DNA of 64,000 bases from assembly GCF_035084215.1 (NCBI RefSeq), contig NC_090328.1, forward strand, positions 35,154,001 to 35,218,000, in the 5' to 3' direction. The notes under the pieces were generated by a model. It did not search any database, was not told where the DNA came from, and was given only the letters and a program-made list of their open reading frames with translations. The DNA is from Heptranchias perlo. Taxonomy: Eukaryota. The position numbers were made by a program, and so were the translations under genes. Of this stretch, positions 1-64,000 are shown one piece after another. Position 1 is the stretch's first letter. Each line of letters starts with the position of its first letter.

Positions 1-575
1 GGTGGTAGAGGCCAAGGGTTTGGGAGGTGCTGTCGAAGAAGCCTTGATGAGTTGCTGCAGTGCATCCTGTGGATGGTACACACTGCAGTCACAGTGCGCC
101 GGTGGTGAAGGGAGTGAATGTTTTGGGTGGAGGATGGGGTGCCAATCAAGCGGGCTGCTTTGTCCTGGATGGTGTCGAGCTTCTTGTGTTGTTGGAGCTG
201 CACTAATCCAGACAACTGGAGAGTATTCCATCACACTCCTGACTTGTGCCTTGTAGATGGTGGAAAGGCTTTGGGGAGTCGGGAGGTGAGTCACTCACTG
301 CAGAATACCCAGCCTCTGACCTGCTCTTGTAGCCACAGTATTTATATGGCTGGTCCAGTTAAGTTTCTGGTCAATGATGACCCCCAGGATGTTGATGGTG
401 GGGGATTCGGCGATGGTAATGCTGTTGAATGTCAAGGGGATGTGGTTAGACTCTCTCTTGTTGGAGATGGTCATTGCCAGGCACTTGTCTGGTGTGAATG
501 TTACTTGCCACTTATGAAGCCAAGCCTGGATGTTGTCCAGGTCTTGCTGCATGCGGGCACAGACTGCTTCGTTAT
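1..575 (-). mobile_element. Non-LTR retrotransposon fragment (L2/CR1-group LINE, C-terminal RT region)
   Basis: ORF 295..552(-) QQDLDNIQAWLHKWQVTF...ILGVIIDQKLNWTSHI is a typical post-RT LINE segment; same family recurs at 7458, 19620 and 34380. Confidence 0.85.
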
Positions 576-797
576 ATTAACTCCTTACACATCAATTCAC
601 ACTCACCAATACTCAATACAACTTCAGTACGTTAATTTATGTAGTGATAATCTCATGTCCGGAATTTGAGACTCACATTTTTATAAGTACCAGAATTTTA
701 CTGTGGCCACAATAAAAGTCTGATTTCCACAATGTGATCCTTCAATAATTCCAATTTTAATTTAGCAATATCAAAATTAAATACACAACAAAACAGT

Positions 798-944
798 CAT
801 TTGGACAGTTACATGGGTAAGATGGGTATAGAGGGATATGGGCCAAGTGCAGGCAACTGGGACTAGCTTAGTGGTATAAACTGGGCGACATGGACATGTT
901 GGGCCGAAGGGCCTGTTTCCATGTTGTAAACTTCTATGATTCTA
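798..944 (+). mobile_element. CR1 LINE 3' end fragment
   Basis: gagggatatgggcca...gggccgaagggcctgtttcc followed by the CR1 tail ttctatgattcta. Confidence 0.8.
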
Positions 945-1591
945 ATAGAACAGATTATCAATATAGCACGTGTTTACTAAAACCCAGTAAATTACATTGT
1001 CTTTCGTTTTGTTCTTCTTGAGGCACGCCTTTCCAAAAACTGTGTAAATACTAGAAACAACTGCTTTTACAGCTAAACAAAATCTTTGTAACATTACACA
1101 AAAGAGGAAAACACATAACGAGCATTAAAAAAGGGGCCGTAGTCCGCACCAGTGAAAAGAAAGCACTCAAAATGAGGACAGGCTGAAAATAAAAGAACAC
1201 ATTCTGTAGCTTGTGACCCTCTCCCTTTCTCCTTCTTGATTACCACCCTTTTATTCCAGAGTCTCAAGCTCACAATCTGTGTCCTCACCTAAGCCTACTG
1301 TGGTGAAGGTCCCTCCATCTTTCTTTTTGCTCCTCTTTAATTTCCGTCTCCCTCACCAGTTTACAGAAGTTCCTTTTTTAGCTCCTCGTCATCCTGCACA
1401 ATTCCTTCCTATTCTCTCAAGGGCATGCATGACCCTAACCTTGACTTCTCCTGTTGGACATAAACCATCCGGTGCACTTGCCATGGTTTATTCTCCCATG
1501 GGCCCGAGGTGTGGCTACCTCACTCGGTCAGAAACACATCCTCCCTGTCTTGTCGGAATATAGCTAGCTATCTCAAACCTTTAAAACTCGG

Positions 1592-1609
1592 GCCCACCCC
1601 GGGACGCCA
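1592..1609 (-). promoter_or_regulatory. Primer-binding site complementary to the tRNA-Asn 3' end
   Basis: Minus strand TGGCGTCCCGGGGTGGGC, 17/18 match to the recalled Asn PBS TGGCGTCCCTGGGTGGGC; lies 3 nt after a ...AACA LTR end. Confidence 0.75.
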
Positions 1610-1612
1610 TTA

Positions 1613-2249
1613 TGTTAGCTGATTTCTCCCTTTACTGTTGCAACTATGAGTTGTTAATCCATCAACAATAACCTTGTTTGATTCTAGCCGGAGTGGTTAT
1701 AAAATAGCAAGTTTAATAGATTGCCTTACACAGCATTGTACTATAGCTGACTTCAACATTACATTCAATAGTATTATGGTTATAATACAATTGTCTACAG
1801 ATTACATTAATGACAAGCAATCAATACAACCTGACCTGTCTGTTCTCGAAGGTAGATCAGGCCTGAACTCTGTGGACTGCCTGTGGCAATGGACTTCTGA
1901 CCGTTCCCTCTTAAGAGCTCTAACTTTTGTGAGGGAGCATGCCCTATCTTTATACTATTCGGCTGTGTTGTTCTGAATGTAAGCATCACTGGTCTTATCT
2001 CGTGTTCCTACTTTGCTGACTCTCAGAAACCACCGAAGATTGTTCAATGTCACGGTGTTTACGTAGCCTTTTATCGTTATGTTTATGCTGGGTTAGGACA
2101 AACTGTCTCTTGAATCTTACTGTTTCTTATTATTCAGTGCCTCAGCGCTCTTTCAATGACCTCTTGGGTTTCTGTATGTTATTGTCCTCACAGAGATGCA
2201 GACCTTTGCCCTCCTATTTTCTATGCTTGTTTTAAACCACCTTCTTACA
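1613..2249 (-). mobile_element. Putative 5' LTR of an ERV or LTR retrotransposon remnant
   Basis: TG...CA ends (minus TGTAAG...CTAACA), minus-strand TATAAA at 1949-1954, ATTAAA at 1712-1717 and AGTAAA at 1631-1636, adjacent PBS; the 2249 boundary is inferred. Confidence 0.55.
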
Positions 2250-2367
2250 CTTGAGATTAAATATTGTTTAAACCTATGAGAGTATGATTAAGAACTGCCA
2301 CCATTTTGACGCCACTGCTGCCTCTTTCTTACTATCCTATTAATCCTCAACTGTTGTAGATACTGCT

Positions 2368-2599
2368 GATTTTTATACAATTGTAAACAATTTTACAACA
2401 CCAAGTTATAGTCCAGCAATTTTATTTTAAATTCACAAGCTTTCGGAGGCTTCCTCCTTCCTCAGGTAAAAGGAGGAAGCCTCCGAAAGCTTGTGAATTT
2501 AAAATAAAATTGCTGGACTATAACTTGGTGTTGTAAAATTGTTTACAATTGTCAACCCCAGTCCATCACCGGCATCTCCACATCACGATTTTTATACAA
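2368..2599. mobile_element. Penelope-like element terminal foldback (inverted pLTR ends) with 13-bp TSD
   Basis: Perfect 83-bp inverted repeat 2377-2459/2470-2552; 34-nt tail homologous to the PLE end at ~62218; flanking direct repeat GATTTTTATACAA at 2368-2380 and 2587-2599. Confidence 0.85.
2432..2470 (-). ncRNA. Minimal type I hammerhead ribozyme motif (PLE-associated)
   Basis: tttac-CTGAGGA-a-ggag-gaagc-ctcc-GAAA-gc-TT-gtgaa: intact core, stem II, stem I, palindromic AAGCTT in place of stem III. Confidence 0.7.
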
Positions 2600-5500
2600 C
2601 TTCACTTTTATGCATTTTGATGGTGATGAATGAAGGTTGATGTTTCATAGGTGTGGTTTTACATCTATTTAAGATTTAAGGATGTATTACATATAAAAAA
2701 TATATATGAACACCATTGTGTAAAGTTGTGAAAATATCTCTTCGATATAGATTAATGTCTTTTCAACAGATCCCATAGTTTTTAAAGTTCAGGAAAGGAA
2801 GAATGGATTGTTGACTCTAACCAGATGGCCACAGGCTGAAGTTGGTTGAGTTATTTAGGATGCTACTATTATATTTTGCAGAAGAAATGATTAGCTTCTT
2901 ATCCTGCTTGAATGATCCCTTCTTCTGGCAGATCATAGAGCAGGATTCATAAGCACTAAACAAGTCTACGACACCCACAACAAATAATCATTATTTAGAC
3001 AATCGTGTAAACTGTAGAGCGCACTTTATCAACCAGTTCAGCATGAAGTCTGCTTGGAGGGTCTGAATTTGCAGCTTGGAAAATGGTGGGAAGTGATGCC
3101 AAAGATGGTATCGGCCTGGAAAGTTAGCCAAGCTACAGGGAATAATGGTAAACCAGGACAGGAGTGGGCTGGAATTGGTGGTCAATATTTTACCCTGTGA
3201 GTTGAATGTAACTGTTGGGTTCCCACGTCACAATAAAGCCTGGTCCATATCTGTGATTATGCATTTCTAAAATTATTATTTGTTGTATATAGCACAGCCA
3301 ATACCGTATCCATACTTACTTTGGAACCTGTGTATATTTGAGCTTAGCACATAAAAGAAAAATGCATTAACATTGTAATTGTAGTAAGTATTTAAAAATG
3401 TATACTTCCCAAAGAATCCTGATTACTCTAAAATAATAAGCTGTTTACACTGGCCATCTGAGTTTAGAGCAGACCAGACCGTCTAAAGCTGTGCACAGGA
3501 TGAGTTCTGCCCCCCTGCATCAATTGCAGCATGAAGCAAACTAATTTCTGGAGTGGGTTTCACACTGTTATTTGTTTGGGAGGCAGTTCATTGCAAACAG
3601 TTGATAACTTCTGTGCTACATCTGTCCTTTGTCCAAATTGAACAGAAGAAAAGGTATATACGTAGAAACTGGCAACACATGCAGCTTTGCTGGAGGCTTA
3701 TGAAGGAGGAGGGTAGATGATAGTGGGGAGGAATTGAAAAAACAAGTTAAGATAAGAATAGGCAATGAGCAAAATTTCACATCCTTACAATAAAACCGTA
3801 AGTTCATGCTGTTTGCTTTTCTGCTCTCTTGTGCTGTGATCAAAGCCTGTTTCCATAAAGTCTATATTTTTCAGACTTGTGCTAGAAATTTGCAGAAGCT
3901 TTAAGAATGCATTCATTAACCAGCTCTGTGGGGTCGCTTGGAGGGGTGAGGAAGGGATGGGATGCAGAGATCACAAATGGTGTATAAGCAAATTATTGCT
4001 GCATTTTTGTATCAGTATGTTGAATTCAGAGGGAAAACAAAAAAAGTGCGTGTTTATGTAAAAGGAACAGTTTTGAGTTGTAAAAGAAAATTAATACCAC
4101 ATGAAAACATGTTCCAGGATTTAGTAATCCTGCATTTTACAGGAGAAGGAAAGCTTGGAGGAGTATTTTCATTGCCAAGCACCCTCCATCAATTGTTTGA
4201 TCTATTTTAAAATGTTACGATACTGAAATGGGTCGTTCCATCTATCAAGTCTGTGCCAGTATTTTTTCTCCACCTAGTCTACTCCCACTTTTCTGCTTCC
4301 TCCTCATTTCTTTTTAATATTACTCATTTTCAAGCAACTATCTAATTCTGTAGTCTCATGGGAGATATCTTTCATTCACTTTCCTCTTGTTTTTGCATGG
4401 CCCAGATGTGTCAGAGTGCTGTATATGCTTACCTTTTAGCCTGGCCTGAATCATTCTGAAAAAGGCATTTTTACATCAACATCCAGGGAATGTTTCTCTG
4501 AATCACATCATTGAATTCTGAAGTACAGAGATTTTTTTCCTGGAAACTTCATAATTCTTACTTTCAACTGAGTTTAAATTCACAACTAATCTACATACAC
4601 CGATGGAAATAAAATCCTTTTATAGACTTCTAAGAAATATCACCTGTGCTGTGTTTCATAAAATAGTATCTTACTTTCCACATAGTATGACTTGGGGGTG
4701 TATACCAGTGTCCTATAGTGACGTTACTGCTTTTTTTCTCTCTATACATTTGACCACAGAATGGCCTGGAAAATTTGTGCTGTGGTACCAACAGACCAGA
4801 CCACACTGAGCTCTTTCCGTCGGTCTGATGCATCCTGAAAAGCCTGGTTTAGCAGGCGATGGTTAACATTGCACACAAGGGGCAGAGTTCCAAGTGCTGA
4901 CGCTGTGGCCACGAGGTGGCTTTTCCCCACATGTTTTTCAAAAAGTATTTCGAATAATTTTTACCTGAACATTTTTGAACCACTATTTCTAATCTTCAAA
5001 ATGAGGATTTAAACAAAGTAAATATTTTACAATAACATGATTAAATTAGTCCATTGAATTATTTATGTGTCTTTTAATGCCATCATTAAAGTTTTTACCT
5101 CAGCCTGGGCTTGGACTTGATTTGATTTTTTTTTGTCCAGAGCTGTGTTGCTGTTGACTGAATTTGCATTTTGCAGTCTGAACATGTGCAGTGTACTGCA
5201 CATCCTGTTTCTCAGGATGCATTAGGACTGTTCTGTCAGCTATACTGATAGATTATTTATCTTTAACTTCTAGCAATTTCTGCTCAGTTTTTCAAAATTA
5301 TTTTAGGAAAAGCTACAGCACAGTTCACAAACTTTATTCAGGTAAACTTTAACAGAGGTGGGTGTGTCTTTATGTATGAGGAAAGAAATGTGAGCGTACT
5401 AATTACAAACCTTTTGTAGCTTTTGTTTTGTGCTCTATAAATTTCAGAAAGCCCACATTAGGGCTGACTTGCTCCGCGTTTTCTGTCACCCTCATGGAAA

Positions 5501-7457
5501 ATCTCAGAAGTTTCTCCCTGCCTGATATTCTGCCTTGTCTGCTGGAGCTATGTCTATAAAACTGGTGTAACTCCAGCAGAAAATCTGGGTTTTGCTGTCT
5601 TCATTAATAATCTAGTGTCGGTCAATGATACTTCACCATGATCTGCTGAATATGGAAATACTATTTAATTCCATAGCTTTGGGACTATGTGAATTTTACA
5701 GGTCAGGTATTTCATGGTCAACAATGTGGCGGTGTATCATTTCTGCAAACGAGGCCTACTGGATAAATTCAAAAATGGATGTTTTTACATGACGCTACTG
5801 CCCATTATCGTTCCAGCATTTGTAGTAAGTTTTCAGTTGGGAAATAGTTATTTTATTTTCTGTAAACCCAAGGAAATCTTTTTGAAAGTGTTTTGTGATG
5901 TGACTTTGTCAATGTAACGTCCTGCCAGCTGTAATAATTTCACTGATAATCTCTGTATTTATGGTTTAAAAAGAAATAGGAAAGGAGTCAGTTATTATTC
6001 CTTGCTCCCACCCAAAAACTGTTCACTCTGTTAACTTACTTTCGACAGTTAATTTCAACAGAGTGGATAGGACTGCAAGAACAACATTAAATGTTCAGAC
6101 ACATTGTACCCTGTTAGTCAACTGAAGACACAAGAAGTTGTACTTCACGCCTTTGACCTTTTCTTATTTATCACCTCTAATTAGCCCGGAGCTGCCTTTG
6201 TAATGTGTTTTATATGTCATTCAAATACTTGGGACTAGAATAACTCTGTGGTACAAGTATACAGCAAAGTAGTTTATAGCATTTGTGTCTAGCTAAAGGG
6301 CAATTTAAGAATTGATTGACAAGTCAGGCTGTAATTAAAGTTATGCATGTTTTCTACCCTCTTGTTACTTTACTGCAAGTCAGGGTTTTCATTTCTGCCC
6401 CAATGTGAGGGTGGGGTGAAGCCACAGGAACTACTTTTCTGAAATATTTAAATATGCTATTTTTTTTAAAAAGGTTTTCATTTTAAAGAGGGCCATTGCA
6501 TAAAATAATACTTCAGTACTAATGATGATTCCTCACATCTGCTGCATTGTTGTTGCTTATCTTTTTTTGAAAGCTTGTCTGTTTTCCTGGCAATGTCCAA
6601 TTTCAGTTATTTGTACGTGCTGCAGTTCTGGAGATTTCATTTCATTGGTGCTTATAGACAGTTAATTAGCTAGATTCTAACGGTACCATGGCAACATTTG
6701 AGTTCGATTTTTAATGAGTGTGTTGGGTGTATTTAGCTGATTAAAAGTTGGCTTTTAATATCGAAATAGATCCAATTCCAGGTGCTGAGCATCTGGCTTA
6801 CAATTAACTCTTAAATGATATCTTTGAAAAGGTAGAGAAAAGTTTCTAAATGTGACAAGGATTTTTGAACTGTTTGTTTTATAGCTGGTGCCTCATTCAC
6901 TTTCCAGTGTCAGTGGCAATAAGGAGAATCTTGCTAAATTCTAGCCATCAATGGGGCTAATAGTGAATGGTCTGCTATTGGTGGTGCTGCATTTACGCAT
7001 GTTTTATGCAGGTTTTAACGTTTTGACACAGGCAAATGAGCTCTGCAGGAAATTTTTTGTAAGTTCCCTTTGGCAAGATCGGTGCAGAAACCAGCATAAA
7101 TGTCGGCATAATTGCTGCTCAAGTGTGATCCAGGAAATTCAGATCTTGCAAATAGACAGTGCTTTAGGAGGCTCCTGATCCCCTATTTATGAAGTTTTTT
7201 TGTGGCAAGGGCATATACCTGGAATTGAGTTTCACTGAGACCATGGACAGATGCTCTGTCATCTCATAATTCACCTTAATGAGTGGAAGATACACCTGCA
7301 GGTAGTTTTTCAGATGATGGGATGTGTGTGTCTCCAGATAATCAGCTCCTGTATTTTTGCTTGGGTAGAGGCCGTTAGGATGATATCTAAATGCTTTCAA
7401 CTTTTTCCAGACACAATAGTTTCAGGATGCGTTTCCTCGTTCTTCCCCTGACCGTTA

Positions 7458-8477
7458 TTTTTAAATTATTCTCGGGATGTGGGTATTGCTGGCAAAGCCG
7501 GCATTTATTGCCCACTCCTAGTTACTTTTGAGAAGGTGGTAGTGAGCCTTCCTGAACCGCTGCAGTCCGTGTGTTGAAGGCGTTCCCAAAATGTTGGTAG
7601 TTTGAGAATTTTGACCCATGAGCGATGAAGGAACGGCAATATATGTCCAAGTCAGGATGGTGTGTGACTTGGAGGGAAAGTTGGAGGTGATGGTGTTCCT
7701 GTGCACCTGTTGCCCGCTTCTTCTAGGTGGTGGAGGTTGTGGGTTTGGGAGGTGCTGCCAAAGAAGCCTGGGTGACTTGCTACAGTGCATCCTGTAGATA
7801 GTACACACTGCAGCCACGGTATGTCATTGGTAGAGGGAGTGAATGTTTAAGCTAGTGGATGGGGTGGCGATCAAGCAGATTGCTTTATCCTGGATGGTGT
7901 CAAGCTTCTTCAGTGTTGTAGCAGATGCACCCATTCAGGTAAGTGGAGAGTGTTCCATCATACTCCTGTGCCTTGTAGGTAGTAGAGAGGCTTTGGGGAG
8001 TCAGGAGGTGAGCAACTTGCCACCGAATACCCAGCCTCTAACCTGCTCTAGTAGCTATATGACATTGATGTGATTTGATCCAGTTGAGTTTCTAGTCAGT
8101 AGTGACCCCAGGATGTTGATGGTGGGGGATTCAGTGATGGTAATGCCATTGAATGTCAAAGGGAGGTGGTTATGCTCTTGTTGGAGATGGCCATTGCCTG
8201 GCACTTGTGTGGTGTGAATGTTACTTGCCACTTATCAGCCCAAGCCTGGATGTTGTCCAGGTCTTGTTGCATGCAGGAATGGACTGCTTCATTATCTGAG
8301 GAATTGTGAATGGAACTGAACACCGTGTAATCATCAGTGAACCAACCTATTTCTGATCTTGTGATGAAGGGAAGTTCATTGATGAAGCAGCTGAAGATAT
8401 TTGGGCCTAGGATGCTGCCCTGAGGAACTCCTGCAATGATGTCCTGGGGCTGAGATAATTAGCCTCCAACTACCATC
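7458..8477 (-). mobile_element. L2/CR1-group LINE, 3' ~1 kb, decayed
   Basis: Homologous to 1-575; carries the family 3' end (plus strand gggatgtggg...gcatttattgccc). Confidence 0.85.
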
Positions 8478-8694
8478 CTATGATTTCAATAGTTAAAAAA
8501 ATAAGTCACAGCAAAAGCTATGCTGGCAGTTCCTTATTGGCCCTCCAGACCCTGCAGGAGGGAATTTCCTTTTACATTTGAGGCAAATGTTGCAACAGAA
8601 ACCGGAGACGATCCGGGTCAACAGCCTCGTATGGAATGGTGCTAATTGTTCTATCATGACAAGCTGTGATACTGAATTCAACAATAAATTGTAA

Positions 8695-9100
8695 GTGACA
8701 GCCTTGGCTCAGTCAGTAGCATTGTCAACTCTGAGTCAGAAGTTTGTGGGTTCAAGTGCCACTTCAGGACTTGAGCACATAAACTAGGCTGACACTTCAG
8801 CGCAGTGCTGAGCCGAAGGAATGTTGCACTGTCAGAGATGCTGTCTTCCGAGACGGGATGTTAAACTAATGCCCCGTCCACCTCAGGTGAAGGTAAAATA
8901 TATCATGACACTGTTTGAAAAGCAGGGGAGTACTCCTGATGTTCTGGCCAACAATTACCCCTTAACCAGAACCACAAACATTTATCTTTTTGTGGGACTT
9001 TGCTGTGTACAAATTGGCTGCCGTATTTCCCTACAGTAGAACAGTGACTACACTTCATAACTACTTCATTGGCTGTGAATTGCTTTGGGACATTCTTAGA
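8695..9100 (+). mobile_element. tRNA-derived Deu-domain SINE (SacSINE1/AmnSINE1-like)
   Basis: A box tggctcagtcagt, B box ggttcaagtgcc, central ggctgacacttcag...gcactgtcagag, 3' aacagtgactacacttc...cattggctgt. Confidence 0.8.
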
Positions 9101-9164
9101 ATTATATCAATTTCAAAAACTTTCAATGGATCTGGTAATTTGTGGGCTAGCATCAGAAAATAAC

Positions 9165-9320
9165 TGATTGCTGCCAGATTGGTGCAAAAACCCAACTGGG
9201 AATCTGCCATCCCTACCTGGCCAGGTCTACATATGACTCCAGTCCCACACTATGTGGTTGACTATTAATGCTCTCAAGGCAAATAAGGATGGGTAATAAA
9301 TACTGCCTTGCAAGTATGGC
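9165..9320 (+). mobile_element. Decayed SINE fragment ending in the LINE-type tail
   Basis: atctgccatccctacctgg...tgactccagtcccac...ggatgggtaataaatactgccttgc; tail resembles the 3' end of the 7458 LINE family. Confidence 0.5.
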
Positions 9321-10889
9321 AACTAATTTTTAAAAATGCACGTGATATCCTCTATTTTCTGGAGAATGTCTAGCATCTGTTTGACATCTTGTTACATTCA
9401 TCTTTAGATTATTAGGATATCATCTCTTAGTGTCCCTCTTTATGCAAGCTATTTGGAAATTGTACTCTTACATCCTCATTTGTTTTCAGTCACACAAATG
9501 CATGCAGAACCCTAAGTTATGTCTCTCGCACAGAACTATTTTTAAGCAGTTGACAGTTATCCATTTCCTAAGGTGAAAGGATGCTAGGCAAAGTGAAGAC
9601 TAAGCAGCAGATCAAGTGAATGAGCACATCCTACACGACTGCCATTTTGCAAGGAAGAAGGTCGAGGGCTTAGTTATTTATGGTGGAGAAATACGGAGGG
9701 GACTATTGGGTTCCGATTGATTGCTGCGCTGCAGCCTTGCATATGCTATCTTCATACTTTTACTACCTGTCTAGAATTAACAATGCCTTTGGCAGATTGG
9801 TCCTGATGGTTTGTGTTATGGTTCATTTACAGGGGCTTCCCCTTCTAAATTTGTACTACTTGCTCTGCTCCTATGGCATGATAAGAATGCAGAATCAATA
9901 AGAAAGATAGATTGCTTGGTAGAGTCTTTTCATTCTTTGTTAATCATAGATATCTTCACACACCACAATCCCATCCATCCCTGCAGGTCCTAAAGCGATA
10001 TAGTTCAGGGGCAGTTATTGTTAAGTGGTTAGCTAGTTTCAGTTTACATCAGACCAAACAATGCTAGTGCAATGGCTAAAGATGATGCAGGAGTAGGAGA
10101 TCACATATGGCACAGTCTATCTACAGCACCATGAGAATATTTGCATTTGTGTGCTCAGTGTGTGATTTCACCAGACCTCTTGAGCTAAACTATATTTCTA
10201 CAGTGTATGGAGGATGCATATCTTTCATAGAATGAGAAGCATCCTAAAAGGTAGGTAATCTATCTTTTTATATTTTGGCAATCATAATCTAGGAATAAAT
10301 TGTTTATTTATTTAATTTATTTTGAATAATAAAAGAAATGTCATTTTTATATGACGAGGGTTGGAGTACCATCTGAAAACAATAAAAATGCAGTTCCCTT
10401 TTGAGAACATCTCCTATTTGATGTTTGAAGCATTTAAAAAATACTCCATTGAGCTTACTTCTTAAAGTCTACAGGCATATTGAATCAAGGAATGAAATGA
10501 CTACCAATGTTTCCTTCGCTCTTACTTTCTCTCGCTTTGTCTTTCTTTTTCTTTATCTTCTGCCTTTGTCTGCCTGTCCCACGCATGTGGGCGTTGCACA
10601 CGTTCTCGAAATTTACTGTATTTTTTTGCCTTGTGGAAACCAACCATTTCCGTTCTCTGCTCTTTTCCTGAGATACACCTATGTTGTAGGTTACGGGGGG
10701 GCCTACATGCATTCTGGCGCAAGAGCTTCAGACTGATCTTGGGGTGGGGTGGTGGTGGTGGGGTAAAACATTTTCTGCAATAAAATCAATGGAACTCCTT
10801 CAGGGCACATGTGGGCCTCCTCTGTAGCACATGCCCATGAGTGGAGTGACAACCCAAAATGGCAGGGCAGAGGCAATAGGTAAGACATA

Positions 10890-11132
10890 GGGGGTGATTT
10901 TAAACCCCAAGAACTAGTGGGTTGGGGGCCGGTGGGAGTTGAAAATAGTTGTTTTTTGGGTCGCGACCGCAACCCGGCTTTATTTCCGGGTTTAACATTG
11001 GCGCGGAAAAATACAGGCTTTGCATTGGGAATGCAAAGTCGGAAAATTTTGTGGTTGTGATCCAAAAAAACAACAATTTTCAAATCCCATCTGCCCCCAA
11101 CCCGCCCATTCTTCGTGTTTAAAATTACCCCC
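10890..11132. mobile_element. Harbinger/PIF-type MITE
   Basis: Long TIRs starting GGGGGTGATTTTAAAC, 3-bp TSD ATA on both sides, second copy at 18573. Confidence 0.85.
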
Positions 11133-13997
11133 ATAGTATTTTTTCAATGTTAAAAAAAAAGTATTGGGAGTATTTTGCACAGGAAACATTCCCATTCTTT
11201 TTCTATTTAACAACAGTTGTTCTGTTTGTCCCATGTTGAATATTGCCTGTTTGTCTGTGTATAACAGATATGTTTTAATATTTAGTATTTTTTTTATATA
11301 GATGATGTGTTGAAATGTAGGAGGGACCTGTTCAAGACGGACGGGTTGCACTTCAACAGAGCTGGGATCATTGTCATCTCCAGGAGGTTCACTGGTGTTG
11401 CGGGGGAGGGTTTAAACTAATTTGTCAGGGGGATGGGCACCAGGATGTAGCATTAGAAAAGAGAAACAAAGTGTACAAAGCATTGGGAGAGACAGATAGC
11501 ACTAGAGTAAGAAATAGTACAGTATTAGGTGGGATCAGACTAAGAGAGAATACAAGACAGTCTAAGATAGGTTTAGAGCGCATGTGTGTAAATGCACGAA
11601 GCCTGGTAAATAAGGTTGGTGAGCTGCAGGTGCAAATAGCCACATGGGAATATGATGTAGTGGTGAATACAGAGGCCTGGCTCAAAAAAGGGCAGGATTG
11701 GGTACTAAATATTCCTGGATACAAGGTGTTCAGGAAAGATAGGGAAGGAAAAAAAGGAGTGGGGGTGGCAATATTGATTAAGGAGAATATTGCAGTACTG
11801 GAGAGAGAGGATGTCCTTGAGGGGTCAAGAACAGAATCTATTTGGTTAGAGTTAAGAAAGAATAAAAGCATCATTACAACACTGGGTGTATTTTATAGGT
11901 CACCAACAAGTGGGAAGAATATAGAGGAGCAGATTTGCAGAGAAATTAGAGAGATGCAAGAACTATAAAATACTTAATTTACTTAATTGGAGCACCGCCA
12001 ATTTCGTTGTGTTGAGAACGAATCTGGCCCGGAAAATTGGAATCAGAGATTCGCAGGGAAAACTATAATCGAACAATGGGTGGCCTTTAAAGAGGAGATG
12101 GTTCGGGTACAGTCTAGGTACATTCCCACGAGGGGAGAGGTAGAGCAGCCAAAGCCAGAGCTCACTGGATGAGGAAAGAAATAGAGAGTAAGATGAAACG
12201 GAAAACGGGGGCATATTACAGATGTCAGGTTGATAATATAAGTGAGAACCAGGCTGAATATAGAAAGTTCAGAGGAGAAGTGAAAAAGGAAATAAGAGGG
12301 GCAAAGAAAGTGTATGAGAATAGACTGGTGGCTAACATAAAGGGGAATTCCAAAGACTTCTACAGGCATATAAATCGTAAGCGGGTAGTAAGAGGAGGGT
12401 TGGGGCCGATTAGGGACCAAAAAGGAGATCTATGCATGGAGGCAGAGGGTATGGCTGAGGTAGTAAATGAATACTTTGCAATCTGTCTTTACCAACTAAG
12501 AAGATGCTGCCAAAGTCACAGTAAAAGAGGAGGTAATTGAGATACTGGATGGGCTAAAAATTGATAGAAGAGTTACTAGAAAGGTTGGCTGTACTTAAAG
12601 TAGATAAGTCACCTGGTTGGGATGGGATGTATCCTCGGTTGCTGAGGGAAGTCAGGTTGGAAATTGCAGAGGTGCTGGCCATTATCTTCCAATCCTCCTT
12701 AGATACGGGGGTGGTGCCAGAGGACTGGAGAATTGCAAATGTTATACCCTTGTTCAAAGAAGGGTGTAAAGATAAACCCAGCAACTACAGGCCAGTCAGT
12801 TTAACCTCTGTGGTGGGGAAGCTTTTAGAAATGATAATCCAGGACAAAATTAATAGTCACTTGAACAAGGGTGGATCAATTAAGGAAAGCCAGCACGGAT
12901 TTGTTAAAGGCAAATCGTATTTAACTTGATTGAGTTTTTTGATGCGCTAACAGAGAGAGTTGATGATGGCAATGCAGTTGATGTGTATGTGGACTTTCAA
13001 AAGGCGTTTGATAAAGTACTACATGATAGGCTTGTCATCAAAATTGAAGCCCATGCAATAAAAGGGGCAGTGGCAGCATGGATATGAAATTGGCTAAGTG
13101 ACAGGAAACCGAGAGTAATGGTGAACAGTTGTTTTTCGGACTGGAGGAAGCTATACAGTGGTGTTACACCGGGGTCGGTACTCGGACCATTGCTTTTTTG
13201 ATCTATATTAATGACTTGGACTTGGGTGTACAGGGCGCAATTTCAAAATTTGCAGATGACACAAAACTTGGAAGTGTAGTAAACAGTGAGGAGGATAGTG
13301 ATAGACTTCAAGAGGACATAGACAGGCTGGTGGAATGGGTGGACATGTGGCAGATGAAATTTAATGCAGAGAAATGCGAAGTGATACATTTTGGCAGGAA
13401 GAATGAGGAGAGGCAATATAAATGGTACAATTCTAAAGGCAGTGCAGGAACAGAGAGACCTGGGGGTATGTGTGCACAAATCTTTGAAGGTGGCAGGACA
13501 GTTTGAGAAAGCGGTTAAAAAAGCATATGGGATCCTGGGCTTTATAAATAGAGGCATAGAGTACAAAAGCAAGGAAGTTATGTTGAACCTTTATAAAACA
13601 CTGGTTCGGCCACAACCGGGAGTATTGTGTCCAATTCTGGGCACTGCACTTTAGGAAGGATCTGAAGGCCTTCGAGAGGGTGCAGAAAAGATTGACTAGA
13701 ATGGTTCCAGAGATGAGGGACTTCAGTTATGTGGATAGACTGGAGAAGCTGGGGTTGTTCTCCTCAGAGCAGAGAAGGTTAAGAGGAGATTTGATAGAAT
13801 TGTTCAAAATCATGACTGGATTGGATAAAGTAAATAAAGAGAAACTGTTCCCATTGGCGGAAGGGTCAAGAACCAGAGGACACAGATTGAAGGTAATTGG
13901 CAAAAGAACCAAAGGCGACGTGAGGAAAAACTTTTTTACGCAGTGAGTGATTATGATCTGGAATGTGCTGCCTGAAGGGCTGGTGGAATCAGATTCA

Positions 13998-16777
13998 CAG
14001 AATCATAGAAATTTATGGCACAGAAGGAGGCCATTCGGCCCATCGTTTCTGTGCTGGCCGAGAAAAGCTATCCAGCCTAATCTCACTTTCCAGTTCTTGG
14101 TCCGTAGGCACTTCAAGTGCATATCCAAGTACTTTTGCCATGCGTTGAGGGTTTCTGGGTCTACCTCCCTTTTAAACAGTGAGTTCCAGAACCCCACCAC
14201 CCTCTGGGTGAAAAGAATTCTCCTAAACTCGCCTCTAATCCTTCTACCAATTACTTTAAATATATACCCCCTAGTCACTGACCCCTCTGCTAAGGGAGAT
14301 GGGTCCTTCCTATCCACTTTATCTAGTCCCATCATAATGTTATACACCTCAATTAAATCTCCCCTCAGCCTTCTCTGTTCCAAAGAAAATCTCCCCTCAG
14401 CCTATCCAATCTTTCCTCATAGCTAAAATTGTCCAGTCCTGGCAACATCCTCGTAAATCTCCTTTGTACCCTCTCTAGTGCAATCACATCTTTCCTGTAA
14501 TGCGGTGACCTGAACTGTACGCAGTACTCAAGCTGTGGCCTAACTTGTGTTTTATACAGTTCTAGCATTACCTCCCTACTCTTATATTCTATGTAAGGAA
14601 TCTTACAACACCAGGTTAATAAAGGAAAGTATTCCGTATGCCATCCTAACACCTTATCTACCTGTCCTGCTATCTTAAGAGATCTGTGAACATGCACTCC
14701 AAGGCCCCTGTGTTCCTCTTCCCCCTTCAGCATCCTCCCATTTATTGTGTACTCCCTTGCCTTGTTTGCCCTCCCCAAATGCATTACCTCACACTTAGCA
14801 ACATAGGAACAGGAGTAGGCCATTCAGCCCCTTGTGCCTGCTCCGCCATTTGATAAGATCATGGCTGATCTGTGACTAACTCCATATACCTGCCTTTGGC
14901 CCATATCCCTTAATACCTTTGGTTGCCAAAAAGCTATCTATAGCAGATTTAAATTTAGCAATTGAGCTAGTATCAATTGCCGTTTGCGGAAGAGAGTTCC
15001 AAACTTCTACAACCCTTTGTGTGTAGAAATGTTTTCTAATCTCGCTCCTGAAAGGTCTGGCTCTAATTTTTAGACTGTGCCCCCTACTCCTAAAATCTCC
15101 AACCAGCGGAAATAGTTTCTCCCTATCCGCCCTATCTGTTCCCCTTAATATCTTATAAACTTCGATCAGATCCCCCCCTAACCTTCGAAACTCCAGAGAA
15201 TACAACCCCAATTTGTGTAATCTCTCCTCGTAACTTAACCCTTGAATTCCGGGTATCATTCTAGTAAACATACGCTGCACCCCCTTCAAGGCCAATATGT
15301 CCTTCCGAAGGTGCAGTGCCCAGAACTGCTCACAGGTACCCCAGGTGCGGCCTAACCAGGGTTAGACCGCACCTGGAGTACTTCTCTGGATTGAATTCCA
15401 TTTGCCACTTTTCTGCCCACCTGACCAGTCCATTGATAACTTCCTGCAGTCTACAGCTTTCTTCCTCACTGTTAACCACATGGCCAATTTTTGTATCATC
15501 GGCAAACTTCTTAATCATGCCTCCTACATTTAAGTCTAAATCATTGATAAATACCACAAAAAGCAAAGGACCTACTACTGAGCCCTGTGGAACCCAATTG
15601 GAAACAGCCTTCTAGTCACAAAAACACCACTTGACCATTATCCTTTGCTTCCTGCCACTGAGCCAATTTTGGATCGAGCGTGCCACTTTCCCTTGGATCC
15701 CATGGGTTTTTACTTTTCTGACCAGTCTGCCATGTGGAACCTTGTCAAAAGCCTTGCTAAAATCCATGTAGACTACATCAAACATGCAGCCCTCATCGAC
15801 CCTCCTTGTTGCTGCCTCAAAAAATTCAACCAAGTTAGTCAGACTCGACCTTCCCATATCAAATCCTTGCTGACTGTCCTTGATTAACCCGTGCCTTTCT
15901 AAATGACGATTAGTACTGCCCCTCAGAATTTTTTCCAATAATCTGGCCACCACCAAGATTAGGCTGACTGGCCTGTAATTACTCAGTCTGTCCCTTTCTC
16001 CCTTTTAAACAGTACAATGTTAGCAGTCCTCCAATCCTCCGGCATCATGCCTGTAGCCAGAGAGGCTTCGGAAATGATGGTCAGAGCCTACTCTATTTCC
16101 ACCCGTGCTTCTCTTAACAGCCTGAGATACATTTTATCCGGGCCTGGCGATTTATCTTATAAAGGGGATTAGCATCTCTGAAATATTTCCTCTCTCACTA
16201 TGTTTATCCCATCCAATATTTTACACTCCACCTCCTTAACTACAATCTCTGCACGTCCCCCTCTTTTGTGAAGACAGACGCAAAGTATTCATTAAGAACC
16301 ATTCCCACATCTTTCGCCTCCACACACAGGTTATCTCCTTGGCCTCTAATAGGCCCCACTTTTTTCTTAGTTATTCTCTTGCTCTTTATGTGTTTATAAA
16401 CCGTCTTTGGGTTTTCCTTGATTTTACGTGCCAATATCTTTTCATGCCTTCTCTTTGCTTTCCTAATTTCCTTTTTAATTTTACCTCCTGCACTTTTTAT
16501 ACTCCTCTAGGCTTTCTGCAGTATTGAGCTCTCGGTATCTGACGTAAGCTTCCCTTTTTTACATTATCCTACCATGTATGCTTCTTGATATCCAGGGAGC
16601 TCTAGATTTGGGAGTCGAACCCTCTTTCTTTGTGGTAACATATTTGCTCTGAACCCTCACTATTTCCTCCTTGAATGCCTCCCACTGCTTTGACACTGAT
16701 TTATCTTCAAGTAGCTGTTCCCAGTCCACTTTTGCCCGATCACATCTCAGCTTAGTAAAATTGGCCTTTTCCCAATT
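13998..16777 (-). mobile_element. CR1 LINE nested antisense in the preceding CR1
   Basis: RT ORFs on the minus strand (YMDFSKAFDKVPH, FADDTK); TSD GATTCA at 13992-13997 and 16778-16783. Confidence 0.9.
14797..15379 (-). mobile_element. Young CR1 3' fragment, third nesting level
   Basis: ORF 14876..15295 nearly identical to ORFs at 20747 and 51206; host reads through cacactt/acttctctgg (ACTT duplicated). Confidence 0.9.
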
Positions 16778-18572
16778 GATTCAATCGTGGCTTTCAAAAA
16801 GGAATTGAATAAATACTTGAAGGGAAAAAATTTGCAGGGCTGCGGGGGAATGGAACTAACTGGATTGCTCTTACCAAGAGCCTGTGTGGGCTTGATGGGC
16901 CGAATGGCCTCATTCTGTGCTGTAACCATTCTATGATTCTAGTGTTGTAATTTTTTATGGTTTTTATATATTCTGTTGTTGAAACTGTTACTTAAAGAGA
17001 CATGCTGTGGCTCTGAATCAGTGACAGAGTTGCTTGTCAGATTACCTGAGATATGAAGGGGCTGATGGGTAAATAAACAGATGTTCTTTTAAGCTGATGG
17101 ATACTTATTTCCTCAGATGACATGATCCAGTTTTTTTTATTGCTTATAGCAAGGCAACAGGTAATTTCCATAATTGTCATGGATGTTCTTTCTAATTGAT
17201 TAGAAGGTCAGAGAAATTATATAGGAACCATCCAACATTCAAAAATACTCGCATCCTAAGTGAATGTGGAGAAACCAGATGTTTGTAACGTGCAGAAAAC
17301 TCTTCATGCTTTTCTCCTATACTTTTTTCAGTTTCTTGGTGCTATTTGCAACCAGACTTTCATTTCTGGTAAATAACTTTAATAAGGATACCTTCATTCT
17401 CACTTTCCTCCTATCTTTTTAGGGGTGCTATTTCCTACTGTGCAAGTTAGCATTTTAAGAGTTTGCAGTCTTTTGTGACCTGGTGAAATTTTGTGCTATC
17501 TTTTCTATCAACATAGCAACTGCAAAAATAAAACTATTTCCCACAGGATCTTGGAAACTACATGTTTTCTGTATGGGTAGGCTGAACAAAGAGGAATGGC
17601 AGTGCAGTGCTCGTGTCTAATGGGTGTTCTCCTATGCACATGTGACATTTTCATTTGCTTGTGAACCTGAGGTTGTTATGAAGATACTTAACTAGTTTGA
17701 AGAGGAGGTAAACTTTATTTAGGGTGTGAAATTAGGCCTGTTGGTGATTTTGTTGAACGTCAGCATGAGTACAAAATAGAAAACTCATTTATATCAGTTG
17801 GATTCTGTAGAGACTGGGACAGAGTTGGCAGTTCCTGAAGGATTACTGCACCAATGATGGATTACTTGGCTTGTGTGGGTCAAGTGAAGGTCGTCTTTAC
17901 CAAATGATGACCTGAAAAGATGCTCAGAGAGATCAGTGGGCCCTTTTTAAGCTTTCAATCCACCAGAGGTTTATTAAGTCCTTTTGGGTTGCCAATTCAC
18001 TTGTGTCCCACATTTGCAACTCTTTCCCCTTTTCAGCCCAGAATGCTGCCAAGAATAAAGTGCAAACGGTAAATGCAGACAGGCAAGCTCGCTACTATGT
18101 CTCTTGGTAAGTTTTACCTGCAAGTCGAGAGGTCTGAGCAAACAAATCTGACAGAAAATTCACACAATGCTTTTTTGGGTGATCTTTAGTAAAAATTTAC
18201 TCAGACGTTTCAGTCAGGAGTTTACAGAGCTGCTTTTGGAACATATGGCCTGGAATACTCCTCCATGCTACTTCCTCTGCAGTGCTTAGCTGCTTTATTT
18301 TATAAACAATGCCGGGGGTGGTGGTGGGAAGATGACTTTAGAGATACTTGCTGCTTGCTTTATACTAAACGATTGATTTTATTTATTTTAAAGGATGCTA
18401 TGGAGAGGGAATTTTTTTCAATATAAAGGACTCATTCCATTTTCTAAAATATTGCCTGTCTTTATTTGCTTTTATTTATGAATTTCCTTTCCATGGGGAC
18501 CTTTTCAGGTCTTTTGCAACAAGGAGGTGGTCTGACGGCATAGATCACAGGTGAAGTGTGAATAGACTCATA

Positions 18573-18810
18573 GGGGGTGATTTTAAACCCCAAGAACGGG
18601 TGGGTTGGGGGCGGGTGGGAGTTGAAAATAGTTGTTTTTGGGTCGCGGTCGCAACTGCAACCTGGCTTTATTTCCGGGTTTAACGTCGGCGTGTAAAAGT
18701 ACATTGGGAATGCAAAGCCTGAAAATTTTTCTGTTGCGACCCAAAAAAGAACTATTTTCAACTCCTACCTGCCCCCAACCCACCCGTTCTTGGGGTTTAA
18801 AATCACCCCC
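18573..18810. mobile_element. Harbinger/PIF-type MITE
   Basis: ~75-bp near-perfect TIRs GGGGGTGATTTTAAACCCCAAGAACGGGTGGG; TSD ATA at 18570-72 and 18811-13. Confidence 0.9.
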
Positions 18811-19619
18811 ATAGAATAACCTGGAAATTGATGCTTCAGAGCTTTGTGGCTGCTGTTTTGGAGCTATTCTATTTAGTTTGTTACAGAGTCCTATTTGTCC
18901 TTTCTCTTAAAATCAAAAATATAGCTGCCCGTGATTTTAAACAAACTTTCTGATTTATACCATTACTTTGGATATAAAACCAGTTGTTGACAGTTCCCTC
19001 ATTAATAGAGGCAGTGTGCAGACACCTGCTGTATAACCTGTGCTTCACTGCAGCTACTTTGTGGTGTGGCTCACCTAGACCAGGTGCTATTGTGTTGGTT
19101 TAGACACCTGGGGCTATTACCTGACCTGTCCTGGAAGTCTTGAATACCATCTTTCACCTCCTGGAAATTGACTTTGGGATTTCACTGGATGATGATGTAG
19201 AGACAGCAATGCATTTAGGCCTGTCTGCACTTGAGTTGAGAACTGCCATCAGGGGCTAACAACAAGCACCTGGCATCATCTTTAATTTCAAATCCAGTAG
19301 TATTTAGGTGACAGTAGTAACTGTACCATAGACATTTCTCAGATTATACTATCTCCTTCTATTGTAATAATCATGCACCAGAATAATTAACTGATTCCTA
19401 ACCATTAGAGATCAAAATTTTTCAGTGAATTTAAAAAAAGATATTTCAACTTTTTCAAATAAAATAATAACTAAACATAGTGCTAAATATTTTCTTGTGG
19501 AAGTGATGGTTTTGAGTTTGTTAAGTGCTAAAGATGTGTTAAACTTCCACACAGCCGTTGTGGGATTTGTTTAAGGACTTTCTTCAAGTGTAAGATGCGC
19601 TCTGACCAGTGAATTAAGA

Positions 19620-21410
19620 AAAAATTGTTCTCGGCATGTGGATATTACTGGCAAAGGCACATTTATTGCCCATCCCTAGTTGACTTGAGAAGATGTTGGT
19701 GGGCCTACTTCTTGAACTACTACAGTCCTCACCATGGTGGTGTTCCCACAATGGTGTTAGGCAGAAAATACCAGGATTGTAATCCAGCAATGATGAAGGA
19801 ACTGCGTTATAGTCGCAAGTCAGGATGGTGTGTGATGTGGAGGGGAAGGTGTTCCCACGTCATTGCTGCTCTTGCCTTCCTTAGTGGTAGAGGTCAAACA
19901 GGAGGGTAGTGCTGTTGAAGTAACCTTGGTTGCATCCTGTGGATTGTACATACTGCAGCCACAGTGTGCCGGTGATGGAAAGTGAGTGCAGCAGGAGTAC
20001 TGATCAAGTGAACTGCTTTGTCCTGGATGGTTATGACCTTAGAGTGTTGTTGCGGCTGCATTCATTGAGTGGTGAGTATTCTGTCGCAATCCTTACTTAA
20101 GCCTTGTAGATGATGGATAGATTTTGAGGGGTCAGAAGATGAGCCACTCTTTGTATAATACCCAGCCTCTGCCCGGCTTTTGTAGCCAGGTTGTTGATAT
20201 GGCCGGTTCAGTTCCGCTTCTGGTCAATGGTGCCCTCCACCCCCTGCAACCAGGATGTTGATGGTGGGGGAACTCACCGATGGTGGTGTTGTTGAAGATG
20301 AAGGCGAGGGATGGACTTCTCTTGTTCAAGATGGCCATTACTTAGCCCTTAGGTGGAATTAATGTTACCTGCCACTTGTCAGCCCAAGTCTGCATGTTAT
20401 CTAGATCCTGCTGAAGTCCAGCATGGGCTGTTTCATTATCAGAGGAGTTGCAAATGGAGCTGTCAGCGAACAGCCCCACTCTTGAGCGATATTGATAGAT
20501 GGGCAAAACTGTGGCAAATGGAATTCAATGTAGACAAATGTGAGGTCATCCACTTTGGATCAAAAAAGGATAGAACAGGGTACTTTCTAAATGGTAAAAA
20601 GTTAAAAGCTGTGGATGTCGAAAGATTCTTAGGGGTTCAGGTACATAGATCATTGAAGTGTCATGAACAGGTGCAGAAAATAATCAAGAAGGCAAATGGA
20701 ATGTTGGCCTAGTCTAGAGGACTAGAGTAGAAGGGGGCAGAAGTTAATGCTGCAGCTATACAAAACCCTGGTTAGACCGTACCTGGAGTACTGTGAGCAG
20801 TTCTGGGCACCGCACCTTCGGAAGGATATATTGGCCTTGGAGGGAGTGCAGCGTAGGTTTACTAGAATGATACCCGGACTTCAAGGGTTAAGTTACGAGG
20901 AGAGATTACACAAATTGGGGTTGTATTGTCTGGAGTTTAGAAGGTTAAGGGGTGATCTGATCGAAGTTTATAAGATATCAAGGGAAACGGATAGGGCGGA
21001 TAGAGAGAAACTATTTCCGCTGGTTGGGGATTTTAGGAGTAGGGGGCACAGTCTAAAAATTAGAGCCAGACCTTTCAGGAGTGAGATTAGAAAACATTTC
21101 TACACACAAAGGGTTGTAGAAGTTTGGAACTCTCTTTCGCAAACGGCAATTGATACTAGCTCAATTGCTAAATTTAAATGTGAGATAGATAGCTTTTTGG
21201 CAACCAAAGGTATTAAGGGATATGGGCCAAAGGCAGGTATGTGGAGTTAGATCACAGATCAGCCATGATCTTATCAAATGGCAGAGCAGGCTCGAGGGGC
21301 TGAATGGCCTACTCCTGATCCTATGTTATGACCGTAGGAATGTCATTGATGAAGCAGCTGAAGAAGTATGGGCTGAGGATGCTTCCTGCAGTGAAATCCT
21401 GGGGCTGCTA
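19620..21410 (-). mobile_element. Old L2/CR1-group LINE, interrupted by a CR1 at 20485-21330
   Basis: Homology to 7458-8477; resumes after the CR1 with tcattgatgaagcagctgaag. Confidence 0.8.
20485..21330 (+). mobile_element. Young 5'-truncated CR1 LINE
   Basis: ORFs WQMEFNVDKCEVIHFG and LYKTLVRPYLEYC...GIKGYG; CR1 3' UTR. Confidence 0.9.
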
Positions 21411-22169
21411 TTGGATGCTTTTCCCTGTACTTAATACCTATCTATTAATATATTATAAATAGTATGTGCAAATATCACTCATTATTATAGATATCTAAAC
21501 AATCTTTAAATGGTGGGTGCATCTAAGTTGCAGCTTGAAACTGAAATGCATATTCCAATCTGCCAAATGCCCTCACCAAATAACATTTTAAACTTTTGAA
21601 TGACCTCGTGCTGTGTTTACTTGCATCAGTTGGACTTTGTGGTTTTAAAGGGACAGATCACGAAAACACAGCTCCACCATAACAGTTGAATAATATTTTG
21701 TGAAGTATTTAGAGTAATGATCCTATTATTATAAAACGGAATATTGTCTAATTTGCCATGAGTACGGAGGATCTGCTAATACTTACAAAATATGTCGACA
21801 TCGAGTAATGGTAAATGATTATAAAGGTAATTCTGTGCTCCCAGTGGGGATGCCATGCATATAGGGAGTGCTGGTTGGAAACCCCATTGTAGCCCCGATT
21901 TTCTGACCTGTGTTTCCCGCTGGCAGAGGGAGATTGCAGAGTTACATTTTATTAATTTCAGCCATTCATCTCCAGCTCAAACAGTATATTGATAGTTTTA
22001 TATTTTAATCCCTTGACAATTTTTTCTTGTCAATTTTGCTCACCACTTTTCTCTCCTCCTCTTCTGAAGGTGTTGACTGCTTAATGCGATATAGTTCCAT
22101 AGATGCCGGCCGCCCCTTGGTACCTTGCCCAACTGGCAATTATTTACGTTTATATCAGGACAGTGATTA

Positions 22170-22420
22170 CGCAGCTGTATTCTGTGCTCACCCAACATCC
22201 ATGCATGCAAATGTTCAACAGACACCCTATTATAATAAAAACTGAGAACCCTGGCTGATTTATTCCCCCCCCCCCCCCCCCCCCAGTTCATGGACACCGT
22301 AACATTCATATTGCTGTCCTGATCAAGATCACTTGACTCAGCTCAGACTGGAGATCAAACCTGGGACCTTCCTGTTTTGTATTACTCAGCAACTCACTGG
22401 ATAAACTCACTGTCATCAGA
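22170..22420 (-). mobile_element. tRNA-derived SINE (AmnSINE2-like), decayed
   Basis: Reverse-complement similarity to 26716-27110 (aaccctggctgatt, gactcagctcagact, gatcaaacctgggaccttcctg). Confidence 0.6.
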
Positions 22421-23149
22421 GGAGTCTTGATGATTTCATATTTTCTTAGAAACAGGTATCCAAGAAATTATGTTTTATGTTTTACACCTGGTCTGCGTAG
22501 GCTGTTGCATCCATACGGTAGACCTTATTCTGCTTTTGATTTGGAGGCTGTGGAATCTAAGTGTATATCCTGCGTAAGTGTTTTCTGTTTCCATGTTGAG
22601 ATATATTAGTGTCCTATTTGTTTTATAGCACGGTTCCTGGAGGCACAGATGCCACCTTTTGAGATAGTTTTCAGTTCTATGCCGGTGAAGTTTCTCACTT
22701 TTCAGATACAATATACAGATACGTTTTAAAGTCACTGCTCGAGCATATTTTGCACATGTTCAGTATAGGTGTTGTTACAATCTCTGAATCTCCGCCCCCC
22801 CCCCCCTCCCCAGTTGCAGAAATGTGGTGAATTCAGAACATAGACAGCTGCATTATATTGTGGATATAAATGGGTTATCAGATTGCAAAAGTGTAATTCC
22901 ATTCACGATATGGCCATGGAGCTCTTATGGTAGGAGTGTGAAATTTTGAGCCATCTCAGTTTCTCTGGGTTCTTCACTGGAGAATACAACTACCTTTTAG
23001 GGGCACAACATTGCTGCCAACTTGAAGCAAACCTAGTCCGTCACCAGAATTAAAATGTTGGTGGCCCAATATGCACATTTGTTATTGTATAAAATCACAT
23101 AAGTGATTGAAAAAGATGGTGGTTATCTTTTAAATTCTTTTTCTTGCAG

Positions 23150-23262
23150 TTTAGGTGATGACAGAATTCGTGTTGAGCGGATGGACGGTATCCATTTTGA
23201 GTATAGCCATGCTTTCCAATTAACCTCTGAGTTTTATGCACGTGGAACGTCTGACATTTCAG
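23150..23262 (+). CDS. MSH3: MSH3 exon (human exon 9 equivalent, 113 bp)
   Basis: ttcttgcag/gtaccg; encodes LGDDRIRVERMDGIHFEYSHAFQLTSEFYARGTSDIS. Confidence 0.96.
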
Positions 23263-24169
23263 GTACCGTACAATAAGGTATTACAAAACTTCTAAAAGAA
23301 AGTTTCTGTTTGTCAAAGAAATACTGCTCTAAATTGTATTGTATCAAACAGTAGCTGTGCAGTATCCTGTACATTGGTATTCCAATATAAGGGGCCTCAA
23401 AATGGGAGGACATGGGTTTGCACCCAAGATGTTTTACTGGTCTCTGCCATTGAGAGGTACTTAGCAAAAGCACAGTGCTTTTTCTAGTGGAGAAAGGGAG
23501 ACATGCAGGTTTACTTCCACAGAACTCTTACTATGTAGTTATACCATTGTCTCTGTCAGTCTGAAATAGTTTCACGGGCGCTTTTACACAAAAGTGATAA
23601 TATAACTCGGGCAATCAGATTCCTGAGTGTACTAAAGCCAAGTGAGACCACCTCGAAGAAGCATTCTCTCGTACTGCACCCTGCATGAAAATCAAGCCAT
23701 AACTGAATAACCAAGTTTACAAACATTCCCTGATAGCCCATTTGGGTTACCTGGCTCTCCATGTTCAGAGCTTTTTTTGATGCTGGGCAGAGAGCAAGTT
23801 GTAGCTGATCTTATAATTCTGATCTACAGCTTTGCACGGCACTCTACAGGTACCAGTCCCAGACTAGTACCAGAGTATTAAAACAACTCTTAGCACCTGG
23901 TCAGAACAGATGCATATTTGCAAAAGGATATAAGTTTGTTCATTATTCGTGACGAAATCAATATACTTTCTCATTTGACTTGTTTTCCTAGGATCTATTT
24001 TGTAAGAAAAGTAGTGCTAACAGTGTTTAGTAGTAAACTATTTGCTTCAGTTCTTCAAATCTCTTTATAAAATGTATTATCATTGTTACTATTTTATTAT
24101 TATTGTTATTTATTGTTATATTTAGCTCTCTGCAGTAGTGGTACGATAAGTGTATTTTTCAACAAAGAA

Positions 24170-24520
24170 TGATAGGGCTGACTGAGTGATCCCAGTACGA
24201 ATGCTGAGGGATTGTTGTGTGCGCTGCCACTCTGAGGAGCTGGATTCTGAGAGCCTAGTTCATGACCACGATTTAAATAGGCCCCTTGGGGTTTGCGCAG
24301 GGAGCAAATAGTGAGAAAGGTAGCGGGTTGTGAGCAGTCAGGGAAGAGAAGATGTAGTCAGAGATAGTCTTGTTGGTGATCAAGAGCTGAGAGGTGGACA
24401 GGCTTTGAAAGAGGGCAAAGCTGAGGAGTGATTGTGGACTGGGTGGGAGAGTTTATGCAAAGGGCGAGATTGAGTGCAGATAGAAGGGCAGAGAAGTTGG
24501 ACTCAGTGGATGCAGGGTGA
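24170..24520 (-). mobile_element. Probable old L2 LINE ORF2 remnant
   Basis: Purine-rich plus strand with gggtgggagagtttatg (minus INSPT, APE-like); no intact ORF. Confidence 0.35.
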
Positions 24521-26484
24521 ATCTTTTATGACTCGAAGACCTGCCTTGCCCAGCATTCATCAGGCTGCTGCTAGGGTTACGAACTCTGGTTGGATGTATG
24601 CCTGGAGGTTAGATCGCATGACACTTGGTCACTGCAGTTTGCAAATGTTATTGCACCCACCTTATAAAGGTTGGGGCGTCTTTGCTTGCAGATTCTTTCT
24701 TAAAGACAATTTGGCTTCTTGCTACTTTCTGCAACTCTAAAATTGTTTTTTCTCAGAGGATTAGCTCCCTGCCCTCCTAGTTACCTTGTACTTTTCTCTG
24801 TTTGTTTTCCTACCAGCCTTTTGAATTCTGGACGCAAATAATACGTGGAATTCAGGGCAGTATGGTATGACAGTAATTACTCAATCCCCTGTATAGTGTT
24901 CGGTCGCATGCACAATCATCAGTGGAGGAAGTTGTCCATTTAAAACATATTGTCGTTGTTTCTGGTGTTGCATGCTGCTTACAGGATTACCTTCAAAGGT
25001 TTTGTTAATGAAGACAGATCAATAACTTTTATGAAAGGCCTTGGTAAAGGCTATCCTATTATATTTTATTATTTAGGTGAGGGCTAACCTGCTCATTTGA
25101 AGGGACATTTTGTGCAGGATTTATCTAGTGTTTCTAGGATATTGAAATTGTAATGACCACAGACAGATTATTCCCCTCCTATAAGCATTTCCATGTAATC
25201 TGTATTAAAGCAGTGTTACTATTAACAGTAGGTTCTCTAGATTGAACAATCTACTTTAATGGTAAAATTGCTTTAATGACTATTACATTGAAATGTTTAC
25301 ATGAAGAGAATGGCTTGTCTGTAGTTATCTCAATTTCAAAAGGGCTATAAATATTCTTGTGACATGATACCAGAGTGTGAGTCAGCCACTTTTATGGAGA
25401 GTTCAGACGTTTGTAGATTAATAGAGAATAGCATGTATTATTGGGCAGTTTTGTTTTCTTCCCTCCTTTCCCCCCCCCCCCCCCTGCCCCGCTGCCTTTT
25501 CCGGAATGATGTCTGAGATTCAAAGCAATATGTTTTCTGATGTAAAAATTCTGTTGCTGACTGAGCTGTTCTGTTGAGATGTGCAGACTATAGTAAAGCA
25601 AATGTGATGCTAACTTCAAATGAAACAGAACTAGACTCACTTCGTTTCAACATAAAACTAATTGATCTGAGGTTTTTCACATGAGGAGCCAAGACCAAGG
25701 GCAGTCTTCAGTAATTTCAGATAGTGAGGGAGAAAATGGTGGATTAGCATACATTATTTTTTTCTGATTGCACCTCTGAGAAGCACTTTGGGATGTTTTT
25801 CAATGTTAAAGGCACTATATAAATGCAAGTTGTTGCTGAAAAAGTTTTCAGAAAGTTATGTGTGGAGGGTTACAAGCCAAGTTTGAATTGTGGAAGTGTG
25901 TGGACAGGTAGATATTTGGGAATTTTATTTGATAACATTTGGAAATCTTTTCCTCAGGAGACTCAATAGATTGTGTAAAGTGCATGAGGGGCTCAGTGGT
26001 CTGTTGTAAGAATGGGGAATAATTGACTGGCCTTTTCTCATTTCTTGCTTTTTTTAATGTATTCAAGTATCCTTCAAAAAATAGTTTACTCACTATGGCC
26101 TGGCTCTATACCTTCTGTTGCTACACTCCCCTCTTCCACCAGGACAGCAACACTGGTTGTTGACTTTGTTTAGGTCCCTGTCCTACTTCATGAGCCCCTG
26201 ACAGGAGGGGGAAAGATGATTTGTTCTGTCAGCTTTCTTTCCTCAAAGAAGATCTTTAAAAATTAATTGAAGCTGGGAGCTGACTGGAGATCTTTAAGTT
26301 TGTAGCCTATCTCTGAAGAAATAACAATGAAGAATCCCTTTTAATTACTGGGGCTTCTTGATCTGGTTCAGAAGCTTTTGAGAAGTTTGTTTACACAAGG
26401 ATGCTGCTATTGGAGATGATCTTCAGCTTAATGTTGTGTTTTTTTACACAGTTGTGCTGAAGAGCCTACTTTTTTGTTTTGTAG

Positions 26485-26599
26485 AATCACAACAGTTGTC
26501 CATAATATTAAATTTGGAGATACCGGTCGTTTCCTGTCTGGCTGCAGTCATAAAATATCTATCCGAATTCAAATTGGAGAAAGTCCTACACAATCTGAG
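26485..26599 (+). CDS. MSH3: MSH3 exon (exon 10 equivalent, 115 bp)
   Basis: ttttgtag/gtgagc; SQQLSIILNLEIPVVSCLAAVIKYLSEFKLEKVLHNL; phase matches the previous exon. Confidence 0.96.
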
Positions 26600-26715
26600 G
26601 TGAGCTCAGGATGATATGGTGATATGTTTAATTTTTCTTCAGCTTCACAACAACGTTTGAGCACATTGCACACAGGTCATGTTTACAACTGTTTAAAAGT
26701 AGTCAGAAAGAGAAA

Positions 26716-27110
26716 TTCCCTTAATGGCTTAGTGTTTAAGTGCATTGATTGATGTATTACCCATTCATACAGACCAGGAAAGTTCCAGGTTTGATCCTGG
26801 GCTGGACTGAGTTAGGTGATCTCAGCCTGGTTGATGGTAGGGGTGCTTTAATTGGTCTTGTGTGTTCCCTCTCACTAGCCCAGAAGCAATCAGCCAGGGT
26901 TAGCACTCCTGTTCACTATCCAGTGATTCATACTGGAAAGTGTGTGCGTGGGTGGGTGCCAGGATCAAGTTCACCAGCACTGACTGGTGAACTTACACAT
27001 GAAGAATGGCCACTTGAGAGAAGCTCTGGAGAGCCTCCGGCACCCATAGAATTCTGTAGCTACCCTCACCCCTATTTCCAGGAGGACATGAGTTAGCACC
27101 TTCAGGAGAG
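26716..27110 (+). mobile_element. tRNA-derived SINE (AmnSINE2-like)
   Basis: tggcttagtg A box; cagaccaggaaagttccaggtttgatcc B box; ctgagttaggtgatctcagcc; aatcagccagggtt; reverse copies elsewhere in the window. Confidence 0.65.
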
Positions 27111-27443
27111 GAGGTGCCTTATTGCCCTATTGGTTTTTATTTTTTTTTAAAGAATCTGGATTGGCATAAAGCCAATCTTTATACATAGGTCGATGTATTT
27201 TATAAGGTTGGTAGACGATGGTAGTTTTTGATTTCCAGTGTGTATGGGTTGGGGAAAGTGATCTTGTTTGTGTGTTTTGGAGTTTTACTACGCTGCTAAC
27301 AAAAACTTGGCACATCTCATTCAAATAGTGACATCTAAATACCAGTCTTGTTTTGTTATCCAACATTGTTTAATATCTGCTCTTAAAACGAGATACAAAT
27401 CGAATTTTCAATCAGTGTGTGGTAGAATACAAAATAATCCTGA

Positions 27444-29533
27444 TCATAGAATGCTTACAGCACAGAAAGAAACCTTTTGGCCCATCGAGCCTGTGCCGGC
27501 TCTTTGTACCAGCAATCCAGTTAGCCCCATTTCCCCGCTCCTTCCCCGTAGCCCTGCAAATTTTTTCCCTTCAAGTATTTATCCAATTCCTTTTTGAAAG
27601 CCACGATTGAATCTGTTTCCACCACTCTTTCAGGCAGCGCATTCCAGATCATAACTACTCGCTGCGTAATAAAGTTCTTCCTCATGTCGCCTTTGGTTCT
27701 TCTGCCAATCATCTTCAATCTGTGTCCTCTGGTTCTCGACCCTTCCGTCAATGGGAACAGTTTCTCTTCATTTACTTTATCTAATCCCTTCATGATTTTG
27801 AACACTTCTATCAAATCTCCTCTCAACCTTCTCTGCTCTAAGGAGAACAATTGTACAGGGCTTTGGTGAGACCACACCTGGTGTACTGTGCACGGTTTTG
27901 GTCTCCTTATCTAAGGAAGGAGATACTCGCCTTAGAGGCGGTGCAACGAAGGTTCACTAGATTGATTCCTGGGATGAGAGGGTTGTCCTGGGATGAGAGG
28001 ATTGTCCTATGATGAGAGATTGAGTAGAATGGGCCTGTATCCTCTGGAGTTTAGAAGAATGAGAGGTGATCTCATTGAAACATATAAGATTCTGAGGGGG
28101 CTTGACAGGGTAGTTGCTGAGAGATTGTTTCCCCTGGCTAGAGAGCCTTCTAGACTTAGGGGGCACAGTCTCAGGATAAGGGGTCGGCCAATTAGGATTG
28201 AAATGAGGAGGAATTTCTTCACTCAGAGGGTTCTGAATCTTTGGAATTCTCTACCCCAAAGAGCTGTGGATGCTGAGTGGTTGAGTATATTCAAGGCTGA
28301 GATAGATAGATTTTTGGACTCTAGGGGAATCAAGGGATATGGGGATCAGGCAGGAAAGTGGAGCTGAGGTCGAAGATCAGCCATGATCTTATTAAATGGT
28401 GGAACAGGCTCGAGGGGCCGTATGGCCTATTTCTGCTCCTATTTCTTATGTTTCTTATGATAACAACCCCAGCTTCTCCAGTCTATCCACATAACTGAAG
28501 TCCCTCATCCCTGGAACCATTCTAGTAAATCTTTTCTGCACCCTTAAGGCCTTTAGGTGTTATCTATCTCTGAAGGCCTTCACAACCTTCCTAAAGTGCA
28601 GTGCCCAGAATTGGACACAATACTCCCAGTTGTGGCCGAACCAGTGTTTTATAAAGGTTCAACATAACTTCCTTACTTTTGTACTCTATGCCTCTATTTG
28701 TAAAGCCCAGGATCCTGTATGCTTTTTTTAGCCGCTTTCTCAACCTGTCCTGCCACCTTCAAAGATTTGTGGACATATTTCCCCAGGTTGCTCTGTTCCT
28801 GCACCCCCTTTAGAATTGTACCATTTAGTTTATATTGCCTCTCCTCATTCTTCCTGCCAAAATGTATCACTTCGCACTTCTCTGCATTAAATTTAATCTG
28901 CCATGTCTCTGCCCATTCCACCAGCCTTTCTATGTCCTCTTGAAGTCTGTTATCCTCCTCACTGTTTACTACACTTCCAAGTTTTGTGTCATCTGCAATA
29001 TTTGAAATTGTTGCCCTGTACACCCAAGTCCAAGTCATTAATATATATCAAGAAAACAATGGTCCCAGTACCGACCCCTGGGGAACACCACTGTATGCAG
29101 TCCTCCAGTCCGAAAAACAACCGTTCACCACTACTCTCTTTCCTGTCACTTAGCCAATTTCATATCCATGCTACCACTGCCCCTGTTTTTCCATAGGCTT
29201 GTCAGCAAAATTGAAGCCCATCATGTGGCATTTTATCAAACGCCTTTTGAAAGTCCATATACATGACATCAACAGCATTGCCCTAATCAAGTCTCTCTGT
29301 TACCTCATCAAAAAACTCAATCAGGTTAGTTATACACGATTTTCCTTTAACAAATCCGTGCTGGTTTCCGTTATTAGTCCATACTTGTTCAAGTGACTAT
29401 TAATTTTGTCCCGGATTATCGTTTCTAAAAGCTTCCCCACCATTGAGGTTAAACTGACTGGCCTATAGTTGCTGGGTTTATCCTTACACCCTTTTTTCAA
29501 CAAGGGTGTGACATTTGCAATTCTCCAGTCCAT
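27444..29533 (-). mobile_element. CR1 LINE (RT to 3' end), interrupted at 27851-28461
   Basis: Minus ORFs DWRIANVTP...NYRPVSLTS, ADDTKLG, LFSLEQRRLRGDLI; very similar to 12560-13990. Confidence 0.9.
27851..28461 (+). mobile_element. CR1 3' fragment nested antisense in a CR1
   Basis: ORF 27993..28367; tail ttcttatgtttcttatg; AACAA on both flanks. Confidence 0.9.
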
Positions 29534-30461
29534 TGATGATTCAAAGTTGTTCTTTTACACTAAAAAAAATTGAATTAAGCAATGTAAATAACACCACAAA
29601 TTGGGAATTTAGTACAAAAAAGTGACTTATCAGATGATTTGAATTAAGCAACTTTGAATATGGATCACTATGGTGCGGCAGTTTCTCCAAGGAAAATAAT
29701 GAACGTGTTAGAAAGCTCTTAAGCCTAATATTAAGCCAAGTAATAATTATCTCCTGATTTTGAGATTTTCTGTTCCAGAGTAAATATAATCACTCCTTTA
29801 AAAGATGGGTTGATTTATCACAGTGTTTGATGGTTGGAAATGTGCACAACGGTTCGGGACTACTAAAGTATTTGACAATTAACAACTGTGCGAATTGTCA
29901 CCAAAAAAAGGTGCAAATCTGTGATTTTATAGTGTATATGCTCACTGGCACAGCTCACCACTATTGCCAGCTGAGTAGAGTTTGGACCTTTCAACTAACC
30001 TGAAGTCTGGAATCTGGTGGGGGTGAGGGCGGCATAGCAGGGCTCTAATTCTGCAGGACATGCTACAATAACAGCCAATATGTATGAAAAATAAAACATT
30101 ACCCTGCAAGCAAGTACTTTAATGGGTAGGGTGATGCTAGCTGGGCAAAAATTGGGAAGCTTGACAGCACTCTATTGTTTTAGCTGTTGAGCTGTGTGGT
30201 TTTAGCTGTTGAACTACATCAGTACCCCTGCGCACTCTTAGGGTCCTTTTAAACTTTCTCTCTGCCCACCTGCCCATAAGCTCTCCTGACTTCTGTAAGT
30301 GGAGTGATCCCAATGGGGAGGGAGAGCATGCGCTCCACACGGGCAAACAAAAAACTCGCTTTCTTGGCAGCTTGGCTTGGAAGCTCTTAAAAATAGTGAT
30401 GGGATTCTGTGTGCGTCAGCTGCAGACGCTTGGCTGACCGAAAACAAATAAAAGGGAATAG

Positions 30462-30636
30462 AAACAGAAAATTCTGGAAATGTGCAGCAGGTGGGCAGTA
30501 TCTGAAGAGAGGAGATAAGCTAATGTTTTGGACTGGACTCCATCAGTTCTGATCGAGTACCCCCGGAAATTCTTAACCTATCTTTCACTTTCAGATGCTG
30601 CCAACCTCCTGCATATTTCCAACATTTTCTGTTTTT
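30462..30636. mobile_element. Old inverted Penelope pLTR remnant
   Basis: aaacagaaaattctggaaat...atttccaacattttctgttt imperfect inverted arms, homologous to 49121 and 61684. Confidence 0.7.
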
Positions 30637-30841
30637 ATTTTAGATTTAGTGATTTTTTTTGACTAACTAGAAAAGGGAGGTACTGCAAGGCCGAGGGATA
30701 GGTACTTTCAAAGAAAGCAAAGGCAGTGCTGGTTACAGTGCATGGGTTTGACCAGATAACTGAGAAATGATGGATGTTTTTTTTTTCTGGATGTGTCCAG
30801 TAATTATGCAAGTACTGTTTTTTGACCCCCCCCCCCTCCAG

Positions 30842-30926
30842 TAACTTAAGCAAGTTCTCGCAGGAGTCCACGTGCATGTCAATCAATGGAACGACCTTGA
30901 AGAACTTGGAAATTTTGCAAAACCAG
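30842..30926 (+). CDS. MSH3: MSH3 exon (exon 11 equivalent, 85 bp)
   Basis: cctccag/gtacga; NLSKFSQESTCMSINGTTLKNLEILQNQ. Confidence 0.96.
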
Positions 30927-32219
30927 GTACGAGTAAAGAGTCAAATGAAATGACTGATTGCATCTAATGTTAACATTTTCCCTGTTTTCCTAGAGCAGCA
31001 GTGAGTGGGCTGCTCTTCCTGGGTAACTTGCTGATGAGCTAGTGAATGGATTTCCCATTGGTTTGATTTGTATTCTTCCTTTCTTTCCTCCCCCTCTCGT
31101 GCTGGATTAAAATGTTCACCTTGTAGACATCGCAGTCAACTAGGCACAGCAAAAGCAACAACAGTCGGCGAGGAGTGTTTACATAGACTTGTATTACATT
31201 AAAAGATGCATCAATGCGAGGACTTATTAATAGGGACATGTGTTCTTCTAGACGGTGCTTGAGGAAGGAACATTGAATTTTGTGGCCACAATAGCTTTAG
31301 AATCGTAATGAGTTTTTACCACTCTAACTCAAATTGTAAAATTCAGAAAATGTGTACATGTCTTTTTTAAAAAAATGTTAGGTATTTGTTATTCATATTA
31401 ATTGCATTGATCTTTGTATAACAGTAGTTCTGGACTGGATTGTAAAATGCATCTGTGTTCAATTGCTGCCCCCCAATCCCAATAATTGTGGGTCTCTCCA
31501 GATGTTTTTGCTGTTGTCTTTCTATGGAATATGACCAATTGTGCTTTGGCCACTTATCTGAAAGACTGTCCACAATGGGCATAACTATATGGGTAGTTCA
31601 GAACTTTGAGTGGGAAGTGGGGAGCAAAACTCCAGGATAACTTGAATACATTAGTGACTGTTTCTAGGATTTTTTTTTTTGCAGAGTCTTCTCCACTCCG
31701 TCAATGACCTCAATATAGTCCGATTTTATACTAATTCTGTTTATCAACAAAAAGAAAATATGAAATGGCTTACATTTCCAAAAAATGCTCCCTTTTTTAT
31801 GTGCTGTATGTTGGTAATGTTTTTTTTAAACAAAGCAATAAGAATCTAGCATTTTAAATGCAGAGTCTTTATAAATGAAGTACCACTGCTAATAAGTGGA
31901 CCATTATAGTTTTGCAGTATTCTGTGTTTTCATTTTGTTATAATGAACAGAGAAGGGTAAACTGGTATTCAGGATCACTGATATTTAAGACTGTCAATAG
32001 TCTCAATGTAATAATAGATATGTTTAATTTGTTGATGAAAATTGGAAGAAATTTTGCCTGTGCATATATGCTTTTTAAATTTTAGGTTAGCCAATCACGA
32101 ATCCTGAAACAAACCAGAAGGTCTTTTTTCTCACTCTTTCCCCCCCCCCCCCCCCCCCCATTTTCTCCCCAATTTTCTTCTCTCCTGTCTTCCAGGCATT
32201 AACTTTTTGTTTGGGCGTC

Positions 32220-32550
32220 AGTACCATGGGCACTGGTCTCCCTCTAGTACTTTGCCTAAGTGGCTAGTATTGATGTATAAATCTTGATATTACATATTGG
32301 CAGGCTGTTCAACATCAAAGTTTAACAGTGGAACCTGATTTTTGTCCTCCCCTGACAGCTGCACATTTGTACATCCAGCAGGGGTCAGTAGTTAGCAATA
32401 AGGTATCCTGGCCAAAGATTTCTACCATCTAACGCAGGGGCTCTGGAACCAATTGTAACATCCCATCTGCTGCCATGGTTGAGACCAACTAACTCAGCAC
32501 AGACTGAGGATCAAACCTGGGATCTTCATGTTTGTTTAGCTCAGCTACTC
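32220..32550 (-). mobile_element. tRNA-derived SINE (AmnSINE2-like), decayed
   Basis: ccagcaggggtca, aactaactcagcacagact, gatcaaacctgggatcttc: reverse of the 26716 family. Confidence 0.6.
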
Positions 32551-32908
32551 AATTGGGGCGTACCTGGCCCAATTGGGGAGTACCTGGTTTTTACCCATTA
32601 CCATATATATGAAATGTTTCTTTATTAATATTGAGGCTTAAACTTGTACTTTAAAGTTCAGAAAGATTCACTTTATGACACAAATCCTGATTCACCTTAT
32701 TGCAAATTGATCAGTTTACTGTTGCTTAACTTTTTAATTATACACTAGAAATTCAGTCCAGTGGTGGTAAAACAAGGCTTGTTTATAATACTCAAGGCAG
32801 AAACACCAATCAGCAGAATTGTCTTAAAAAACATGCACTGTTTGTAAAAATAAAAATAAAATAAAAATTACAAGCTTAAAACTAATTTTCTTTTGTCTTT
32901 CTTGGCAG

Positions 32909-33018
32909 ACCACTGGCAAAACAAAAGCCAGCCTACTTTGGGTCCTTGATCATGCCCAGAATTCCTTTGGAAGACGACTACTGAAGAAATGGGTGGCACA
33001 GCCTTTAATAAAAGCAGA
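32909..33018 (+). CDS. MSH3: MSH3 exon (exon 12 equivalent, 110 bp)
   Basis: cttggcag/gtgagc; [36 protein letters not shown] (MutS domain III). Confidence 0.96.
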
Positions 33019-34863
33019 GTGAGCTTTACTCAGTTTTTTCCAATGCTGAGACACGTTTAGAGCTGGGATGAAGCTAAATAATTGAATTCATTGTAATACA
33101 AGTTCAGCTGAAGAATTAATTCCAGTGGTGCAGTGCAGGTTTATGAGTACTTTGCACTTCAGTGAAAAAGCCTGGTACTGGTTATAAGGATTGTGGTTGA
33201 ACTGCAATCTTTTCAAAAGGAATACTTCTGATTTTTTTAGGATTAATGAATGCAGCTGTATTTTCAACTTTGGGGATTAATACTGTTGTATGTGGAGATG
33301 ATTAAACTGGAGATTAATCTTTTAAGGCCTAAAGGTTTACTACATCATATATTCTACACCTTATTCTAGCTGTCTGTAAATGCTTGTGAAAAAAGGCAAA
33401 AGCAGTTGAAGAGAACTGTGGGTAATCGGCAGTTACTTGATTTTCTGCCCAGGTCATTGCACGAGATACCTATTATTTTATGTTGTTTGTGATCAACCCA
33501 ATCTCCTTTTGTGTCATGTTATGCAGACCAAAGACAATTCTTTTTATCAGTGTGGTTGGAGGAATGATTTTGTTAATGGCAGTGTTTTTTAGAGGACAAG
33601 ACAATTCCAGAAGAGGGTCTTTAGTATTTCCATTTTGTTTTTCATGACATTGCATGTTGCTTACAATTTGTAATTAATTTTTATGTAGAAAGGATTGAGG
33701 GACGTGTCCTATAAGAACTGATCACTAGACATGCCTACCATTTCAGCCAGAGCTTTATGATGGAAGTGGTGGCATTGTTTTTTTTTTGGCAAGGAAAGCA
33801 TTGTTTGTGTGTATATTATACACAAAGATGAGTTACAGAGCCACTTCATGTTAGATCGGCTCTAATGCTAACTCCGCTAGTTTTTAATCACTGGTTCTCT
33901 ACAAATAATGCACATTAGGCAAATGAAAGCTTGGAGCAGTCCAACTGCACATGGCCAGAGATTGTATCTTTTTGTTTTCACATCTGTAGTATACAAACCA
34001 AGGTGGAATAGTCCATTCAAATATGACGTTTGTTTATTTAAACAAATCAAATACGTTTGCAAGTAGCTCTGTTTTGTGCAAATGACATTGCTATTCATTG
34101 TCTCCTCAGGGACGCGTGAGTGGAGAGGGCTTAGAGGTGACAATAGCAGGTACAGTGTCAGCTATTAGGGTTGCACCATATGTGGATTAGTGGAGAACTC
34201 ATGCTCTGGGGAGTCTAAGGAGAGGAGGGATGAGGAAATAGAGGAGCAGAGGTGAGAAGAGGGGAAGGGAATCTGATAAAATCTGCAACTTGAAAGATTT
34301 TATGCAAAAAGAATATCCAAATGTGATGAAAAGGTTGGCTTCAGTATTTGGAGGCCACCATTGACCAGAAGCGTACTTGGTCCAGCCGTATCAAGAACAG
34401 AGGCAGAGACGAATGGCTCACCACTTGACCCCTCAAATCCTCTCCTCCATCTACAAGACCCATGCCAGGAGTGTGATGAAATACTTTTTACTTGTCTGGA
34501 TGGGTGCAGCCGCAACAACACTCAAGAAACTTGACATCATCCAGGACAAAGCAGTTTGTTGATCGATGTCCCTGCCACTGGACTCAATATCCACTCTCTC
34601 CACCACCGACACATTGTGGCTGTAGTACGTACGATTTACAGGATGCACTGCAGCATTTCACCAAAGTTACTTTGACTGCACCTCTCTCTCCCTTGCGGCC
34701 TCTATCACAGATAGGGACAAGAGTAGCATTGGTTTGGAAATATCATAATCCCCACGTCACTCACCATCCTGACTTGGACATATAGGGGGTTGAATTCGTT
34801 AACCCCTGAATCCATGGGTAGGTATCGCAGTGCGCGGTTAACTGCTTCCGATGCAGGCAGCAC

Positions 34864-36700
34864 GTGACGGCAGGCAAGATTGCTGGACCGGCAAGAAAGT
34901 GCGCACCAAGGTTCTCGGATGACGTACTGGAGGCCCTGGTGGAGGGAGTGGACGAAAGGAGGGCCATCCTGTACTCGCAGGGTGGCAGGAGACCCTCTAG
35001 ACACCAGCTGCAGAGGCAGTGGGAGGCTATGGCCCAGAAGGTGAATGTCAGGGGTGTGACACCGCACACGTGAGTGCAATGCCGAGAAAAGTTCAATGAT
35101 TTGACTCAAATGGTCAAGGTGAGTGAATGCAAGTGTCAAGTGGCATATCCTACCAACTGCTTCACGCACGACACCCACCCCCCAACAAACGTTGCCCATC
35201 CGTACGCAACGCTGCACTTCGCATGCTGCATCTCACCCTCACATAATACCACACAACCACCACTCACAGGTCAAACACACTGGCAGCTATTCAACCATGA
35301 CAGGCACATCACCCAGGCACCTTGCAGGACACTCACTGACACACTTCCCTTTGTCTTGCAGGAAAAGGGAGCAGCAGGAGAGACCTGAGGGAGGACAGGC
35401 ACGCCTGCACCTCCTCGCCCCCCTGGAGAAGACAGTGTTGAGCATCATTGGGCGGGCCATTGCTGCAGACGTGGCCACAGGCAGTGCTGGAGGCTCGCGA
35501 AGGCGGTCTCTGCATATCTAATGCTCCTTCTCGTTTCCCACATCCCCTTCATCCCACAATCTTTTCTGTCTCATTTGCTGCAGATGGTGTCAGCACACAT
35601 GTCTTACTTGCTCCTCTCCCCGCTCCGCAACTCAACCCGTCTCCCTTTGTCATTGCAGATACCCAAGAACTGGAGCCGGCACCATCCGAGGTGGAGGGGG
35701 AGGAAGACAGTGAGAATGAAGCCACACCGTCACTTGATCTGATTCTCACATCCACCAGCTCAGATACTGACACTGTGCATCATTTAGATGTTAGGTTAGA
35801 GGAGGGATCTGCACGTGGTGAGACACCGGGCACAAGTGCGCAGGAGCCGGGGTGGGGGGAATTGATAACGCAGGTGCCAGCTCACCGGAGGGCGAGGTCG
35901 CACAATGGTTCTGCTGCCGAGGTGTCAGATGATGACGGGCCAGGCTACAGAAGACAGCTGTTGAGTGTACACCATCAAATGCTCAGTGCACTGAAAAGCC
36001 TGCTAGAAAGCTTGCATGCAATGTCAAGGAGAATGGAGGCGTCCACCTCGATCTTGGCACAGGGCTTTGCGCAGAGCTTGGAGCCCATTCTTACCCACGT
36101 GGAACAGGTAGTCACCTCTGTCAGCACACCTGTGGAACCCACCATGTGGCAACATATGATGACTGTGCTGAAATGGAAGCTACAGCATCAAACAGCTGCC
36201 ATTGCAGCACAAACCGATGTCATCAAAGGTCTGCAAGCTTCAATTGAAGCTCAACGTGCTGCAATGGCAGCTCAGACTACTGTTGTGGAAGCACAGACTG
36301 CTGCTATCGTGGCTCTTGGTACCACTGGGGCTTCCAGGGCATCACAGCAGTCCAGCAATCTGTTCTCCAGCAGATCGCCATGGCAGTCAGACCTGCTGTC
36401 CTCTCTCTGGACGACAGCCTTCCTGCTCCCACCCCTGCCACTCCATCTTGCTGTTGCCCTATCAGCCAGCCAGGCCAGAGTGCTGCAGCCCAGGCCGAGA
36501 TGGTGCAGTCTGAAGCCGGGCACTCCTGGCCCAGAGCTGCTCAAGGTCGTCCTTCAAGGCCATCTGCACGCTCCTCCATTGAAGGTCAGCAGCCTTCCAC
36601 CACCCATGCTCCAGCCATTGGAGATGCACTTCGTAGGACCACTAGGAAAGGAAAAGGCACACGAACGACAGGCACTAAGGGAATACACGAGGGTGAATAG
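34864..36700 (+). pseudogene. Harbinger Myb/SANT-like DNA-binding protein gene (3 exons, disrupted)
   Basis: APRFSDDVLEALV...W...HT*VQCREKFNDL; donor at 35119, acceptors before 35362 and 35659; in-frame stop and frameshifts. Confidence 0.8.
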
Positions 36701-36897
36701 TATCAGTTTGTTTGCATCATTTCATGTGTTAATTTATAAATGTGAATTTGAATTTGCTTTTGGTGGTGATTTTTATTTCTGCGATGTGCTGCGGGAGGAA
36801 GCAATGTGTAATCATATGGAGGGCGATTCGATGGTCGTGTTGGAGTGGACTGGTGGAGAGTGTAGGACTGTTGGTGACTTGGGAGGTGTTGTTTACG

Positions 36898-37900
36898 TTA
36901 TTGATATCGCTCATGGATCAGGTGATCACGCAGAGCCCTGGCAGACAGGGCCAGTGTTCCTTGTTGCCCCCTTGCATCTTCCTCCAATTCCCCCTCCATC
37001 TCCTCAGCCTCCGCCTCAGCCGCAGCCTCCTCTGGTAAGGGTCTTGCCTGATAATTGGTGGCGAGGGCTGTTCCCTCATGATGGCGAGGTTGTGCAGCAT
37101 GCAGCATACCACGACGAATCTTGACACCCGCTCAGCTGAGTGCTACAGGGCTCCAACAGAACGGTCCGGGCAGCGGAAGTGTTGCTTTAGGACACCTATC
37201 GTATGCTCAATGATGTTGCGTGTGGCAGCATGGCTCTCGTAGGCCCACTCTGCACATGTCTGTGCGTTCCTGACCGGGGTCATGAGCCACCTCGAGGGTA
37301 TAGCTCTTGTTACCCAGTAGCTAGCCTTTCACTTGCCGAGCCGGTTCAAAGATACGTTGGACTGCCGCATCGTGACAGCTCCCAGACTAGCAGTCATTAA
37401 CCTCCGTGATGTGCTGCGTGTGGTAGCACACGAGCTGCACTTTCAGGGAGTGGAACCCCTTTCGGTTCACTAAGATGGCCGAGTTAACGTGGAGTACGCA
37501 TGGCAATATGCGTGCCGTCAATGGCACTCTGCACCAGGGGGAAGCCTGCAATGCGAGCAAACCCTCATGCTCACTCGTTCTGTTTCTCTATGTCAAGAGG
37601 GAACATGGTGAACCTGTTGGGCATCTCGTACAGTGCCTCCGTGACAACCCTTATGCAGCAGTGCACTGCACACTGTGAGATGTTACACAGCTCGCCAGCA
37701 GAGGCCTGAAAGGATCCAGGGCCGTAGAAGTTCAGCGCCACGGTTACCTTCACAGCCACAGGCAGTGCTGTCCTTGCCCTGCTTTGAGGCTGCAGCAGGT
37801 GACAGATCTCCATTGCTACCTCTTTGGTGAACCTCAGCTGTCGGATCCTCGCTCATCTGGAGGTAAGAGTGGTGTTCCCTGAAGGCTGCTTCCTCCTCCT
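36898..37900 (-). pseudogene. Harbinger (HARBI1-like) DDE transposase, frameshifted and deleted
   Basis: ALPVAVKVTVALNFYGPGSFQ...; CCMLHNLAI C-terminal motif. Confidence 0.85.
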
Positions 37901-39501
37901 CCCCCCTCTCCTCGAGGCTTGACCTGTTCTGCATGGCCTCTCTGCATGTTCCCAGTCGTGTTCTATGCCCAGCAGGAGTCCTAGCAGACCACCCATGGTT
38001 GCCAGGAAACTTGTTCAAACATTGTTGTAAATTACGCCAACTGTAAGGCAGTACCTGCCAAACCACTCTCAAATATAGCAACTCTCTATAAGTGTAGGAA
38101 ACTTCAACGAACATGTCCTATTCTACCAGCAGTCAAGAGCAATAATCCAACAACTAAGCTGCAACACCTGCATGCTCCCTTTAAATAGCGCTGCTGGGGG
38201 GAGTCCTCCAGGCACTCCGAGACACGTTCAGGTGTTCGTGGTTAAGACAATGCGTTGAGTGGAGCGTTAAGTGTCAAAATGGTGTCTATCACTTTAAATT
38301 AGCATTGCACACTGATCCAATGCATGCGTGCGCATTCTGGACGCCATTTTGGAACTTCAGGAGGCTGCGTAGCACCTAAACAACGGGCACTACACGGCCC
38401 AATTCTAGCCCATATTGTTGTTCCTTCATTGTCACTGGATCAATATCCTGGAATTCCCCACCTAATGCCATTATTGGAGAACCATCAACACAACCACTGT
38501 GGTGGTTCAAGGAGAAGGCCCACCATCACCTTCTCAGGCAGAAAAAGGATGGGCAATAAATATGGCCTTGTCATCATCGCCCACAATTAGAGAACAAGTT
38601 TTAAGAAAAAAGAGGGAGCTTGGAAGGGAGAGGACGATTGGCATATCTGCTTTGTATTATGAGTTCTGAGATGGTCAGAGATTTGTGGTGCTAATCAGCT
38701 TTGACTTTAGTTGCTACATTTCTTGGAACAGAAAGACAAAACGAGCTGAATGTTTCTTGGATAGGCTTTGTTGTCTGTTTGTCCCAATTGTGGTTCATTG
38801 ACTAATGAACATGGAGCCAAATTAATCTTAAAGATGCTGCATCTGTTTTTTGCAGGAGTGTAGGGATCATCCTTTTCAGCAGCCTCTTGGATATGTTTTC
38901 TGTATAGTTACTCTGTGATATTGGTAACACTAATTTCCCACCATGGTGCGATCCGGAAAACGCAGGACAAACGCAGAAACAATAACAAATGAATCTACAT
39001 TCTCTAAATAATTACAAAGAATAAATGAATCCTCTTTAAATTACCTGTACAATTCAGTATAATGTATTAATACACTTTACATTGGATGAAAAATTTAAAT
39101 AAAAAATGCCATCAAAATTTGGTTACTTCTGTGCCTTTAGATTGGGGCTTTAAGCTCCTAGCCTTTTATGTCTGCTTCTCAGTGATGAAAGTCCCGTTGG
39201 AACGTCTGCCCAAACATCAGAAATATCAGTGGATCTTATAAAGGCCATTATTTTTCATCATGATGCATAATTAATGAGGTTCCTGATCAAAAATAGGAGT
39301 ACAGGCTGGAAGGATATATGTTTCATGTGCGTTTTCAGCAGAGGTAGGTGGAAGTGCTAGTCACCTAATTTCTTGGTTGTTCTTCACCTGAACTCCAGCA
39401 GTGGTGGTGATCCACCGGTCAGAACATCCCTGCTATTAGCTCTTTATATAAAATGTTTTTTTTTAAAAAGTAAACATTGCCTTTCTTCATTGTATTTCTA
39501 G

Positions 39502-39634
39502 TGAAATTAATGCTCGTTTGGATGCAGTCACTGAAATCCTGTCATCAGAGTCCATCGTCCTGGCCAAGACCCAAAACCTGCTGTCTAAGCTCCCTGATCT
39601 GGAAAGAGGCATCTGTAGTATTTATCACAAAAAG
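39502..39634 (+). CDS. MSH3: MSH3 exon (exon 13 equivalent, 133 bp)
   Basis: tttctag/gtacat; [44 protein letters not shown]. Confidence 0.97.
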
Positions 39635-41805
39635 GTACATGTGCACAATGAGTATAAACCAATGTCAGTTCATCCTTTAGAGGAGCTTATCTGGAAATTA
39701 ATTGGGAAGAAACTCGGAAAATAATCTTTATTTGTACATGTGGAAGCACATGCATTCAGCAGTGAGCTGAATAATTCTGTTGGGAGAATTTATGCTTTTG
39801 CAATTTACTGGGATCCAAATTTGGATTAAGCCCTATTTTTGCACGATCACAAGCTACAGGTGACTGTCAAAAGTTTTGGTCTTTTGGGGTTGTAATGCAG
39901 TGCCTTTCAGTATAGTATAAGTGTTCTCACCATTGTGCCATTCCTGGCCGTGAATGAGCTGGTACTGTTAGCACAAGCAAAACAGAAAATGAATAGTTCA
40001 GGTTAGCAGCACTGCCACCTGACACCGTAGATAGACTTGTTAGTGGCAGACATAGATACACAAAATAACAAATCTGTAAAATCTACTCCTTTACTGGAAT
40101 AATAATCTTCAGCAATACATTTAATTAATTTCACATTTTTATGCTACAAAGTAATTTGTGTTGTGCGGCTGCCTTTTATTAGCTCCCTAAGTAGAGTATC
40201 CCAAACCATGAATTGAGGAATAGATGAAACTAGGAGGTATCTTTATTCAGACAAATTTAATCGAAATTAATAAGAGGTGAAATGGTTCATGCTTTATGTA
40301 AAACAGGAATTATGCAAAATAATCCACTTCTCGTTGACCAACTTCAATCCATGATGTAAAACAGTTGGAGTTGGATAATACAAACACTGGTGAAACTATT
40401 TGTTTCCTGAAACCTGCTCTGTGTAGTGCAGCATAAGTGTAACTGTCAACATGACTGTATGCCCATTGATGGGATATTATAAAAATGAATAAAATTGTTG
40501 CTACCTCAATAATGTTTTATCTACTGACTCCCAAGACCCTGATCAGAACCAGAGTTGCCCTTGAAAATCTACAGGAACGCCTGACTACTACACCAGTGTT
40601 AGCAAAGTGTAAGCAGTTCCCCATGCACAATATTAAGTGCAGTCGCCGCCTGCCTGTCTGAGTTTGTGTCTGCAATGGATCCGCAGGCACTCTTCAACTG
40701 TCCAAATACCACTGATCCCATAAAGGATGGTGAGGGGAGTACTATAAAGGCTCATGGAGTCACAAGTGCTGGTACTGTTCATGTGTATACAAACTCCAAA
40801 CCGAAGGGAGGCTTTAGACTATTGCAATTTTTCCCAAACAATCTTCTCTATCACCCCTCCGCCCTCTCTTTCCCTTGTATAGCTTTCTGCAGCTGGTAGG
40901 TGGGCAGCCAATCTGCTCAAAGACTTCCAATTCAGCTGTCACCAGGAGGTGAATGGAAATGGCCTGGTTGACTCATTCTCCAATTATTTTTTTTCCCCCT
41001 TCCCCAGTGGAAAGTTGCACAGCACTTGCTCTGCACTCCCCCAGAAACACGGCTAAGGTCGGCAGCTTGTGGCTAATAACTGCCATAATTCTGCCGCAAG
41101 TCTGTGTCACAATGGTTTAATTAAACTTAAAAAAAAAACACCAATGGGATATTTCCTGTGGTTCCATAGTAACACTAATGGGGTTGAATTCTTGCTATGT
41201 GATATTGGCATATGGGTGTGTTATTAGATTTGTATGAAATTTCTGTGGCAGTTATTTTAGCAGACACATTGGGCTCAATTTTCCCGGGAAATTGCGGATG
41301 TGTTGGGGGTGGGGGGACTCCGAAAATCGGGGAAATCCCGTTCGGGTTCAGAACCCGGCTCCGACCCGCAGACTTCCGGGTTCCCCACTGATGTGTCAGG
41401 GTGCGCGCGCGCCTCCCGAATGCGGAAGTCCCACCGGCAATTAAAGCCGGCGAGATGATACTTTGCACAGTTGTTGAGATAGTTTAAGTAGATGAACTAC
41501 TTAATTTTCTCCACTTTGAGGCAGTGGTGCGATTTTGAAGCATCCACAGCTTGTTTCCTGTGCTGTGGGAAACACTCCCTGTTGCAACAGACGTGTTTCA
41601 GCCAGCAGGCAGTGAGACATTCAAATGCATATTTGACAGATGGGGAGAAAAGGTCACTTATTGCAGCAGGGCACTCAGTTCTTTCAGATAAAGTTTTGGT
41701 TCCAAGATCTTTGTTTTCACTGAAAATTCTTACTTTTCACTTAAAATTCTTTTGTTCAAACATATTTAACTACTTTGCGGACCCCCTCAAACTCACACAG
41801 TCAGG

Positions 41806-42959
41806 ATGGGGGGCGCCATGGCTGCAGTCACCACTACATCCGAGGTCGAGTAACCTCGCCAGGCATAGCGCCCACCTCCACCACTTGGATCTCCACAACA
41901 CAGTACTGCACCACAGGCACCTGCACAAGAACACAGAGGGAACAACAGAGAGAGTGACGTTGCAGGTGGCACTACCTTTGCCACGGGGTCTACAGACCAA
42001 GGCTCAACTTCCAGGACCTCTCTGAGGAGCAGTGTATACGGAGGCTCAGAGTCAATTGCCAGGTAGTCGCAGACATCTGCAGCCTCTTTCGTGCCGAGCT
42101 GCTCCCGGCTAGGCCAAGCAGCATCTCCTTACCTGTCACTATCAAAGTCACCACTGCCCTCAACTTCTTTGCCTCCGGTTCATTCCAGGGTGCCACCAGG
42201 GACGTCACCGGGGTCTCTCAGTTGTCTGCACACAAGTGCATAAGGCAGGTCACCGACGGCTTGTTTTGCAGGGTCTCGCAGTACGTCAACTTCCCCATGG
42301 ATGACCTCAGCCAGACGGAGAGGGCAGTGGGATTCCACTCTGTGGCTGGCTTCCCACGGATGCAGGGTACAATCGATTGCCCCCATACAGCAATACGAGC
42401 ACCTCCACATGAATCAAGACTGTTCATCAACAGGAAGGGGTATCACTCCATCAACACTCAGATCGTTTGTGACCACCGCAAAAGGTTCCTTCACGTTTGC
42501 ACCAGATTCCCTGGCAGCTGCCACGATTCCTTCATCCTCCGGGAATATGCACTGAATACTCGCAAGGGCTGGCTCCTCGGGGACAAGGGATACCCCCTGC
42601 ACATGTGGCTCATGACACCTCTGAGGAACCCCATCACCAAGCAACAGCGTCGATATAACGACAGCCACATCGCTACCAGGTCTACAATTGAGCATGCTAT
42701 AGGGCTGCTCAAGATGCAGTTTGGGTGCCTTGATCGTTCTGGGGGAACGCTTCAATACGCACCAGACAGAGTGGGACGCATTATAGGCGTGTGTTGTGCC
42801 CTGCAAAACATGGCACAACAAAGAGGGGTGCTGCTTGAGGAGGCCCCATCTGCCACCCACATTGAGGAGGAGGAGCAGGAGCAACTCATGGGCAGAGCAG
42901 CGACTCACCTGGCTGCTCGTAAGGCCAGGGAGTCAATGATATGTGAACGGTTCTCCTAA
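41806..42959 (+). pseudogene. Harbinger (HARBI1-like) DDE transposase
   Basis: GTIDCPH, NRKGYHSIN, PGSCHDS, LLGDKGYP, IEHAIGLLK, CCALQN; N-terminal frameshift and apparent internal deletion. Confidence 0.9.
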
Positions 42960-44505
42960 CGGGTGAACGGGTGAGACGTGGGAGCCCTTTGAGTGGCGTC
43001 CCCACTTCCATGTCCCCTTTCGCCATCATCCCTCCCCTGGGCCAGGCCCACATCACTCTTACCACTCTGCTGGACAACAGTTTGGAGGACATGTGTGAAG
43101 CCTTGTAAGGCTAGTGCTAGTGTATCTGTCTGCCTGAGTCCGAACGGCCATTGTCAGGGCCTGAATGGACTCATTTGTGAGCCGTGCTTGAAGCTCAATG
43201 GAGGCTAGCCTTCTCTCCATCGCAGACATTCCCTCCCGTACCTGAGCCACCATTCCACTCATACAGGAGTTGGACTCCTCCATCCTCTGCGCTATTCTGG
43301 AGACTGTGCATGGCACCTGTTCCAGCACCTCGCAAATGTGCTGCTGTCCCTGGATCATTCTCCTTTTAAAGGATGGCCCTCAGAGTTCAGCATCTGCATC
43401 GAGCTGAGCAGAGCCTGGAGAAGAGTGCTCCCACTGACGTGGACTTTCCGCAGCTGCCGCCGCCACCAGTGTCTGCTCATGTGTGTGGTTACTCGCCAGG
43501 TGCCAACCCGCCTAACTGTGGACTAAGACCCACCGAGGTGTGTGTATCTGCGCTGGTGGATGGCTCGCTCAGATGTGACGGTGCACCCTCAGAGGCTGGC
43601 AGGTCCTCTGAGGAATCGCCCTCTGCCGTCACAGTGGTCGCTGAAGGCCCTGTAGTTGAACAGAAGGCAATATTAAGCATGATCACAGATGTGTCATGTT
43701 GCGGTGAGCATACTAAGGTGCTGAAGATGGCAAGGCACGTTAACGTCAATTCACATTGTGTCTACTGAATGTTAGTTATGTCACCAGACGTTTGTCGGGT
43801 GCCAATCTTGGCGTCCCCAACGGACAGGCACTTGAGGGTTCGGCTGAGTTCTAGCGCCTCCTGCTCCATGTCTGTGAGGATGACTATTTGTTGCGGCCCC
43901 CCCCTCCAGTCCTCGCCCTCTCCCGTGCATTCTGAGCTCTCTTCTCCTATAAGGGGAGAAAGTTCAGACGCGTGAGTGAGCGATGGTGACATGGCCAGCC
44001 GATGAATGCATTGGTTTGGGTGCGGCTGACTGAAAGAGATGCATCAGAGGGTGAGTATGAGATGGAGCCATGACATTGTATGAGGATTGGGTTAAGTGGT
44101 GGGCTGACTAATGGGGAGGTGAGTAAGTGCAGGTAAGTTGAGGATGAGCCTTATGTGGGTGTGAGAAGTGATGTGATAGAGTAGTGTTGGCAGTGCAGAA
44201 TGATTTGGGGGGTGGGGGCAGTGATGTGGAAGATGGAATGTAGGAGAATGAGTAAGTGTACTCACTTTGGCTGACCTAGTTAGGTCATTGAAGCGCTTCC
44301 TGCCCTGGATCCAGGTGCGGGAGATGTTGCTGCTGCTGCTGACCTCCTCTGCCACCTCGAGTCAGGCCTTCTTGGTGGCAGAGGCAGGCCACTTCCTCCC
44401 GTCCGCCGGGTAAAACACATCCCTCCGCCTCCTCACCCCATCCAGTAGCACCTGGAGTGAGGCATCATTGAATCTTGGAGCAGCCTTTCCCCTGTGCTGC
44501 TCCAT
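42960..44505 (-). pseudogene. Harbinger Myb/SANT-like gene (exons ~44505-44266, 43946-43785, 43649 onward), disrupted
   Basis: MEQHRGKAAPRFNDASLQVLLDGV...KKA*LEVAEEV...RTWIQGRKRFNDL; GT-AG introns; coiled-coil-like last exon. Confidence 0.8.
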
Positions 44506-45272
44506 TATGATATGTGGGTGTTTGCTCCAGGAGCAGCCATTGGAGGACTGCTCCTTTTTAAATAGAGCTCCTTCACCTGACAGCTGTGATGCGAGTGCGC
44601 AGTCCGCCCGCTGTGCAGCTTTCGGACATCTAACCCGGAAGCCACGTTAATTGACTCGCGATCGTGTGGGAAACGGACATTTTTTATTGGGCAGGTTACC
44701 CACACGCCCAGTCACCTCCCCGCCCCCCCCCCCCCCCAAGCTGCCATCCCGCCTCCACTCTAATATCGGGGCCATTAACTCAGGTTTAACCCAGTTAAAA
44801 TAAGTTTCATTAAAATAGAAGCTAGAGGAATTCTGTATGGATACATTAAGATGCCAATATTGCATAGTGTGATTTCACCCCATGTAAGTTTTGAATGTTC
44901 AAATTCAGCTTTTTAAAAAATGTAATTTTAGTTTAAAACTTAAATATTTTGAGTAGTGTATTAGAAGCCCGATGCGGTGATCGCTAATAGGTATCAGATG
45001 TCACATATTGTCTCTGGCCAGGACACTGGTCTCCCAAATTGCCTTTTCAGAGATCGGCAAAATGAGATGAAAGTCTGAGACAAGTAGATTTGTTTTTCTT
45101 GCTGAGCAGGCTTTTTCTTCGCTAGGCATGAATCTATATGCAGTACAGAATTAAACGGGGCTCTTTTTGATCCTGGCTGCTGATTGAAGGCAGCGGTACA
45201 CCATCCAGGCGAAGCTCTGCAACTAACCCTGAGTTTGTCAAAGTTCCTAACCGATGACTTCCTGTGTTTTAG

Positions 45273-45460
45273 TGCTCCACGTGGGCGTTCTACCAGTTGG
45301 TCCGCACTTTATCCAATTTGGAGGTGAGGTTCCAGGCACTGCTTCCAGCTGCTGAGGCCCAGTTAAATTCATCCCTTCTGCGTAACATTCTGTTGGAGCT
45401 GCCACAGCTGCTGGACCCTGTGGATCACTACTTGAAGATTCTGGATGAAAATGCAGCTAA
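45273..45460 (+). CDS. MSH3: MSH3 exon (exon 14 equivalent, 188 bp)
   Basis: tgttttag/gtacgt; CSTWAFYQLVRTL...LLELPQLLDPVDHYLKILDENAA. Confidence 0.96.
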
Positions 45461-45591
45461 GTACGTTCAGCTGGAAAGATTCCATATGTGTGATTTAGTC
45501 CTTGCAAACGTGTTGCTGAATTAACCCGTTTCTTTGTTGTGAATATTGAGCATGAAGAGAAGTGCAATCTTTTTTTAATATTTTGATTCTT

Positions 45592-46350
45592 TGGGGTAGA
45601 AATTGGACCTCATGACTCCGTTTTCCAGCAGAAAACTGAGGTAAAAGGGACCAATTTTGCAGGGCTGGGTCCCGCGCCTCAGAGATGACTGAAATACGTC
45701 TGACTCCATATTGGGTCGTATGATTCATCGAGCATCCCTGGCGGCTGCCTAAAACAGGCGTTAGTCTCTTACTCCACTGCCCCCCCCCTCATATGTAACA
45801 CCTCTTTTAGGTCCCCTTCCTGAATTTGGGCCTGCCCACTCTGGCTTTTCGTGCAGTGCATGCGGACTAACAAGCAGCCGCCAACAAAAAGTAAGTTTTT
45901 AAAAAAAAATACACTTTCACGTGGAGCCAGGAGGAGCAGAACTGCTCCTTCCGGCTGCACAGCATTCTTGAGGGCCGCTGCCAGCCGCGATTTTTATTTT
46001 TTTATTCGTTCGTGGGATGTGGGCGTCGCTGGCAAGGCCGGCATTTATTGCCCATCCTTAATTGCCCTTTGAGAAGGTGGTAGTGAGCCCCCTTCTTGTT
46101 CCCCTTCCTCTCCTCACCCGCCCCCCCCCTCCCCCCACCCCCCCCCCCCCCCCCAGCCCACCCCTCTCCCGGGACTTAATCTGAGGGCAGATTCCGGAGA
46201 GGCAAATTGGTTCACGGAAAAGCGGTGAGCTACCTCTGGAAGTGCCACAGGCACCGGCAACTCCCCTCAATTACTAAAATGAGGTCCATGCCCAATTTCG
46301 GAGCACCCTCAAGCCTCCCGGTTCTGTGCACACGCCGTCGGTTACGTGCC
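45592..46350. mobile_element. GC-rich non-autonomous Harbinger-like remnant containing a short LINE 3' tail (~45990-46090, minus)
   Basis: Begins GGGGTAGAAATTGG (resembles the Harbinger A end), CpG-rich; internal attcgttcgtgggatgtgggcgtcgctggc LINE end; TSD not resolved. Confidence 0.5.
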
Positions 46351-46639
46351 CTAAAATGAGAGATACAAATTTTTCCCTTTTTTTTCAATGTTCATATGAT
46401 CTAGAGTCTTTGGTAAATATAATGCTGTTTTGACTAGTCTAATTTCAGTAGGATGTACTTTCCTGAGATTGTGAATGAGGCATGTTGTTGAAGCAGAGTG
46501 GATAAAGCTTTGTTCTGCATCTGGCAGTGCTGTATCTGATTGGTAGTGCTTTATCCCAACAGTAGGCCCAAACATTGGAAAGGTGTTCATTTTCCTGGCA
46601 CTGACGGCTACGTACATTGAACACAAAAAAACCCGCCAC

Positions 46640-47040
46640 TGTCTGCATCCTGTCTCTCACTAAGCCCTGGTTATCTGTCAGCTGTCCTCACTAATTTACA
46701 CTGGCTCTCTGCTAACCCAATGAATCGAATTTAAGATCCCCATACGCATTTAAAAATCCCTTCATGGCCTTACTGCATTTTAGCTTTTCAACCTTCTCCA
46801 ACCTTGCATTTCCTCCTGCGCCCTCCGTTCCCTTGTGCAATCCTCTCCCACCTCCCTCCTCTCCACAGAGACTTCAGCCCCCTCGGCCCTATTCCCTGGA
46901 ATTCCCTCCCCAAACCTCTCTACCTCCCACTTTTAAATGTCTCCTCAAAAACCAACTCTCCAACCTTTCAGTCACCTCTTGCAAAAGTTTGGCTCCTTCA
47001 TCTTTATCCTGCTCCATGAAACACGTTGAGATTTTTTTCT
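46640..47040 (+). mobile_element. Old L2 LINE 3' remnant
   Basis: tacactggctc (LHWL)...aatttaagatc...ccttcatggcct...ctggaattccctccc (WNSLP)...ctcctcaaaa. Confidence 0.65.
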
Positions 47041-47843
47041 AGTTTAAAATATGTTGTTTTCCTCTGCCTCTATTGTTCATTTATGAAGATTGAACCTAAA
47101 GGGTGTTTCTCAGTCTGTTGAGGTCTAGGGGTTTGAGGGTTGACATGATCAGGGCAGCTTTGAAGATGGTTTTTACGTAGGCACTCATTCAATGATAGCC
47201 CCTCTATAATTAACTTGCCTGCGGCAATGGTAGCGAGCTCACACCTAGAGAACGTGACTTATGCACAGAGCTGTAAGGGTTAATATAACTTCACTGCCAG
47301 CAATAAAAATCAGAAGTTCTTTAATTTTCTTTTTCACATAATATTTTAGTTTTATTTAGATAAACACGTGTCGTGCCAAGGCTGCCATTTTGAATGTAGG
47401 GTGGAAATTTGCTACTCTTTCTTTTCCTTTCCTCCCCACCCCCACAATCTTTTGATCTGATTATTTTTCCAAAATAACTCTGGCTCAGTTTCCTTAACAA
47501 CATATGGCTAAAAATAGTAGCATTTGGTCTCTAATAACTTTTGAATTGGCAGAGAACCCGCTGGTGAAATCTACGCTACTTTAAAAAAAAATTTCATCAC
47601 AATGGAAATTTAAAATAAGATTAATAATGGTCAGAATAAGTAAAACTTTGTTCATTTTTTAAAAAATCCTTTGAATTTCTTTCTTTGTGACTGAGCCGTG
47701 GTAAAGCTGCTGTAAACTCAATGACATGCAGATTTTTACACAACAGTGAAGTTATTCAGTGTTTGATGCATTTTCCATGTGTTTCACTAGCGTTGAAAAA
47801 AAAATGACTACATTATCATAGCTGTGTCTGATCATCTTTGCAG

Positions 47844-48012
47844 GACAGGCGATAAGACGCAGCTCTTTACGGACCTCACTGACTTCCCTATAATTCAGCA
47901 GCGAAAGCAGGAGATTCAGGATGTGCTTTCCCAACTGCAGGAGCATCGCAGGGAGATCCGATTGATTCTGAAAAAACCGTCTTTCAATTATATTACAGTT
48001 TCGGGGCAAGAG
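47844..48012 (+). CDS. MSH3: MSH3 exon (exon 15 equivalent, 169 bp)
   Basis: ctttgcag/gtaaac; TGDKTQLFTDLTDFPIIQQRKQEIQ...YITVSGQE. Confidence 0.97.
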
Positions 48013-49118
48013 GTAAACTGAGCTCAGCTTAATCAGGGTAAAAGATTCTGCTGATTCTTTTCAATAAATCCACTGTGGATGAAGTTGTGTTTGCTTCCTG
48101 TTGCTATTGTAGTATGCTGTTGTACATTAAATATGAAGAAATGAGGAGCCAAGAACTTCCAATCCACAGTTGACGCTTAATACCCAATGCCCAATTTTAG
48201 ACAAGTAACATAACTTCTGGAAAACGATCCACCATCACCTTTTTGTGGTAACAAGGGACGGCCAATAAATGCAGCCTTGCTAGCATTGCACATATCTGCA
48301 GAACAAAGAAATTTAAAAAAATTTCTGACTGTCATCCTGGTCTGAGTAATCTAGAATGCTCCTTGATCTTTTGTCTCCTGAGGCACGCAGCAAACTCCAT
48401 CAATTACATCTCAGACAACCAAGGTCATCAGGACCTCTAAATGCTATTACAGTAATGTTGTTATGTGTGTTAGTTACTTCATACGATGGTGATAGGTTCT
48501 GATAAAGGTCAGGACGTTTTGCCATGGGAATCTTCTGTCTCCTAGTACTATTTGTTGAGACAGTCAGTGCACAGATGTGCTTACTTTATTGGTCTCTGGT
48601 CTCCACCCAACAGTAATGTGGGAGGGGTTGCGGTAGTTATAAGTACTGATGGGAAAAGAGTTTTTCTGGAATTTGTATGTGGGAATTTATTCTGTTTCTG
48701 TACTTCGCAGAAAATGTTCAGTACAAATATCATGCTTTTCAGCAAACTTCAAAGTTGTAATATTTACCAATTCGAGCTGACTTCAAAATGACAAAATATG
48801 AATAATTCATATTTTATCTGTTCTGCTTTTGTTCCTTTGAACAATGTCCTTTTATAATGGTGTGCAGAGAGCTATTTGCTATCTGAGAAGTAAAAGCGAA
48901 TAAAGCAACAATCTGTTGCATGAACACACAATACATGAATATAGTGACAAAGAATGCACAACTTCCTTAGACAATGTGATAAGTGTTTAAACAATCTACC
49001 CAGCAAGTCTATGGAGGTAAATATATTGGGGTTATTTAAAATACAGATGGATGCCATGATGAGAGTGTTAATGTACCAGAGAGGTGAGCTTTGATGGGCT
49101 GAATATCCTATCCCTATC

Positions 49119-49388
49119 AAAAGCAAAATACTGCGGATGCTGGAAATCTGAAATAAAAACAGAAATTGCTGGAAATATTCAGCAAATCAGGCAGCATCTG
49201 TGGAGAAAGAAACAGCGTTAACATTTCAGGTCAATGACCAGTTCTGGATAAGGGTCATCGATGTGAAACATTAACTCTATGACCCTTCGCCAGAACTGGT
49301 CATTGACCTGAAATGTTAACTCTGTTTCTTTCTCCACAGATGCTGCCTGACTTGCTGAGTATTTCCAGCATTTTCTGTTTTTATTTCA
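49119..49388. mobile_element. Inverted Penelope pLTR remnant (foldback)
   Basis: ~110-bp near-perfect inverted arms plus a 5' extension aaaagcaaaatactgcggatgctggaaatc, same family as 61684. Confidence 0.85.
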
Positions 49389-50999
49389 TCCTTTCCTCAT
49401 CTCTGGCTTTTGTCCTCAAGTTCCAGATTCCAGATAATGTACCAGTTACACTTTAGTGTTGATGTGAAATGATCTTTTGTACTGTATCAGTGCCAAAGGT
49501 ACAGTGTAACACTGCAAATCATCAATTTGATATTGGTAGAGAGAGTATGCAGGGAGCTTTGCTTACCCAGATTTGAGAGTGGTGTAAGCACATAATATAA
49601 TACGTCACTTGCACCACTTCCAGAAATGCTTCAGATACATCGTTGTTTGATACAGTATGACTGGAGCATAAGGGTTTTACAAACTAAATAGAAGTACAGA
49701 AGCTAAGGCTTCGAGACCCTTAGATTGGCAACCTGCAAGCACAGTCCACCGGACTAACTGGGGCATTGCTTCTCAGAGTTATTTGGAGCCATGGGAAGAA
49801 TGCCATCCCACAGTGACCGGTCCGCACCCCACCCCCACCCCCCTGTCTCCTTCTAGATACCATTAGTGAGCCAGGCTGGCTGGTCAATCACCAAATATTC
49901 CCGAGTACTGCAGATCTGCCTAACTCAGATATCTGATTAGAATGCGTAGGGAGTCAACTTTAATCGGAATGGTTCCCAGTTGTGTCTTGCTGGATCCATC
50001 TTGGCCCCAAAGAGACCCGGTTTATTCCCCCCCCCCCACCCCGCCCCACCAAATTGCAAATAAAAGTACTGGATTCACTGGGCAATTCGATTCACAAAAA
50101 CTCATGATATTGTAGCAGTGATGTTGAATTCTTCAGCTTTATGTACTGTTAAAGAATAAATAGAAAATGTTCAGTGGTGTGGTATTTTCAGACCACAGAT
50201 TCATTGCTTCATGAAATCCTATGTTTGGATTCTTGTTGCAGTTGTCAAAGATTTTATAGTTTGAGTGAGACAGAATGGTCTCAGATAAGTTGGATGCCCA
50301 CTAATTTATCCTACAAAGCTACAAGCTGACTGATTTCTATTTGTTACATTAAAAGCAGTGGAAATTGCAAAGCGAAATCCAGCAAGGATTGATAAAAAAG
50401 CATTCTGCAGTACATTCTTTAAAGTATGCAATGCAATCTTCTTTCACAACATTTAATAATAAAAGTTCATATTGTTTGTGACTATGAACATGCTCTTGAG
50501 ATTTAAGAGAAGCTTGCTGCTCACTGGCTTGCTGTTTACATGCTAATTGATTGCACTGACCAGCCAGCAACACAAGAAATTATATTTTGCTTCTGAACTT
50601 GACTGATGTTTGAATGCAGATTTCAAAATCAATATTATGCAGTGTGGATTATTATTATTCATATTGTATAGATGTTTCTATCACAGAATATGTGGCAAAG
50701 AGACCATTTAGTGCTTTCTTTCTCTCCAACTACCAATTTTCTTCCTCCTCCTTGAGGCAGTGATGCCTTGTTGGAACATTGTTTCATGGATGTTGAGCAT
50801 CCTCTGGTACTTTTTCTCAAGTAAGCCTTGACAGTGAGTATTAGCAGGCTATTTGACCATGTCCTCCTGATGTCTGTATATGCACATTTTCCAGTAGGGC
50901 TCTTTGGATAGTGATCTCGAGTGGCAACCCTGACCGATTTTTTAAAAAAATGACACAAAGATTGGTGGCATTGTAAGTAGTGTAGATGAAAACATAATA

Positions 51000-51835
51000 T
51001 TACAAAGCGATATTGATAGATTAGGTGAATGGGCAAAACTGTGGCAAATGTGAGGTCATCCACTTTGGATCAAAAAAGGATAGAACAGGGTACTTTCTAA
51101 ATGGTAAAAAGTTAAAAGCTGTGGATGTCCAAAGGGACTTAGGGGTTCAGGTACGTAGATCATTGAAGTGTCACGAACAGGTGCAGAAAATAATCAAGAA
51201 GGCTAATGGAATGCTGGCCTTTATATCTAGAGGACAAGGGGGCAGAAGTTATGCTGCAGCTATACAAAACCTTGGTTAGACCGCACCTGGAGTACTGTGA
51301 GCAGTTCTGGGCACCGCACCTTTGGAAGGACATATTGGCCTTGGAGGGAGTGCAGCGTAGGTTTACTAGAATGATACCCGGACTTGAAGGGTTAAGTTAC
51401 GAGGAGAGATTACACAAATTGGGGTTGTATTCTCTGGAGTTTCGAAGGTTAGGGGGGGATCTGATCGAAGTTTATAAGATATTAAGGGGAACAGATAGGG
51501 TGGATAGAGAGAAACTATTTCCGCTGGTTGGGGATTCTAGGAGTAGGGGGCACAGTCTAAAAATTAGAGCCAGACCTTTCAGGAGTGAGATTAGAAAACA
51601 TTTCTACACACAAAGGGTGGTAGAAGTTTGGAACTCTCTTCCGCAAAATTCAATTGATACTAGCTCAATTGCTAAATTTAAATGTGAGATAGATAGCTTT
51701 TTGGCAACCAAAGGTATTAAGGGATATGGGCCAAAGGCAGGTATATGGAGTTCGATCACAGATCAGCCATGATCTTATCAAATGGCAGAGCAGGCTGGAG
51801 GGGCTGAATGGCCTACTCCTGTTCCTATGTTCCTA
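51000..51835 (+). mobile_element. Young 5'-truncated CR1 LINE
   Basis: ORFs 51025 and 51206; near-identical to 20485-21330. Confidence 0.9.
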
Positions 51836-52542
51836 TTTCTTCCTCCCTAGTCTCGGGACATTGAAGCTAATTGTAGCACTATACTTCTGCCCAGCTGAGT
51901 TCAGCAAACTCATCATGGATCAGGAATTGAAACTGGGATCTTCTAGTTTGTGTAGTTTTACCAACCACCCTGTTTCTTTATTTCATGATTTATTTCCCTA
52001 GCACTGTGGTCTTGTCATTGTCCCCTCCTCTCATCGCTCCCATCCTCAAAGAACCTAGCGTAAACCTATGTAACTTCTCCAATTTGAAAGCGGGGAGTGC
52101 AACTTCAGTGTTGTGTCAAATCACGTTTAAATGGTGCCCAGGAAGTTGAAGGAAATCTTGGACTTCCTGGGCATTTGTTAAAGCTAGCTACAGTTAGTTT
52201 AAATGACTAGATAAATTTAGATGCTGTTGTCAATGGTCTTCAAACATTTTACATTTTAAATGCTCGGAGAGAACTATATGCATATGTGTACCCACGCGTG
52301 CAGATCTCTCTTCTGAAAAGAGAATTGAAGATCCAACTTGTTAGTGTACATACGGTTCTGATCTGAGAACAGTAACACATTGTAAATGCAGCACCAACTG
52401 TTGTTCCGTTACCAACAGAAACCACCTGAACCAGGCTAAATTATGATTCTAGTTAGGCAGGGAACAGCAGTTTCCGTTGCATTGTTGTTCCGCAATCTCA
52501 GTATATTTAAATAACTTGTAATAATCCTGTTTTATCTTCCAG

Positions 52543-52607
52543 TTTCTGATAGAAGTCAAAAATTCTCTGCTGTCCATTATTCCAACTGAATGGACACAAA
52601 TTTCCAG
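52543..52607 (+). CDS. MSH3: MSH3 exon (exon 16 equivalent, 65 bp)
   Basis: tcttccag/gtatgt; FLIEVKNSLLSIIPTEWTQIS; phase 0 after SGQE. Confidence 0.95.
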
Positions 52608-52744
52608 GTATGTGTTATAGCAATTGTATACTGTCTAATTTATCATTGTTTAGAAATGCAACATTTTGGATATCAGTCATTTTCCACTAATAGATTATTT
52701 TAAAACCTAGAAGGTTGATCTTACTATTGACTTAGAGTACTAAA

Positions 52745-53130
52745 CAAGAACATCGATTTATGTAGTACTTTATCACATCTTCATGACATCCCAAAGCACT
52801 TTACAACCAGTGGATTACTTTTGAAGGGTAGTAAGCGGCTGTCACTTTATGTACAGCAATGCTCCACAAACAGCAAAAGAATGAATGAACAGCTATTCTG
52901 TTTTTGATGTTGTTTGAGGAATGAATGTTAGCCAGAACAGAAGGAGAACTCTCTGCTCCTCTTCAGATGGCACCATAGGATCTTGTATATCCATCTGAAC
53001 TTGGTTTAACATCTAAGCCGAAAGACAGCATCTCCGACAATACAGCACTCCCTCAGCACAGCACAAGCGTCTGCCAATATTATGTGCTTGAGTAAATAGT
53101 GACTCAGAAAACAGCTGAGCCAAGCTGGCA
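52745..53130 (-). mobile_element. Deu-domain SINE, decayed
   Basis: gacatcccaaagcactttaca, ccgaaagacagcatctccgaca, cagcactccctcag, gactcaga...ctgagccaa: reverse of the 8695 family. Confidence 0.75.
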
Positions 53131-54459
53131 CTATACAAAGTAGGCAGGATTTAGGATATAGCCATTTGGAAGCGCTCATAAGAAAAGGAGCAGCAGATGA
53201 CGTTTAAAAAAAAATAGGATAGCCATTGACCTTTGTCCCTTTAGTTCAACAGAGTATGTCTGTTCTATGGTGGTGAAAGGCTTAAAGCAGTATTTAGATT
53301 GGTTTACTTGAAAGATTCATCAAACCAAGTCTCAGCTTAGGTTAGTCAATTAAAACATCACTTTTCTAAGGCCTGTAAATGTAAATCCAATCCATTTCTG
53401 CTTCCATTCCATGGCCTGGTGTTTCCTCCTTGGGTGCAACCCGGATGTTAGACCCGCAAATGTGCCCAATGTTGCGCCCATTTTGCCGATGTCACGTCAC
53501 GCCCAAGTATCCTCTGAATCTCGTTTAAAATTTGGCTGGACTTAATATGGGCATAAATCAGCAAAAGCAATTGGGGCCCAAGGAAAGTACTGAACCCACT
53601 GTATATATTTCTTCTTTAAGCATGAAAATTTAAGTTTCAACTCATTTAACCATCATTTATGCACTTCAGACACATTGTGTTTAGGAACCTACAATCAGGA
53701 AAGCATTGCAATTTTTAATGACATACTTGTGCCATAAAAATCTATGCAAAAAAAACAGAAAACACAGAGCAGATCTCATTACAAAAACTGCTCAAAAAAA
53801 CTGCAGTTAAACACCAGAAGAATTACTTTCTTTTCCGCTGTGCTTGAAAATCTGGTTGCCCTGTTGAAAGACCACCCCAAACAAGCACAATTGGAGCATA
53901 CTCGCACTTGAGTTGGGGGCGTGGTCAGTTTTGTGGGTGGAGATTCATTTGGACGAAGGGTTTGATGGATGAGGAGACTTGGATGTATTGTAGTTATGCA
54001 TGTAATTCATGCCCAAATTTCTGCGATCTTTTAAGCCACCTAATCTGTTTGCGGCCAGGTTACACTGGGTGCAAGTGCAGACGATACTCCAGGCCCATAC
54101 ATTTTGCCCTTTTAACTACATTGCTCATCGATTTTTAGATGTTCCACTTATGAATTGGTGCAATGAAAGCATGGCAAAAGCAACAGTAAAGGGAAACATT
54201 ACAATGGAATAATATTATAAATACAGGTGACTGGCAGTGATTCAGTTCTCGTGATATCCTAAACCACTAAATTGAAGCTTGGCCGGTTTCTGAAGAGCAG
54301 CAGAACCACAATATGGGACTAGTGCCTTAAACTCACTGCAAACCGCGATTTGTTTTTTATGTAATGTAGTGATGATTTTTTTTCTCATTTTGCAAACAAA
54401 AGCTATTGTAATTTTCTTTTTAATAATTATTTATTGGATGTATCAAGTGTGACAGTCTG

Positions 54460-55170
54460 ATGTGGCAGATTGAGTTCAAATTGGGGAAGTGTGAGGTCAT
54501 CCATTTTGGATCTGAGAAAGACAAATATTTTCTTAATGGTGAGACGAGGAGCAAAGGGATTTAGGTGTCCATGCCCACAAATCACTAAAAGCTAATGCAC
54601 GGTTACAAAAAGGAATCAAAAGGGCCAATGGAGCGTTGGCCTTTATCTCAAGGGGGTTGTAATACAAAAATGAGGAAGTGATGCTTCAGTTGTACAGAGT
54701 ATTGGTTAGTTTTGGGCACTGAACCTCAAGAAGGATACATTGGCCTTTGGGGGTACAGTGCAGATTCAGCAGAATGATGCTCGGGCTTAAAGTGTTAAAT
54801 TATGAAGGCTGGTTGCATATACTTGGTTTGTATTCCCTTGAGCTTAGAAGGTTGAGGAATGATCTAATAGAGGTCTTTAAAATTAAAAAGGAATTCGATA
54901 GGGTAGATACAGAGAATCTATTTCCTCTGGTGAGGCAATCCAGAACAAGGGGGCATAATCTTAAAATTAGAGCTAGGGCATTTAGGAGTGACATCAGGAA
55001 ACACTTTTTCACACAAAGGGTAGTGAGAATCTGGGACTCTTTCCCCCAAAAGGCTGTGGATGTTGGGTCAATTAAAATTTCCAAGATGGAGATTGATGGA
55101 TTTTTGTTAGCATCTAATTGAATGGTGGAACAGCCTGGAAGAGCTGAAAGGCTTACTCTGTTTCTATGAT
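54460..55170 (+). mobile_element. Older CR1 3' fragment
   Basis: ORF 54747..55121 LGLYSLELRRLRNDLIEVFKI...HFFTQRVV. Confidence 0.85.
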
Positions 55171-56774
55171 GATGCTTAAGTAAAGTGTGTGTGAGTGATG
55201 TTTCTACAACTCGGTCTAGTATTGCTTGGCCTTTATTGACAACTGATAATCGGGAAATATTCTATGTAATATATAATACTGAGTAGTGTAAAGGGCATTT
55301 CATAAAATCTCCTGTAAAAGTAAAAATATATCACTTATTATTATATCAAATCATTATCAGATTTCTGTGGTGGGGGTGTGTGGAGAGTGTGTATCCCTGT
55401 TGGATGTTACTGGTACGGCTGAACGTTTGGGACTCGAGTAATAGATGGCGATCAATTAAGTAAGGTTTTGCTGAAGACCTTTTTAATCTACCACATCCCT
55501 CTCACTGTCGGCCCATTGCACTCTGTCAAATACATTTTCAGTGTAAGTACAGCTTCCTGCAACAAGCAAAAGGGGCGAAGGATGTTGAGCTGTCTAATGT
55601 TATCAACTGAGTGTTTCCCGTAGATGAAGTTTCTATGGTCTTTGTGCATCACAAACCTAGTGTTTTGGACAGTATTTTGAGTCACAGTTCAGCAATTTTT
55701 TTGTCTAACTTGTTGATTACTGAGATGTTTGCATCACACAATGTGCCTGTTAATGTGCATCATTCAGCAAATTATATAGTTTTGGGGACAGTTTTTTGTT
55801 AAACTGTTCCGTGGCTCGAGCTTTGTCATTTTTCATGGTCTGCACCTGCTCTTGGAAAATGGAAGATCCAAAGTGTCTATCTAGTTGTTGCTTGGTTGGG
55901 TTAGTGCAGACTGACCAAATACTTTAGGCTAACACCCAAACATTCAGACCGCTGGTGCACACTAGAATTTCCACCCCACTATTTCTGCAGGTTTTAGCAT
56001 GCAGTTCTTCAAACATTCTCCCTCCCAAAATGGATTTGATGACGCAGCTATTTTGTGGGCAATCACGTAGCGCAGCAGTATCACTTACATGGCGAGCATT
56101 AGCAAACATTGATTGCTGCTTTTTGTGATCATTGCTGTTTAAACGACGGTGCTAATTCAGAAAATTTATCTTTACGTAGCTTTCCTGTGCGCTTATCATA
56201 TTCCTTACCGTGGATGGCTTCATAGTGTCTTCGAATGTTCTATTCTTTCACCACAGCCATCTATTGCTTACAAATCAAACGTGGGATTCCCATTCACGTC
56301 CACGAGGAAATGCAAAATGAATTTTGGATTCTGTTTCAAAGAGTGGGCTTATTGGGCTACTTGACCCAAGTTAATCTACCTCAATCTGCTGTGGATGATC
56401 TTGCTTCACAAACTCCGCTCCTTACTCCTCCAAACCAAACAAAAAAGGGAAGTGCCAGGAGTGTAGTGTGCTACTACTCTGACATATTGTACTTTGCTAC
56501 TTTACTGTGGGATTCAGATTTTTATTACCTGCTCCAAAACTGTTTACACCTGGACCTTACAAGACAACAACTCAAAACCAAGGCTAATTTGACTTTCAAA
56601 GTACGCTATGCAGGATGATGTACACGAGGTAAAAACCAAATCCATTCACCACATTACATTTTGAAAAAGTTATTCCATCCACCTCGCTATCGCTCCAAAC
56701 ATTTAAAAACAAAAGAATATATGGATGAGTGAGATGCTCTTCAAAAAGTGATTACAAATGTGTTATATGCCACG

Positions 56775-56794
56775 GTGTCAGCCTTAGCGTAGTC

Positions 56795-56825
<31 letters not shown>

Positions 56826-57110
56826 GTGGGTTTTAGCCCCACTCCAGAGACTTCAGCACAAAATCTTGGCTGACACTTCAGTACAGTACTGAGGGAGTGC
56901 TGCACTGCGGAGGTGTCATCTTTCAGGTGAGATGTAATACCGAGGCTCTGTCTGCCCTCTCGGGTGGACGTCAAAATTTCGAAGAAGAGCAGGGGAGTTC
57001 TCCCTAGTGCCCTGGCTAATATTTATCCCTCAACCAACATCATAAAAACAAATGATCTGGTCATTATCACGTTGCTGTTTGTGGGATCTTGCTGTGCGCA
57101 AACTGGCTGC
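56775..57110 (+). mobile_element. Deu-domain SINE (3'-truncated)
   Basis: tagcactcttgcctctgagtcagaaggtcgtggg...gtactgagggagtgctgcact...atttatccctcaaccaac. Confidence 0.85.
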
Positions 57111-57286
57111 TGCAGCTGTGGCCCTACATTTAAAAGGTGCCGTTCTACCGGGCTGTTAGAAGCAGTGCTCGAGGGACTCGTGTCCCATTCCGGGAGAGTT
57201 GGCCACGCTAAGCACAGCATGCTGTGGGCCGAATGAAACTTCTGTAGGCTGAATCCAGCCTTTGGGCAGTATGTTTGACACCCCTG
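57111..57286. mobile_element. hAT/Charlie-type DNA transposon end
   Basis: Ends in gtttgacacccctg (reverse of the CAGGGGTGTCAAAC-type TIR); partner TIR not seen. Confidence 0.55.
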
Positions 57287-58189
57287 TTGTAAGGGATCTG
57301 CACTGCTCCAATATGCATAGGACCAGTATGTCATAGTGCTGAACACAAAATATTCAGACAATAAGCTCCTCTGATCCCCTCATTTCAGTCCTCAACATCT
57401 TAGCCTACACAGATGGCTGATACAAAAGAAAATACTCCAGGGCAGAGGACATGCCAGTTATTGCAGTCCTAGGAACACAGGGTTGACATAATTCCTGAAC
57501 ACTCTGCTCTATGGAGGAGACTTTCCTAACACCATCTCAGAGGACCTGACCTGCTGACATCACTGACATTCTCCTAGCTGGAAAATGTCAGGATTCTTAA
57601 TGAGCGTCCTATCCAGACTTCTATACCTCTTCCAAATGTTCCAAATCGGGGATCCCCAAAGGATAGATCATGACTTGCATTGAAGTCTTGGGAGTTGGTT
57701 TTTAATAATTTGAGGTATACTTGTCATATTTTACATTCTGACAGTAGCTCTGGAGATAATTGCCTAATCCCATTTACATGCAACGACACGATAATTGTAC
57801 TATACTCTAACCCTGATGTCAGTGCTGTGCACATTGCAAATTGAGACGAAATGCATCTGAGTTTACAACCTGTTATTTTTTCCTTCCAGCCTATATTGCA
57901 TCTAGAAGTTAAGTTTATAGTGAATGGAGGTGAATTTTCTGTATCTCTCTGTCTCATATAAATTATTGATGCCTTGAGGATTTATGATCCCAATATCTGA
58001 AAATTTAATGTCCTCACACTACTGAATGAATTTAGATAGAGGTGCATGTTCAGAAGGGCTAGACTTGACTGGTGTTTCTTATTTAGTTAACTGGGAGTGT
58101 ATTAATCTTTCTACTTCGTTTCCACGTATACCCTGCTAATTTTGTCATTTTGCTGGTAAACTACTGATCTTTCTGTCTGCACCCGCCTT

Positions 58190-58320
58190 ATAATCAAATT
58201 CTTTACCAATACTCGCACATATGGTTTAAAAACTGTCCTATTGCCCGGTAAAGTATACATTGAGCCACATGATGCAGCCAAAGCAAGGTAGTTGCCAACA
58301 GTAGAGCAAAAATATATTCA
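58190..58320 (+). repeat. Left arm of a diverged inverted repeat paired with 63796-63949
   Basis: ataatcaaattctttaccaat...cctattgcccggtaaagtatacat...gtagagcaaaaatatattca. Confidence 0.8.
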
Positions 58321-58443
58321 TAGGAGTTGCAAAATCACCCAATAAACTCCATAGTTACGGGAGCAACAGGTATAGGCATGTTTTATCAGGGTATAGAAAT
58401 TTACGGTAGCCTGGAAGCCCAAGCCCAAGCCCATCAAAACAAT

Positions 58444-61097
58444 GGTTGGCAGTGCTCAAAGTAGAAAAGTCACCCGGTCCAGAAAGGATGCATCCTAGGT
58501 TGCTGAGGGAAGTAAAGTTGGAAATAGCGGAGACTTTGACCACAATCTTTCAATCCTCCTTGGAAATGGGAGTGGTGCCAGAGGACTGGATGGTTGCAAA
58601 AGTTATGCCCCTGTTCAAAAAGGGGGCGAGAGATAAACCAGATAACTACAGGCCAGTCAACTTAACGCCGGTGATGGGGAAACTTCTAGAGAATCCGGGA
58701 TAAAATTAATTGTCACTTGGAAGAACATGGGTGAATAAATGACAGCCAATATAGATTTGTTAAAGGCAAATCATGTCTGACACACTTGATTGAGTTCTTG
58801 GATGAAATAAAAAAGAGGGTTGATGAAGGTGGTGCAGTTGATGTTGTGTATATGGACTTTCAAAAGGCGTTTGATAAAGTGCCACATAATAGACTTGTTA
58901 GCAAAATTGAAGCTTATGGGATTAAAGGGGCAGTGGCAGCGTGGACACGAAATTGACTGCGAGACAGAAAGCAGAGAGTGGTAATGAACGATTGTTTTTC
59001 AGATTGGAGGGAAGTATACTGTGGTGACCCCCAGGGGTCAGTATTAAGACCACTGCTCTTTTTGATCTATATTAATGACCTGGTCTAGGGTATAGGGGGC
59101 ATAATTTCAAAGTTTGTGGATGACACACACCTTGGAAATGTAGTAAACATTGTGGAGGATAGCAACAGACTTCAGGAGGACACAAACAGCCTGGTGAAAT
59201 GAGCAGACACATGGCAGATGAAATTTAATGCAGAGAAGTGTTAAGTGATACATTTTGGAAGGAAAAAAAAGGAAGGAAAAATAACGAGAGGCAGTATAAA
59301 TCAGATGGTACAATTTTAAAGGGGCGCAAGAACAGAGACCTGGGGGTGAACGTACACAAGACTTTGAAGGTGGCAGGACACGTTGATAAGGCTGTTTTTA
59401 AAAAAAAAAGCATATGGGATCGTTGGCTTTATTCATAGAGGCATAAGAGTACAAAAGCAAGGAAGTTATGCTAAACTTTTAAGTTACTAGTTGGACCTCG
59501 ACTAGAATATTGTGTCCAATTCTGGGTGCCACCATTTTGAAAGGCCTTAGAGAGGGTGCCGAAGAGATTTACTTAAACGGTACCAGGGATGAGGGGTTTC
59601 AGTTATCTGGAGAGACTAGAGAAGCTGGGATTGTTCTTCTTGGAGCAGAGAAGGTTAGGGGGATATTTAATAGAAGTGTTCAAAATTATGAAGGGTTTTG
59701 ATAGAGTAAAAAGAGAGAAACTGTTTCCACTGGCAGGAGGGTTGGTAACTTGAGGGCACAGATTTAAAATAAGTGTGAAAAAAAAGCCTGCAGGGAGATG
59801 AGAATTTTTTTTTTTAAACTCAGCGAGTTATGATGATCTGGAATGCACTGCCTGAAAGGGTGGTGGAAGCAGATTTAATAGTAACTTTCAAAGGGGAATT
59901 GAATCTCTACTTAAAAAGGGGAAATAGGAGCAGGAGTAGGCCATACGGCCCCTCGAGCCTGCTCCGTCATTCAATAAGATCATGGCTGATCTTCTACTTC
60001 AACTCCACTTACCCGCCCTATCCCCATATCTCTTGATTCACTTAGTGTCCAAAAACCTGTTGATCTCAGTTTTGAATATACTGAATGACTGAGATTCACA
60101 ACCCTCTGGGTGAAGAAATTTTTCCTCATCTCAGTCCTAAATGGCTGACCCCTTATCTTGAGATTATGACCCCTAGTTCTAGAATCTCCCATAGAAACAT
60201 AGAAAATAGGAGCAAGAGTAGGCCATTCGGCCCTTTGGGCCTGCTCGGCCATTCAGATTGATCATGGCTGATCGTCTAACTCAGTACCCTGTTCCCGCTT
60301 TTTCCCCATATCCCTTGGTCCCTTTAGCATTAAGAAATATATCTATCTCCTTCTTGAATACATCTAATGACTTGGCCTCCACTACCTTCTGTGGTAGAGA
60401 ATTCCACAGGTTCACCACCCTCTTGAGTGAAGAAATTTCTCCTCATCTCTGTTCTAAATGGCATACCCCGTATCCTGAGACTGTGACCCCTGGTTCTGGA
60501 CTCCCCAGCCATCGGGAACATCTTCCCTGCATCTAGTCTGTCTAGTCCTGTTAGAATTTTATATGTTTCGATGAGATCACCTCATTCTTCTAAACTCCTG
60601 TGAATTTAGGCCTAGTCGACCCAATCTCACCTCGTACGTCAGTCCTGCCATCCCAGGAATCAGTCTGGTAAACCTTCGTTGCACTCCCTCCATGGCAAGG
60701 ACATCCTTCCTCAGATAAGGAGACCAAAACTGCACACAGTACTCCAGATGTGGTCTCACCAAGGCTCTGTATAACTGTAGTAAGACACCCCTGTTCCTGT
60801 ACTCAAATCCTCTTGCAATGAAAGCCAAAATACCATTCGCCCTCCTAACTGCTTGTTGCACCTGAATGCTCACTTTCAGCGACTGGTGTACAAGGACACC
60901 CAGGTCTCATTGCACCTCTCCTTTTCCCAATCTGTCACCATTCAGATAATCTACCTATCTGTTTTTACAACCAAAGTGGATAACCTCACATTTATCCACG
61001 TTATACTGCTTCCTTCTTGGAACGAACAGGGACGTGGGACTAATTGGTAGCTCTTTGAGAGCCAGCACAGGCAAGATGGGCCGAATGGCCTCCTTCA
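58444..61097 (+). mobile_element. CR1 LINE (RT to 3' tail), interrupted at ~59923-61010
   Basis: KSPGPERMHPRLL, NYRPVNLT, gactttcaaaaggcgtttgataaagtgcca; tail tgtatgattctatga near 61095. Confidence 0.9.
59923..61010 (-). mobile_element. Two tandem antisense CR1 3' fragments (~59923-60190 and ~60191-61010)
   Basis: Two separate CR1 3' ends (ataggagcaggagtagg; catagaaacatagaaaatagg); ORF 60577..60873(-). Confidence 0.85.
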
Positions 61098-61779
61098 GTG
61101 CTGTATGATTCTATGATTTGTCAGATTGTTGCTCGTCCCGCACAGGTGAGTACCTCGTTTTCATATGCTGCTTGTTACTGCCGTTAGTAAATGTTCTGTC
61201 CTGATCCCCATTTGGGAATTAAAGCAGATGTTTGCTATTGCAATTGATTAGTACAGCACCCGATTTCTCTTCCATGTGGACTGAATGGTAGCTTATGATT
61301 ATTGAAGTTGGGCAACGGGAAGTTTGGCAGGGCTACCAAATTTGATATGTAGGTTGCGACCATGCATTTTTGTCATTGGGGGAAAAACAACTTTGTGGTG
61401 ATCAAGATGCATCTTCATAATTCTAAGAAAATAGTATTCTCCGAAGGTATTGAAGATCTGCTGGTTAGGATTTTTCATCAACATAGTTTTTTTTCAGAAA
61501 TAAGGTTGATTTATTTTTGCCTTGTTAAATCTATGTTGGATGTGCAAATGGTGTATCAACACTTCCTGAATGCAGTTTTAACACAGGACTACTGTTTACC
61601 GCATGGCAGTCAGGGTTAGTATTACTACCGGCTGGGAAGTTACCTATTCTTTTCTAGGAGGAAATCAATATCATTGAATATATCAAAAACAAAATACTGC
61701 AGATGCTGGAAATCTGAAATAAAAGCAGAAAAGCTGGAGATGCTCAGCAAGTCGGGCAGCATCTGTGGAAAAAAGAAAG

Positions 61780-61816
61780 AGTTAACGTTTCAGGTCGAAG
61801 ACCTTTCGTCAGAACT
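61780..61816 (-). ncRNA. Minimal type I hammerhead ribozyme motif
   Basis: agtt-CTGACGA-a-aggtc-ttc-gacct-GAAA-cg-TT-aact; palindromic AACGTT. Confidence 0.75.
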
Positions 61817-62215
61817 GGAAGATGTTAAGAGTTAAAGTTTTTGAGCAAGTACAGAGCCAGGAAAAAGGGGGGAGGGAGGGGAGGGAACGAAATAACAAAA
61901 GGGAAGGTCTGTGATAGGAGAGAGGGCATGAGAGATAAAATGACGATAGGGATGATGGTGCAAGGCAAGGAGATTGGGACAGGTTAAGAAACAAAAGATT
62001 GATCAGGAGTAGCAGTAAATGGCAGCAGCAGAACCATTACCAGCACTTGCTGATCAAAAAAATGGGAGCAGTGTTTATGATCTGAAGTTATTGAAATCAA
62101 TGTTGAATCCGGAAGGTTGTAAAGTGTCTAAACAAAAGATGAGGTGCTGTTCTTTGAACTTACGTTGAGCTTCATTGGAACAGTGTAAGAGGCCGAGGAC
62201 TGAGGTGCCAGAGTA

Positions 62216-62887
62216 GCCATGATGTGGAGATGCCGGTGATGGACTGGGGTGGACAAATGTAAGGAGTCTTACAACACCAGGTTATAGTCCAACAGCTTTA
62301 TTTGAAATCACAAGCTTTCGGAGCTTTCTTCCTTAGTCAGGTGAGTGTAGGGTTCCATAAAGGCACAGCATATATAGTCAGAGAACAATGCCTGGTGATT
62401 ACAGATAATCTTTCCAACAGCCCGTTATCACACCTCGGCAGAGATATAATCAAAGCAATCAAAGGAGTGGATGGTGTTCAGACAGAGAAATATTACATCC
62501 CAGACTACTGAATACACAAACGGTCAGAACACAAAGACAGAGAGAGACACACACCCGAAAGGCAGAGAGAGAGAGAATGACCAGATGCATTAAAAACAGA
62601 TAACTTTGTTTCTGCTGGTGTGGTTAAATGTAGCGTGACATGAAGCTAAGATCCCAGTTGAGGCTGTCCTCATGGGTGCGGAACTTGGCTATCAATTTCT
62701 GCTCGACGATTTTGCGTTGTCGTGTGTCTCGAAGGCCGCCTTGGAGAACGCTTACCCGAAGATCGGAGGCTGAATGTCCTTGACTGCTGAAGTGTTCCCT
62801 GACTGGGAGGGAACCCTCCTGTCTGGCGATTGTTGCGTGGTGTCCGTTCATCCGTTGTCGCATCTGCATGGTCTCGCCAATGTACCG
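62216..62887 (-). mobile_element. Penelope-like element, family B (GIY-YIG plus pLTR), inside family A
   Basis: ORF YIGET...RQRMNGH...HFSSQGH...EQKLIAKF; end homologous to the 2368 foldback; core-mutated hammerhead at 62308-62344. Confidence 0.85.
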
Positions 62888-63795
62888 TGCACCTGTCAAT
62901 TACAGTGCAGGGGAATCCTCGGTTAAGGAAAAAGGAAGACATATCGGAAGCACTGGTGTGGAAGGTGGTATCGTCAGAACAGATGCGACAGAGAAACTGG
63001 GAGAAGGGAATAGAATCCTTACAGGGTGGGAGGAAGTGTAATCAAAATAGCTGTGGGAGTCGGTGGGCTTATAATAGATATTGGTTGACAGTCTATCCCC
63101 AGAAATGGAGATAGAGAAGTCGAGGAAGGGAAGAGTCAGAGATGGACCATGTGAAAGCGAGGGAAGGGTGGAAATTGGAAGCAAATTTGATGAAATTTTC
63201 CAGCTCAGGGCGAGAGAAGGAAACTGCACCGATATAGTCATCAGTGTATCAGAAAAAGAGGTGAGGGAGGGGACCTGAGTAGGACTGGAACAAGGAATGT
63301 TCCACGTATCCCTCAAAAAGGCAGGCATACGGGTTCCCATAGCGACACCTTTTATTTGGAGAAAGCGAGTGGAGTCAAAGGAGAAGTTGTTCAACGCAAG
63401 AACAAGTTCAGCCAGGCGGTAGATGGGGGCTGGTTGGACCTCCATTCAAGGAAGAAGTGGAGGGCCTGCAGGCCGTCCTGGTGGGGGACGGAGGTGTGGA
63501 GGGACTGACTGTCCATGATGAAAAGGAGACGGTTAGGGCCGGGGAACTGGAAACTGTTAAAGTGATGAAGGGCGTCGGAAGAGTCGTGGATGTAGATTTG
63601 AAGAGACTGGACAAGAGGAGAAAAAATAGTCGAGATAGGAGGAAATAAGTTCCGTGGGGCAAGAACAGGCTGAAACAATGGGTCTCCCAGGGCAGTCCTG
63701 TTTGTGAATCTTGGGAAGGAGGTAGAAGTGGGCTGTGCAGTGTTGGGGGACTGAGGTTGGAGGCCATGGAGGGAAGATCTCCAGAGATTTATCAT

Positions 63796-63949
63796 TGAAT
63801 ATATTTTTGCTCTACAGCTCGGAACTGCCGTGTTTTGGCAAGTCGTTTGACTTGGTTGTATCATGTAGCTCTATGTATACTTTACCAGGCAATAGGTCAG
63901 TTTTTACCATATATGTGAGTATTCAGGAATTGGTAAAGAATTTGATTAT
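63796..63949 (-). repeat. Right arm of the inverted repeat paired with 58190-58320
   Basis: tgaatatatttttgctctac...atgtatactttaccaggcaatagg...attggtaaagaatttgattat. Confidence 0.8.
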
Positions 63950-64000
63950 CAGAGTCTTCTCTCCATTAGTAATTCAGTTGGGAAATGTGTTGAAATTTTT

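What the first reader, a model, noticed from the sequence alone, without database searches (positions are those of the whole stretch)
2368..2599. Perfect 83-bp foldback: a ~220-bp non-coding PLE derivative carrying a hammerhead
Seen: zero-mismatch 83-bp arms, 10-nt loop, 34-nt tail and a 13-bp TSD, so the insertion is young. The unit consists only of PLE family-B terminus. Known: PLE insertions often show inverted, truncated pLTRs. Inference: either an extreme truncation product or a mobile mini-retroelement in its own right. It would form a long dsRNA hairpin in MSH3 pre-mRNA (ADAR/Dicer substrate) and a possible DNA cruciform.
Basis: partly seen in the sequence, partly recalled or inferred. 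Interest (0 to 1): 0.7.

Follow-up and report, generated by a model that had tools for sequence, protein, structure and literature searches.

The report
Mirror-image Penelope retrotransposon stub
This perfect DNA hairpin in an MSH3 intron is one of about 6,500 near-identical mirror-image stubs of a Penelope-type jumping gene in this genome, each likely built afresh when two short DNA copies of the front end of the gene's RNA are joined head to head, rather than a self-copying mini-element.

Summary
Observation confirmed: 83-bp perfect arms, 10-nt loop, 34-nt tail, 13-bp TSD, in an MSH3 intron. It is not special: 6,459 head-to-head stubs with inner gaps of 0-60 nt derive from an intact 3,083-bp tandem Neptune-like PLE (902-aa RT/GIY-YIG ORF). 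The self-propagation reading fails its own test. The exact junction occurs at 8 loci, and the 7 others carry other arm variants. In 100 sampled stubs, 91 junctions differ, and the commonest one occurs in both orientations on two alleles. Outer ends map to two sites about 35 nt apart, like the two RT start sites published for an anole PLE. Inner ends pile up about 30 nt behind a TATA box. Arms usually match, but 9 of 92 copies mix subfamily alleles. Best model (inferred): both cut target strands prime cDNAs that run off the transcript's 5' end and are joined by microhomology. The only complete hammerhead is antisense to MSH3 and is predicted to be locked in the hairpin. Known structure; the mechanism is inferred and was not found in print by my searches.

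The parts
2368..2380 (+). Left target-site duplication (13 bp); its last 4 nt also match the element (microhomology at the priming site)
2381..2459 (-). Tail-less arm: inverted copy of the PLE pLTR, outer end at the inner start site (site B)
2460..2469 (-). 10-nt loop: the extra 5' reach of the tail-less arm (hammerhead stem I 5' strand and core), joined to the other arm over a 1-nt A overlap
   Evidence: compared with the promoter-bearing copy L113
2432..2470 (-). Complete minimal type I hammerhead (stem I UUUAC/GUGAA, CUGAGGA, stem II, GAAA; predicted cut between 2437 and 2436); antisense to MSH3 and predicted to be sequestered
   Evidence: Rfam negative; cut site inferred from the recalled hammerhead consensus
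2470..2552 (+). Tail-bearing arm: direct copy of the pLTR starting at hammerhead stem II (no CUGANGA core)
2553..2586 (+). 34-nt PLE tail, ending just before the ATG of the parent ORF (outer start site, site A)
2587..2599 (+). Right target-site duplication (13 bp)

Best explanation
This is a short, TSD-flanked, head-to-head insertion of the pLTR end of a Neptune-like Penelope retrotransposon, one of thousands in this genome, likely made anew at each insertion by twin priming rather than copied from a master hairpin. Shown: parent element, copy numbers, 12-13-bp TSDs, two fixed outer ends about 35 nt apart, diverse inner junctions, inner ends clustering about 30 nt behind a TATA box. Inferred steps: (1) the GIY-YIG endonuclease nicks both target strands about 12-13 nt apart; (2) each 3' end primes reverse transcription, with 1-2 nt of pairing, at one of two internal start sites (tail end and about 35 nt inward) on the 5' pLTR of an uncleaved sense transcript; (3) both cDNAs run off the RNA 5' end after about 95-135 nt; (4) the two cDNA ends are trimmed and joined by microhomology, often with templated inserts; (5) the template is usually one RNA or RNAs of one source, and in about a tenth of copies two different RNAs. 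The stub lacks the TATA promoter and the ORF-start sequence beyond the tail, so it is probably dead on arrival. In either direction of transcription the antisense arm comes before the hammerhead, so the ribozyme is predicted to be masked.
For: Parent: tandem 3,083-bp units with intact 902-aa ORFs, RVT_1 hit E 3e-10, CX4CxxC linker and GIY-YIG-like motifs read from the translation; the ATG lies at the tail end. Counts: gap 0-30 nt 3,528; 31-60 nt 2,931; 61-90 nt 430, out of 38,134 anchors. In the first 100 anchors on C1: 30 head-to-head pairs, 1 tail-to-tail pair. Sample of 100 stubs: 91 distinct junctions; 95 with a tail on one side. The commonest junction (6 copies) lies 3:3 in the two orientations and on both stem II alleles. 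TSD found in 95 of 100, 12-13 bp in 72. Tail-less ends fall in a 3-nt window in 63 of 95, tail ends in a 7-nt window in 77 of 95. Outer microhomology averages 1.5 and 1.8 nt against 0.76 and 0.69 in a simulated null. The furthest inner end lies at TATA+28..32 in 46 of 100, further upstream in 13, further downstream in 41; arm modes at +30 and +31. Inner joints: 50 with 1-4 nt overlap, 8 blunt, 40 with inserts, 2 with longer overlaps. The longer inner reach is on the tail-less arm in 53 of 95 and on the tail arm in 32, which no single snap-back route gives. 9 of 92 copies have arms that differ at common subfamily alleles. Published: two internal RT start sites bounding the tail, both strands cut and extended, a predicted dimer, uncleaved RNA as the substrate, and a need for RNA beyond the start sites (PMC11167929).
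Against: No direct evidence for the transcription start: only contigs were available and they show no starts. Arms agree far more than independent templates would (14 discordances against 175 expected over 7 polymorphic columns in 98 loci), which also fits copying one arm from the other. The 9 chimeras could be later gene conversion. The sample was picked by exact 19-nt anchors on one contig and is biased to young copies that keep stem II. 41 of 100 furthest ends stop short of the TATA+30 zone, so trimming has to be assumed. The published model for head-to-head PLE junctions is self-priming on an antisense template (PMC3846280). The in vitro data come from a Poseidon-clade element, not this family.
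Confidence: 0.72

Rival explanations
1. Snap-back/self-priming: one cDNA (or an antisense RNA) folds back on itself and is copied, giving the second arm; still a per-insertion by-product.
For: 75 of 98 arm pairs are identical over 66 nt, and 5 locus-private alleles are mirrored in both arms among 92 loci. It is the published hypothesis for head-to-head PLE palindromes (PMC3846280 passages). Among the first 50 of 371 shorter stubs, 20 are centred on two natural self-complementary hexamers (10 each, counted by eye).
Against: A snap-back of the tail-primed cDNA needs the tail arm to hold the loop, yet the tail-less arm reaches further in 53 of 95 copies, including this one. An antisense-template snap-back gives only that class, yet 32 of 95 are the opposite. 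It cannot give chimeric arms at birth (9 of 92), and it does not explain microhomology at both outer ends. Palindromic centres are equally expected when two identical cDNA ends anneal.
Confidence: 0.18
2. Self-propagating non-autonomous hairpin retroelement: a master foldback is transcribed and reinserted in trans.
For: Thousands of copies of similar size (median 225 bp, range 162-265). Three of the 8 loci with the exact junction share arm variant and orientation (L031, L035, L036). PLE-derived non-autonomous elements are known (bioRxiv 10.64898/2026.07.22.740005; PMC8557442 passages).
Against: 91 of 100 junctions are distinct. Recurrent junctions occur in both orientations and on different alleles. 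The window's junction-plus-arm combination is single-copy among the 8. Stubs lack the promoter and the ORF-start region. Sizes form a continuum up to 3 kb.
Confidence: 0.06
3. Assembly foldback artefact.
For: Zero-mismatch arms; the loop and the left junction were not seen in the displayed contig rows.
Against: 13-bp TSD on both sides, one-sided tail, asymmetric loop with microhomology, and thousands of sister copies each with its own TSD. A same-sample short-read contig continues from the tail into the right flank with 0 differences (only 23 nt on the element side).
Confidence: 0.01

Closest known systems
Insertions of endonuclease-positive Penelope-like elements with an inverted 5'-truncated pLTR, a one-sided 30-40-bp tail and a TSD (PMC8557442 and PMC3846280, passages read)
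   Same: Head-to-head inverted pLTR, 34-nt tail at one end only, TSD, TATA box upstream of an Inr-like site, hammerhead in the pLTR.
   Different: No ORF or internal body at all; both arms stop at about the presumed transcription start; the class runs to thousands of copies in one genome.
Poseidon element of Anolis carolinensis, in vitro mechanism (PMC11167929, parts 1-2 of 4 read)
   Same: Two RT start sites bounding the tail, AT-rich targets (TSDs here 72% A+T), both strands cut and extended, uncleaved RNA used.
   Different: The parent here has the CX2-5CxxC linker of Neptune/Nematis, and its ORF starts at the tail end rather than at hammerhead stem II. The parts of that paper I read do not treat head-to-head joining. 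Here 1-2 nt of target-RNA pairing is seen, whereas the paper reports initiation without homology.
Non-LTR retrozymes, non-autonomous PLE derivatives (bioRxiv 10.64898/2026.07.22.740005, part 1 of 5 read)
   Same: Short, non-coding, PLE pLTR-derived, type I hammerhead.
   Different: Retrozymes are head-to-tail tandems with a hammerhead in each unit; this is a single head-to-head unit with one complete, masked hammerhead.
LINE-1 twin-priming 5' inversions (recalled, from no call)
   Same: Two target strands prime on the RNA and the cDNAs are joined by microhomology.
   Different: In L1 the two segments are consecutive and largely non-overlapping; here both cover the same stretch, so the product is a palindrome.

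Membership tests
EN+ PLE insertion (inverted pLTR type) | Sequence derives from the pLTR of an element encoding RT plus C-terminal GIY-YIG endonuclease | tested here: met
   Window arm matches L119 at 96.6% over 119 nt and L113/L100 exactly over 116 nt. 902-aa ORF with RVT_1; GIY-YIG-like motifs were read by eye from the translation, with no Pfam endonuclease hit at E 0.001.
EN+ PLE insertion (inverted pLTR type) | Inverted 5'-truncated copy adjacent head-to-head, 30-40-bp tail at one end, TSD | tested here: met
EN+ PLE insertion (inverted pLTR type) | Minimal hammerhead in the pLTR | tested here: met
   Core motif on the minus strand at 2470-2432. Rfam is negative and the isolated fold is not better than shuffles (z -1.06); cleavage was not testable.
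Neptune clade PLE (parent) | CX2-5CxxC linker between RT and a C-terminal EN | tested here: met
   C-x4-C-x2-C upstream of the EN motifs in the ORF; feature defined in PMC8557442, shared with Nematis.
Neptune clade PLE (parent) | RT phylogeny places it in Neptune rather than Nematis | not tested
   No reference PLE set was fetched; hence 'Neptune-like'.
Non-LTR retrozyme | Head-to-tail tandem with a complete hammerhead in at least two consecutive units | tested here: not met
   Single head-to-head unit with one complete core; definition.
Self-propagating non-autonomous element (SINE/MITE-like) | Many copies share one internal junction, orientation and haplotype | tested here: not met
ADAR/Dicer substrate | A-to-I edits or 21-22-nt RNAs from the hairpin | not testable with these tools
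   No run on record as RNA and no raw reads were offered; contigs cannot be tied to one copy.

The most novel reading that the evidence does not exclude
The roughly 6,500 stubs are an in vivo record that a Penelope-type enzyme primes both cut strands at its two internal RNA start sites, sometimes on two different RNAs, runs off the transcript's 5' end and has the two cDNAs joined head to head. That would replace the published antisense self-priming idea for PLE palindromes, map the element's transcription start from DNA alone, and seed the genome with thousands of about 100-bp intronic hairpins that mask their own ribozyme and could feed small-RNA silencing of the element.
Probability: 0.55. 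Interest if true: 0.5.

Novelty: new member of a known kind. Interest (0 to 1): 0.28.

Why it matters
The single copy is ordinary. The population is useful: the step that makes inverted pLTRs and the one-sided tail is described as unresolved in PMC8557442 and PMC11167929, and these stubs give thousands of natural end-points that make twin priming against self-priming directly testable, together with an intact young ORF for in vitro work. Earlier reports of this scan reached the same reading in other genomes and in another piece of this one, so this window adds little beyond two tests: orientation symmetry of recurrent junctions, and chimeric arms.

Tried and rejected
Rfam: no match at gathering score in the window. 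RNA: no RNA holder listed; 4 same-sample runs are only guessed to be RNA. Laying 3 of them plus 1 DNA run on the parent showed contigs over the tail and ORF start but no starts or ends, so nothing on the transcription start. Presence/absence: no joint skipping the insertion among the 15 displayed rows (90 more not shown), and the two other organisms' runs gave no cover of the flanks, so polymorphism stays open. Ends at the ribozyme cut: 371 shorter stubs of one haplotype; among the first 50 listed the commonest centres are two natural palindromes (10 each, by eye), one of which reaches past the predicted cut, so I saw no clear peak at the cut. Mirrored A-to-G changes: 5 mirrored private alleles in 92 loci, none A>G on the sense strand. 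Flank comparison for transduction or segmental duplication: the first 40 printed hits were partial matches, read as shared common repeats; this was not a full test. The first TATA-distance run had a false peak at +37 from missing parent variants and was redone with 38 variants. Rows dropped: 2 of 100 loci without complete arms, 6 more truncated or rearranged loci, 5 without a TSD. The Pfam scan for the host gene covered 150 of 416 frames. The first blast sample (L001-L030) was not used for the statistics because it was selected by likeness to the window. Look-ups of earlier findings by sequence and by place returned nothing.

Full report
Observation. The structure is as described: arms 2377-2459 and 2470-2552 are 83 nt and 100% complementary, 10 nt apart, and a 13-bp direct repeat flanks the unit. 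The tail is 2553-2586, 34 nt. As RNA it folds at -139.1 kcal/mol, z -26. Four bases of the left arm belong to the TSD, so the insert proper is 206 bp. The site is in an MSH3 intron on +: two frames match human MSH3 residues 547-636 and MutS_I exons lie upstream of the window on the same strand.

Hammerhead. A scan for the minimal core finds one hit in the window, on the minus strand, starting at 2465. The plus-strand arm begins at stem II and lacks the CUGANGA box, so MSH3 pre-mRNA carries no complete ribozyme from this insert. On the minus strand, forcing the hammerhead fold costs about 47 kcal/mol (-100.4 against -147.2). In any head-to-head stub the antisense arm is transcribed before the ribozyme, so masking is expected in both directions (inference). 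Rfam gives no hit; minimal PLE hammerheads lacking helix III are described in PMC6155905 (passages). The numbering and cut site rest on the recalled consensus.

Copy number. A DNA search of the own genome (3.25 Gb) scored 40 of 586 candidates and all 40 were full foldbacks. Exact 19-nt anchors gave 3,528 head-to-head pairs with inner gaps of 0-30 nt, 2,931 with 31-60 nt and 430 with 61-90 nt, out of 38,134 anchors, 11,022 of which have an upstream TATA motif. Among the first 100 anchors on C1 there are 30 head-to-head pairs with gaps of 7 to 3,130 nt and 1 tail-to-tail pair. The stub is thus the short, commonest end of a size continuum.

Parent. Tandem units of 3,083 and 3,081 bp carry intact 902-aa ORFs with an RVT_1 hit, a C-x4-C-x2-C linker and GIY-YIG-like motifs read from the translation. 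The linker marks Neptune and Nematis (PMC8557442); I built no tree. The ORF's ATG lies at the tail end. Copies L100 and L113 hold the window's arm and tail letter for letter between a TATA promoter and the ORF start. 34 of 100 sampled stubs are identical to the window over 115 nt, which fits a young family.

Self-propagation test. The exact junction occurs at 8 loci. The 7 others carry different arm variants, mirrored in both arms, and one has the tail on the opposite arm. I then took the first 50 listed loci of each of the two short classes on C1. 91 of 100 junctions are distinct and 95 have a tail on one side. The commonest junction, in 6 copies, lies 3:3 in the two orientations and on both stem II alleles. 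A master hairpin would fix all three features; recurrent formation does not.

Outer ends. TSDs were found in 95 of 100, 12-13 bp in 72, 72% A+T; median insert 225 bp. Tail-less arms end within 3 nt in 63 of 95, tail arms within 7 nt in 77 of 95, about 35 nt apart. Overlap between TSD and element averages 1.5 and 1.8 nt (my sums) against 0.76 and 0.69 in a simulated null. PMC11167929 (parts 1-2 of 4 read) reports for an anole PLE two internal RT start sites that bound the tail, cutting and extension of both strands, a predicted dimer, use of uncleaved RNA, and a need for RNA beyond the start sites.

Inner ends. Against 38 natural promoter variants, the furthest inner end lies at TATA+28..32 in 46 of 100, further upstream in 13 and further downstream in 41; among 160 arms of 10 nt or more the modes are +30 (21) and +31 (17). 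The drop from 2,931 to 430 in the next gap class shows that the edge is not only a product of my 60-nt limit. A start about 30 nt behind a TATA box is textbook Pol II spacing (own knowledge); it was not shown here. Joints show 1-4 nt overlaps in 50, blunt ends in 8, inserts in 40 and longer overlaps in 2; many inserts repeat nearby sequence, as in alternative end joining (recalled). In the window copy the tail-less arm stops about 5 nt and the tail arm about 16 nt short of the modal end, with a 1-nt overlap.

Twin priming against snap-back. The tail-less arm reaches further in 53 of 95 copies, the tail arm in 32, and 10 are equal; each snap-back route gives only one class. Arms agree strongly (75 of 98 identical over 66 nt; 14 discordances against 175 expected over 7 polymorphic columns), so the template is mostly one RNA or one source. 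Yet 9 of 92 copies differ at common subfamily alleles, which points to two templates or later conversion. PMC3846280 (passages) describes the same head-to-head layout in longer copies and proposes antisense self-priming, leaving it open.

Results against or open. There is no RNA evidence for the start, for editing or for small RNAs. Read support for this locus is partial and polymorphism is open. I saw no clear peak at the ribozyme cut and no mirrored A-to-G signal. The sample is biased to young copies on one contig.

Literature and novelty. Searches found the inverted-pLTR structure described, but no paper stating twin priming with run-off for PLEs. The library lacks most subscription papers, I read the papers only in part and opened no supplements, so this is not proof of absence. 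Earlier notes of this scan (seen after my reading was recorded) reach the same model in other genomes and in another piece of this one; they are unchecked AI notes and are not counted as support. Verdict: a real, ordinary copy of a known kind of PLE insertion; the interest lies in the population-level mechanism, not in this locus.

Noticed in passing
L121 (G000:C2:21272300-21276300): Head-to-tail array of at least 10 units of 404 bp, each with TATA promoter, hammerhead, tail and about 130 nt of the ORF start, flanked by a 12-bp duplication. This is a better candidate for a mobile non-autonomous, retrozyme-like derivative than the foldback.
   Followed up: partly
L058, L082 and window 14575-14620: Two stubs with different junctions have the same 12-bp TSD (CTTATATTCTAT) in different copies of one repeat, and an older PLE remnant in the window sits beside the same motif: a possible insertion hot spot inside a LINE-like repeat.
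   Followed up: partly
window 62213-62890 (-): Older, 5'-truncated copy of a related PLE subfamily: endonuclease end (80% amino-acid identity to the parent over 100 residues), pLTR, hammerhead and tail.
   Followed up: partly
window 49149-49388, 30457-30639, 61681-61803: Older foldbacks and a single arm of another repeat family with hammerhead-like letters near the centre, probably stubs of a second PLE family.
   Followed up: no
window 10890-11132 and 18573-18810; 41958-42956; 35442-37121: Two copies of a roughly 240-bp MITE-like palindromic element, a DDE_Tnp_4 transposase frame (E 6.5e-34) and an unexplained 560-codon stop-free frame, all inside MSH3 introns.
   Followed up: no
L031-L038 against L001: Hammerhead stem I partners change between subfamilies (GTGAA, GTAGA, GTGGAA against TTCAC or TTTAC) while pairing seems to be kept; seen by eye, not counted.
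   Followed up: no
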